64,000 nucleotides of DNA. Origin: Sphagnum compactum. Taxonomy: Eukaryota. The stretch spans positions 8,742,001 to 8,806,000 of the forward strand of contig OZ234494.1 of assembly GCA_965153455.1 (NCBI GenBank), given 5' to 3'. Below, piece after piece: positions 1 through 64,000 of this stretch (the first letter of the stretch is position 1; the number at the start of each line of letters is the position of its first letter). The notes beneath the pieces were generated by a model. It saw only the letters and a list, made by a program, of their open reading frames with translations. It ran no database searches and had not been told where the DNA came from. The position numbers were made by a program, and so were the translations under genes.

Positions 1-873
1 ACCTTGAGCTGTAGAGCTAGGCTCATCAAATAATGGGGAAGAAAGGTTTAGCACATGGGATCAAGGGGGTCATGGAGGTAGAAGAGTTGATTCAAGCATA
101 GAGAAATCATTTGTTGATGTGAGGGCTTGCTTTTTTTACTATTGTATCTTTTCACCTCTTGAATCTGTGATTGGAACTAATGCAATTGGGCACCAAATTT
201 TGTCCAGTTCAACTCTATGCCCTTCACTTTGCACACCAAAGCTCTTGCAAACTGTAGTGATTAGGGTGTTTAATCTTTGACATAACCTTCCAATAAAAAA
301 TTTCAATCTTTTCACAATGTCTGCTTCAAACTTTTGGTCATATTGCCAACCATTTGTGAGCCATGGATTATAATACCAAAAATTGTTAAGCTTTAGTTCC
401 ATAGTTTTCCTTAGTATTAATGATTTGAATCCTGATAAACCTCCAAGTAATAATTATTAGGATTTGGATTAACCTTTGGATATTTCAGCGTAGAAGACTC
501 TTTTATTTAAATTGATGCAAGGCTTAGTTAGTTTTAGGACCTAGTAAACCTATTTAAGTGCATTATCCTTTTATGTTGTAGAGAAGGGAAAGGGGATGTA
601 GAATTAGATGTGATTTATTGATATATTGGGAATACAAGCCCATAACTAACAATAGCATTTCGCCATGACAATATTAAGTTAGCCTGTAGAATAATCTTCA
701 GGCACGAATGATGTACTGGAAAGATTTCTAGGATGCAGTCCTAATACATCTTTATTTAGTCTTCACTTCTATCAGACGCTTAGATAGAATCAAAATCAAA
801 CTTAAGTATTAACATTTCCACTTGAGTGGCCTCAGGTGAATTACAACTTAGTAAACAACTTTAAGAAGATAGA

Positions 874-1317
874 TCACAATTGCAAAAACTCTAGAATGCG
901 ACGTATGGTGCGAGCTAGGTATTCGGCTCGATGCTGCATGGAAAGGGGGTTAATTGGGCCTCGTAGCCAACGGTAATGGCCATCACCAGGAACCCAAGTT
1001 CGACAATGAAGACAAACATCGTCGTCTTCACATTGACACTCTTTAAACCTTTCTGGCGCGGTTCCTCGAGCAGGAACGAATTCTAAATAAATTGCTAAAG
1101 CATGTTGGTTAGGAGACAATCGATGATCGCATGCCGAACGATCGACTCGAGTGCGCACCACTCTTCTGGATGGTTCTTCTTTGCGTGACCGTTGAGAGAC
1201 ATTCACCGCAAGCGCTACTGCGTCAAGCGGTGTTTCGTCAAGCGGTGCTTCTTTAAGCTCTTCCTTGTCTACTGGTGCAACTGGAGGATTCGAAGGCGTA
1301 GCGACATCATCTGCCAT
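874..1317 (-). CDS. Orphan 147-aa ORF (MADDVATPSNPP...CQCEDDDVCLHC...), probably an accessory ORF of a mobile element
   Basis: Uninterrupted ORF from ATG at 1317, CpG-rich relative to its flanks, with an AT-rich TATA-like stretch at ~1396-1410. No family recognised. Confidence 0.35.
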   Translation of the reverse strand: MADDVATPSNPPVAPVDKEELKEAPLDETPLDAVALAVNVSQRSRKEEPSRRVVRTRVDRSACDHRLSPNQHALAIYLEFVPARGTAPERFKECQCEDDDVCLHCRTWVPGDGHYRWLRGPINPLSMQHRAEYLARTIRRILEFLQL

Positions 1318-2191
1318 GACTAAATTATCACCTGCATCAACAAAAATAGAGGGTAGCAGAAACAATGTGGTACTTGCATTCAGAAGGGGTCAAGGCCTTT
1401 TTATTTAACAAATTAGGGTAGGCGTAAAGTGTGGGAATGACGGCGGAACCTCATGAAAATTCAAACATCCTAGATCTAATGGATTCATCGAACCCTAATT
1501 TCGACGGTGGATCTAGGAGTATGTGAGGGTTTTTGTGATGCAAATTTCAATTCCAATTTACTATGTACTACATAGTTCATTAATGCATGGAAGAAAAAAT
1601 AAGTAGGGAATATCAAAAGAGTAAATGGTACGTGGGGATGTTACTTCAACCATTGAATTGATTTAGTCAAGTAAGGATTCAAGGATGTTTACTTGTTACT
1701 ATCGATAAATTGTCTTAGTAGTTAGTTATTTGAAATAATTAGGATGAAGAAGTAGGATGTGAAGGTCAACGGACGGAAAGGATAAGGATCAAGCTCAAGA
1801 ACCTCATCAAGCTATCTAAGATAAGGGGAAGGATGAGTCCTCCAATCCCATTAGTCATGAGGATTGTTATCCTATTTGATTGGAGGATGGAATATTTTTT
1901 GTGTCTCATTGGGTCCAATAATTCTCAACCTAAAATCAATTAGAGGGTAAATCATTCTCAATTCTCATTAACTCTTAAAGGATGAGGAGGCCATTGATTA
2001 GAGGGAAGGATTTCGAAGCTTCCATTGGTCCAGGGAAACAAGCTCAAGGAAGGTCATGGAGGCTTACCAAGGGAGAGGGGAGTATCTTGTGTTGGGGAAG
2101 GGGAAAGGAAGAGAATGAATGTGTGAGGAAAAGATTAGTTCTTATGTGTGGAAAGGTGTTGTTCATGAAAAGGATGTGTGCAAGAAATAAG

Positions 2192-2775
2192 CATGGAAGG
2201 ATTTCCATGACAAAGCCTCTGGAGTTTTGTTTCAAATAGTTGTTCCTTTCGAATCCACCGTTGGATTTGTGTCAAACTTAAAACACTTCTTGTTTAGGAG
2301 GTGTGGAAGTTTCTCTTCAAATTTCAGCATCATCGGGTTTGCTGTAAGGGAGCTACACTTGCCGGAAGTAGAGGGTGTTTGTAGTGGAGTTCATGGAAGG
2401 ATTTCCATGACAAAGCCTCTGGAGTTTTGTTTCAAATAGTTTTTCCTTTCGAATCCACCGTTGGATTTGTGTCAAATTTAAAACAGTTCTTGTTTAGGTG
2501 GTGTAGAAGGTTTTTCTCAAATTTCAGCATCATCAGGTTTGGTGCAAGGGAGCTACACTTGCCGGAAGTAGAGGGTGTTTGTAGTGAAGTTCATGGAAGG
2601 ATTTCCATGACAAAGCCTCTAGAGTTTTATTTCAAATAGTTGTTCCTTTCGAATTCACCGTTGGATTTGTGTCAAACTTAAAACAATTCTTGTTTAGGAG
2701 GTGTAGAAGGTTCTCTCTAAATTTCAGCATTATCGGGTTTACTATAAGGGAGCTACACTTGCCGAAAGTAGAGGG
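2192..2775. repeat. Tandem repeat, 200-bp period, about 2.9 copies
   Basis: CATGGAAGGATTTCCATGACAAAGCCTCT recurs at 2192, 2392 and 2592, and the units are highly similar. Confidence 0.95.
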
Positions 2776-4094
2776 GGTTGAATTTGTCTGTTTTTTCCTC
2801 AATCTAAGCAAAGTGATGTTTAGTCCAAAGGCTTAACTCTTGATCAAAAAAATAAAATAAAATTATAAGATTTTGTAACATGGCTCCTTTTAGATTAGCC
2901 TTTTCAAAAATCTAATGCATGTTAGATTATGAGGTTGTATGTAGATGTTATGACGAATGGAACAAAAAAGGTTCAACCATCAAGCGTGACATTGAATGAA
3001 TGTCAACATAATGCCCTTCATATTCCATCATGGTGAGTTACGATCCTCCCACAATGTCTTTGTATCTTCCAAGTGAACACAACGCATTAAATTCTTAGTG
3101 AGCTTCATTGCATTACCTTGAACCACCGTACTTGTTATACTACAACTACATAGTAGTTCCACTTCTAAGCAGGTTTTGTGAGTGCATATCTATATGTTGA
3201 ACGTGTGCAAGAATTCCTCACACCATTCTTACTTGATCATGACTCAAAATGTTCACAAATCTCATATAGGGTTACATCCTCGTTGGCCAGCTTCAAAATG
3301 TTCTTCCTTGTGTTATGTAATTTTCAATGAGTTTGAAACCACGAAACATCCATCGTCATGGCCATACTTAATGCCTTGTGTGAAACACATTGTGAAAAAC
3401 ATAAAAATAACAAGTGAAAACAAGATCAGAGCTATACAAACCTCTACTACAATGTTCAATTCACAACCTACCTTAAGACTACAAGTTCATTAAAACAAGA
3501 GTGGTAAGTACCCAAATTCTTGCAAAACTGTTGCACTTGCACACTCCTGTCCACACAATTTTTTACAGACTATGTACATTTTGCATGTTTTACACGCGTG
3601 ATTTGTACATCCCTTCATTCTGCTAGATATCGATTCCATGGTTGAAGATGTTGGAGGGAAATCTAAAGAGGGAATTTACAACTCAAGCGGGAAGAAGCTT
3701 CAAATGCGCATTCACTTTTTCCTTTGAACTTAAACAGGAACTAGAAAACTCAAAACGGGAAGGGCTATGAAAGATGCCTCCTTGACATCTTTTCTTCAAA
3801 CAGTTGGACAATAGTTGTTACGTTCAAGGGCTGAGAAAATTAAGTGATGAAGAAGAGACCTGCAAACAAGACTCATAGAAAGTTGAAAACAAGATTAGGG
3901 CATGAAGATGAAAGTGAGGCGTGAAAATGGGTCAACTTTCAAAACCCAGCTTTGACCAAAGTTGCCTGCTTTGAAAATTGACCAGCCAGTCAAACTATAA
4001 CCCACCACTTTGTAATTTCAAAAAAAAAGAAAAAAATCAAGGACAATCCTGAGGTCTTATGGCAAAAAAATGGTACCTTCATTGTGAATGAACC

Positions 4095-4475
4095 CACCTC
4101 AAACGTTGAAACCTCAAACCTTAAATTTCAGACCTCAAATGCTTAGAACTTGAAGTTCAAACCTCACACCTTATATAATGAAACTTCAAACATTTAGACC
4201 TTCGACGCTTAGACGTCCAAACTTCATATTTCAAACACTTAGACCTTCAATGTTCAGACATCAAAGTTCAAGCATTTTTGAAAACTCAAAACTCAAACCT
4301 CACACCTTAAAATTTAAACCTCAAACACTTAGACTTTAAACACTTAGACCTTTAATGTTCAAATTAGACCTTATACCTCAAATGCTTAGATTTTCAAACA
4401 TTTAAACCTTCAATGCTTAGGCCTCAGACCTCAAACATTAAAACTCGAAATTCGCTCCTCAAACCTTAAGCTCAA
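4095..4475. repeat. Degenerate short-period tandem array (AAACACTTAGACCTT/CAAACCTC-like units)
   Basis: Repeated cttagacc and tcaaacc motifs throughout. Confidence 0.75.
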
Positions 4476-5604
4476 ACACAAAGAAAGTTTGTAGTAGGGA
4501 CAAAACTTTTAGCACCGTTTTTGCAAAGCTTTGATGCGACAAAAAGGAGACCAAGGGACTAGGGAAGCTTCAAAACCCTAAACACTCAATGTTGATTAGG
4601 AATCTTGAAAACCTTAAACATATTTAGTAAGGATATGCATATTTAGATGTACATATCCAAACCCTAAACACCATATCAAGGATATGTATAAAATAATTAT
4701 GCATATCTAACATCTCATCTAAACATAACAATGAATATGAATAATGAAAAAACCTAGATTTGCATATATGTATATAAGTAAGGATATATGAAATGACTTA
4801 CAGAAGCTGGTCACCAATAGTTCCAAATATGGGAAATGCGCAGAATCCAGATATGAATTATTGTTGATTGTGGTAATATGCATGTTGATAATTAGCGCAC
4901 TTAACCATATCTGGCCAACACTAGTTGTAACTCACAACTTAATAGCCAATCAAAGGGTTGATGTTTTCATGAGGGATGGTTATAAATTAAGTAACCTTTG
5001 AGAAGTCATTGATTATTAAAAATAATTGAGGCATGGTAACGCTAAAAGTATTTTTAATAATCGATGACCTTGAGTTGGTTACTGGATGTGACCATCCCTC
5101 ATGAGAATTGAGACACCCTCCTTTTCATCCTATAGAGAGAGGCTATGAAATTTTCATCCAACCAATGAAATGTTATGGAGTCATCAAGCCAACGAGAGCT
5201 CAAGGTGGTACCTTGTGTTAACTAGTAAGTCATTAATGAAACAAAGTTCAAAGGTTATGGGTTGTAAGTCAAAACTTGACAACCAACCAAAACATTGACA
5301 ATACACATAAGGATGGTTATAGCAAAGGCTAAAATAAAAATGTTCCATGAAGTTCCTAAGAAAATTAATTCACATTTCATAGTAATAACTAATAACACTT
5401 GGTGAACATTCTCACAATGTGAGACCAAATGAAAACTAGGTACATCCTTCCATAGTCTAGAGAGTTTACAAGTAGAGCCAAGAAAGCTAACATGGATGAA
5501 AAAACAACTGATTTTTTCTCTTGAAAATAATTCAATGGAAGAAATTATAGAGAGAGAAAAATATACCTTTTCCACGTCATTAACAAAGACATGGCCAAAA
5601 ATGG

Positions 5605-6610
5605 TTCAATTTCAAGATTCCATCTCGGAGCATTTGCACCATCATACATGTTCTAGCATGCTTTTCGACAGGATATTTGAGACCCATTGTGCTTGAATCT
5701 TATCATGTTTTGGCCCCAGGGCGGGCATTTGGTTTATAGCTTGACCAACCGTCCCAACCTTTCAATTATTTTCCCCATCTTTCTTCACAACGCTTTGAAT
5801 GCGACTTGGATTATCACATTTTCAATTGTAGGTATCCCTCAATGCATGTGCACACATCCCATCGATGTTATAGGTGTCCACCTTTTATGTTCCACCCACG
5901 GCAATGAACGGACAGGCACCCATGATGCAGATTGTAACACTTTTGCTGCCATTGCATGAGATGCCAACTTCCATGTGGGATGAGAACAACTACACACGCT
6001 TTTTTTAACCATGTTCCACTCCTCTCATCGATGAGTTGACATTGTGCTCACCAAAAATGGAATTTGCACCTTAGTCAATGTTGTCACTGCTAATCCAACA
6101 TGAGTAGATTTATTTTGTCAAGCTTGCACGACTTGAGGATTTGTTTGCCTCTGAAGCAGCTCAAGCCAAAGAAAAGAGCTATCACGACCAACACTCCACT
6201 GATCATTTCCTCCCTTTAACAATTGAGATGTTTGGATATCTAAATGAACAAGTTGATGTGTTCTTACATGATTGTGCCAATCCCATGTGGAACTTCAAAG
6301 GGCCCTCCTCTTTTAGTCTTAGTTATTTTTCTTCGTCAAAAAATTTCAATTACATCACAAAGGATGCAAACATTCTCCATCTTAAGTTGGGTGGTAATAA
6401 TAGATCTAACTACTTTTTAACTTTCACCCCTTCAAGACGCACCTCCCATCACCATAGTTGACCTCCTACAAGCGGTTAATTATTGAGAGAGAGATTTTGA
6501 CATCTAGTTTGTGTTAGCTTCACGTCCTATAGATTAAACCTTTTTATTTCTCTTTTTCCCTTGTACATTTTCTATATGTGCGATGTGTTAATTAATAAAG
6601 TTTTGCAGGG
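5605..6610 (+). mobile_element. 5'-truncated, decayed non-LTR retrotransposon 3' end with restriction-like endonuclease (CRE/R2-like RLE group)
   Basis: Translation across stops gives A*ILSCFGPRAGIW..A*P....FQL....F.TTL*MRLGL, then CMC-x9-HLLC...THD (zinc knuckle plus RHD-like motif), then HR*VDIVL...TLVNVV...AAQAKEKSY...FLPLTIEMFG (PD-(D/E)xK-type nuclease). AATAAA occurs at ~6594. Confidence 0.75.
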
Positions 6611-6949
6611 TTAACACAAAAACACACAATCAGAGCATCAAGATTCTCATGACGGATGGTTAGAGCAAGTTTTTTTTTAAAAAAAAAACACATTAAAAAA
6701 TAGTTTGTGTCACATAAACCCTAAACCAGCTCTTGTCGAAAACAGCCACCTGTTTTCTTCGATTCTTTGGGTTTTGTATGTTTTCGGGGAGGATTTTGGG
6801 TTTCGAAGTGGGGTTGATGGCGCACGCTTTCTTTTTCTAGGCAGTAGTGGGTCGGCAGCACAGAGACTTGGTTTTGAGAGTAGGCGGACTGTTGGAAGTG
6901 GGTTGTGTGTATGTGTGTTTTGTTCGGATTTTCCTGGAGGTGTGGAGAG

Positions 6950-9900
6950 ATGGCAAGCACCGTCATTGGGGTAGTAAAGCAGCCAGTGGCGTCGTCTTTT
7001 CTACTTCCTTCCAAGGCTCAGCGTGTGACGCATTATCAACTCAATAAACAACCTTCCTTCTCCTTGCCTCTTCCTCTCCCTATACGAAAGCACCCAAGGT
7101 ATTTATGTTGTGCCTGTCCTTCTCTTGCCTTAGTCTCCTCCTCCACACATTCTCTTCTCCATCCAATTGCCAAAAATGTTTTTTGTTGGTTGGCATCACC
7201 AGTGCTGAAGCTTGGGTTTAGGGTTTAGTGTTTAGGGTCCAGAAGGAAAAGGGTCCCCATTGAGGAATAGGGTTAGCAGTGTGATCCCATGCATATACAT
7301 TCTGGAACTCATAAGCTTATAGCTGCACTCCTTGTCAAAGTACCTTTGAATCGACATTGTGGAGATTTCTCTGTAATTTGATATTCTTCACAACATCGAT
7401 TACATATGTATTCTGGAACCCTAAACCCTTCGCAAAAATTCTCATAGTCTTGTTAAATTGTGCTTCCTATCTATCTACGTATGTCGCTCCAATTATCACT
7501 AATTAAGCACTCTGGAAATCTCAATTTTCAGTAGGAATCTGAGTTCTTTTAGGTCTACTTAGATGAGTTGTTCTAAATCCAGGGATTAAATACTTTCGTA
7601 ATCTTGTGGTTTTTAGCAATTTTCCACCCCTGAAAAACTCTTTTCAGTTCTTAATTGCTCATATTCCTCTGATTTCCACTGGAGAAAGTTATGTGGATTT
7701 GTGCATTAAATGTGAATGCAGGAAAATCTCAGTGTCAGCTGCTTTAAAATCTGAAGGTTATTGATCCCATCTTCATTTGATAGCCACAATCTATGGTCTA
7801 TCAGGTGATGTATTTGCCTCAAAAACAGTTTTTTTTTGCAATCAGGATTCCCAAGGAGCAGTTTTTGTAGTGGAGATTTTGGGCACAGATTGGTGTTTAA
7901 AAGAGAGATGTTGTGGTGGGGAAACAGGGATGATCTTGAGTTACTGACGTCAGCGTATTCTGGACCCATAACACAGGGTGGACAGGGACCACCCACTCAT
8001 GCTAGCTGAGCGATTTCAGAGTGTTATTACACAGCTCTTCCAGCAGGTTGAGTTTGTTCTCCCAAGTTTCAGGGAAAGAAAATGAATTGTATCTCTTTGA
8101 GTTTTATGTTTTGTAGCACTGCTGGTTCTTCTTTTTTTCCACCTCACTAGAATATGTATGGATTGCAATGCTCAAGCGGTTCAGACTCTGCATGTTTTCA
8201 GTCCCCGCATTTCCCCTTTTCCATGTGGTTCCTGAAAGCTCTAGCATCTCATCGAGTGTACAGCCATTAGTGGGACTAATGAAGTTTCGACTTTCTCATA
8301 AGAGAGGTGTTTGCAAGAATTTCTTGCATTTTGAGTAGGAGTAATGGTGATTTTGATTTCTATTAGTGGGACTTTTTGAGTAGGACTTACAGTGATTTTG
8401 ATTTTCTTTCTGATTGGGAATGTGAAAACAGAGGATAATTCGGCGCGGTGGGGCAGTGGATGATGACATGGCAAATTTAATTTTTGCACAACTGTTGTAT
8501 TTAGATGCTGCTGATCCCAACAGGGTCTGTCTTGTAAGCCAAGCCCTAAGGTTCATGGAAATGGTCCTGAGGCTTATTGCATGATCGACAATGCTGCATA
8601 TCTGTTGGGGGTCTTTTGCATCTGGAGTATGGTATTATCTTTGTTCAGGTGTCAGGTTTCATATACAAGTGAAGGGTTTAGTGCTCTCAGTTCTAAATTC
8701 TCTGAAAGTTCAGAGTCTGTTTCCATTATCCACTCTTTCAAGCTCATATGAATACAAGGCTTGATCCATAGTCCTTCAGAGATTGCTGGGCTACTTCTGA
8801 AGGACTCTTATTTTCAATTTTTGCAGGACATGTCATGTATGTCAATTCCCCTGGGGGTTCAGTTACTGCAGGTAAGCAAAATTCCAGTGCTCTGAAGAAA
8901 TGTAGAAACTTGGGTGTACACTGGTTTCAGAACTCACATACTCCAGAATTGCAGTTGGCCAAGAAAAGATTTTGTTCGTTCCATCAGTAGTTTCTGCATT
9001 GGGGGACCCATCCCTCATGTGATCTGGAAGCCTTGTATAAGGCTAAAGAAAGAGATGTGTGTTTTGACGTTTTTATAGCATGGTTAGCATGTGTTGTAAC
9101 AGGTATGGCGGTATTTGACACAATGAGACATATCTGACCAGATGTGAGTACTATTTGTGTTGGCCTTGCTGCCAGGTACTTTCATCCTTTCATCTCTGTT
9201 CATGGCCATTCAGGGTGCACCTCAATGCCCAGGTTTAGGGTTTCACCAGTCAAATAAATAAACAGTAAAATCTCTATCTGAGTCCAAGACCAAGATTGCT
9301 GTGGGATTTATCTTGGTCCAACAGGATCAATTGCCATGGCCTCTTACAAAAACCATGTTTGTGTCCTATCATATGGGCCAGTGCAAGACCCTGACATCCT
9401 TCAAAGGCTGCAGCTTGGCTTATACCATACTGTGCACCCTTAAACAATACACACAGTCCAATTGGGGAAGATATATGTGACCAATTGGGTACTGCTGAAT
9501 TTGCAGTATGGGAGCATTCCTACTCAGTGCTGGTACAAAAGGTACTGTAAGACCTTACCTGTCCTAGAATATTATCTGTTCTTCTATAAATTCTGTTCTG
9601 CCTCTGAGGTTCAAGTGTTTGCAGATGTTTGTTTGCTGTAGAGGAGCAACTATATGACAAGTTGCTTTACTCAGAACTCATGCAAATTCTACATCCTGTG
9701 GTCTTCTGTCTGGAAGCTCATGAGTAAAATTGTACTTTTGATACCATGTCAGGTAAACAGTACAGCCTTCCAAATTCACGGATTATGATTCATCAGCCAC
9801 TTGGAGGTGCACAATGGCAACAGACGGACATTGAGATACAGGTGCACACATGTTTGCCCTTTTTTCTCATTCTTTTCCTTTAACTCTAGAAAATGTGATG

Positions 9901-10284
9901 CAGCATTCTCTTTGTTGTGTTGCATTGTGTTAAGTTGCTGCAGAAAATGAGAGCTCATTTTTAGCATTTTCTTGAAAAAGGAGTAGTGGTTTAGGCATCA
10001 TATGCACCACAAGTCATATTTGTGTTTAGTATGGAAAGCTGATTTTGTTTTCTGTGGTGCTGTTTGTTACTGGGGTCCAGGCAAATGAGATTTTACATCA
10101 TAAGGCAAATCTGAATGGGTACCTTGCGTACCACACAGGGCAACCATATGAGACAATTGTGCAAGATACAGACCAAGATTTTTTCATGAGTGCAAAGGAG
10201 GCAAAGGAGTATGGTCTAATTGATGCTGTGATTTCTAACCCGTTGAAGGCCCTTCAGCCACTGCCTGAACCCATTCCTGCTTGA
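6950..10284 (+). pseudogene. CLPP5: Nuclear-encoded plastid Clp protease proteolytic subunit (ClpP5-like), disabled
   Basis: Nine GT-AG exons: 6950-7098, 7722-7804, 7928-8046, 8432-8524, 8827-8871, 9103-9175, 9507-9541, 9753-9841, 10081-10284. Peptides: [89 protein letters not shown]. Lesions: -1 in exon 2 (TGA at 7762), +1 in exon 3, -1 in exon 5, and TGA at 9135 (HI*PD for HIRPD). Confidence 0.88.
7214..7238. promoter_or_regulatory. Telo-box-like short telomeric motif cluster (TTTAGGG) in intron 1 of the ClpP5 locus; also AAACCCTAAA at 6716-6725
   Basis: GGGTTTAGGGTTTAGTGTTTAGGGT read directly from the sequence. Confidence 0.5.
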
Positions 10285-11051
10285 GTAAACCTGCCTTCAC
10301 ATTGCTCATTGAATCCTCTTTTTGGGCACCCCAATACTTATACCTGAAGACATGTAAATGGGAGGCAGCATATGAGGTTCTGAATTTTCACAAAATGTGA
10401 AAGACTCCAAATAGCTACTCATGGAATTATGTTTTCTTGCTCCAACTGCAACAGTTTCATTGTTGAATTCATGGCTCTCTGAAGGCTCGATGAGGTCCTT
10501 GCCATTTGCTCTGATATAGGTTTCCTCCTTTGAAATTTTTGCTTGAAGTTTGTGAGATCCTGAAGCATTGAGAACACTTATGGCATATGTTAATCACCTT
10601 GACTTTGTGTGGTATGAGCACATATATACCCCTCTCTCTCTTTGAGGATTGCAAACAGTGGTGTTGAAAAAAGTAGCCAATTCTTTTCTGCAGTTTTAAA
10701 GTGTATTTTATGTATACTAATTCACAATTGTAATTTAGTTTACTGGTTGTTTTAGTGGTAAATCAATCATCGATCATGGGTTTTTAAGTTTCATCACCTT
10801 CAACAGCTGCACGCCTTGCTTGCTTGTGTTGGCATGTGTGGGAAAAAAGTAACCTTAAAAATAAGAGATTCTCATTCTCTTGCAAGTGTTACTCCTACAA
10901 GATGGTGACAAATTGATCAACCACAAAATCTGGTGATTGTTGATGACATGTCTAGCAAAAGCCCATTGACAGAATTTCCTTCTCTCTGCTTCTGCTTCTC
11001 TTGCCTAAAGTGGTACAGAATTGTTTTAGTGTATTTGAAGTGCACATTATG

Positions 11052-11257
11052 CTGTAGTACCTTGGCCACTTCAACACTACTTATAATATTTGTAAAAAAT
11101 GTTGATTTTTCAGAAAAAAAAAATGTTCAAAGAAGGAAATTTTGTGAAGGAAATATCGAATCTCCAAGAATATTCTTTTTGTTGAAATCCAAATTTCAAA
11201 TTTAATTAATTATTCAACAAACAAGTGTTAAGTGTTGAAGTGGCCAAGGTACTACAG
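11052..11257. mobile_element. MITE with a perfect 27-bp terminal inverted repeat (probably Tc1/mariner-type)
   Basis: CTGTAGTACCTTGGCCACTTCAACACT at 11052-11078 and its exact reverse complement at 11231-11257. Right flank is TA, left flank is TG. Confidence 0.85.
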
Positions 11258-11499
11258 TATCCCTGAATATCCCTTCTGAAAAAGAGATGGGTTGCGCACA
11301 TGAGGGAAGAAGTGCAGTCGACTGCCGCTCGAGAATCAGATCGGCCCGCGATCGGCCACAAAACCTGGCAGACAGAAAATCCCGACGATCGGCTCGGCCG
11401 CACCCGGCCGACGTCGGCCTGCCACTGTAGCTCCCCTTCCGGCCTGCCCACTAACTGCGGCGCTCCGTTTAGCACTCTGCCCGAGTCTACGAGTTTTAT

Positions 11500-11848
11500 T
11501 GTTCAGCTTCGTGCTCCAGCGTGCTCACCTCCCTCATAGCCATTTTCTCACTGCACACAATACACAGTTTCACCGTTCAGCTTCGTGCTACAGCGTGCTC
11601 ACCTGCCTGCATTCCATAGCCATTTTCTCGCTGCACACAATACAGGCTCACCGTTCACCTTCGTGCTCCAGCGTGCTCACCTGCCTGCATTCCATAGCCA
11701 TTTTCTCACTGCACACAACACAGGCACCGTGTTTCTCAATTTTTTTCTTTAAATCACACTTTCTTCTGTCTTTCTCACTGCACACAATACAGGCACTGTG
11801 TTTCTCAAATGTTTTCTTTGAATCACATTTTCTTCTGTCTTTCTCACC
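11500..11848. repeat. Tandem repeats (~74-78 bp x3, then ~69 bp x2) upstream of the Myb/SANT ORF
   Basis: GTGCTCACCT at 11521, 11595 and 11673. The CTCACTGCACACAA...TTTCTTCTGTCTTTCTCAC block is duplicated. Confidence 0.85.
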
Positions 11849-12545
11849 ATGGAACCGTCCCAAGAGCCAGGTTTCCTGTCCCTGATGATGATGGGTTCGA
11901 GCTCTTCACTTCCCTTGTTCATTGTGCCTCACACAGCACCTCCAGCTCCATCCAAATCCAAGAGAGATCGGAAAGATGATTCTACAGCATTGTTGATGGA
12001 TTTGTTTGAGGAGAAGTTTCTTGCCAATAGCATGAAAAGCTTGATGGACACAGCACCAGTGGCAAGAAATTTCATTGAGGATTGAGGAGGCATTTCCATT
12101 GACCCCTCCGCACACTTGGGCTCAGGTTCAGTCCAAAGTACACAAAATGCGGAAGAAAATTAATCAGTTGAAACATGAGCATGGAGAATCCAGCGCAGGT
12201 CAATGCAAATGGCCATGGTTTGAGCGATGTTTAATGATTTGGGGCAAGACTGCCATGGCTTGTGGCACTGCTGGAGGCATGGACAATGGTGTTCCAATTG
12301 ATTCGGTGGGTGGATCTGCGCAGGAGCCTGCCAACTTGGAGGCTACTGAAAAACATGATACTTCTCCTTCTCCAAACAGACAGGTTCCTCCATTTGCAAG
12401 CAACTCTTCTCAAGGCAGTAAGACTCCACCCACACCAAGGTCAGCAGCTCGCAAGAAGCCAGGGGTGGACGGTAAGCCTCCACAAAAAAATGTTTTAAAG
12501 AAATTGCGTAGAGGGCAGGGAGAGAAAATTAGATGGAGCAGCTAA
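11849..12545 (+). pseudogene. Frameshifted Myb/SANT-like (trihelix-type) DNA-binding ORF, probably PIF/Harbinger-derived
   Basis: Two overlapping ORFs join across a frameshift near 12045: DDSTALLMDLFEEKF...QHQWQEISLRIEEAF...TWAQVQSKVHKMRKK...KWPWFERCLMIWG. It is intronless and preceded by GC-rich GATCGGC/CGGCCG motifs at 11335-11420. Confidence 0.65.
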
Positions 12546-13064
12546 AAAGGTGGGCAGACTATGTCTGCCTGCCTGCCTGTCTGCCAGCGAATTTCAAGGA
12601 GCAGGCAGGCAGAAGCCAAGGTTTTCATAATCATGTGCGCGACCAAGAGATATTGCTCCTTAAGACCGGGGAGGCATCTTATGTAGTTAGGGTCTGTTCC
12701 GCCCAAGAATGCAGCAAGCTTGGAAGGGCTAGCAGTCATTTTGCGGGTGAGAAGGGTTCTGCAAAGGGCCGTTCCAAAGATGAACCAGTTTTCTCACCAC
12801 CAATTGAGATTTCAAGTTTGTTTCCAGTGGTCGATTCACATATAGGGTAATGCCTTGGCAGCCAGGCATTACATTTAGGAACTGAGGGCGGAGCCCAAGG
12901 TCAGCAGGTGTAATGCACTGCTGCAAGAGCATTGCCTAGCATAAACAATGATGGATCACAACCCAACGTACAAGGGGTGCCCATTTAGATAATCTTTGAC
13001 CTTATACTTTCCAATTTTTCATGTTTATAGATGAGACCAGGGAAACAAAAAACACTCTCAAGGT

Positions 13065-13914
13065 GGGGTCACAGCTGGTGTTTGGGGTTTGTAACTAACA
13101 TTGCCTTAACATTTTAAAAAATGTCATAACTAACATTATCAGAATTCTTAACAAAGATCAACATCGTCATTGGACATTCTTATGTCAATGCTTAGAAGTA
13201 TCGTTGATAACATGAAAATATTTTTAATTATACATCATGTTCAAAGATTGTGCATGAAACATATAAAAATTTGAATACAATAATAAAATGTGCTAATCTT
13301 AAATTATCAAAAGTGATTTGAAATCAATCAAATTGAAATTATATCTCATTCCCAAAATATTTTGAACTTCATCCACACTTGAACCTATTTGAAATAAAAA
13401 CTTAAACAACTAAGTTCACATGATTTAGTTTTAACTAATTAAGACTTAACCAAACAATTAAACTAACACACTTGACAATTTTCTTAATTTTATATCAATT
13501 TGTTCACACCATGATGGTGAGTGGCAACTAACATAAAATTACAATCTTTGTATTATAATCCAATTCATAATTTAGAAATTATTATTATTATTATTTTTAA
13601 AAAAATTCTTCATCACCAAAAGAGGTGAGGAAAAGGGGAAGAAGCAAAGAAACGGAGAGAGACAAAGAATTATGAATGATTGTTGTTTAACATTGACTTA
13701 ATTATTCATTTTATCGAAGATTTTAGCTAACATCAACGTTAAGTTTTGATTTTTTTTTTGAGATTTAATATTAATTAACATTGGCTTAACATTAATGCCA
13801 TGCCATCCACCACTTAGGACTTAATGCTAGTTAACATTGTAGGTGTGGATTAGTGTCTAACTTTAATCACCTTAACATTAGCCTAACATTGAGCTTAACA
13901 TTAGGTGTGGCCCC
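13065..13914. mobile_element. Degenerate non-autonomous element with GGGG-starting TIRs (Tourist/Harbinger-like)
   Basis: Left end GGGGTCACAGCTGGTGTT matches the reverse complement of the right end, GGGGCCACACCTAATGTT (14/18). Many TAACATT subterminal motifs lie at both ends. No clear TSD. Confidence 0.5.
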
Positions 13915-16087
13915 ATATTAAATTAGATGTCATAAAGATTAATTTAAGCCCCAATAGGGGTGGGTGGGCCTACTTGTACAAGTTAGAGTCTTTAAACATA
14001 GTTATAATAGATTTAACCTTGAATAAATTATCTTGAGGAAGTATAATAATCATGTGAAGGCCACTAGCACTCCAATCATAATTTTTCCCCAAATTGTTTT
14101 TATTTTATTTCATTTTTCATTATCTTGTTTTCTTTGAGTTGAAAAGTTTGAATGAAACTTTTTGTTTTGTCTTCATGATATAAGTATCAACTTGATTTTC
14201 ATTTGGGTTGATTTTTCCACAAATAAAAATCTTAAATATATGGATAAATCTATGCGTGTTTTTGTTTTACTTTTGCTTGTGGCCCATATGTTATTAATAA
14301 ACTTTAAAACACTTATAAAAATTTAATGTAGTAGGGTAAACATGCCCCCCACTGAACATCATTTGGTTATCAAGTGTCGATCTAGTGCAAACTAACCTCG
14401 GTCAATAGTCCGGGGCTTTTGGGTTAGCATTTTAAAAAGCTCCTATCACTAAATGGTTAGTCTTAAAAAAGAATGTTCAGTGAATTTGGGCAACCCACAA
14501 ATAATGGTTTTTTTGGTGTGTGACTATGGGTGTGAGAAAATGACAATATTAGTAAATTTTGACTTGTTATGTTTACACATGTTTAGTGATGGGAAAGTAT
14601 GGGCACATTTTGATGTGCATAATTGAAATCAAATAAAATGAAAAATATTAATGTTAAGTTTTTGTTGTTTGGTTATGGATGTGTTTGAAGATAGATAGGC
14701 GCCCAATCTTTAACAAAAGTTTGTATAGGAAGGGTCATTTTGAAGAAGAAAATCTATTGTTCAAAAATAATGCAAGGGTTTTCCTAGAATTTATTGATTT
14801 CAGAAAATGTCAAGAACCCTAAACCCTTCTAGAAGTTTTAGGAAACAATTAAAATAGGTCAGACATAAACCTGTTCATGGATATGCACAAAAACAAGATG
14901 AACGGCAAGTGCAACCTATGGGAAATGAACCTATGAATGCACCAAACATGGATGTAACACAAAGGGGAGAAATCAATAAACAACATCAAAATGTCGAAGA
15001 ACCGGTTGTGCAGAAAGACCCAATAGTGCTCTCAACCACTCATTAAAAAACACCACTAGCAATAACCCAACTAAGGGTGGTGAATGTTCATAATGATGAC
15101 AATCATAAACATGTTCAGCCGTTTGATGAGGTCGTATCTGTTCAACAATCATGGCAATCTGCAACCCCAGGTTACAATCTACCCAAAACTGGTGCATCTA
15201 CACCAATTACAACATCTACTAGTTTTCAAAACCAACCATCACATACCAATATTCACTTGGTACTCACTAATTCAAAGATGGAATGACTTCACCTACTCAA
15301 AAGGTTGGAGTATCTTCATCATGTTGACCAAAGACCGTCTAATTAATCAATTTCTATACCACATGTAGAAATTGTTGAACCCAGATCAACACCCATAGTC
15401 AATTTAACACTGTAACATGGACTTTGTATGGACTATTTTTTTGTCCAAAAATGAGCCATTCATTAGTGCATATACCCCTTGAAATAATGCAAATATTTTG
15501 GAATGTAAATGATGAACTCAAAGTTATATTCAAGTGATGAAATGTTTTCTAATCTTTTGGGCTTAAAAGTGGGTCATGGTAGTATATTAAGTTCAACTAA
15601 TGTTATTTTACAATCCAAAATTACAAATGAAGAAGCAACAATCCTCATTGAAACACATCAAACCCCATATCAAGGTCTCACCACTAGCATAATGGTTTAG
15701 GTTTGTACATTCAATTCTTGGTTGAATTTTGCAACTTAAATATACAAAGATATTTTCTTACCAAAGAATACATGTGGATAGTTTTGTTAGGTTAGATTTA
15801 ATTGGGCAGGTAGTTTTTTTTTAATGAATATAGATTTGGTTATGGTAATGCACAAATTGTTGTACATTCCATGTGGGTGGCAACCAAAAAATACAAAAAA
15901 AACCAATAAGAGCAAATCCTCCAATGTTAAGAATTTGAGGACATGTGGTAATAGTGTAGCAAACAACTACCAAAACCCTAGAGATTCCAAAGGTGCCTCC
16001 ACCATGTATTTCTAGTGATTTCAATTTTTATTAATTTGGAAATATTTGTTTTCATCACCATTTTAGAACCTGTATAAGGCAATACAT

Positions 16088-16414
16088 GTGCAGTTCTATT
16101 TATGTTGTCATAACCTGCAAGTGCAGTTTGACAAAGGTGATTCAGTGTTTTTGATGAGTAAATGTCATACTACAACAACTAGAACAAAATGTCATATTGT
16201 AGCAAGTGGAGTAGTATTTGGTGTTGTAGGTGATACATTTCATGGGGTTGTTATTGAGGATGGGGTGTACAAAGTGGAGGTGCATGGTGTGATGCTCCTT
16301 GAAATAACTTTGATCTTTCCAAATTTGAAAGATGATTTTCCACAGCTACTTCTAAAGGATGTGACAAATCAATTCACACTTTGGGAAGGTGCAAATTTGA
16401 GGAAAAGTAGTTGA
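16088..16414 (+). mobile_element. CACTA (En/Spm) TnpA-like C-terminal domain remnant
   Basis: IVASGVV...TFHGVVI...YKVEVHGV...L.FPN..DD....L.D....FTLW resembles the Tnp1/En/Spm-associated domain. It is followed (16700-17640) by GCAACT/AGTTGC-rich subterminal-type sequence like that of the CACTA element at 53556. Confidence 0.55.
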
Positions 16415-17909
16415 ATTGTTCTCTTTAGTCTATTGTATATGTGTGGTGTGGCTCAAAATGCCATGAACTAATTCTAAACTACATTTATGTGTCACTTGAT
16501 GTTTGCAAGCTTTCAAGTTCTTTCAATTTTCCTAGTCACTTATTGTATCCATGCCTCAGTAACTCAATAAATAGGGGATTATCAGCTTGAGAATATGTTT
16601 CAATATGTTAGGTCTATGTACAAAGGCCCATTATGTTTTCCATTACATCACTTGTACATTCTTTTTGTGTACATGCTTTCATTATTATAGAATGTAATTG
16701 CAATTCTAATCCAATTAGATTGCCATACAATTACAACTAGTGGAGTTGCATTTGTACCCTACCTTACAACTATTGTAATCATTTGTGTCATCTTGCTTTG
16801 TAACTAGTGTAGTCACATGTAAGGTCCGCTTTCAACTACTTTAGTCACATACTCAATTGCAAAGTTTAGATATAAAATATATATAATTATTTTAAAGCTA
16901 ATAATTAATGCCATGTGGCAAAATTGTGATTGCACATGATAATCATAATATTTTCATTTAAATTTTATATATTATTATCTATTGCCACATGGATGCCACA
17001 TTAATTTTGTTTAAATTAATTTTAAAAATAAAATTTTAATTATTATCAACCACCACGTGTCCATCAACTAATGGATAATCCATGGTTTGATTAATGTGTG
17101 GATTGTTGCCACCTAGCTACATTTTCGCCAATTTGAAATGTAATTAAAAAAAAATAATTATGGAAAATTATTCTGTAAATTAATCTATCTTGCCACGTGC
17201 CAATTATCTAATGGATAATCTATGTCCGATTATTGGACAAATTTTTGCCATGTGGTTATATCTTAACCAATTAAGAATATAATTACAATAATTTTGATTA
17301 TACAAGTAATTGGTAAATTATCATTCCTTACCATTTTTACAACTAAAAGTGACTAGACATTTTAGTCATATAAGTAGTCATAAATAACTGTGCCATGTAG
17401 GCATATGTCATTATAAATTTGAATCATAAAAATTAGTTGTAAATGATCATGCCATGTAAGTTGGATGAAAAGTTTGTGCAAGCCACACTTTCATGCGATT
17501 GTCGTTTCAACTTGATGCCAAATAATGTTTTTTGCGATTAAAATCTTATGCAACTTGTTTAAGGTTGGAAGAATTTGTAGTCACATGTGGCATTTAGAAC
17601 TAAAAACAATTCAATTTATCGGAAAATTCGTTTTTCTTGGGTCACTTACAAGCTATCACAATTTTTTTTTAACCTTTTGTTTTGATAACCCATGATCGAC
17701 TCCTATCTATTAAAATTTCCTTATCTGTTTCATTCAAAAAGATTGAATAAGAGAGATAGAGTGATTAATATTCAATATTTTATTAATATTTGGTCCCTCT
17801 TCTCATTTTATGCATAAATAATTAATGAAATGAATTTAAATTCAACTTTAAGTCAAAAATAGAAAGGTTGAAATACCAGAAGTTAATACACAAATTCCTT
17901 GTAGTGGAA

Positions 17910-18606
17910 AGCAGTTCAACACATTAAAGGGCTTCAAGAGATCCACACACCAACATTTACAAATTGAAGAGCCAAAGAGATTAAGCTCCCTAAACTTTAC
18001 ATTGCAATTAGTAACAAAGAGTGAACAACAACATTAGTGGGTTTAGGGATGAACTCACCAACATTTACGAATTGAAAAGCCAAATAAATCACACTCCCTA
18101 AACTTTATATTACAATCTATGACAAAAAGAAATTGAACAACATTAATAGGTTCAAGGATGAATTCACCAAGGTTTATAGATTGAAAAACCAAATAGATCA
18201 AACTTTCTAAACCTTAGATTGTAATTAGTGACAAAGAAAAATTCAACAACATTAAGGGGTATAGGGATGAACTCACCAACCTTTATAGTTGGAAAAGTCA
18301 AATATTTCAATTCTTTAAACCTTACATTACAACCAATGATAGAAAAAAGTTCAACTACATTAGTAGGTTTAGGGATTAACACACCATGAACATTTATAGA
18401 TTGAAGAAAAAAAAGATCAACACCCCCTAAACCCTAAATTACAATCATTGATAGAGAGAAGTTTAGCCACATTAATAGGTTTAGGGATGAACTCACCAAC
18501 ATTTATAGATTGAAAAGTTAAATAGATCAAGTTCCGTCAACTTTAAATTGGAATTAGTGATAGAGAAGAATTCAACAACCTCAACGAGTTTAAGGATGAA
18601 CACAAC
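17910..18606. repeat. Tandem minisatellite, ~109-bp unit, about 6 copies
   Basis: CACCAACATTT...GGTTTAGGGATGAACT units start at ~17948, 18056, 18165, 18274, 18382 and 18494. Confidence 0.9.
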
Positions 18607-19629
18607 AACACAAATGCACATTAAACCATAATGTTAAACCTAGCCCAAACCTTATTGCACAATGCAAAAAAAAGGAAAAAAGTGTGGACTTCTGAAATGA
18701 TTATTCAAGCATTGCATAATAAACTGGGAACCTTAAACACTTGGATTTGAGTTTTGCTTGAAATCCTATAAATTAAAATTCACATTTTGTGCATTTTTTG
18801 TGTATGTTTACACTAACTTAGTAGTACTTCAATCTTCTTCCAAATCGATTGCAAATTGCTAATCAACAAACCATGATTTCGATCTTCCTCCAAATTGACT
18901 GCAAGTTGTGATGGATTTTTGCATGCAACACCTTCTTTCATGCGAACAAAAGAACGAAGCAACACAACTTGCTTTCTACATCACAACTTGCATTTGAATC
19001 CATGTCCAACCCTTCTATAATAAGGTGTTTAAACTTTGGAAGGCATGAACCTACAACATGTTCTAGATTTCAACAATAAAAAATGCAAAATCTAATAAGA
19101 TTTTGAAGTGTTCAAGGAATTAATCTCAAACACCCCTTAAACATTCAATGAAATTGCCAAATTAAGATCTTGTATCTGCAAGCTTCAAATGTTACTTGTT
19201 TCTCCCCCCTAATTTATAATTGTACAAAATTGTATGAGATATTGACTCACTTGAAGTTGGACTCCTTGCAATGCCCTTTTTTCTTTTAGTGAAATGTTGG
19301 TGACATCACATGCTTCATCAATTTATTTTTCACAAGCCAAAACAAAAGAAGATAAAAAACTTGCAAAGGAAGACTTGTACAAAGGGAGGAGAGCATGGTG
19401 GGGTGTAATGAGGGTGGGATTTTGGGCTTCAAAAGAGATACAACCATTGTAAACAATATTGATGGAGATCTCGTAGGCAATTGGCAAATCTTGCAAACCC
19501 TAAAAGACAACCATGTGTTTTTGGCAAAAATTCCAAATGTTTTTTTGGTTTTTCCCTTTATGCAATTTGCTTGCCATTAATGGATTTTTCATTTTGGCAA
19601 AAGTTTGTATAGAAAAAAAATGTTGGGCC

Positions 19630-19880
19630 TGATGGATGCCAAACTTTCTTTTATTCATGAAATTTGCCCAAAAAGTGAAATTGGAAACTGAAGTGTAACG
19701 TGAAGATTTCAATCACCAAAAAGAGTAAAAATTACCAGATTTTTACATTTGGTTTTCAGTAAGTAGCTAGAAATACAAAAGGTTGATTAAAGATTTTTGT
19801 TTCATATTTAATTTATAGCCAGATTTGGTTAAATCTTCGTATGGATGATCATCACTTTGGCCACATAAAAAAATCCTACA
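19630..19880. repeat. Dispersed repeat family (ATAGCCAAATTTGGCTAAATCTT...GGATGAT core); other copies at ~22110-22360, 40000-40140, 52180-52380, 58700-58990, 60400-60640
   Basis: The same core motif and flanking sequence are visible at six places in the window. Confidence 0.8.
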
Positions 19881-19912
19881 AGAACATTTGGTGAGTGTTG
19901 GGTCATATAATC

Positions 19913-20244
19913 CAGCATCAGGTGGTCCTTACAACGAGGAATTGATACCCATCAGTTATCAACCCAGGTATATGCCCATTTGCACATCAGTTCTCAAAAA
20001 TTCATAGAACCAGTTTTGGTATATAATTGCAGTTCTCAAAAAAAGAGAGTTAAAAAACCAGCCAGATAATTGACAGTTCTTTGCCAGTTCTTTCATGAAA
20101 ATTGTTGATTCTTTAAAGTTTTTGAAATGATGGAAATGGATTCTGATTTTTTTCAAAGAACTGGAACTGATGGCTCTTTGATTGAAATATTTAAAGAACC
20201 GGAACCAGTGGTTATTTTAAAATTCAAAGAACTGCCCAACAGTG
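19913..20244. mobile_element. hAT-type MITE with an 8-bp TSD (CAGTGTTGG family)
   Basis: Direct repeat ATATAATC at 19905-19912 and 20245-20252. Ends are CAGCATCAGG... and ...ACTGCCCAACAGTG. Confidence 0.7.
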
Positions 20245-23200
20245 ATATAATCCTAAAAAGTGAAAGAATTCTCCCTGGAATCTGTTGAAAATTCATTCAA
20301 ATGCTCTCTCTTCAAAATCAACAGTTATACAACCAGTGTGGAGCCGGACAAAACACTAAAAGCTGAGATGTCCTGTAGCTTGCCTCAATTTGGCACCAAG
20401 ATCTGATATAATAATTTGTGAGGAGCAAAACAGCAGGAAGAGAGCACGTTGATACGAGTGCATTTCACTTTTGGAAGTTAACAATCATTAACAGCTTTAG
20501 CTCAAAAATAATAAGCACTTAAGCACATAATCACGGATGCGGCTTTTCTGCTAAAGGAAGTTTGAACTTGAGAACCTCACATGGTTTAAGGGAAAAGAGC
20601 CAGGTGGGCGCATTGCAGTGCAATTTTGGATATTTTAATATTTGGAGTGGCTATTGTGATTGCAAACTGGGAGTATCTTTAGATAGAATAAATATGTTTA
20701 AATAGTTTCATTTTGTTACACACCCTCTCAAAACTAAGTAGGTAAGTGACTTTTGGGCCTGAATTGGTTTTCAATAAAATTGGATTACAGAGAATGACCT
20801 ACAATCTCTTTGATGGCATTCAAAAGTTTGATGAGAGAACCAAGCAAAAGGAACTTTCAATCTTGGTTCTAACTTTTTTTTTTCTTTTTTGTGGAACCTC
20901 CAATCTAATCTTGAGACCAATTTCTTTGGTTTTAAAAAACCTTTGTTTCTAATCATTTTCACAAAAAAGAGTTTAAAGTTGGTTTGAAATAGGGTTCGAT
21001 TTCATCTTCATTATACACAACTCAACCCCAAAAAGAAGCGTGTAATTAGTTTTTCAACTAATGCACACACTCCAAAATAAAGATTATATAATATTAATTA
21101 TATACAACCAATCAAATGCAATAACTTGTTTGAAAGGTAAAGTTAAATATATATATATATATATTCAAAAAATTATATTTATGTATTTAGAGAACCTAAA
21201 CCTTTTAAAAATGGGACAAGTCCCCCAATTTTAGTTCTAATTCAATTTAAAATATATATGATTTTTCAATTAAGTTCCAATGGTGGTTCCAAAGAAACTT
21301 GGAACCTCTCTTTTGGAGATCCTAGAACTTGAACTTGCTAAAATTCTAAAAATTTGCCAACACTGGTTCAAACTAGACACAATGTCCAACAAAACAACTC
21401 TCAATGTGCAGATATGAATAAATGAAAATGACACATGTTTATGCACTACTTCCTTGTATTGATAATTAATACTTATTAATGATTAAATAAATTACCTAAT
21501 ACTAACAAATGTCTAATTCACATATTAACCAATGTGAACACAATTCAAATTAACAACTAATCAAATAAAACCTATAAAAATATTATTAACATTTACAAAG
21601 GTCAACAATTTAGATATTCTCTTAATACCCTATTATACATCCTTATTTTTCTTGGTTAACAGTGAGGTATGAAATCATGGGATCATTTAACTCGGTTTCC
21701 AAAAGACAAGAGTGAGAGAAAGTGGAAACTTGTGACAATCCTCAAATATAATCAACCTTTCCTAGGTTTAGTACAGGTCCGAGTATCCTTATTTGTCACA
21801 ATTTCATCTCTTAAATAGGTAGATTATTTTCACCCAAAAAGAAAACCCCTAGTTTGGTGCAATTATTGGTTCTTGAAATTTTGGCATCCACTGGAGCTCA
21901 AGAGAACCACTTCTTAGATCATGTGGGCACCCTCAATCAAGGGTTCATATACCATTACTGGGTTCTTGCGAAGTGTCAACTACCCAACACCAATCTGAAC
22001 CCCCCTTTCAATAAAGATATTCATTTTAGTACATGTTTCAACATGTTCAGTCAAACGAATAAGCTACCTAAAAGAAAGAATAGAGAGATACATATTATAA
22101 GCCAATTTTTTACTGGCGAAATTCTGCCAAGAAAAGAAATTCAAAACTCAAAATGAAGTGATTTTGGAGATTTTCAATTGCCACAAGTAAGGGAAAAAAT
22201 AGTAGAAATGGCTAGATTCTCAGATATGGTTTTCAGTGTGTACTGAAAAATATGAAAAGATGATTAAAGATTTGTACATCATATCTGGTCTATAGGCAGA
22301 TTGGTTGAATTTTCTTAGGGATGATAGTCACTTTGGCTTCCAAAAAATAATTCATTAAAAAACAACATAATACAAATTATTGTAACGCTCAACTGTAAAG
22401 ATTGTTTCAGCCTTGAAAGATGCTCATACAAGTATTTCAATCTGCAATCTCAACTTTTAAGTGTTCAGAAGGTATTATCTTGTTACCTGGCTATAAACAG
22501 GATGAAAGTCAAATTTCTAGCCTTATCTAAGAATAAATATGATAAGTTCTGAGCATTGTAAATACATGAACTTATTCATAAATGAAAGAAGTATTTGAAC
22601 TATATTTTTTAGATACTTTGCTTTAAACAGACATTCTTGAAATAAAATCTGAGTTTTGTTTATTTTCGATTTTTTAATAGATCCCTACAATGATAAACAA
22701 GGGGTGTGTTACACTATGGCCTTGCCATTTACATTAAAATATATCTTAAGGCAAAAGAAGAATTATGGAAACGCAAATATTTCACCATGCAAAAATATAA
22801 TCTTCCAAAAATCCTCTAAACCAAAATCCTTCAAGATATTATAACTCTATGACGAATCTCAAGTTTCAACACAAAGCCAAAATATCATCTTTCAAAAATC
22901 CGCATATAAAAATAGACCTATTATTATTACCTAGGGGCCTATTAAAATCCCTTAAGCTACTATACTCTATATTGAATCTAAACACAATATCCTTGCCTTG
23001 GTAGGCAAAGCCAACAAATAACTTCTTTTGAACTGACATCAGAGAAACTTAAATGACCTCCCCATGCCATGCCCTTCTTGTGTATATACAAATCCTGACA
23101 AAGGCACACCAGCCAGTATTTTTTTCGAATTTCTGATCTTGCATCATTGGGTAGCATCTCAAGAGGGATTTAGCATTAAATGGGGACAGGTCTAAATAGT

Positions 23201-26200
23201 AGAAAACATAGCTTAACAAATCCTAAGAGACTAAAATCAGAGTCCAAATGTGGAGGAAAAAATTTCAGTTTTTTTCGAAATTTGGAAGAAATTTTTTTCA
23301 GGAAAAACAGGAATGTTTTGACAAAATATATTCCCATTTTTTTCATTTTTCTCATTTTGGCTGAATTCGCACCGAAAAAAAACGTTGACACTAGCTAGCC
23401 ATAGGTGTTAATCACCACTTTGATACAGTTCTTTGCAAATGCCAGAAAGACAATGGGGCCCAGGGGTATAAACCAGTGTTGGATGGTTATTTGATTTTTT
23501 AAAAACCTCCAGTTTTGGTTTTCTTTGAAAATATAGGAATTAAAGAACCTCCAATTCATATTTTTTGAAAAAAAAAAAGACTTTCAAAGAACTGCCGGCT
23601 TTCATAAGATAACCAGAATATTTTATAAAAAGACTACTTGACCTATTCTTGAAACTTTTGATAATTACAATTGCATATCAGGATTGGTTCTTAGATTTTT
23701 TTAAATTGCAATCATGTATCCAAAATTGGTTCTTTCACCATTTCTTAGACATTTGGAATTCTATGAAGAAATAAAACAATCCATTCTTAGATTTTTGAGA
23801 ACCTTGGTTATATGTTAGAAACTATTTTTTAAATTTATTGAGAACCATGGTCAGATATTGAGAATTGGTTCTTAGATTCATTTGAAACCTAGAAATAAAT
23901 ACTCACACTTCTAGGTAGGGTTTAGGGTATTAGAGTAAATCATTCATCATCGAATACACACCTATGATCAAACTTCAAGTCATATCTTATTCATTTCTTG
24001 TCCACTTTGAGCAATCTTCAAGATCATGAGGGTGTTGCCAGACGAAGTCTACAATACTTCTTTCAACTCTCCAAGCAAATGAACAACCAAGAAAACACAT
24101 CAATAAGATTGACCTATTCTAATCACAAAATGTTTTTTCCAAAAGACACTAGACCCCTTATTTTGATATCTCATATCTTTTTCATATCTTGTTTGTTTTG
24201 AGTTATCTAAAAAGCTATGAGTGCATCAATTGAAGTTTTACAAAAAATATGAGCTACACACACAATGGAACAATGTTTAAGAACTTTAAGTTCCAAATGG
24301 GTCAAAGCATGATTGGGTATCAAAAAAGACTATTTCATTCATATCCAATGGACCTGTCAGTTGAACATGTCGTTGAAACTTAATGGCACATTCATATTAA
24401 AAGTTTGTTTAGATACATATATTATTAAAATATTATTTTATGCATAGCACTTCAAGTTTGAACAAGTTTAAAGATTCCTAACAAGTGTTAAAAAACTTTA
24501 TAGGACTTTGTTCTATTAAAAAAAAAGTTTAAAAAATCACAAAAAATGTCTAAACAAACTATTTTGCTTCAAGATTCTTACCACAAACACTTTAGCCACT
24601 AATGTATATAAAATGTTCAAATGTGACAAGAACCTAGTGCTCTATTGCAATGTATAAAGTTTTAAAAAGTGAAATTTATGAAAATTTAAACTATTGATAG
24701 AACATGACCACATTGAATAAATTTTATTATTCTTATTTTTTTACGTGAAACCAATAGAATTATAGATGTCTAAAAAATAATTGAAACAAATTAATTTCAT
24801 TTGACATGAATTGTTAAAAAAAAAACAAGTCATAAATTTTATTAAAAAAAGTGTGAAATTTGATATCCTAAAAGTGAATTCTTATGTTTCAAATGGGGTA
24901 AAAAAATATGCTTGGACCCAAATCACAAATTATTTAAACACACTCATCATTGAACATTGACCATCTTAATTTAAAACTTCATACTTTCTTAAATTTTTAA
25001 TCCTTTTTTGATGATTTGCATGGATTTGAGTTTACAATGTGGATGTCTACAATACTTTTTGGAACTCCAAAGCCAACAAAGGAATGTCCAAAGATCTTAA
25101 GCTTCATAGTACATAGAGTGTTCCATCATTCAGTGTACAGCCTAGCCCAAGTGAAAAATGGTGACAAACAATTTAGGAATAGAACTATTGTGTAGCCAAT
25201 GAAATGGTTCAATAGACACTTAGAAGAGAGCTTATGTTTATTCCAATGTTGTGTGTGTAAATGGTTTGGGACTTATGCTCTGTGTAAATGTAAAAATAAA
25301 TATATTTATATAATTATACGTGTTCCAATAAAACAATCTATATATATATGATTCTACATGGCTATGTAAAACAATGTAAATACAAAACAATTTTAAAAAT
25401 GTGGTTTTTACTTGAGGAGGGGAGAATTCATAATTTTTTGATGATAAAGCCAGCTAAATGGCCCATTCCAATATATATATATACACCCACAACTTATTCA
25501 TATGACTTTGCAAGAAGGTATGGTCATTAAAGGTATATAATAAAATTATTTATAACGGAAGGAAAATAACAATAGAACCCTGAGTTTGATCATAAATAGG
25601 GCGAAATTCAAAAAAAAAAAAACTTACCCAAAGAAAGAAAAACATTAGCATTCAAGGGTGGGGGGACCTCAGTTTTTGTGGTGAAGTGAGTTTCACCCTG
25701 TCTTTCCTTTTTCTTGAATCTTTAGCGCCTCCACTGTTGCTGCATATATTTTCACTGCTCCTACTTGTAAAGCTACTATAATTAATCGTGAACCTTGTGC
25801 CTTAAATGCTGATTTTCAGCATTTCATTCCCAGATTTAATAAATTTTTCTTACTTTATAGATACCCCTGAAAGAAGGGTTTGGGGTGAAAGGAGGCCCAA
25901 AGACAGGGTGACTTTACAAAACACTTACAGGGGGCTGTGTAAGTGTATTTGACAAATATTTTACATTGGCCTTGTGTACGTGTAAAAACATAAAATACAG
26001 TGCAACTGGATAATTGTCAGTGTAAAAAACTTGGAGTGTAAGTGTAAATCATTTAGTTGTCATATATACGGCTATTGACACTTACATGCACAACATTGGT
26101 TTATTCCTTAAGGGGGTGGGTTTAGGGGCAGGGGTGTATGTGAGATTTGATTTTTTTGGATTTTGGTGTTTTGACCATGTTTCCAATGGCGTTCCCACAA

Positions 26201-29200
26201 ATTCCCAATGATATTTTGGGGGCTGGGCTAATTTTTTTGTTTTGCTTTTTGGGAGAGGGGGAAACCAATACAATGGGAAGCATTTCATTGAGGGTGGAAT
26301 TAATGAATTTGCATCCAACTACATGCCAACCCAACATGAGATTAAATCAAAAGGTGCTCTCACATAAGTTTTTTCTGTTTTCTTTCTTTTTTTTTGATTA
26401 TGCAACATGCATCCAACTTTATCACAATTTATACTCTAAGGTTTGCCCGAAATTCAAACATCACAACTTATAAACACAGGCCAAGGGTAGCTCCAACTTG
26501 ATTTTATTTTGGGCCCATTTGAAGTTCTAATAAACTTTTTGCAATGGGCCAGTTAAATTGGCCCTTCGCAAAAGAAAAAAGAAAAACCTCCCCCCACTAG
26601 TATTTTCTTTTTCAAAGTTTGATCTTGCATGAATTGTGAGCATGCAATTGAGTTTGCAGTCACAATTCCCAAAAGGAATTTAGGATTAAATGGTGACAAG
26701 TTTCTAGAACCTATCAAGAAAAAAATGTTAAAAGCAATTCCTGCTAACTAAAATGCAAGTCAGTATGCGATGAATTTTGTTTTCTTGAAATTTATTGATT
26801 CTTTTCACAATAGAAAACAGGGAGTAAGTGATCAATCTACATGATTAAAAATATGATGACTGTCTTTGTGCCACTCAAGGCTAACTACCTCACTTCATTC
26901 CCTTACACAACTACATGAATATGAAAAAATAAATTAATATGTGTCTTTTTATGTTTGTTCTATATTTTATTAGAATAATTTCAATGATGATGATTCACCA
27001 GAACTAATTAAGTCGTACTTTGGACAATTCTGAACTCGAATTTGTTAAGTCAATTCCCAAATGAAGGGAAATGAAAAGATTTTTTGAATTTTTGTTTTTC
27101 TTAGACTTTTCTTTTTCTAAACAACATATTCATATTAAGTAGATTTTCAATACCTTTTACCAAAAATCATTTCATTTTTCTTCAATTGAACTTTAATTCA
27201 ATTTAAAGAAATTCAATTAAATAAAGTTCAAATAATTTCACTGAAATTTGAATTCAATTCAAGTTACATGCAATGTCATTCATTATTCTCATTAGAATGG
27301 AAGTTCATTTTCACAAAATCAATTCATTTATTTTTTATCAATTGATTGTCATGGATAGTGCATAACATCATGAAACCCAAGTTTAATAACCTTCCTCTTT
27401 CAAGGTTATAACATGTTTTCACTCATCTATGTAGGTTATTTGTTTGTTTCGTTTATCACAGTGAGATCTCCCAAACCATAATGTCTCTTGCCATGCTCTT
27501 GATACACTTGGAGCAGGGGTGCATTGAGTTAGTTTCATAATGTTTCAACCTAGTGAAGTTGTTATTAAATATTGAGTAACTTTAACACTAAAAGGTCATT
27601 TAAATCAAAACTCAAAATTATAAGAGTATTTGGGACCACTTTTGGTATTGTTCAAAAGTTTTTAGTGAGGAGGAATCACTGAAATGATTTAGCAAATTTT
27701 TGACCTAAGGTGTTGGAGATATTGAATTTTGAGTAGTTTATGTCATTGAAAATTTAATTAAATTATAAAAAATGGTTTGGAGTCTGAAACTGTTTACCCA
27801 CAACAAATATTGTAGGTTTACAAACAAGTACGACTATATTTCAGAATAAGCTCATAGAGTTTTTGAGAATCATGATTGTATATGTAAATAGTTTTGAGAA
27901 CCATGGTTGTACATGTAAATCAATTCGCTATGAGAAAATTGTATTCATTGGAACTTGTTCAATGTAATTAAAAAGTGTTTGATAGAATTAGATTATAATT
28001 AAATTGACTAATTGCAATAGACATGATTGTTTTATAATGGTTCTTAAATTTTCGAGAACCAAACTTATATATGGAATGCTTGATTATCGAATCTTGAAAA
28101 CCGCAATAATACTAAAGAGATTGTGAAACCGTCCTAAGAATGGCCGGTTATTTGGTGCTACTTCTTATAGCCGCCCAACACTGGTAGGTATAAAGTATAA
28201 AACAGCCAACACAAGAAGATAAAAAGATAAGGGGAAGGGACCATGGCCCACAAGGAAGATGATGAAGAAGAAGAAAAGGAATACCAAGGTAAGGTAGCTG
28301 CAGTGCTCTTCTCTGTCTTCACATGGTGTTGGGATCCCGACAACTGGCAGCTTGACATCACGTCCTTCCTATTCCCAGCCTGCTGCATGACGTCAAGTGA
28401 TGATGAGCCTGGATAAAATTTTAGTTCGTTAGGTATACATAATTCCCAAGCCGCCAACTTGAAATCAGTCGCTTGATCAGATCAGAGAGGAAAACTAAAA
28501 TAGGCTTCTAGCTTAACTTAATATTTGGAGGTTTGTCTCGAGAGAACGACGTCACAAGATTGGCAGCGCAAAACATTGAATGGGTGAAGAAAAGACTTGT
28601 GGTGATGTGCTGGAGATTCGGAGCTAACTGGATTTATGGGGGGTTTGCTCTCTGGGTAGTATATATGGGCCGCGTGGTATCAACCTAGGCAAAGTAGCAG
28701 CTAACATTAGCTCTGGCAGCTCATTTGTTTGTGCTCCTGCAGCAGCCACAATTCGGCGTCAGGGGAAGCTTGCCACATTTAGGCTCGTTGTACTCGGTTA
28801 GCTATTTACAGACAACGTGCACTCCAGAGTCGTCACTCGATGGTTTATACTTACCTCGCCCCCGGAGTCCCGCCATGTGATTGCTTGGAAAGTTCACCAC
28901 TGCCGAAATGCAAGCTCAAGCTGAGCTCCATTTGATCTGAGCCTTGCACACTGGTCGCTGATCATCATCTATGTTGGAACGTTGTCCTCAAGTGTTCAAT
29001 TATGTTGTCGGCCACACCATGTGCTAGCTTTGGTTTTTGGTCCAGAGTGGTTGTTTGAACGTGTGTTGAACGACGTCGAGACTGTTTTATATTTTTTGTT
29101 TTTCTTCTTTTCGTTTGTGTTTGTTTCTTCCGGGGCTCTCTTCGCAACTTTTGATTGTCCGCGAGCTAGCATATCAAGTAACCTGGTCACCCCCGGATGC

Positions 29201-29733
29201 AAAAGGACTTCATCTAATTTGTCCGGCAATTGTGAGGTTTGCTCCTGGAACAATGCTAGTCTCCTCATGAAGATTTGTCAACAATTTTGATTGTTTCCTC
29301 AGCATCGACAAGACGTCATTACGATGGCAATCTGAGCACCTTGCAAAGTGGTCGCAATTTTTAGCTCCTCGCATGCAATGTTGTGTTTACTCTAATAATC
29401 AGCCAGCTGCAACAAGGGTACTAACTGGTTGTTCAAGAACATATCCCCAATTCTTGTGAGAAAAGAATTGACATGATCCGAGTTGCCACAATCTTGATCA
29501 ATATTCTGCAATATATGTATCCATGGCGGCTCTGCGTACATGTATGTGCAGGATTTTGATGGTCTAAAGGAATTTGGCACCTGAGTCCACTACGATGCAG
29601 CAGGTGTAATTATCATAAGCCCTCATACAGGTCTGCTTGCAAGCAAGCTGCTCGCATGATCGGATGTCTCTTTTAGAAGTTCTGAGACGATCACTGATCA
29701 GCGGAGAAAAAAAGGGAGGCTGGCCCAGGCTCT

Positions 29734-32700
29734 ATGACAGGAATCTTTCAGATCTTTGACCGCTACAATGCCCTGAGTGCTCGCAAGAATCATGCCTCCA
29801 AGAACCATAACAATCATGGTAACATGATCAGAATCAGTTCAGATTCTTTCATACTGCACTGATCATGCAGCAGATCATCTGAACCATTGTGTTTCATCAA
29901 GAGCTCCAGTTGGGGCAAACTTGCTTCCTTGTTTGCAAATGTTTGTCCTGAGCATGCTCTTGTATTATAACCTAAAGCATCTTGCAAGGATCATGTTTGT
30001 TCTTTTGTAGGAAACCAATCTGACCAGATTGTCTTTTTTGTCTTGCCATGGCAGAGGAGCTTGCAGCAAAAGACAACATCATCCCCTCCTACTATTTGGT
30101 AAACCCCTTCACAAATTGCTGCAAAATTTCTTGTTTGTCTTCATTTGCTCTGGGTCTGGGGTGAAGAAGGAAGAGTTGTACAACCCATGCTGCAAGCAAC
30201 AATCTTGCATTGTGGTGTGGAATTGAGAGAATCATGCCAAACTTTTGGGTGATTTCAAGGAGAAGGGACATAGATCTTACCATTGATGTGGTGAGTTTTT
30301 GTGCAGCTTCAAGGCGATGATTACATGCACAGAGGTCCACTTGATTTTGTTGAGCGACCAAGAAAGGAACATGCAGAGGCCTCAGGAGACTCAATGGGTG
30401 TTGTCTACAGGACTTCCACTAACAACAAGAAGCACATTGAGGTCAATGTGTCGGTGAACTCCTTGTCCAATGTTTTGAATGAGCTTCAACCAGGTGAAGA
30501 AGAGCAAAAGCTTCTTCGAGTGTCTGGTGTTGCCTTTCAAGAAACTAAATCAAGACATGGTGTCTTGTTTCCTGATGCACAGAAAGAGCTTGAAGATGGA
30601 AGCCCAAACTCAATGTCTGGTAAAGAACAGAGTCCTTCACAAAAGCCGCACAACATTCAACCTTCAGAGGCTCCTCCTTCACAGATATTCCTGTCCAGGC
30701 TTTCTTCTGTCAGCAATGACAGCAGAGATTCCATCAAAAGAGGATCGAAGCAGCTTCCACCACGGGACACAAGAAGTACTACCTTGCATGCATCAAAGCA
30801 TAAGGAAAAGCCAAGGACATTGTTGTCATCAGTGCAGGACAGCAGCAGCAAGGAGGTTTTTGCTGCAGCTGCTTCTCCAACTGATTCCAACAAACTTGTT
30901 ACTCAGGTTCTAATGCAGATGAAGGAGTTTTCACAGAGATCTTCTGATGAAAAGGTCCAAGCAGCTGGTCGCAGATATCACTCATCTGGTGATGAAACAG
31001 AAGGACGTACACAAGGTCGCAGGAATCAGTTGTCTGGTGATGAAAGTCTGGAACACCAACATAATATGAAGGAAGCCAGTGCCAGACATGGTGGTAAGGA
31101 TAAAGTAAATGAGAGGATTCACCAGTCCTCCAGAGCAAAGGAAGCTCGACTAGGACACCTGGAACTCCCTCCAAACGAAGGTTGCAAGCATCAGTCTTCT
31201 GTGAGGGAAGGTCACAGGTTTTATGCCACATCAAGTGACCAAAAAAAAATTCAAAGACAACACTACTCATCTGCTGCTGATGGGAGGAAGGAGGAGCACA
31301 GAGATAAGAACTCATCTTTGAAGGAATTCCATTACAAGTATCCATCATCTGGTGATGACAAGCATGGTGACTGTCACAGATACATGATCCCCTCTTTGAA
31401 CAAAAGAGAACTTGTTGGTGATGGAGATTATGCAATTGAGAACCAAGATCCAAGGTACAGGTCAGGCAATGCTAAGGAGAACAAAGGTCATCAAGTGCAA
31501 TCAGAATCTGGTGATGAGAAGAAAGGTGGTAGATACATGCATGCATCTGTTGGTGTGAAAGGCAGAAGAAGTCCTTTTTTGGGGAAGAACAATGGTCACA
31601 AATATCGATCTTCTGGTGATGAAGAATGGGAGGGGGGTCAAAGACTACATGACTCATCTGACCATGACAAATGGAAAGACCACAAACTCCAGTTACCTGT
31701 GAAGGAATTTGCTGCTGATGGAGAAGAACAAAGACAAGGTCACAAGTCCCCTGATAATCATCAACAGGAAGCTGGTCATAGATTTCTTGCATCAAGAAAT
31801 GGGAGAGTTGAAGGCAATACAAATTCCTTGCATGCAAAGGAGGTGCATGAATACTGGTCGGAATCATCTAGTGATGAAAGAGAAGTAGAACTTCTTGGTC
31901 ACAGACATGAATCATCTGCTGATGAAATGAACTTACAGGGCAGAAATCAATTGTTGTCTGCACCAAAAGGTCAGAGACATGATCAATCTTCTTGTGATAA
32001 AGGGGAAGGTCAAAGATTCCGCTTATCCCATGACAGCAGAGAAGATGCTTATAGACATCAATCATCATCTGAAAAGGAACTTGATGTAAAGCAGGCTCAA
32101 AGCATTCAGTTGCCTCATAGCCATCAAGAGAAGGATCGTCGCAGATATCTTGCTGCTGGTGATGGGAGGAAACTTAGTCCCAGTGGAGATTATTCATCAC
32201 AGCAGGAAGGTCACAGGCATCAATCTTCTTGTGATGAAGGGGGAAGCCAAGGATCACAATTAGAGTCCAGGCTTGACAGAAGGAATAAGCTTGGCCACAG
32301 AACTCACTTACCTGCAATGGAATTCATTGCAGATGCAGAGCAGCAAGGTACTATAAGCTATCAATCACCAAGATATCATCAAGAGAATACTCTTAGATAT
32401 ATTGCACCTCGTGATGAGAGGGAAGGTCAGAGAATGAATTTGCATAGAAAGCACAGGCACTGGACATCTGACGATGAGAAATTAGGCCACAGATCTCAGT
32501 CATCTGCTGATGTGAGGAAAGGCCCTGGTGCAAATACATCACCAGCACAGGAGGAAGGTCACAGATATCGATCTTCTGGTGATGAAAGGAAAGTTCGTGA
32601 GAGAAGGCAATTATCCCACGTCAACAGATGGGAAGGTACTCAACAGCACTTCTCTGATGGTGGAGGGCACAGACAAAGTTATCTGTCATATTGGGATCAT

Positions 32701-35700
32701 CAAGAGAAGGGTGGCAAGGGACACAGGTCTAATTCCTATGCAAAGGGAGTGCACAGATCAGTGTCATCTGGTGATACACAGGGATGTCACCAATTTCAAG
32801 AAAGATGCAGAGATCGATCACTTGTTGCTGAAACTTGGACATATAAGTCATCAGGCACTGATGATGTGGAGGAAAATCAAAGAATGAAAAGCAGTAGAAC
32901 TTTGAGGGAAGCTCAAAGGTTTACTACATGTTCTAGTGATGAAGGAGGTGGACCTCACAGCCATCACTCATCATCACGCCATCGACAGCAGTCAGCCTCT
33001 GTCAAAGATTCAGCTCAGACACATCAGTCTTCAGCAGATGACAGAGGGGAAGGCCATAGGTCTCCATCTTCCCTTGATCTAAATGAATTTGAACATAATC
33101 ATTCTTCTGGTGACATAATGAGACACCATAAATCTGACTCTTCTTATGATCAGAATGAAGCTGAATCCAAACATTGCTTCTTGAGGAAGCCTGGCAAAAG
33201 CAACAAGCATCTTGCCCAGGCTGTTGATCAAGAAGCCAAAGCTCATAGACATCATCATCATCATCATCAGTTCACCTACAGTGATGAAGAGGAGGAATGC
33301 CAGAGACATGATTCAATTGATGACAGTAGAATTGGTCACAGAGACCATTCTGGTGCTGCTAAGGATGCAAGGCAAAGATATGAATCATCTGGTGATGAAA
33401 AGGGAGGAGGTGCTCACTGCTCTCACTCATCTGCTGATGAAATGAACAGTCAGAGGCGCAAATCATATGGAGGTCACAGAGAGGTCTGGTATGGTGATAG
33501 TGATGAAGGTTACAGACACCAGAGTTCTCTTGGGTTGGAGGAGGGTCACATGCACCTTCATCAGAATGTTTTGGCTTCCCCTAAGCACATAGAAGAAGAG
33601 CTTTCACCCACCTCTGATGTCAACTCAGCTCCATCAAAAAAGGCGTTTGCCAGGGAGGGAAAGTGGTTGCAATGGTTGGCAATTTCAACTTCACAAGCAG
33701 AAGCCACCTCATCAACCTCAAATCAATCCAAGTCAGACGACCATATGAAGGAGGTAGGCGAGATAGGCTTCAAGCAGTTGAAGCAAGTGTCTGCAAGACC
33801 TCAGCAAAGCTCACTGCTGAAAGAAAATTATGCAATGGTTAAGCCAAGGCTGAGGCCCAGGTCACGGTCAAGGTCAATGTCTCCTTCTGCTTCTTCACAA
33901 TACAAAAGAGACCTGTACAGAATTGAATCCCAACGGCCACAGCATGTGACTTCAAAGTCAAGTCATCAAGAAGGGGATCAGCCATGGCACAAGCAGCTCA
34001 TGTCCTCAAAGCATCTCCAGATGGAAGCAATGCCCCTTGTATTAAAGAAGCCACAGGTGGAGCATCCCCCCACTGAAGGACTGCTTGGGGAGGGTATGAT
34101 ATCAGACCAACGGTTGCACCAGTTACGCATTAAGAATGGCCTCCAGGAACATAAAAGCCTGAGGCAAGTCTTGGAGGCCATGCATCTCAAAGGATTGTTA
34201 AAACAGCCAAGGGGCAACAAGCAGGTAATTATGCTCAATGCAAAATTTCCTGCTGGATTGGGATCATCAGTACAAGAAGCACAGTCACCACCTTTGCGAG
34301 AAGCAAAGATTATGCCATCTTCAGCAGTGTCCAATTTAGCCAGATCAGGGAGCATGGATCGGGAGTACCAGGATATGGTGGAATTTCAGGATATGCTTAA
34401 GGAGGAAACCAAGGCTCATGAAGAAGCAACTGCACAAGAACTCAACCAAGGTACAGAGGCCCCCATAGTGCTAATGAAGCCCTGCAGCCACCAAATCCCC
34501 AGTCCTGCTCCTGCTCCTACTCCTTCCCCAGCTTTGCAGCAGATTTTAGAGTTGGAGAGCAAGGCCAGCCCAGTGTACAATGGCTTAGCAAAATCACCAA
34601 CCACGGTCACAGCTCCCACTGGCAATGATAGAGAAAATCAGAATGAGAGCAGCTGCACCAGGTACTATGCTTCTGTTTCTTTCCAAACCCTGAGAATACA
34701 CTGGAATGATATCAGTTTGTTGTTCCCTTGTAAGCTGCACTTCCCCGTTTGTGGCACAAAATTGGCCTGTGAAGAAGAATCTGCTTTATAAATTCCTTTG
34801 TTTTAGGAATAACAATTTTGAATCTTTTGTGACAGGGGTAGGAGATCATTGAGTGGAAGAGCATTGAATAAGAGGAGGTCATCAAGATCCCGTTCACCAT
34901 CAAGGCGGCATTCACAAGAACCAGCAGAATCTCATTCCATGTTGGAGGAGCAGGTGCTTAGTGCAAGGACCTCAAAGAGTGAATGCATTAATACAGCAGA
35001 CAAAAGCAGATTTTCTTCTAAGTTTGAAAAATCTGGAGAAGGGTTCATCCTCAAGGTGAATTCCCGACTACTGCTTCCTCTGCATGCAGGGCATCGCACC
35101 TCATCAATGTCAAAGACTCCAGTCTTTCCAAGTAGTGGAACCGAGACTTCTGATAATGTAAGAGCTAGTCAAGAAGGGTCAAGAAGAACTGATGACTCAA
35201 GCCCAAGACATTGTCATGCAAACATGAAATTTCCAATGGCTACTTCAGAAGACAAAGAGGAGTCTGAGTCTACAGTGATGCTGATGACATCAGGATCAGA
35301 ATCTACTTGCATTCTGCAAGAACCCTCCTCCTCCTGCTTAAAAAACAAATTTTCTGATGAAGAAGGTTTAAAATCTGTTGAAGCTGCTGCAATTCAAACA
35401 AGGCCAACAACAACAACCAAAAACAAGAGCCAGTTGAAACTGAAAACAAGAGTGCCATCAGTTGAGCTAGGTTTGCAGACTGTGGTTTCAGTGATGGATA
35501 GTTCTGATGCCTCCCCTCTGTCTGCTAGTCCCAGAAGCACCACAGCAGAAGAACTCACTAAGTTAATCAAAGAGAAACAGGAATCACTATCAGAGGTGAC
35601 TCAAGAAGCACTTAATGGTCAAGGTCTTGAGTATCAAGCTCCACATCAGGGTGGTGATGGCAGAGCTCAAGGCTCATTTGTTATCCACATCAATTCATCA

Positions 35701-37031
35701 GGTTGTTTCAATAGTGGATGCCAAGAGGCAAAGCTCATTGAATCAACTGGAAACCAGGTTAGTTCTTTTGCATTGATTTGCCTGTGGAGAGGCAGGGCAG
35801 GGGAGGTAAGCAAATACCAAAATGTTTCACTAGGTTTATGAGGCCAAGTGTCAGAAAATACTTCAGAGATAGCAAGGACATTAAAAAGTAGACAAAACCC
35901 ATAAAAACAAATGCTGACCTTGTAGATCTGTGCAGGTTGTTGCTGTTACAAAGCTTTCAGATGGTGTTACAGCAGGAGTTTCATTGATGAAGCAGCAAGT
36001 TGCTGAAGAGGAGGAGGAGGAGGAGGAGGAGGAGGAGGAGATGGGAGAATTAGCTGGAAATGCTAACCATCCAAGCCCTGTATCTGTGCTTGACAGTGCA
36101 AGTTTTGAGGAAGAAGAACTCACTCACACTCCAGAGTGTGTGAAATCAAGCACCATCAGTCATGAAGGTAAAAGGAGCTGGATGGTTTCATGTTATGTTT
36201 TTCTTACTGAAAGAAAAAAAGTGATAGTAAGCTGATCTAAACATGTGGTTTGCATTAGCAAATTTGTAAGTATACTATCACCATGTAGTTTGCAATTGGA
36301 AAACTATAAGGATTCAAATTAGTGGTTCACTCAAAAATAAATGACAATTTCTGTGGTAAGCAGGGAACTTGCACTCTGTCAACAGTGAGCAGCAGCAATC
36401 TTACAATAAGCTTCCCAGCTTCCTTGATGGAGAAAAATGGGACATACTGTTGAAGACTCAAAACTCCCCTAACAGGTACCAAGATGATGAATGGGCATAT
36501 TATGTGAAAGAGATTCTTGCAATGTCTGGGCTTATCATTGAAGAGGCATGCCCTTGCATTGATGCAGTTCCAAACAAAAGCATTAAATCTGTTATGAAGA
36601 CAGAGGAATTGAACTCTCAGCTGAAGGAATCATCAAGTGTGCAGGAGGATAAAGAGAAGGGAAATAGAGAGGACAACAAGATGATGATGTTCCAACAGAG
36701 CCTCCTCCACCAACAACTGTTGACCAATGGTGTGAAAGAGATTGTAGGAAATGGTATGAAACCATTCACAGATCCACAACCATGGGGTGCTCCAAACTTG
36801 AGAAGGAAACCTGCTGGACAACATTTGATTCAAGAGGTCTGGGATGAGTTACAAGACATGCATTGTCCTGTTACAGATGCATACAATGTAATTCTCAAAA
36901 AGGACTTGACACGGAAGGCATCCCAATGGCGAGATTTTAGCATTGAGATTGGGGAGGTTGGTTTTGAGTTAGGGGATTTGATTTTTGAGGAGATGTTGAA
37001 GGCAGCAGTGCAGGAGTTGATGGCACTGTGA
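29734..37031 (+). CDS. LONGIFOLIA-like TON1-recruiting-motif (TRM) protein with DUF4378-type C-terminus, ~2080 aa
   Basis: Motifs: N-terminal MTGIFQIFDR, KSLRQVLEAMHLKG, PIVLMKP, HPSPVSVLD, and C-terminal WRDFSIEIGEVGFELGDLIFEEMLKAAVQEL. Phase-consistent exons: 29734-29818, 30011-30098 (uncertain), 30411-34661 (5' end uncertain), 34836-35757, 35936-36167, 36364-37031. Confidence 0.82.
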
Positions 37032-39300
37032 CTCATGCAAAAACCTTTTTTTTTGGCCATCTGGCAAATTGCTCAGAGAATAGACATGGAAAGCTTCTGA
37101 AGACGAACTAGAAGGGATCTTACTATTGCCTGGCATATATAACACTCAACAAAGTATTAGAAAGAGAAACAGTAAACATGCATTCTTTTGGTTGAAATTT
37201 CATGAAATTCAACAAAATTTGGGAATTGGGTGCATGTTAATTAAATGTACTCTCCACATTCACCTTTTATCAAGGCACATTCTGTACAGAAGACACATCC
37301 AATTGCTTTGGTTTTAAGTACGGGAGCCACAAGGATCACAAGTTTACAATGCGATATCATGTCAATATATTAAAGTAGGGTTTTTGGGTTTCTTATCAAG
37401 AGCTTCCAAATGCCATAAATCCCAAATACTCTTCTGTAACCACATACAAGTTCTACATGGGGCTGTTCAATGTTTTGCATTCATTGCTCGGAAATGAATG
37501 CCCAAAAAATGAATTAATTTCCTTACATATACTTCTTAGATAGTACCAGTGGTCTTTGAGAAGTCAAGCATTGGTGATGAAGTGCTGGATTAACAAGACC
37601 TCCTACCCAATATCATGGAAGCACTGCTTTGCAATTACTAGAAATTATGGCTGATTAGGAGCTAGCTAGAGGAGAGCCAAGCTTCTGAATTGAGAGCTGT
37701 GGAAGCAGATATAGAGAAGGATGGGGATAAAGCTGATTTCAAAGACCTCATTCTCATTTCAACAATTTAAAGTGAATTTAACAAATGAACTCCAATTCAA
37801 TAGAGGTATTATAATTGCACTGGATCCTGAGCTCGGTAGAAAAAGCTAACTGAAAGTTACCCAAAACTCAAATAGATTCACAGATTCACAAGAAAAATCT
37901 GCAGACATAATAAGGAAATCCACGTTTTCAAACAAGCTGAACATGTAGGACAAAAAGTGAAATCAATGGAATCTTGAAAATTCACGCACATTTCTTGGTT
38001 GGAGTTGACAGAAGAGCTGCCAGTTCTGGTTTTTTGCAATCTCAGAACTAAAGAAACCGTTGGTTCCAGTTATTGCAGAAACCTCAAAGAACCAACGATT
38101 CTAATCAAAGAACCAGTAAAAACACCCGAAGGTTTTATAGGCGATTGTTTGATTTTTCCAAAAGAATTGTGTAAGGCAGCGCATTACCAATGTCATAAAC
38201 GAGAATTTAATGACCAGGAAAACAATTTCCAAAGGGGGTGGGCCCTGGCACTGTATGAAGGGCCCATTCCCAAGGTTATTACTGTGATTATATATCAGAC
38301 TCCCTTTTGATTTCTGAGAACCACAGTTATGAACCCTAAGTATCGCCCTGTTATCCATGGTTATACATCAAAACTGGATCTTTCGTTTTGTTTGAGTTTT
38401 GTTTAAGAGCCGTGATAATGATTGAACCTGTTTTTTGGGAGGCGAATTTTCCCCACTTGATGACAGAAACAATCTAGGGTAGAACTGCCCATCATCCATC
38501 ATTACCCTATCATCAAACACTTCTTTAAATCTTCATCATTTGTGCTTCATTTTGAGTGATTTAAAATGTTATGGGAACGGTACCTCACATTCTAAAAATC
38601 AATTTCGAAATACAAATGAAAACGAGTATTGAGAAAATAGCAAGAAGAAAAATAAGCTTTTCAACTTACAAAATGCATTTTATTTTATTTTTTCTTCTCT
38701 TTGGACCCCTCTTACTTTCAAAGCTTCTAACTTTCTCATTTTTTGTTCATTTTAAACAATTTAAAGTGCTGCAGGAGCGCCAGCTTCAGTTCTACAAATC
38801 ATCTTTTGATCTCTAATAACAATAGAGAAATATACAAGGAATTTTTTGGGTGTTCAGGAACCAGCTTTGTATTGTTCTATTGTTTTGGGTTTTTTTTTGG
38901 AGTTCTTGACCCCTTTTACTTTGGGGGCCATAACTTTCTCATTTCTAATTTGTTTTTAACAAATCTTAATGCATCAGATGCGTCAAGAAGAGATGTTCAT
39001 GTTTTATTGGCACACCAGTAACAACAGAGCCCTCCCCTTGGATCCGGCTTACTCTGAGAGTGCTTAAGTGTTCGATCGTTGGCCATTTACCTAATCCCAC
39101 TCAAGCGAAGGAAAAAATGTGCCAAAGTCACCAGATTTTGAGGAAGAAATTTCTGAAATGGCAATACCGTGGTACCTTTCCAGGTTCGGCACTGAAGTGT
39201 CGAATAATTAATTTAGTTTTCATTCTTAATTCAATTGTTAGAATTTGAATTCTGAAAATTTCGGCACTCTGTATTAAATTAATTATAACCAATGCTTGTA

Positions 39301-39818
39301 CAGTAAACTTTCTCTAAATTAATATCCTTGGGACTGGCCGGAAGATATTAGTTTATGGAGGATATTAATTTACACAAATTATATGAAGAATAACAAAAAT
39401 CATTTTGGAACCTGTTAGAGCAGCATGGAAGGTCATGAAGGTTAATAGAAGGTCATGGATCATTGGGGAAGGTAACAGAACATTGTGGAGCTTGGTGGAG
39501 GATCAAAGAAGCACATAAAAAATCATATGACATGAGTGGTAAAAATCTTGGCAGAAAGTGAGGTTGTGGAAAGCTGCACTCTGGGTACTCTCAGAATACC
39601 CTCCTTCACTCTATAAAAGGGGCTGTGGGCAGTCAGGTTTTTTGGTGCCATATGTATGATGTATTAGTTTATAAAATGCTATGGGATCGAAAAAAAATAT
39701 TGAATATCAGTTTATGAAGAATTATTAGATTAAGTATGAAGCCTGTCACAGGCCTGCGCCCGCATATTAGTTTAGAGAGAATATTAGTTTAGACTATTAG
39801 TTTAGAGAAAGTTTACTG
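39301..39818. mobile_element. Tc1/mariner (pogo-like) MITE with TA target-site duplication
   Basis: TA|CAGTAAACTTTCTCTAAATTAATA ... TATTAGTTTAGAGAAAGTTTACTG|TA. TIRs match 23/24. Confidence 0.92.
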
Positions 39819-40357
39819 TACTAGGTGATGTTTAGCACTTGGTTAGGTTGTCAGTAGCTAAACCAGAGAGTTTGAGGGATCAAACTTTGTTGGTTGCATA
39901 AATTTTTAAATTTTAGTCATAACTATTAATAACCAAAAAAATTTGGCAAATTAGAAAATAATTTAATTTATGCTGAACCTGAAAAGGTACTATGATATTT
40001 AGACAATAGGTTCTAACAGGTGGCCAAAATATAGCAGGATTTTTTAAAAATTTTACTTTCATCTCTGACCTATAGCCAAATTTGGCTAATTCCCCTTGTG
40101 GATGATGGACATACTACATCACAAATTTTCTTTTTCAAAAAGCCTAGTTATGAACCCTGAGAACCGGGAAAACCTGTTCTGTTTCGGGGCTGCTGTTGCA
40201 GAAGGGAGAAGAAAGGAAAGGGGCAGAAGGAGTCGATAAGGTGTCGAGCTTGTCTTCGTGCGCAGCAGTCGCGCAAGCAAGCAAGCGTCGGATGCAAAAG
40301 CTTGGCTAGCTTGTGCACAGGATTTGCATGCGCTTTGTCTCAGTGATTCATTCATAA

Positions 40358-42465
40358 ATGGCTGGCATTTCGTTAGCCACGTCGTCTTTCAGTATCTCCA
40401 ATTCTTTGTCGTTGGGTAATGAGTTCGGGAAAGAGTTTCTAGGCGGTAGAGTGCAGGCGACCAGCAGCAGCAGCGGTGCTGTCGTTGTCAAGCTCGGGAA
40501 GGGGAAGAAAGACTGGGTGCCTACTACAGTAATAGCAGCAGCTGCGGCTACAGTTGCTTTTGAGAGCGACACGCCGGAGCTGCGCAGCACGGTGCCGCGG
40601 TTGAGAGGATTATATGAGCAGAAAGTAGTGCCGTCGCTGAAGGAGGAGTTCAAGTACAGTAATGTCTTTGAGGTGTGCAGGATATCTGTGTCTCAATCTC
40701 TTGCATGCGTGTTTTGAGAATCAATCAATGCTCTTTGATTTGTGCCTCTTGGGTTTAGGGTTTAGGTTTTCTCATGGGTGTTTTTTGGGTCATGTGGTAG
40801 ATACCACGAGTGGAGAAAGTGGTGGTCAATTGTGGGATAGGGGAAGCCTCTCAGAATGCAAAGACTCTGGAATCTACAATCCGAGACATCGCACTGATTA
40901 CAGGCCAAAAGGCAGTAGTCACTCGCTCCAGGAAGGCCATAGCTGGCTTCAAGCTGCGACAAGGGGTGCCTGTGGGAGTCTGTCTCACACTGCGCGGGGA
41001 GGTACTTCCACCAGCTTCCTCTTTCCAGAATTTAATTGATTTTCCAATTCCTGCACAATTATACAGCACTGAAACAATTTACTGTGTGGGTCAGCCTCAA
41101 AAAAATTCTTGCAGTATTGCCTGTTATATGGGCATGCTCCCTAACCCACATCTGAGACATGTGAACAGCAACTCATAGAAGAATGAATCTCCTTACCTCA
41201 TTGACACCAATTCCTGAGAAATTTTTTGGTGTCTCCAAGGGTGAGGCAGAAGGAGGTTGGTTCTCAGTAATCCCCAGTAATACAGCTTTTGTGAAAATTT
41301 AAATATTGCACAACACAGGATTATGTTGCCTTTGGCATAGTTGACTTCATTTTATTTCTCAAGAGCATGTGAACTCAATGGTCAAAACCATATTTTTGTA
41401 TTGAAAGCTATGAGGTAAGAAACAAAGAAAACATAGATTATGATGGATACCAAAGCAATCTCTCTGAAAGAATCTGTTTGATGCCAATGACAGAAGTTGG
41501 ATTCCTAGATATAAAGTGAAATGCCAAGCCTGCCTTCCAATGTTGCCCTTGGCACAATTGACTTTATTTTATTTCTCAAGAGGATGTGAAGATAGTTTAA
41601 GAGAACCATACTTCTGTGTTGAAATTAATGAGCAAAAGCAGATTATGATGGATACCAAAGTGAGAACAGAAAGTACAATTTCATGTCAAAGTTGACTGGT
41701 AGGCAAGTCATGGTGGGTGGGGCAATCCATATTGTGCATCAAGAGGAGCCCAACATTTTGTTCCATGGTTTTTGGAGGAGTGACTTATCTCATGCCAAAT
41801 ATGTCTTTGCAACCTTCCAACAAATTGTTTGTACATTCTTCTCCTTTGATCTGGATATCAGTGTTGGTAACTAGGTTCCATATCTTATATACTGTGCAAT
41901 GAATGGCCTTCTTCTTGATTACTCCAGAATGCCCGAGGCATACCAAAAGGAATTGGTTAAGGGGTGATGTTCCTTAGTATGTGGCTGAAGTCTTTTACAT
42001 CAGTCTTTTGACTGCACATGGGGTTATGATATTTGTAACTAGGGTAGGGTTGAGGGTGTGGCGATGTTCCTTAGTATGTGGTCATTTACGTCAGTTTTTT
42101 GACTGAGAGTTGATTGCTGAATGATGCAGGTCATGTACTCATTTCTGGACAGGCTGATGAACTTGGCACTCCCTAGAACAAGGGATTTCCAAGGAGTGAA
42201 CCCCTACAGTTTTGATGGGAGGGGAAACTACACACTAGGTTTGCCTGAGCAGAGTGTGTTCCCAGAGATTCGGTTTGAGAACATTGACAAGGAAAGGGGC
42301 ATGGACATCTGCATTATTACCTCAGCCAAAAATGACTTGGAAGGCTTAAAGCTACTCTCTTTGATGGGCATGCCATTCCGAGAAGCTGGTGGTGGAAGGA
42401 CATCTGCTTCTGCAGCAAAGAAGAAAACCAGAGTGACATTCAGGGGCAAGTCAAAGCGAAGGTAG
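40358..42465 (+). CDS. RPL5: Plastid 50S ribosomal protein L5 (uL5c) with transit peptide, 283 aa
   Basis: Exons 40358-40672, 40801-41001 and 42130-42465 are GT-AG and in frame. Peptides: [70 protein letters not shown]. Confidence 0.96.
40751..40766. promoter_or_regulatory. Telo-box (GGGTTTAGGGTTTAGG) in intron 1 of plastid RPL5
   Basis: Motif seen directly. Telo-boxes are known to be enriched near plant translation-apparatus genes. Confidence 0.55.
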
Positions 42466-44555
42466 ATATTATCTCAGCTTTTGCTGAATTTTTAAGATGG
42501 CAAAGTCTCAAACTGATCCAATCTTGTTCATCCATAAAAGAAAATAAAAATTTGCACCCTCTTAGAAGAGGAAAACAAAAAGACATGGAAGTTTAGTATT
42601 TCTGAACCATGTGATTCACAAGCACATTTCAAATCTGTAAATAAATTTGTTTTTGCTTAACTGCCAGTTCTAGATATATCATGCAATATTGTTCACAAGC
42701 CACCCATTCATTAAGCATTAAACTAAGTATCCACAGGTATTGGTTACAATTGCCTTCCATAAATAATTCATAATCAGTGTTGCCAGACTTCATAACCCTA
42801 TACAGTAAATTTTATTTTTCACCATGGTGATTAGACATTAGATGTTTCAGCCAAATTTGACTCTAAACAAAAGATGAAAGTAAAAACACTTCAACATTCA
42901 GCTATATTGGTGACCTACCTGAACCTGAGATAGAGTCTAGCAATTTATTTTATTTTTTGGAAATTTGCTGATTAGAAAACCCCATAAATCACTTACCTGG
43001 TATTCAAGTGTACATTGGGTGGGAAAATAGCAGATGCCTACTACCTATGCATGTAAAGCCACTAGCTTATGATAATCTATGTTCTGAAATATACCATAGG
43101 CTAGGTAAGGTTATAATAGCTTCATTTATGCTTCATGTTGAAATTTGAACCTCAGTCTAGGCATAGAGGGTAGGAATTGAGTGAATCCCCATATCATCAA
43201 GCTCTACTAGTAAATCACAGAGCTCTCAAGATCATGGTCTAGTATGGTGTTTAGAAAACAACAAAAGGTTCTTGGTAGTAAAAAATATTTACATTGATGT
43301 GAGATAGTGGTTTTGAATTGCAGAAACCAGAAAATTTTTGGTACCAACAAGGTATCAATTATGAATAGGTGATCACTGTGACTTGCAAACTGAAATGTGA
43401 TATAAAATGGTATGTCAATGCCTCCACTGCTCATATATGATCTAGTACCTATTGATTGTTCTGAACTTGCAATGTTCTTGTGCATGTTTTTTCCCCGGAA
43501 CACAACAAAGTTACTGAGCATAATTGAAAACAACTTGGAATGGAACATGAAAGATCACAAGGAACAAGGAATGTTAGAAATCAAAGAATTCATCCCCAAA
43601 AAAAACAAAAACAAAAAAGATGTGTCCATGCTAAATGAAGCACTCAATTAACATGTAACACCAATCCTAAACCTTTGATATCCACTTGCTAATACCTGTG
43701 GACACAAGAGAGCCCTGCATGGAGAGGCCTGGTTTGACACACAGGAATGTGAACCCTAACCCTTGGCTGGTAGGATTTTGAGGGGGCCTTGAGGGAACAC
43801 GATACCAAACCACACAGGCATTGGGGGTTTTAGAAAAATATAATACTCTGCAGGCACTGCATGTTATACCCATGTCTATAGGGTGGCATTCACCCTCTTA
43901 CATCACATATACCCAGGTTTATACCCATACATCACCTCAGTGCAGAGAAGCAACACTCTCAGTGCACCACCCACTACATGCCCACAACGACTCAGTTCAC
44001 TACCATCATGGTTAGCTAGGGAACTGGAACCCAACAGAAACCTGCTTCCTGACTACTCACTGTCCATCCATCCTTCATGTTGTGCTGGTGGGTGCTGGTT
44101 CACTCTGGCCCATCAGTAGTGGTTGAAAAAGCACTTAGTACCGATGATGAAACAATGCAAAGCTTTCAGGACTGTTGGAGAGAGACAGGTCTGGCTCTAC
44201 TACAAGGTGATGGTCCAAGCTCCAGCTGCAATTTCAATCTGCATATTGATGTGCACCAACTCCAGCACAGGACTGATGGCAACCCAAGGTAACATGGGTC
44301 TATCCATCATTGAGCTCCAGGTACTTGATAGACCCAATATTGATTTACACCAACCTGAACTTTCATGTACTGAACTTTCTTTGGATTCCTAGACTTGGAA
44401 GTTGGAAGTCTTCAAAAAAGTCTTGCAAAGAGTTGTTGGTCAATAACGGCAAGTTGATAGATTAGGATCCAAGATTTGGTAATCAGAATACAATCGTTTT
44501 ACTCCAAATTCTGATCACCATATTTGTGATAGTCTATATATCGGGTGGTATACAT

Positions 44556-45078
44556 CAGTGTTGGCCAGTTATTTCAATTTTAATGACTGCTGGGTAAGTT
44601 TTTTTTTTCTTCATTTTTTTTGGGGACCGTGCAGGTTATTGATATCGAATTTGTATTGAGTGCTGAGTAAGTTTTCAAATGGGTAGGTTTTTTTTTTTTT
44701 TTCCTTTTTTGGGGGGGACCATGCAGGTTATTGATATCAAATTTTATTGAGTGCTGAGTAAGTTTTCAAATGGGTAGGTTTTTTTTTTTTTTTTTTTTTA
44801 AATTTTTAGGGGGACCACGCAGGTTATTGATATCAAAATTTTATTGAGTGCTGAGTAAGTTTTCAAGTAACCACTTGAGAATCAGCAGTCAGACACCAGT
44901 TAAAAGGTTTTTTTTTAATTTTAAATGAATTGTTTTCTGTTCTTTATTTTTTATTGGTATTTAAAGATTGATAATCTACATGGATGATAATCAGATCATC
45001 CAGGTAGGATATTCATTATGAATAGCTGGCTGGTAGGTTATTAATAAAAGGTCAAAACCCAATTACTGGCCAACACTG
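44556..45078. mobile_element. hAT-type MITE with a perfect 8-bp TSD and an internal triple tandem repeat
   Basis: GTATACAT|CAGTGTTGGCCAGTTATT ... AATTACTGGCCAACACTG|GTATACAT. The GGGGACC..GCAGGTTATTGATATC...GAGTGCTGAGTAAGTTTTCAA unit occurs three times at 44620-44866. Confidence 0.95.
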
Positions 45079-45677
45079 GTATACATTATACACCTCCTCC
45101 TACATCACATTGTGACAAACCACATTACATGAAGAAAATGTGGTTCAGGAGATGTCATTTGTGGGATATCCTTATAGAGTTTCAAACTTGTCGTATATCG
45201 TTTATATTTCTGCAAGGGGCATACACCTAGATAGTACTTCAAGTTGAGAATTAAATTGAGAATTTGTGGCATGAGATTTTTGGTGCATTAAACAAACATT
45301 CTACCATCTAGTTGCCAAAGATATTTCAAAACCAAAGGAAAAAAACATTCAACAATTCACTCACCAGACATCTTTTAAAACCCAAGAAATTAAAATGTAA
45401 TCAACTTTACTTGCCAAAAATTCAAATTGATTTTTCATTGAATGGGGTGTTTCAGATTTTTCACTCAAGTTTTTTTCTTCCCACAATTGTGCACATATGT
45501 TCTTCACAATGTTGCATGCCTCTACTTTCACAAGATTCACAAAATCACAAAAATATAGCTTTACCAAAATTATTCTTCGCTTTTCAAGAGGCAAGCCACA
45601 GGCTTACACATAGACCCGCTCACTAAGCCACAGGCTTACAAAAGCTCCAAATCAAGCTCACTTAAGAAAATTCAGTC

Positions 45678-45845
45678 ACATGCTAAAATTAATCTTTTAT
45701 CAAATTATAAATCAAGGTTTCAGCCACATGTTAAATTTAGTCTTTTTTCAATTATAGATCAAGGTTTCAGTGGCATGTTAAAATTAGTTTTTTTATTGAA
45801 TCATAAGTTGAGGTTTCAGTTGCCTGTTAAAATTATCTTTTTTGT
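45678..45845. repeat. Short tandem repeat (~48 bp, 3-4 copies)
   Basis: CATGTTAAAATTAGTCTTTT...AAGGTTTCAG recurs. Confidence 0.75.
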
Positions 45846-46311
45846 GGAATTAGAAATCATACCAGCTCTGCTAGTAAAAGCTGCTAGGTGTTGCATACAG
45901 TTGATTTTATTTATTAGAAATGGGTCAGGCACATGAGGAAAAATCAGTGCCTTCACCCCATGTAGTGTGTACATACAAATTAGTCACAGCCCAGAACATA
46001 TCCACTGAACTTAGAAATCTGCTTCATATTAATACCTCAGTTTTGTCTGATGATCAGATTCTGGTACTCCCATTAGAACCGACACCTATGACACAAGCAA
46101 ACACTGGACAAATTACAGTGGGTTTATTGTTTTGAGTATAAGTGTAGATTGTTGGTCTACTGTACAAGTTAGTGTCTTTTTGCAATAAGAAAGTCTATAA
46201 GAAGAAGGCAAAGTCTAGTATATAGTCATAATATTCATCAGCTGGTGATCTTTGTTGCCGCAGAAGCTTCATCCTATAGTCCCAGGTTTTTAGGATCAGC
46301 AGGTTGCAAAG

Positions 46312-46700
46312 GGGTCATTGCTGTATCAAATCTGGTCACCTTTGCAGGATGGCAGAGATTAATCTGGTTGCCCACAGACAGCTGAGAGGGTTCATTGCTT
46401 TATCAAATCCAGTCAGTCACCTACAGACTGCCCAGATCAAATCCAGTCACCTTCAGATGGCAGAGATCAAATCTGGTCACCCACAGACAGCTGAGAGGGT
46501 TCATTGCTTTATCAAATCCAGTCGCCCATGGACCTTCCAGATCAAATCCAATCACCATTGGATGGCAGAGATAAAATCCAGTTGCCCACAGACAGCTGAG
46601 AGGTTTCATTGCTTCATAAAATCCAGTCGCCCATATCAAATCCAGTCACCTTTAGATGGCAGAGATCAAATCCAGTTGCCGACAGACAGCCAGGAGGTTG
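46312..46700. repeat. Compound minisatellite (ATCAAATCCAGTCACC / GATGGCAGAG / CAGACAGCTGAGAGG units) just downstream of the patatin stop codon
   Basis: More than ten ATCAAATC(C/T)(A/G)GT cores. Confidence 0.9.
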
Positions 46701-46838
46701 ATGAATTTTATTGCAAGACAATAACGGCCACTAATGATTCACACAGTTAGCATGATTGTGATCTAGACTCTCGAACAGAATGTTAAGCACCCAAAAGAAA
46801 CATAGGAATCTGACTTGGGCAGCTGTAACATCAAACCT

Positions 46839-49800
46839 TCAAGAGAAAATCTCCAGAAAATTCGGCAACTTAGTAGGACTTTTGTAGCAGTGGGTGGTGG
46901 CATCATAAGAGGATTCTGATCTTGCTGGTGTGGACGGCATTGAGTATGAAGGCTCGGACCTCCAGTCTGACTGCCCCAAATACTCGGAATTATCACATGA
47001 AGAAGAAGAGTTGTATGAAGAAGGTGGTGGACTGTAGTAGTAGGTACTAACAGAAGACCCATAAGCAGGTTGTTCATATGCAGAGGCTCTCAGGACTGAG
47101 GTTCCATAACTGGGTTGAAAGTAAGAAGGAGATTTATGATGATGGTGGTGGAAGGAAGACTCATACACTGGGTCCAAGTATCCTTGAGATGGTTTTGCAT
47201 AAGAGGAATAGGATGGTTCATATGAGGAGTAGGAGTTGTAATCAAGTAAAGAACAGTCTCTGTAGCTTGCATGCTGCTGCTCCTCATAATCAGCACAAGC
47301 CTTGGGATCATAAGAACCGGGAGTGTAAAAGGATGTGCGCAAAGAAGCATGGGGATAGGTGACATATGCTGATGTCTTCACTTCACTTGCTTCCTCTGGT
47401 GCTGGTGCAGCAGCCTCAGCAGGAGGAGCAGCAGCATCTTCTGCTGGAGCTGTAGAGGCCGGTTCTTCAGTAGGTATGGCAGCAGCTGCAGCTGCTAATC
47501 TCTCCTTGCGCTCCTCTGAGAGCCATTCTGCAAACCTGTCCAGTAAATGCAGGTAGTTAGTTATATGTAGCTTATTGAGACTTTTATTTTTCTCTTGAGT
47601 TTAAAAAATTCAAAAAAAAACACAACACAACACACAGATGTTAGGGCAACTCTGCCACTGCTCAGTATGTGACCCTATAAATTAACATTGGATGAAGAAA
47701 AGTCAAATCATGCCGGTTTGGCTCAGCAAAATGGTTTTTGCCCAGCATTTTTTCACATTTTGCTGAGACTGGTAAAAGGCACTACAAAGCCTAACACCTA
47801 CCAGAGAAAAGAGTAATAAATATGATCTAACTGCTGCTCCCTGTTTCTGATTGACCAATCACAATGATTGGTGCTGTTGGTTTGCTATTAGTAGTCTCCC
47901 ACCTATTTGCAGTCCCAGTTTTAGTCTTATGGGTGGGGTTGGAAAAAAGTAAATAACTAAACTTGGATGTGAGAAATATTTTTGCAGGGTCACATACTGA
48001 GCACCACTGCAGATGCTCTTACTAGCATGACTTTAATAGTTTTTTGTTTGAGTCTTGACTTAGTGTGGGTAATATGAGAGCATCATACCTGTAAAGGGCT
48101 TCTCGGTTTGTTCCAGCATTTGGGATGGAGGTGAGCTTCCCAGTTTCAAAGTTGCGCTCCGAAACAGGCTCATCCAGTAGATGTTTTGCAAAGTTAATCA
48201 GTCTATATAAGCTAGCCGGGCTGGTTTCATCCACCCCTGCTACACGCCCCTTCAGATTATCCGACTGCAATTTTGAAACACAGACAAATTTAGTCTCATA
48301 ATATCCAATCTGTAAACACCCACCATTGCAATCTGAGGCTCCATCCACTTCACATGAATTCCTCAATCACAGATGGCAACCTGAGACCCAACTTGGCTAC
48401 CATACCCAAATCAGCATGCAATTTTTTTGGGGTTTTTTTCATTAGCATTTCAACAAGAAAATCTGATACCAATCTTCAAGGTTTTTGCACCCAACACCTT
48501 CATTGAAAGACAAATAAAGACCACATAAAATGAAGACTATTTTGGATTTTGTCCAGCACTACTGCTAGAACTGCTTTCACAGTATACTAATTATGTACCT
48601 GGATACGGAGGTAGTTTGTGCCACAACTCTGAGACTGAAAGATGGTGGAGAGGTTGTAGTCCACCATATCTGCACTTGCATTGTACACCATGTCCACCAG
48701 AGGGGCATCACCCTTGTTGATAAGCCAGTCGCGCACACCCCATTTGGAGATCTCCTTTGCACTGTATCCTACAGTTTGCTGTCCTGTGCCGAGAGAGAGA
48801 ACTAAGAGATCATTGTAATTCTGCACATTTTCCACAAGATTTAACAGTGGGTGGGTCATTAAGGTTAAAAAAACGCAACCATTAGACACTAACATGCTAT
48901 TGACCTAATGGGAAAAACGCAAACCGGCAACCAAAATTTAGAGCTTCCTTCAAAGCACTGCTCTTAATGTTTCCAACAATCACGAGCAATCAACAGCACT
49001 GTAACTCCATGATTCCCTTGCAATCATACTTGGATCCATTCATCAGCCTAAAGGCACCTATAAAATATATCACATTTGATCCCAAGGAAATTGGTATACC
49101 TATGACTACAAGCAAAAGCATGATACAAAAATAATGAAATTACTTTGTCAAGGTTGGATGTAAAGTAGGACCAAAACCCATCATAAAATTGTTGAACATT
49201 GAATGGTTTTCAGTTAAATGATCAAAGATAAAGACACTATCAAACACTAGATCACAGTTTGTTCTCGAAGCATAAGCTGAGTCCTCAGAACAAAAGCTTA
49301 ACCTTGTTGCCCAAGCCATCCACCAATTCAAAGTACTAATGGATGTCAATAATCTGACCTTGACATTCTCTTCTTTCCAAAAGTTAGGGTGACATGGGCT
49401 TCTGCGATATGTGAGGATGTGGTGATGTTGCAAGATCTCTTGCATTGCTGCAAATGGAGATCTAGATACACATGAAGATTATAGTCAAGAATCACTAACC
49501 GTAAATGTCACTCTTCCAGCAGCTTTGCCACCAGATTGCACCTCCTTAATCGCCTGGGTGATTGCCACATATGTCTGCCATAATTTCCATGCCAAAAAGG
49601 ACTTCTGAGCAAAGAATTGAAATTCCTCTGGTTCCAAAGAGAATGAGACTTGTCAAGTTCTTCCTACGTCTTCAGATAATCAAGCATCTGGAAACAAGCT
49701 TGAAGCATTCATTCAAGAGTGTTCAAAATCAATGAGTATTAGGCTTGGTGGCATCAAACTCTAGTCCAAAAATTCAGAAAAATCTTGTAAGGGGATGAAA

Positions 49801-51522
49801 GCATGGTATTGTAGAAAGGAAAAGTAATCTTCTCAAAATCCAGTCTAAAATGATCTACTAACTTTAGGGCCAGAATGTTGCTGGAGCACTTAGGGTTTGT
49901 CTGTCCTGATGAGAACTTGTGATCAGTCTGAGCTCTAAAAAGACCCCCCCCAAAAAAAAAAAAAGAAACAAAATAAAAGACCCAAAACCACAAGTTACCG
50001 GATTGTTGACAGCAACACCTCCATCAATCAAGTTGAACTCCCGAGAGGCATCAGTGGTGGAGTTTGTGAGTTTGAAATGCACTGGTGGAAGATATGTGGG
50101 AGCTGCTGCTGTTGCCTGACATACCAGCTTCAAGGGTGCATTTTCTAGAGGATCAAGCCTTGCCTGCAGAGTCAGAAAATGCACAGACAAAAACTTTCAC
50201 AAAACAAATGAGTGCAAGCTGACTTTTGGATCATACAAAGAAGATGATCCTCACTGAAGGTTGACAATCTTCTTCCCAAAGATTAGATCTGACTGTGTCA
50301 ATGTGGTCATGATGAGACATTGAAATCAGATGCTGATGATCAAAAGCAAACAATGTTATTATCAAGCTAGAAACTCGAAGAAGAATATGAACTTTAAAGG
50401 GAAAAAAAACAAGCAGCATGGGGACGAGGGTCCAAGCCCTGGGAGAAATTCAAAGATTGCGTTACAACAAACACCCACCCTCCATGAGGAGAAGAACACA
50501 GGCTGCTGCAGTTTGGTGTCAAAAGCAGGAATGACAACTGATGTGAGAGCTGTGCTCAAGTGCGGTTCGCCTGGAAAGTATTTGTTGAGAATTCTCTCCA
50601 GACCACTTGATTTGTATTTTGGACCATTGAGAGCTCTGAAGTTGAGACGACTTTCACTGAATGGTCCTCTGTGAACAATATTTATTTGCACAAAACAAAG
50701 CCCACAGATAAAATGTTTAGCTGATTCGGAATGATCCATCCCACAAGTGTTTCTTCTGGATCATATTCTTGATCAAGAGCAGCTTCATGTCATCATCAGG
50801 TCCTATAGGTGAAAGAAGTCTAGCTGTGGGTCATCAGTTTCTGCAAGCAATCTCTTGGTCCTTAAGCACTGGCATAAGATAGAAAACTTGGGAGGGAGAA
50901 AAGCTAGCTAGAAGAGGGAGTGATGATGATCAGCAGTAGAATTAGTTACCCTGTATGGGGGAAGATTTGAGCTGAATACCAAAGGTAGAACTGAACCACG
51001 TCCTTTGCGGTGCACACAGGCTTCTGCTTGTCGCTGTCGTCCAGAGGTGTAGTTAGCATGGATGTAATCAAACCCCCTGTGCTGGTGCCTGCTATCAGGT
51101 CGAAGTAGTCCACCAACCTAACCTCTGGCCCGTCCAACCTCTGCAAAATGCACCCACGGATGATCATGAGAACTTGGACCCTGCTGGCTCCTAAGACCTT
51201 GGGTGCTGCAATCAGAGTCTTATAAGGAGCCAAGGGCAGGGTGCCAACCTGATAAAATGTAAATAGTATAATTATGTGTCATTCATGTGTTGGTCCATAA
51301 CCCAAATTTTGTGCTATTCATGTGTTGGTCTATTATCCCAAATTTTATTCAGTTAAGAGATCATGACTAGTTATGGTTTAATCATACCTGCAGTTTGCCC
51401 TCGAGCTCTGCGAGAATGGTAGCGGGGATGAGGCCACGCACTCCACCCCCATCGATACTGAGAATTGTTAGCCTCTTTCCTCTGTTCCCCTTGGGCTGCT
51501 CTACCATGAAATCGGTCGGCAT
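46839..51522 (-). CDS. Patatin-like phospholipase A (pPLAII-like) with a long low-complexity C-terminal extension, 616 aa
   Basis: Exons: 51388-51522, 50950-51140, 50479-50668, 49999-50163, 49500-49574, 48599-48820, 48089-48264, 46839-47535, all GT-AG and phase-consistent. Motifs DGGGVRG, GTSTG, AAPTY, DGGVA and LSLGTG are intact. Confidence 0.93.
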
Positions 51523-51958
51523 TCTTCCGCCCCTTTCTGCTGCTGCTCCTCCTCCTCTTTCCACAGAAACAACCAGGCCGAGTCTAAGGATCAAAAGATG
51601 ATCAGCGAAGAGAATGAAAACTCGAAGTGCAAAGAATCGACGAAACCAGAGATTCAAGGCAGCGATCGAGCTGTAGAAGAAGAAGCTGTGCAGGAGCAGG
51701 TGGTGGAAACCAGATCACTAGTGCAGCCAGGCGAGTGCAGGCGAGTAACAGATCGAATCCTGTGCGTGCAGCAAGCGTGTGTAAGCCTATTTAAACAAAC
51801 TTATGTAAGAGGTTCATAGACCCTAGATAGATTTTATAATGTAACAGTTGCAGTCTAGATGCTTCTTCTTGAGTGAACTATGTTTTTTTTGGTCCTGTAG
51901 ATCACCACCGCCAAATGCTGTGTGCCTACAAACTTGGCTAGAAATTAACAGTCAGGCC

Positions 51959-52115
51959 CAGGGCTTTTTTTTTAATCAATTTTGTAATATCGAAAAATGG
52001 GCGAATTTTTCCCCCCAAAATTAGCAAAATTGGTCGAATTTTAGCTAGAAAACCAAAAACTTCCGAACTGTTTTGTCAACAACAAAGACATAATTTATTG
52101 GAAACAAAAGCACTG
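51959..52115. mobile_element. Small hAT-like MITE upstream of the patatin gene
   Basis: Ends CAGGGCTTTT and AAAAGCACTG. Flanks GTCAGGCC and GTCAGGAT (6/8) are a probable decayed TSD. Confidence 0.6.
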
Positions 52116-53055
52116 GTCAGGATGGCTACATGTGGGGGTGCCAATGTTTTTTGCGGGTGCGGGGAGGGCGGGGGTGTTTCTTAACCTGAAAAATCTGATT
52201 TGACCCATATAAGGGTTTTTGTGAAAAATATCCTAATTCGCCACATTTCTACAACAGGTTCCAACAAGTAGCCAAATATGTTCTTAAACTTTTCCACTTT
52301 CATATCTGATTTATAACCAAATTTGGCTGAAATTTCTTTGTGAATGATCGCCAATTTCGCTACATCTCAAAATCGAAAAACAGAAAAAGCAAACTGATCA
52401 GGGCGAGGCTTATTCATTGTGCGAATTTTCGCACTGTGGCGACAAAAAATTTGGAAATTTTCGGTTTTTTGCGTAAATTCGAAAAAAATGAAGATTATCG
52501 TCATGCCAGCAACCGCGAAACCGCATGCAAGTTTCCTCGCACGACCGTGCGCGCGAGTGCGTGGCGTGAACCCCAGCAAATCGTCAGAACTTTCTGATCT
52601 GCTGCTGCAGCTGCTTCCCACTGCCACGCACTCATGCATTCTGCAACAATTCTGTGCTTTCCCTTTCGCCCAGGCTGTGCCCCCGTACTCCTCCCGTCTC
52701 CCCCAGACAGACGCGCCATACAACGTCCATTCTAACCCCCCTTCTTCTTCTCTCCAGTTTAAGAATGCACATTGAGTTAGATGTGTGCACAAAGAAGATG
52801 AAAATTCTTCCCCCAATTTCCTCAAATATGTCGTTCACTCAGATTTACAGCAATTGGGGGCCTTTTTTTTAATTTTGTAGTTTTGAAAAAAAATTTGAAT
52901 TTCTCCAAATTTTTAGCAATTTTCTTTGAATTTACAATGAAAATAGATTCTAATTTCTTTGTCATCACAGTGAGAAAATTTCCCCCAAAAAAAAGCAATG
53001 CTAACACCAATCATATTTAACGATATCAATATGAACATACAAGCTGGGTAATTTT

Positions 53056-55887
53056 CAGTGTTGGGCAGTCCTCTCTTATTTAAGAGAATCACCCATTTGG
53101 ATTTTTTCCAACACTTGAGAGAATTGACCCAGTTCTTTTTTTTTTAATTAGACTTATGAGAACCGATCAGGGTATTCTTTTTTAAATTGTAATCAAATCA
53201 ATTTTCAAATAGGGTGGTTCTCACAAATGTGATACCAGTTGGTTTTCATATCCAGTTTTCACAATTCAAATCTCAAATTTATTCACTCAATTAATTTTGA
53301 CAGAACACTAACAACGCAATGGGGCAACAAAAGCAACTTGACAATGCAGCATCAACAATGTAATAAACAAGACAAACCCAACAACCCAACAAAACAAAAC
53401 CAACAATGAGATAACAAAATAATAACCAAGCAACACAGCAGCATAACAACACCAATAACGTAATGCGGCAACAACCAAGCAACGTGACAAAACAAAGCAA
53501 CAAGTAACATGACAAAGCATCAACCAAACAACACAAAGGAGAAGCAAGCAATGTGCACTATGAAAAATTAAATGTCTTGCAATTAAGCTTGCAACTAGGT
53601 TTTAATTGCAATTTTGAATTGCAACAACCACTTGCACCTTAACATATTTTTAGAACTTGAATGTTATCGAATGAGCTATAAGACTTACAATGATATAACT
53701 CATATATGAAACTATATATATATATATATATATGTAATTCATGCAACTATATTGGAACTATTGTGTCATTATGTTGTAATTATTGTGCAACTACATAAAC
53801 AACAATACGTTGAAGTGACAATGATGTGTTGACAAATCATTAATGGAAATGTGACAATTCTAAATTTATTTCAATATTTATTTTTTTATTAATTTAATTT
53901 ATATTATTTAACTTAGGGCTAATAAAATGTTAACATGTGACATTGAGGTCAATAAATAAGTAGGCTTAAAGTAGATAGGCGTTATTATTTAAATTATTTA
54001 AGTTATGTAAATAGGTCATTTAAGATAATCTTATTTTATTTTGGGTTTAACCTTCAAAGCCAAACCTTTTTTTATTGATTCATTCCAAATGTCACTTATT
54101 TTTTAATACTCCTAGTGCATTTAATTATATATTTACAAACTTGAAAGATATGACAAACAATATGGGATAAACAAAAATTAGTTGCATCCTAATTTTAATT
54201 CATTTGCAATTATTACAAGACAAGCCAATGAGCAAACGCTTAAGTTCTTAAAAAGCTTTAAAATTAATAAATTATTCATTTGCCCCTCAAGTGCAAAAGG
54301 TTTTTTTAGACCTTGACGTAGCACACCCATAGTTGTTTAGATTGTTCTAAAAAACACACAAAATGAAGAAAATATGGTTGTCAAAAGTAGTGGGGTCAAT
54401 GTTTGGTCATCGGTTTAATTCACACTTTAACATTTAGCACATTCACCTTTTTCATGGCTCTTATCTATTGTTCTTTTACCTTTAAAACTCAAATAGTTAA
54501 TATAAATTTTAACTTGGTGCACCCATAGCATTTTAGATCGCAAAAAAAAACAAGAAACAAGGAAAATATGAAGTTTTAAAATAAATGATCATTTTTATAA
54601 AAATACACACTATGTGATTTTGACATGTTTTGTGTTTTTTTTATGTTGTTCCTTTGCCTTTGAAGTTATAACATTTAATGTAAAGCTTACTTTTGCATTC
54701 CCATGATGTTTTACATCACATTTGAAATAAACAACAAACAATAAATATCCAAAATTATTTAATCATCGTCTAATGATCGATGATGGGCAGTTCTACCTTA
54801 ACATAATTTATCTACTAGGTATACTAATTATAATAATTCATAATAATTAATAAGTAATAATTTATCAACTATTAATTTGGAATCTAAATATTAATGTATA
54901 ATCATAATGATATTATTATTATTATTATTAAATAATACCCTAGGCTAACTATTAATTTTTAATTTTTAATTACGTTAAGTTAGTTTATAAAAGCCTAGCC
55001 TGTTTATATTAATAATAATAATATTTATTAGTATTATTATTGTAGTTAGTAGTTGGGTAATTGCATAAAGATCCAATATAATAATTGTAAAATAGTTGCA
55101 AAGAAGTTGTTAATGAATGTTTCATTTATTCCAATTGTATTATAGATGTCGTATGTGACTCTTGTGTAACTTGATAACAAAGTCAAACATGGTTGACCAA
55201 AATTGTATATACAATGCATACATTTGTCCATGTAGAGATCCATCTTGGGTATAATATACAATTACAATAGAACCTCACAAATTTCTAATGTGCCATTTTA
55301 TTTTTTAGTTCTTCATATTTTCCATATGATAGTTGCAACTTAATTACACATTAGTTTTTAAAAAGCTTTAGTTGTAAGGTAATGAAGTTATTGAGAACAA
55401 TTTCTCATAGTGCCAATATTAGAATAATGACCAAAGAAGGTGAAGGAACACCAATCTGCAAAAAGGAATAACCACCAGCAACATGAAAGAATAGCAATTA
55501 ACAACACAAACCAACCAACAATGCAATAAAGCACCAACCAATGACAACGAAACAACTAACAATGCAATGGAATTTTTATATGTTTGAATTCCACCTCCCA
55601 ATGCTTCCCACCTCCTTCTCCTTAAACTAACTTAAATTAGAACATAACTAACCTAAAATCATCCTAAACTTTTTTAATTATCAAATTTTCATTCTCCCAT
55701 AAAATCGACTTGATTTTCAAAAAAACATTTAAACAAAATAAATGGTTTTCAACAACCTAATTCTCATTTGGGTGAAATCTATTAATTCAATTCTCAAACT
55801 AGTTATCACCAAATGTGATACGAGTCGATTCTCATTCTAAGAACTAGGTTGAAAACTAAAGTTCCTAATGAAAACTACCAAACATGA
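53056..55887. mobile_element. CAGTGTTGG-family hAT element interrupted by a CACTA insertion
   Basis: Left end CAGTGTTGGGCAGT, with flanks GTAATTTT and ATAATTTT (7/8). A CAA-rich tract continues on both sides of the inner element. Confidence 0.6.
53556..55412. mobile_element. Non-autonomous CACTA element
   Basis: CACTATGAAAAATT ... AATTTCTCATAGTG (13/14 TIR match), with GCAACT/AGTTGC subterminal repeats. The 3-bp TSD is not preserved. Confidence 0.8.
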
Positions 55888-55929
55888 ATAATTTTGTCCA
55901 CCAAAGAAAGGTCAAAAAAAAGAGACATC

Positions 55930-57200
55930 GTATTAACTAAAAGCATGATAAAATAAACATTAAAAACTTATCGTTTGCAAGTCAAAAAGCATGATAAAAT
56001 AATTAGAAAATTTTTATCCAAGTTTTTGCAATTTAATCATATGCTTGACATACTTTTATAAGATTCTACCTGAATCATAATACCATGCAACCATACAAGC
56101 ATAGAAATTTGTTAATCTTGCATTACAACTTTAAAAAAATGTGGCATGAACTAAAAGCATGATAAAATAAGTAGAAAACGTTGTCCTAAATCTGATCATT
56201 ATATGACATTCATGAGATTTTACATCATATCACATTCATATATTGCACACACACATTGGTTAATTGTACATTAGAAAGAAAGAAGGCATGTCACATCAAC
56301 TAAAAGCATGATAAGGAAATAGAAAAAACTATCTTATGCAAACTAATCATATGACACATGCATTCAATTTACCTCAATCAACCTAGATATCAACACATGA
56401 ACATGCATTGGTTAATTGTACACCAAAAAGCAAAAAGAGATGTCATATCAATTAAAAACATGACCAAGTAAACCAAAAATATTATCATAAGAATCACTTG
56501 CAATTTAATTTCATATGGCATGTGTAAGATTTTACCTTCATCATAGGTCAATCGTGCCATCCATGTGAACATGTGCATTAGATAATTGAGCACTAGAATG
56601 AATAAAGAGCTCAATTCTCTATCTTAGGAGGGAAAAACGCTCCCTTAAGTTGTCCTTAGGCAATCCTTAGGTCAGTACTTAAGGCTGATGTGACAAATTG
56701 GTAATACAAACATTGCTTGAAAACTGAGTTTAAGCACGTACAGGTTACACTATAAATAAAAAGTGTTTTGAATATCTTAAGTTCATTGTATTCATTCAAA
56801 TTGAATCAAATAATAAATTAATATATTAGAAACATTGTTGTTTACATATACCAAACATTTTCAACATTAATGTAATTTACCACTTTAAAGTTCATTGTAA
56901 AATTAGGTACTTATCATAGGATTGTTGATTCTTTAATATATAAAAATTGCATGGTCCATATGTTGGATCTCTTTAAAAAATGATAGAATAAACCAGTTTT
57001 TTTATCATTTGTCTACTTAATCATATGACATGCACATAAGATTTTATCAAGACTTAATCATACCAAATTCATATGAACACACATTGGTTAATAATTGAGG
57101 AGTAAAAAGAAAGTAAAGTATTGAATCGATTAAAAGCATTCCATCAAGTAAAGACAAATTTATATTTTGTGCTTTAATCATATGACATGCATGAGATATT
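55930..57200. repeat. Degenerate ~150-bp repeats (AACTAAAAGCATGATAAAATAA...TAATCATATGAC)
   Basis: Motif recurs at ~55935, 55984, 56149, 56297 and 56450. Confidence 0.65.
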
Positions 57201-59507
57201 TTTACATTAAGAAAAATCAAAATTTTTAAACATTTTAAAATTTTAGTATTTGAAGTTATGAGGAATAATATAGATGCAAATGAACATGGTAAGGTCATGT
57301 GATAAAATTATCATTTTTTCAACAAATAATGTGTACTTAGCATATTTAAAATGTTAAGTTTTTTCAAAATGATCTTTCACTTCACATTCCTTCACATTTT
57401 ATTATTACTTCACTTATTCATACTAGTTCACTTACTATCCTAGTAATTAAACTTACTAACAATAATACTAGTAATAGCAAAGATTAAACACATACTTATA
57501 TTAATTATATCTTGATTTTCAGATTAAACATAATCATATTATAAAATTCATTAAATCATAATTTTTACCCAACAACCAATATATGGGACCCCATATTGTT
57601 AGCCAGATATTTTGTAAATTCAAAAAGAGTGTCCCCTACCTTGGCCCTAGTGATGGGAATGGGGTCAATTTTGTGTATGGTAAAGCCTTATGATGAGGAC
57701 ATTTTAAAAACAAGGGACCTAGGATGAGACCCTAGGATGGACTTGGGAATGTCCCCCACCTATGGCCTTTACCAACTGTAAAGCACATGGCAAATGTTAT
57801 CATGAAGCTAAGCATCCATAGATCACTTTACATAGGAGGGGGAGGGTTCTTAGGCCTACTCAATAGGAGTGGGAGTCAAACTCCACCTACTTATGGGCAT
57901 AAGATAAGTAGGTGGATGATCACTTCCAGTCATAAGAAATAGTTGAAATAGTTATAATATCCCTTCTCTTTTCTATTCTTGAAGTGATATTCATGGATAT
58001 AAGCTGTCCTCCAAATACACCAGGAGATTTCTCCAATGATGTGTGTGTGTGTGAATCAGGGTTGGTCTCAGGTCAAGGTTTATGCTGAATTGGTGTGAAG
58101 AGGGGACCCACCAAAGACTCTGTTTGTTCAGTGGTTCATTGTCAAAAGCACCTCTGATCATCACCTTTTTTTTGGACAATGTTTTTGTCACAATTGAATT
58201 GAACCCAGGCGGCCAGGTTTTTATTAATAGTAATTGTAATCTTCACAAACTTGCAATCCTGAATCATACTCATTAGTACTTACACAGTATGCTTTCTTCC
58301 ACACATCCATGTGTAGTTTGGCATAGTCATCTTAAGAGCACCAAACTTGTTTTGTTTTTGCTCGACTTTTCAACACATATATAGTGATCTCTTTCAGCTG
58401 TGCACTATAATTATTTGAGAGGGAGACAGAGTGGGTGGGACCATGCAATAAGGTATACAAGAAAAAAGCATGAGGCAGAAGGAATCCCTGCAGAAATGTC
58501 CCTCCTATGCCTACTGTCAGTTTCTTCCTGATAGTCCAGTTGGGAAAATAAGGTTTAGTAAGCTCAGGCATCTCTCTTTACAGAAAATTTCTATGACAAC
58601 CCTTCTTTTGGTTTGCTCTTCAAGGGAGGGATGATGCAAACAAATAACTTTCTCATTTAGTCCCACATTTTCTGGACACTTTCATTACACCGTAATCTGA
58701 ACCAGTGTTTTTGTTGTGATGAATTCTCACATTTTGTCGACTTGAAAATATGATTTTGACAAATTCAAAGGATTTTTGTGAAATGAAAGGAATGACCCTA
58801 ATTCACCAGATTTCCAAAAATAAATTTTCATTGCCAGATTTTTGCAACAGGTTCTCCAGCAGGTAGCCAAGATATTATAGGATTGTTAAATTTTTCTACT
58901 TTCATATGTGTTCTATAGCGAAATTTGGTTAAATCTTCTTGTGGCCAAGCACCAGTTTGATTACATCACAATTTTTCTAAAAGAAACCCTCCTCTGAATT
59001 GTGAGTTCACGTTTTGGGAACTTTATGAAAAATTTCCATATTTTTGGGGAACTTTGGTGAAAGATTTCCTATTTGAACTCTGTTGCTGGTTTGAAATTGT
59101 CATAAGCAGCCAAAAAAAATTCAGTGAATTTTCACCTTGTGGTAACAGAAAGTTTTGGAGATTTTTGGGGGAAAGAATAGCGACAATTCCAAAAAAATTG
59201 CTAATTTTTGGGAAATTTGTGCCAAACCTTCAAAACCACAAATTTGAGGGAAAAAAAACCCTGTTCATAAGGGGGGCAGACAACCGTTGTGGCTTTTGTT
59301 TCCTCCTACAACATGCAGACAGTAAGTGGGAAGAAAAGAACGTGGAATCAGCTTCATGCACTTTATTAGAAGACTTGTTTGCAATAAGCCAGCCAGAGAA
59401 GGAAGAAATTTTCAACTCTTGCCAAAAGGCACTATTATATTTTATTTAAATAATAATAAAATCCTGTGTTTGTCTGTTGGAGGCTTTGTGTTCTTACCTC
59501 TCTCACT

Positions 59508-59831
59508 ACAATCTCCCTTTTTTGTTTAGAAACACATGCAATTATTGACTCTTCCATTGTCATGCATCTCGCAAAGCTTTAAGATGATTAAACAAACACA
59601 ACCCTTCAGTTCTTAGATGAACATTATTAAATCACTTTTTTGGAGCAATGTTCTTGCACACAACTACCTACCAATCTCCCTTTTTTTGTTTAGAAGCACC
59701 TGCACTTATTTACTCTTCAAGTGTCATGCATCTCTTACAGCTTTAAGATGATTAAACAAACACAATCCTTCAGTTCCTAGATGAACATTATTAAATCACT
59801 TTTTTTGAGCAATGTTCTTGCACACAACTAC
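59508..59831. repeat. Direct tandem duplication of ~163 bp
   Basis: CAATCTCCCTTTTT...GCACACAACTAC at 59508-59666 and 59672-59831. Confidence 0.9.
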
Positions 59832-61445
59832 GTACAGCTTAGTAGGTAGTAGAGCACACATTACTGTGAGATCAAATTATAACAAGCACTTGGTCAATAA
59901 TGGTGTTATGGCTCTGCCCTTAAGGCAATTTCAAACTTAAAACTTCACTCAGTGTTGGTGGGACATAGTGTAATTCATATTAATTAGTTCATGGGTGCAG
60001 TCACACTTTTTTTCTTTTTTTCTCTTTTTTTTGGGGAATGAGTCACATTGACCAAGGGTTTTGGAAGTTTGGGCAAACCATATGGGATAAATCTGAGGTG
60101 CTATTGGGAACGTATTCGGGGAACAGCTGGAGAACTTGGGGAACCTCATGAGAACATGATAAGAGCACATTGGGAACAAGGGAAATAAAACAAAAGAATC
60201 CCTCCCCAACCCTCCCCGCCCCCCAGCCCCCCAAGAAAAAAAATTGGACCCTCTCATGAGGGCATGCTGAGTCTTCTCATTGGTTACATGAAACTTTTAT
60301 TTCGAAAACTTCTTGTCACCATTTTTGGCTTGGACTAATGGCAAGGTCACAAACTGTGGGACATAGTATCTTAAACTTCTCATAAGTGTTTTGGGGGGGC
60401 GGGAAACTTGAACAATATGATTTTAGCACATACAATGAATTTTTTTGAAAAGTATGGCCCTAATTTGCAAGATTTTGAATTTTCAAAGAAAACTGCCAGA
60501 TTTCTACATCAGGTTCCAACAAGTAGCAAAATATTTTTTAAATTAAAATTTTGCTACTTTCACATTTGGTCTATAGCCAAATTTGGCTAAATCTTTTTTT
60601 GGATAATCTCCAATTGGGCTACATAACAAAATTGAAAAAAAAAAAAAAAAAAAAACACCATGCTTCTCATCTAGATGCATGCATCACATTGTCATTCACA
60701 AATTGTGTCAAATTTGAGCCAAAATTTTTATGCCCAAATCCTACACCGATATGTAGTCTATTTGAGCCAATAAGCAGCACATGCATTGTAAGAAGACTAC
60801 AAAAATGGATAAAATTATGACTTTTACCTCATTGATGTGTCATGAACCAGGCCTTTGTCATAAACGACTTATTCAACAAAAAAAAGTTAATGTATAACAG
60901 TTGAGATTTCCACGATCTGACCAATTGTACTATGAGTTTCAGTATGTAAAGTGCCAAGTGGGGGGGGGGGGATTAAGGTAAACCATATCATGTGATGAGG
61001 GGAAGGACCCACAGTCTTCCCTTGTGGGTTGATTAAAACTTTGAAAGCTCCAAACCCTTCTTTGGCTTTGGATTCTTTTTGGAAACTATGGGAGAAAAAG
61101 TCTGATCCTGCCTGCCATGTGACAAAAGATTCTTCCTTATTAGTATAAAGCACCCAAAGAACACTGACTCTGGGAAAGAACCCGGTTGTGATCAATTTTG
61201 TAAATTTCTATAACGTACGAACGGACACTAACTTATTTGTCCAGTCATGCAAACAAAACAGGAATGCAAAAAAGCTGGCCTTCCAGAGATTCTCTCTGGA
61301 GGAAACACAATCAAAGTTCTTCACTCCGAGATCCTATTTTTGGGCATCTCCATTTGTTCCAATAATTGTTTTTGTGAAAGGCCAATCGAATTGGCCCCTT
61401 GTAACCCAAAGAAAAAGGTAGTACTTCACTCCAGTCAGTACTTAC

Positions 61446-64000
61446 TAGAGTCCTGCAATGGGTACCCATACCCATGGGTACCCAATACCCACCCATACCC
61501 ATGGGTAAATGGGTGGGTAATGGGTATGGGCTTGGACGCATGGGTGGGTAATGGGTGTGTACGAGGGACCCGGGCTTTACAACGACTGAGTTAGCAGATT
61601 ATAGGGCGACTCGTCGTATAGTAGTCAGTAGTGATAGCTCTCGGATTGCGTCACGCTAATAGCTATTAATAGCTCATCAGCATTGTGCTGTGGTGATGAG
61701 CTATTAATAGCCTGGCGTAATCCGAGCTGGCATTAGCTTGGAGGGTCCACTGGTCCAGGAATCGGGATTCGGGTGGGAGTGTGCACTGCTTATTTATGGT
61801 TTCTTAGATTCATGGATTCTTTCAAGCAGCCGGCGGCGGCTAAGTAATCTGGTAGCTGATCATCATCATTAATAAAGCAGTATTACTACTACTACCCAGT
61901 TTCCAGATCATTAGCATCTAGATTCTAGACTTGGTTGAAGAGAAAGAAGATCCACCACCACCACCACAAGAAGAAGAAGAAGAATGGAGAAGCATGAAGA
62001 AGTAGAAGAAGAAGAAGACTGAAGAAGCCTGAAGAAGAAGAAGATCATCAGCATCATATATAATTACTAGATCACCAGATGAACTGAAAATTATTCCGCT
62101 CCCCCATATCATTAATTACATAGAAATGGCTGCTGAATGAAATTGGTTTTGCTGCAAATTAAATTATTTTTGCTTGGACCTAGCATGCTTCACAACTTCT
62201 AAGAGTTTTTTCCAAAGTCTTTGCCATAACAACACACTGTGGATTCTGGAAGAGCGGCTACGAGCTGATGCCGGCCATGACGTTGGCTCAGCGAATTGAA
62301 CATGACCTGAAGAACAATGGGGGGGAGTACGTGATTCGCAACAACGGGCCAGGCAAGAAGTCGGGTGTTTGGGAAGCGTTCGGCATCATCTACGATCGTA
62401 GCAACGTAAAGCTAGATTATGCTGCTTGCAAGTCCTGCAACAAAGTTTATACCTTCAAAACCAGTACCGGCACGGCTACGATCTCAAAGCACAAATGTCC
62501 TGTTCCCGCCTCCGAGGTAGCCGCCGCGAAGGTGTTCTTTAAGAAGCACATCGTCACAAAGCAAGAAAAAGAGACGATGACGGCAGCGGCGGCCGACTAC
62601 TGCGTGACCGACATGCGCCCGTTCGAGTCTCTGAGCGGGTTGGGCCTCAAGGCGCTCATCCAGACGGCGCTTGACATCGGATCGAGCAGCACTGGCCGAA
62701 TCACAATCGACGAGCTGCTCGCCAACCCGACGACGGTCAGTCGTAACGTCGATTCACATGCTCGGAACGGCCGCGAGAAGCTCACCCTCGTTCTCAAGAA
62801 GCACTTCGACTCGGGCTTGAACGTGGCATGTACTCTCGACTTGTGGACGGACACGGTCAAGAAGAACTCGTACATGTCCATCACCATTCATTACATCGAT
62901 GAGATGTTCAATCTGTACGCCCGCACGCTGCACGTAAAGCCTGTTGAGGAAGCCAGCCACACGGCGGAGATGGTCCTGGAGGAGTTCAGTAAAGGTCTGG
63001 CCGTGTTCAAGGTAATGGTGGACATGTACCAGCAGATCATCGTGGTCTCGGATAGCGATTCGAACTGCTGTGGCGCTAATGGCATCCCGTCGGCTTTCTA
63101 CTGGCTTGCCTGCCTCGATCACAAGCTGGCGACTGTGCTGACGACTGTCGTGAACAAGATGACCAAGATGGAGAATGGCGTCAGGAACAAACCGTTCTAC
63201 TGGTACAAGGACGTCCAGCACATGCTGCCGCTGTTCATGCTGATCGACACGTGCAAGAAGCTGGTTGAGTACTGCAAGCGCGCGAACCTGCAGAGCCAGC
63301 TCAGCAAGACGCTCAAGCAGGAGAACGCAACTCGATGGAACTCGCTGCTCCGCTGCCTTCTAAGCATCGAGGAAATGTACGACGAGCTCGTGTCGCTCCT
63401 GCAAATGAAGGACAAGCTGAGCAAGCTCAATGACATTTCGCGGGCACTCCTCAAGGAACTGATCGCTTTCCTTGCCCCCTTCCAGCAGGCGACGCTGGCG
63501 CTCGAGAAGTTCAAGCACCCGACTCTTCACAAGATCGTGTGGTGGCGCCATGTGATCCTGGGTCACCCTCGGCTGGTCCTGAACGATGTGGTGGACGAGG
63601 ATGGCAACGTGATGACGGCCAAAGACTCCGACTCGATCAAGGCAATCAAGGGCATCATGCTGCCGTTCTTGTACAGCAAGTTCGTCCTTGATGATATCCA
63701 CGTCATGGCGTCGTTGCTAGATCCAATCATGAAGTCTCGTCTTGTCCGCCTTGGTGTTGAGCGCAACCAGATCGAGCAGGCCAAGGATAAGCTCAAGGAT
63801 GCGATGATCAAGTACGCGCCCTTGGACGACGAAGAAGAAGACGTTCCGCCTGCTCGATCACCGATCAGGAAGAAGGCGCGCTCGTCAGTTTCGATGCACA
63901 ATCAGATGCTCGACGACGACGATGAGGAAGACAACGTCCCTCCTGCTGAAGGTCACGATGCCGCCGCCGCCCTCAACGCAAGAGTCGACAACGAGTACGA
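61446..64000 (+). mobile_element. Putative autonomous hobo/Hermes-type hAT DNA transposon (left portion)
   Basis: Left end TAGAGTCCTGCA is preceded by GTACTTAC (GTnnnnAC). TACCCA/TGGGTA subterminal repeats lie at 61459-61556, followed by the transposase ORF. The right end is outside the window. Confidence 0.85.
62268..64000 (+). CDS. hAT transposase, intronless, at least 577 codons, 3'-truncated by the window edge
   Basis: Open frame read by hand from ATG 62268 to the window end. BED finger (SGVWEAF...CKSC...SKHKC), DMRPF, CTLDLWTD (1st Asp), VVSDSDSN (2nd Asp), CLDH (CxxH), TRWNS, MASLLDP. Confidence 0.95.
   Translation, partial: MPAMTLAQRIEHDLKNNGGEYVIRNNGPGKKSGVWEAFGIIYDRSNVKLDYAACKSCNKVYTFKTSTGTATISKHKCPVPASEVAAAKVFFKKHIVTKQEKETMTAAAADYCVTDMRPFESLSGLGLKALIQTALDIGSSSTGRITIDELLANPTTVSRNVDSHARNGREKLTLVLKKHFDSGLNVACTLDLWTDTVKKNSYMSITIHYIDEMFNLYARTLHVKPVEEASHTAEMVLEEFSKGLAVFKVMVDMYQQIIVVSDSDSNCCGANGIPSAFYWLACLDHKLATVLTTVVNKMTKMENGVRNKPFYWYKDVQHMLPLFMLIDTCKKLVEYCKRANLQSQLSKTLKQENATRWNSLLRCLLSIEEMYDELVSLLQMKDKLSKLNDISRALLKELIAFLAPFQQATLALEKFKHPTLHKIVWWRHVILGHPRLVLNDVVDEDGNVMTAKDSDSIKAIKGIMLPFLYSKFVLDDIHVMASLLDPIMKSRLVRLGVERNQIEQAKDKLKDAMIKYAPLDDEEEDVPPARSPIRKKARSSVSMHNQMLDDDDEEDNVPPAEGHDAAAALNARVDNEY

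Follow-up and report, generated by a model that had tools for sequence, protein, structure and literature searches.

A young, decaying Hermes-type hAT element in Sphagnum compactum from a family that has probably spread horizontally among bryophytes

Positions 61446-64000 of a 64,000-nt stretch of Sphagnum compactum contig OZ234494.1 (hereafter the window) are roughly the left five-sixths of an autonomous-type hAT element of the Hermes/Ac target-site type, of which about 500 bp lie further downstream. Our results make it likely that this copy is a young, decaying Hermes-type hAT, probably crippled by a G264D replacement in its transposase, and that its family has spread horizontally among bryophytes.

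The long hAT reading frame given in the original prediction is real. It runs on the forward strand from an ATG at 62268 to 63998 without stop or intron, and its 577 codons are truncated by the window end (the stop-to-stop frame begins at 62184). These are the first 577 of about 675 codons, colinear with a 679-aa relative (P0002), and the remaining 98 or so codons, along with the 3' end and the second copy of the target, fall beyond the window end. The G/C-rich third positions and abundant CpG noted earlier were also recovered. The ORF has 55.3% GC, 76.6% GC3 and a CpG o/e of 1.12, versus a GC3 of 34-47% and a CpG o/e of 0.07-0.21 in four long host ORFs of the same window, and 37.4% GC and a CpG o/e of 0.30 in window positions 1-61445. 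The coding sequence, rich in GC3 and in CpG, is foreign to the CpG-poor hosts of the family. An Rfam search of the window returned no family.

The assignment to a Hermes-type hAT holds, as Pfam, PDB and Foldseek matches, terminal inverted repeat (TIR), subterminal repeats and nTnnnnAn target all concur. Residues 94-156 (62547..62735, forward strand like all transposase features below) match the Hermes DNA-binding domain PF10683 with 30 bits against a cut-off of 20.5 (E 4.3e-7), and the presence of this domain places the protein in the Ac/Hermes-type group as opposed to Buster. All five PDB sequence matches at E<=1 were Hermes, the best being 8edg_A (E 8e-32). The AlphaFold model (pLDDT 80.3) had Hermes chains at Foldseek ranks 1-11, the next family being the P element transposase at E 9e-4, and model and Foldseek matches together give an RNase-H-like fold with a helical insertion, as in Hermes. 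A BED-type zinc finger (C54, C57, H75, C77; 62427..62498) aligns to the Hermes N-terminus, and the model superimposes on the BED domain of Hermes (8eb5_A; TMt 0.76, rmsd 2.1). Alignment to Hermes also locates the first catalytic Asp, D191 (Hermes D180), within TLDLWTD at 62838..62840, the CxxH motif with C282 and H285 (Hermes C265, H268) at 63111..63122, and R356 and W357 of TRWNS (Hermes R318, W319) at 63333..63338; the columns of D191 and of both CxxH residues are invariant among the aligned relatives. The second catalytic Asp, D262 (Hermes D248; 63051..63053), is supported by both the Hermes alignment and the alignment of relatives. The key hAT residues are, in the portion of the survey available to us, D180, D248, R318, W319 and E572 in Hermes numbering (PMC6027215). 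D191, D262, R356 and W357 are present in the window, and the position of the catalytic Glu lies beyond it; in full-length P0002, which is 90% identical to the window protein, a Glu aligns with Hermes E572. The C-terminal hAT dimerisation domain PF05699 is likewise outside the window and is found in P0002 at E 5.2e-18. By analogy with Hermes, the complete transposase would combine a BED finger and a Hermes-type DNA-binding domain with an RNase-H-like DDE core that a helical domain interrupts, and its C-terminal hAT domain would fall past the window end.

The ends of the element were mapped by blastn against 61 related metagenome loci. The left edge of the match falls within window positions 61438-61449 in 21 of the 61 loci and further left in none, and homology to these 21 begins at the left TIR, TAGAGTCCTGCAATGG (61446..61461, forward strand). 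The family consensus starts with C, giving the left end CAGAGTCCTGCAATGG, while the window copy and one locus (L007) start with T instead. Complete copies, which measure 2571-2606 bp or 3315-3690 bp, finish in ...CAATGCAGGACTCTG, the right TIR. Both ends are thus short TIRs, and hAT TIRs are described as short, 10-25 bp, in the accessible text of PMC3942097. Directly 5' of the TIR stands the 8-mer GTACTTAC (61438..61445), the left copy of a presumed 8-bp duplication. It suits the target preference proposed in the original prediction in that it matches the family nTnnnnAn logo, for which 36 distinct 8-mers were compared: 28 have T at position 2, and 29 have A at position 7. This is the Ac/Hermes-type pattern and not that of Buster; the excerpts available give nTnnnnAn for Hermes (PMC10368747) and nnnTAnnn for Buster (PMC3517528). 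Seventeen end pairs could be compared inside single contigs: nine have identical 8-bp flanks (seven distinct insertions), four have one mismatch and four have 4-5 mismatches. The 8-bp target-site duplication (TSD) of hAT elements is therefore seen at family level, the window copy displaying the left 8-mer only.

Just inside the left end, ATGGGT/ACCCAT occurs 11 times (61458..61575, forward strand), i.e., 11 in 130 nt versus 0.08 per 130 nt across the rest of the window, and in the complete copy L034 the ATGGGT repeats cluster solely at both ends. These subterminal repeats are presumed to be bound by the BED domain of the transposase. Beyond the window, the right end would then consist of further ATGGGT repeats followed by ...CAATGCAGGACTCT(G/A) and a second GTACTTAC. 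If the element works as Hermes does, binding of the transposase to the ATGGGT repeats and the 16-bp TIRs would be followed by excision, and the element would then integrate anew at an 8-bp nTnnnnAn target.

The 5' leader contains an imperfect palindrome (61640..61726, forward strand; inverted repeats I1/I2) which is retained in related copies and has a DNA folding energy of -30.5 kcal/mol (z -6.3). It also carries a lineage-specific segment of 454 bp (61784..62237, forward strand) with a GAA microsatellite at 61969-62038 and TGTG at either side. The segment is missing from all 61 metagenome loci, 61783 being joined straight to 62238 in 26 of 38 distinct copies, and is found in contigs of the window's own species (organism A) and of a close sister (organism B). 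We rejected an intron at 61784-62237, as the TGTG microhomology permits five registers, none of which is GT..AG, and no RNA joint was seen. A bacterial promoter scan of the leader gave no more sites than shuffled sequence did, and is irrelevant to a plant host.

That the element is young, as originally proposed, is upheld by its 2.0% divergence from a 38-copy consensus, about 1% from own-species contigs, and a probable empty site in organism B. Compared with the consensus of 38 distinct copies, the window shows 35 differences over 1763 sites and no indels, while individual copies differ from that consensus by 4.5-7.7%, which makes the window the least diverged copy seen; with deamination-type changes excluded, the figures are 0.34% for the window and a median of 0.57% for the copies. 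Contigs of organism A show 19 differences from the window over 1943 sites, and in 16 of the 22 organism-A differences listed the window has A/T versus G/C. In organism B, a 3640-nt contig follows the flank at 60668-61445 with 15 differences and 5 gaps and departs from the window sequence precisely at 61445. Organism B therefore probably carries an empty site at this position, judging from this one alignment, and the insertion at GTACTTAC would postdate the split of the host from organism B. Word depth was about 26 for element contigs and 3-10 for flank contigs, a rough hint at copy number.

Decay of the family is almost exclusively C>T at CG and CHG. Copies show C>T at 11.7% of CG, 15.4% of CHG and 4.0% of CHH sites, the rates of all other substitutions lie at 0.07-0.54%, and each of the 38 distinct copies has one to six stops. 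Such C>T decay at CG and CHG is characteristic of sequence residing in a genome with plant-type methylation. The window copy would have begun to decay in the same way after insertion, as methylated cytosines at CG and CHG deaminated, and G264D would be one of the resulting changes. A subfamily signal among its 35 differences was considered and rejected, since 30 of them recur in 1-19 other copies in shifting sets, i.e., as hot-spot homoplasy. The exceptions outside hot spots are T>C/A>G changes at 62848, 62999, 63279 and 63353, three of which are mainly common to the 'variant B' copies.

Relatives were collected with a profile search (98 matches) and an exhaustive search (best 150 of 5949); of 20 clusters looked up, seven had a name. 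The comparison of mosses with liverworts uses gene-model proteins for the Riccia, Marchantia and Sphagnum copies. Relative to the family consensus, Riccia P0087 is 85.5% identical over 311 aa, Sphagnum P0011 and P0023 are 91-92% identical, and Marchantia P0028 and P0131 are 70-71% identical. C>T or G>A changes from consensus codons can by themselves yield 50-87% of the differences in the Riccia, Sphagnum and Marchantia rows, with the exception of Sphagnum P0017 (just 41%), versus 9-17% in the truly diverged relatives P0020, P0021, P0022 and P0032. Once deamination-type changes are excluded, 14 of the 311 residues still separate Riccia from the moss consensus. The tree (44 rows, a quick method with SH-aLRT support only, excluding Hermes, hobo, Ac and Tam3, and with the forks within the star unresolved) groups these Riccia, Sphagnum and Marchantia rows and the window in a single clade (SH-aLRT 100) with a stem of 0.40 and inner branches of 0.006-0.027. 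Its sister clade holds another Marchantia hAT (P0032) and an oomycete, and a wider clade of 31 rows holds the streptophyte and oomycete rows, with the named insect rows outside.

Of the original proposal of horizontal acquisition, movement of the family is the best reading of the data, but an insect source is not supported. An insect or hobo-like descent is unsupported because Marchantia, Chara and an oomycete make up the nearest clades; the named insect relatives (Sergentomyia P0160, Ladona P0211) reach only 27-31% identity and fall outside the 31-row clade. Horizontal spread among bryophytes is the best reading because the decayed Sphagnum, Riccia and Marchantia copies form a star with the window copy. 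Near-identical, differently decayed copies would thus reside in mosses (the window's host, Sphagnum and the metagenome hosts) and in liverworts (Riccia, Marchantia), and would have arrived not by descent from the common ancestor of these hosts but through several horizontal transfers, either between bryophytes or out of an unmethylated reservoir common to them. A more specific version, which we put forward tentatively, is that one near-unchanged hAT lineage invaded bryophytes repeatedly (Marchantia, then Riccia, then Sphagnum, then the window's host) out of an unmethylated reservoir, and that near-consensus sister copies in the window's species may still transpose. Under this multiple-invasion reading, the CpG-rich and GC3-rich composition points to a reservoir without DNA methylation. 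No relative of the element was found in the viral contigs searched, nor its TIR pattern in the prokaryote genome contigs searched.

Moss and liverwort hosts diverged hundreds of millions of years ago. An old bryophyte hAT inherited vertically since their common ancestor, its protein conserved by selection on active masters and by slow evolution, is unlikely. The wider clade is mostly streptophyte (Chara P0039/P0043, Marchantia P0032/P0142), as vertical descent would have it, and the cross-phylum comparison is one of proteins alone. However, the short moss-liverwort inner branches compared to the stem, the other Marchantia element in the sister clade and the few residues separating Riccia from the moss consensus all speak against it. 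A CpG o/e of 1.12-1.17 and a GC3 of 77% would also be unexpected after a long stay in hosts at 0.07-0.36, and the insertion appears to be absent at the organism-B site.

Horizontal spread of the family leaves the state of the window copy to be considered. The original prediction described it as intact and possibly active, and a still-active autonomous element with a working, mobile transposase would fit the 577 open codons without indel, the presence of D191, D262, CxxH and RW, the low divergence and the recent insertion. We nevertheless regard activity as improbable, and the description was not sustained. Two residues past D262, G264D (GGT>GAT; 63057..63059, forward strand) replaces a Gly that all 16 distant relatives compared share with the family consensus and with Hermes (G250); the identical G>A recurs in L028, L034 and L040. 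Judged from conservation alone, this replacement is probably damaging and would cripple the enzyme. The first base of the TIR has changed from C to T. The window ORF differs from the family consensus by 23 amino-acid replacements and 12 synonymous changes, against a neutral expectation of 501:449, and purifying selection on this copy was rejected on these counts; the consensus was built from non-window hosts, and for at least 3 of the 23 replacements (T194, R338 and probably position 196) it is the consensus that has lost the ancestral state. Only 31 of 981 possible deaminations create a stop, so after 35 hits roughly one frame in three would still lack a stop, and the open frame is therefore weak evidence of function. 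Additionally, no poly(A) RNA reads fell in ORF bins 62218-63727 (one library, about 12% of it read), and the final 98 or so codons lie beyond the window. RNA metagenome runs X16-X20 matched just 0.06-0.10 of words and speak to neither expression nor habitat. The window copy is probably non-functional.

An assembly artefact, or a contaminant fused to plant sequence, is very improbable. Composition does jump sharply at 61446, and no organism-A read or contig among those listed bridges the 61445/61446 junction (of 118 Hi-C raw reads aligned from X21, 100 were partial only, a sample too thin for junction or copy number). The break nevertheless coincides exactly with a TIR that follows a fitting target 8-mer, 0.51-0.73 of words are present in runs from three organism-A studies, the 454-bp segment is common to element contigs of organisms A and B, and the CG/CHG decay marks a plant-type methylating genome. 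The 61 related copies also lie in AT-rich, CpG-poor flanks resembling those of the window. Between window positions 1-61400 and the flanks of the related loci, megablast gave no matches and blastn 24 short repeat matches of 66-86%. Least probable of all is a domesticated hAT-derived host gene (ZBED/DAYSLEEPER-like), for although the frame is long and open and some relatives are named ZBED1-like, the element has TIR, subterminal repeats and TSDs, its family is multi-copy with 38 of 38 compared copies dead, it is apparently absent at the orthologous organism-B site, and it shows neither an excess of synonymous changes nor RNA.

The element in itself is an ordinary hAT. What it offers is one family traceable across four decay stages in long-separated hosts, with a very clean CG/CHG deamination record, so that, given the nucleotide copies, one could measure directly when and in which direction transfer took place and how fast methylation inactivates the element. 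If repeated invasion is true, the element would move naturally between bryophytes and might serve as a native tagging tool in this group. As for earlier records, a 2018 survey, in the part available, reports no hAT at all in Physcomitrella (PMC6027215), and hATs are reported in Ceratodon in the accessible text of PMC8245031.

Among known systems, Hermes of Musca domestica (PDB 8edg, 4d1q, 2bw3) shares domain order and fold (Foldseek E 1.7e-20, TMt 0.53-0.62). D180, D248, C265/H268 and R318/W319 have their counterparts in the window and E572 in P0002, and both elements have an 8-bp nTnnnnAn target and subterminal repeats close to both tips (for Hermes, the available sections of PMC10368747). 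However, identity in the structural alignment is just about 22%, the 16-bp TIR of the window family has another sequence, the hosts are bryophytes, the named insect relatives are far off in the tree, and the repeat unit is ATGGGT as opposed to the AAGT/AAGC sites of Hermes (same sections of PMC10368747). The angiosperm hATs Ac and Tam3 share the superfamily and the Ac-type, not Buster-type, target pattern. None of Ac, Tam3, Hermes or hobo appears by name among the 98 profile matches or the best 150 of 5949. Of the 12 positions of the family TIR CAGAGTCCTGCA, 10 match the hobo (Drosophila) TIR given in the original prediction. Closer are the sister-clade elements (Marchantia Mp_7g09770 = P0032, P0020-P0022, and P0040/P0041 of Aphanomyces euteiches), which share the architecture at 46-55% identity (P0020-P0022, 49-55%; P0040 versus P0002, 54% over 353 aa), but form a separate family in which P0020-P0022 and P0032 show only the 9-17% deamination-type differences given above.

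A literature search for such horizontal transfer in bryophytes found none, and reports of horizontal DNA transposon transfer between plants are described as scarce in the available part of PMC4958966. The same excerpt reports hAT genes that moved from Brassicaceae to broomrapes, a likeness in that hAT sequences move horizontally between plants. That case, as described there, concerns a parasite and its host, expressed genes and angiosperms, whereas here end-bearing mobile copies decay in several bryophyte lineages.

The element starting at 61446 encodes a Hermes-type hAT transposase. Its single open frame on the + strand (62268-63998, 577 codons) runs from an ATG as far as the window's final complete codon, within a stop-to-stop frame that opens at 62184. 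With a GC content of 55.3%, a GC3 of 76.6% and a CpG o/e of 1.12, it is as open, G/C-rich at third positions and abundant in CpG as the original prediction held. The predicted likeness to Hermes is also borne out. The Hermes DNA-binding domain of Pfam scores 30 bits against a cut-off of 20.5, all five PDB sequence matches at E<=1 are Hermes (best E 8e-32, residues 10-421), and an AlphaFold model of the ORF (18-sequence alignment, mean pLDDT 80.3) retrieves Hermes chains at Foldseek ranks 1-11 (E 1.7e-20 to 2.1e-16), followed by P element transposase as the second-best family (E 9e-4). The N-terminus of the model matches the Hermes BED domain in Foldseek. In the HMMER alignment, Hermes D180 and D248 correspond to D191 and D262 of the window, C265/H268 to C282/H285 and R318/W319 to R356/W357; key hAT transposase residues are listed in the available text of PMC6027215. 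The third catalytic residue lies past the window end and is present in P0002, a full-length relative (679 aa, 90% identical), where it aligns to Hermes E572 inside the PF05699 domain.

Sixty-one related loci were recovered from metagenome contigs, with encoded proteins 74-91% identical and ORF-region DNA 91-95% identical to the window. The match has its left limit at 61438-61449 in 21 of the 61 and extends further left in none, so the element begins at 61446. The left end of the family is CAGAGTCCTGCAATGG, with T as first base in the window copy and in locus L007 and a CAAAG start in some copies, and the right end is ...CAATGCAGGACTCTG. Seventeen left/right end pairs lie within one contig: nine have identical 8-bp flanks (seven distinct insertions), four have one mismatch, and the other four, with 4-5 mismatches, resemble mispaired or nested copies. 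Full-length copies are 2571-2606 bp long, reaching 3315-3690 bp when they carry an extra insert, and about 504 bp of the element is estimated to lie past the window end (from the complete copy L034). Among 36 distinct flanking 8-mers, T occupies position 2 in 28 and A position 7 in 29, and the window copy's left-flank 8-mer GTACTTAC agrees with this logo. The targets follow nTnnnnAn, as described for Hermes in the available text of PMC10368747, and not the nnnTAnnn given for Buster elements in that of PMC3517528. The element is thus a transposon with ends: the left TIR and target preference claimed for it hold, and the right TIR and 8-bp duplication are seen at family level, in the related metagenome copies.

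The motif ATGGGT/ACCCAT occurs 11 times in 61446-61575 vs 0.08 times per 130 nt in other parts of the window, and its clusters in a complete copy are restricted to the two ends. By analogy with the Hermes BED domain, which binds subterminal repeats (PMC10368747, available text), these are putative transposase binding sites. At two loci (L010, 154-3053; L015, around 2576-2700), copies sit nested within the subterminal repeats of others. Their duplicated target, GTGGGTAC, is the subterminal motif itself and agrees with the family logo; the element may thus have a tendency to insert into its own ends.

Clustering at 99.5% identity leaves 38 distinct copies among the 46 loci that span the entire ORF region. 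All 38 contain 1-6 stop codons, and their majority consensus is open. The metagenome copies diverge from it by 4.5-7.7% (median 5.45%), the window copy by 2.0% (35 of 1763 sites, no indel). In the metagenome copies, C>T changes affect 11.7% of CG, 15.4% of CHG and 4.0% of CHH cytosines, and all other substitution classes 0.07-0.54%, which is the pattern expected of plant-type methylation followed by deamination. Without C>T/G>A, divergence is only 0.57% (median) for the copies and 0.34% for the window; therefore both bursts are recent, and the element is young, as predicted.

The suggestion that the window copy is possibly active fares less well. Its 35 differences comprise 12 synonymous and 23 non-synonymous changes against a neutral deamination expectation of 449:501, plus 31 stop-giving changes, so there is no sign of selection on this copy; the chance of its frame staying open after 35 hits is about 1 in 3. 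One of the 23 replacements, G264D (GGT>GAT, 63057-63059), lies two residues past the catalytic D262, at a position that is Gly in Hermes and in all 16 of the distant relatives compared; three other copies carry this mutation too. In poly(A) RNA of organism A, the window's own species (run X22, ~12% read), depth was zero in the ORF bins 62218-63727, and the 29 reads all aligned only in part, at low-complexity spots. A crippled state is more probable for the window copy than an active one. The copy keeps the ancestral state at T194, R338 and probably 196, which the metagenome consensus has lost. Within 62314-63959, 30 of its 35 differences have arisen independently in other copies as well (1-19 each, in changing combinations), the mark of strong C>T hot spots, which make trees of copies unreliable.

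Upstream of the ORF, a 454-bp leader segment with a GAA microsatellite (61784-62237, + strand) has a counterpart in none of the 61 loci. Position 61783 is joined straight to 62238 via a common TGTG in 26 of the 38 distinct copies, and the remaining 12 (variant B) carry a different insert of ~730 bp immediately before the ATG. The segment was rejected as a canonical intron. As it is found in contigs of organism A and of its sister, organism B, it is part of that lineage's version of the element. An imperfect palindrome in the 5' leader (61640-61726; DNA fold -30.5 kcal/mol, z -6.3) is conserved among copies. At 47877-47992, a 117-bp stretch shares 83-86% identity with part of the variant B insert at L009, L037, L041, L044, L046, L047 and L049, and looks like a small repeat common to both hosts, nested in the variant B subfamily.

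Sampled words of 60446-64000 were present at a fraction of 0.51-0.73 in organism A runs (three studies), 0.47-0.48 in organism B runs and 0.33 in moss metagenome runs. In organism B (run X9), a 3640-nt contig of single-copy depth aligns to 60668-61445 (15 differences, 5 gaps) and departs from the window sequence exactly at 61445 (contig position 808), as an empty site would. Element contigs from X4, an organism A run of a different study from the best-matching one, differ from the window at 8/862, 2/242 and 9/839 sites. At 16 of the 22 listed X4 differences the window has A or T against G or C, and these 16 are thus private deaminations of the window copy. Word depth in X4 is ~26 in element contigs vs 3-10 in flank contigs, a rough measure giving no copy number, which hints at several element copies in organism A.

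The host DNA is extremely poor in CpG. Four long host ORFs in the window have a GC3 of 34-47% and a CpG o/e of 0.07-0.21, long CpG-poor ORFs lying at 30295-37031 and 46839-47600, and the remainder of the window (1-61445) has a CpG o/e of 0.30. The DNA flanking the related metagenome loci is likewise CpG-poor (0.36). Such depletion suggests that CG methylation is heavy in these hosts, both in gene bodies and across the genome. At 30295-37031 (+ strand), a very long low-complexity exon (1498 codons, rich in Ser, Gly, His and Arg) precedes a DUF4378 exon (PF14309, E 2e-15), and the two probably form one large plant gene. The Atlas neighbours of the DUF4378 exon are streptophyte only, so the host is a streptophyte.

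Protein searches returned 49 matches initially, 98 with a profile, and 5949 at E<=1e-3 (138 at E<=1e-30) exhaustively. Same-family proteins of Sphagnum magellanicum (P0011, P0017, P0023), Riccia fluitans (P0087, on a 76.6-Mb contig) and Marchantia polymorpha (P0028, P0131; two assemblies) are gene models laid over decayed copies. Differences producible from the consensus codon by C>T/G>A alone (deamination-type) account for 31/45 in Riccia P0087 (85.5% identity to consensus), 25/33 in Sphagnum P0011 (91.9%), 26/30 in P0023 (91.2%), 24/58 in P0017 (85.5%), 61/123 in Marchantia P0028 (70.7%) and 46/69 in P0131 (70.5%). In the truly diverged relatives P0020, P0021, P0022 and P0032 (52-55% identical) this share is 9-17%. 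The moss and liverwort copies thus descend from almost identical proteins and differ today mainly in length of decay.

A tree of 44 protein rows (quick method, SH-aLRT support) places the window in one clade with three metagenome proteins and two Sphagnum, the Riccia and two Marchantia rows (SH-aLRT 100, stem 0.40). Inner branches measure 0.006-0.027, and end branches 0.033 for the window, 0.04-0.07 for metagenome and Sphagnum, 0.12 for Riccia and 0.35-0.37 for Marchantia. Sister to this clade is one that contains P0032, a different Marchantia element, and Aphanomyces euteiches P0040 (54% to P0002); Chara and one further Marchantia element lie deeper. P0040/P0041, an oomycete hAT within an otherwise streptophyte-dominated clade beside P0021 (60% identical), may represent a second cross-kingdom transfer. 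P0082 (373 aa), a metagenome gene model in the cluster of P0030, carries the source name 'site-specific DNA-cytosine methylase' and could be either a chimeric gene model or an adjacent gene.

Horizontal acquisition, possibly from a non-plant source, had been proposed. Insect derivation is unsupported on present evidence, as the named insect and fish rows lie far outside the clade and no evidence favours insects; the viral contigs searched contained no relative. Mosses and liverworts split hundreds of millions of years ago, and a star of near-identical copies is not what vertical descent predicts. Given this star tree and a family CpG o/e of 1.12-1.17 vs 0.07-0.36 in the hosts' own DNA, repeated horizontal entry into bryophytes is the best reading, and the family has probably moved between bryophyte lineages. 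Collectively, the original observation is confirmed and its interpretation right in part, the element being real, Hermes-like and young.

The element itself is of a known type, and its cross-bryophyte distribution is the part of the finding worth pursuing. Our literature search found no report of hAT transfer in bryophytes. According to the available texts, no hAT was found in Physcomitrella (PMC6027215), hAT elements make up 2.3% of Ceratodon autosomes (PMC8245031), and hAT genes were transferred from Brassicaceae to broomrapes (PMC4958966).
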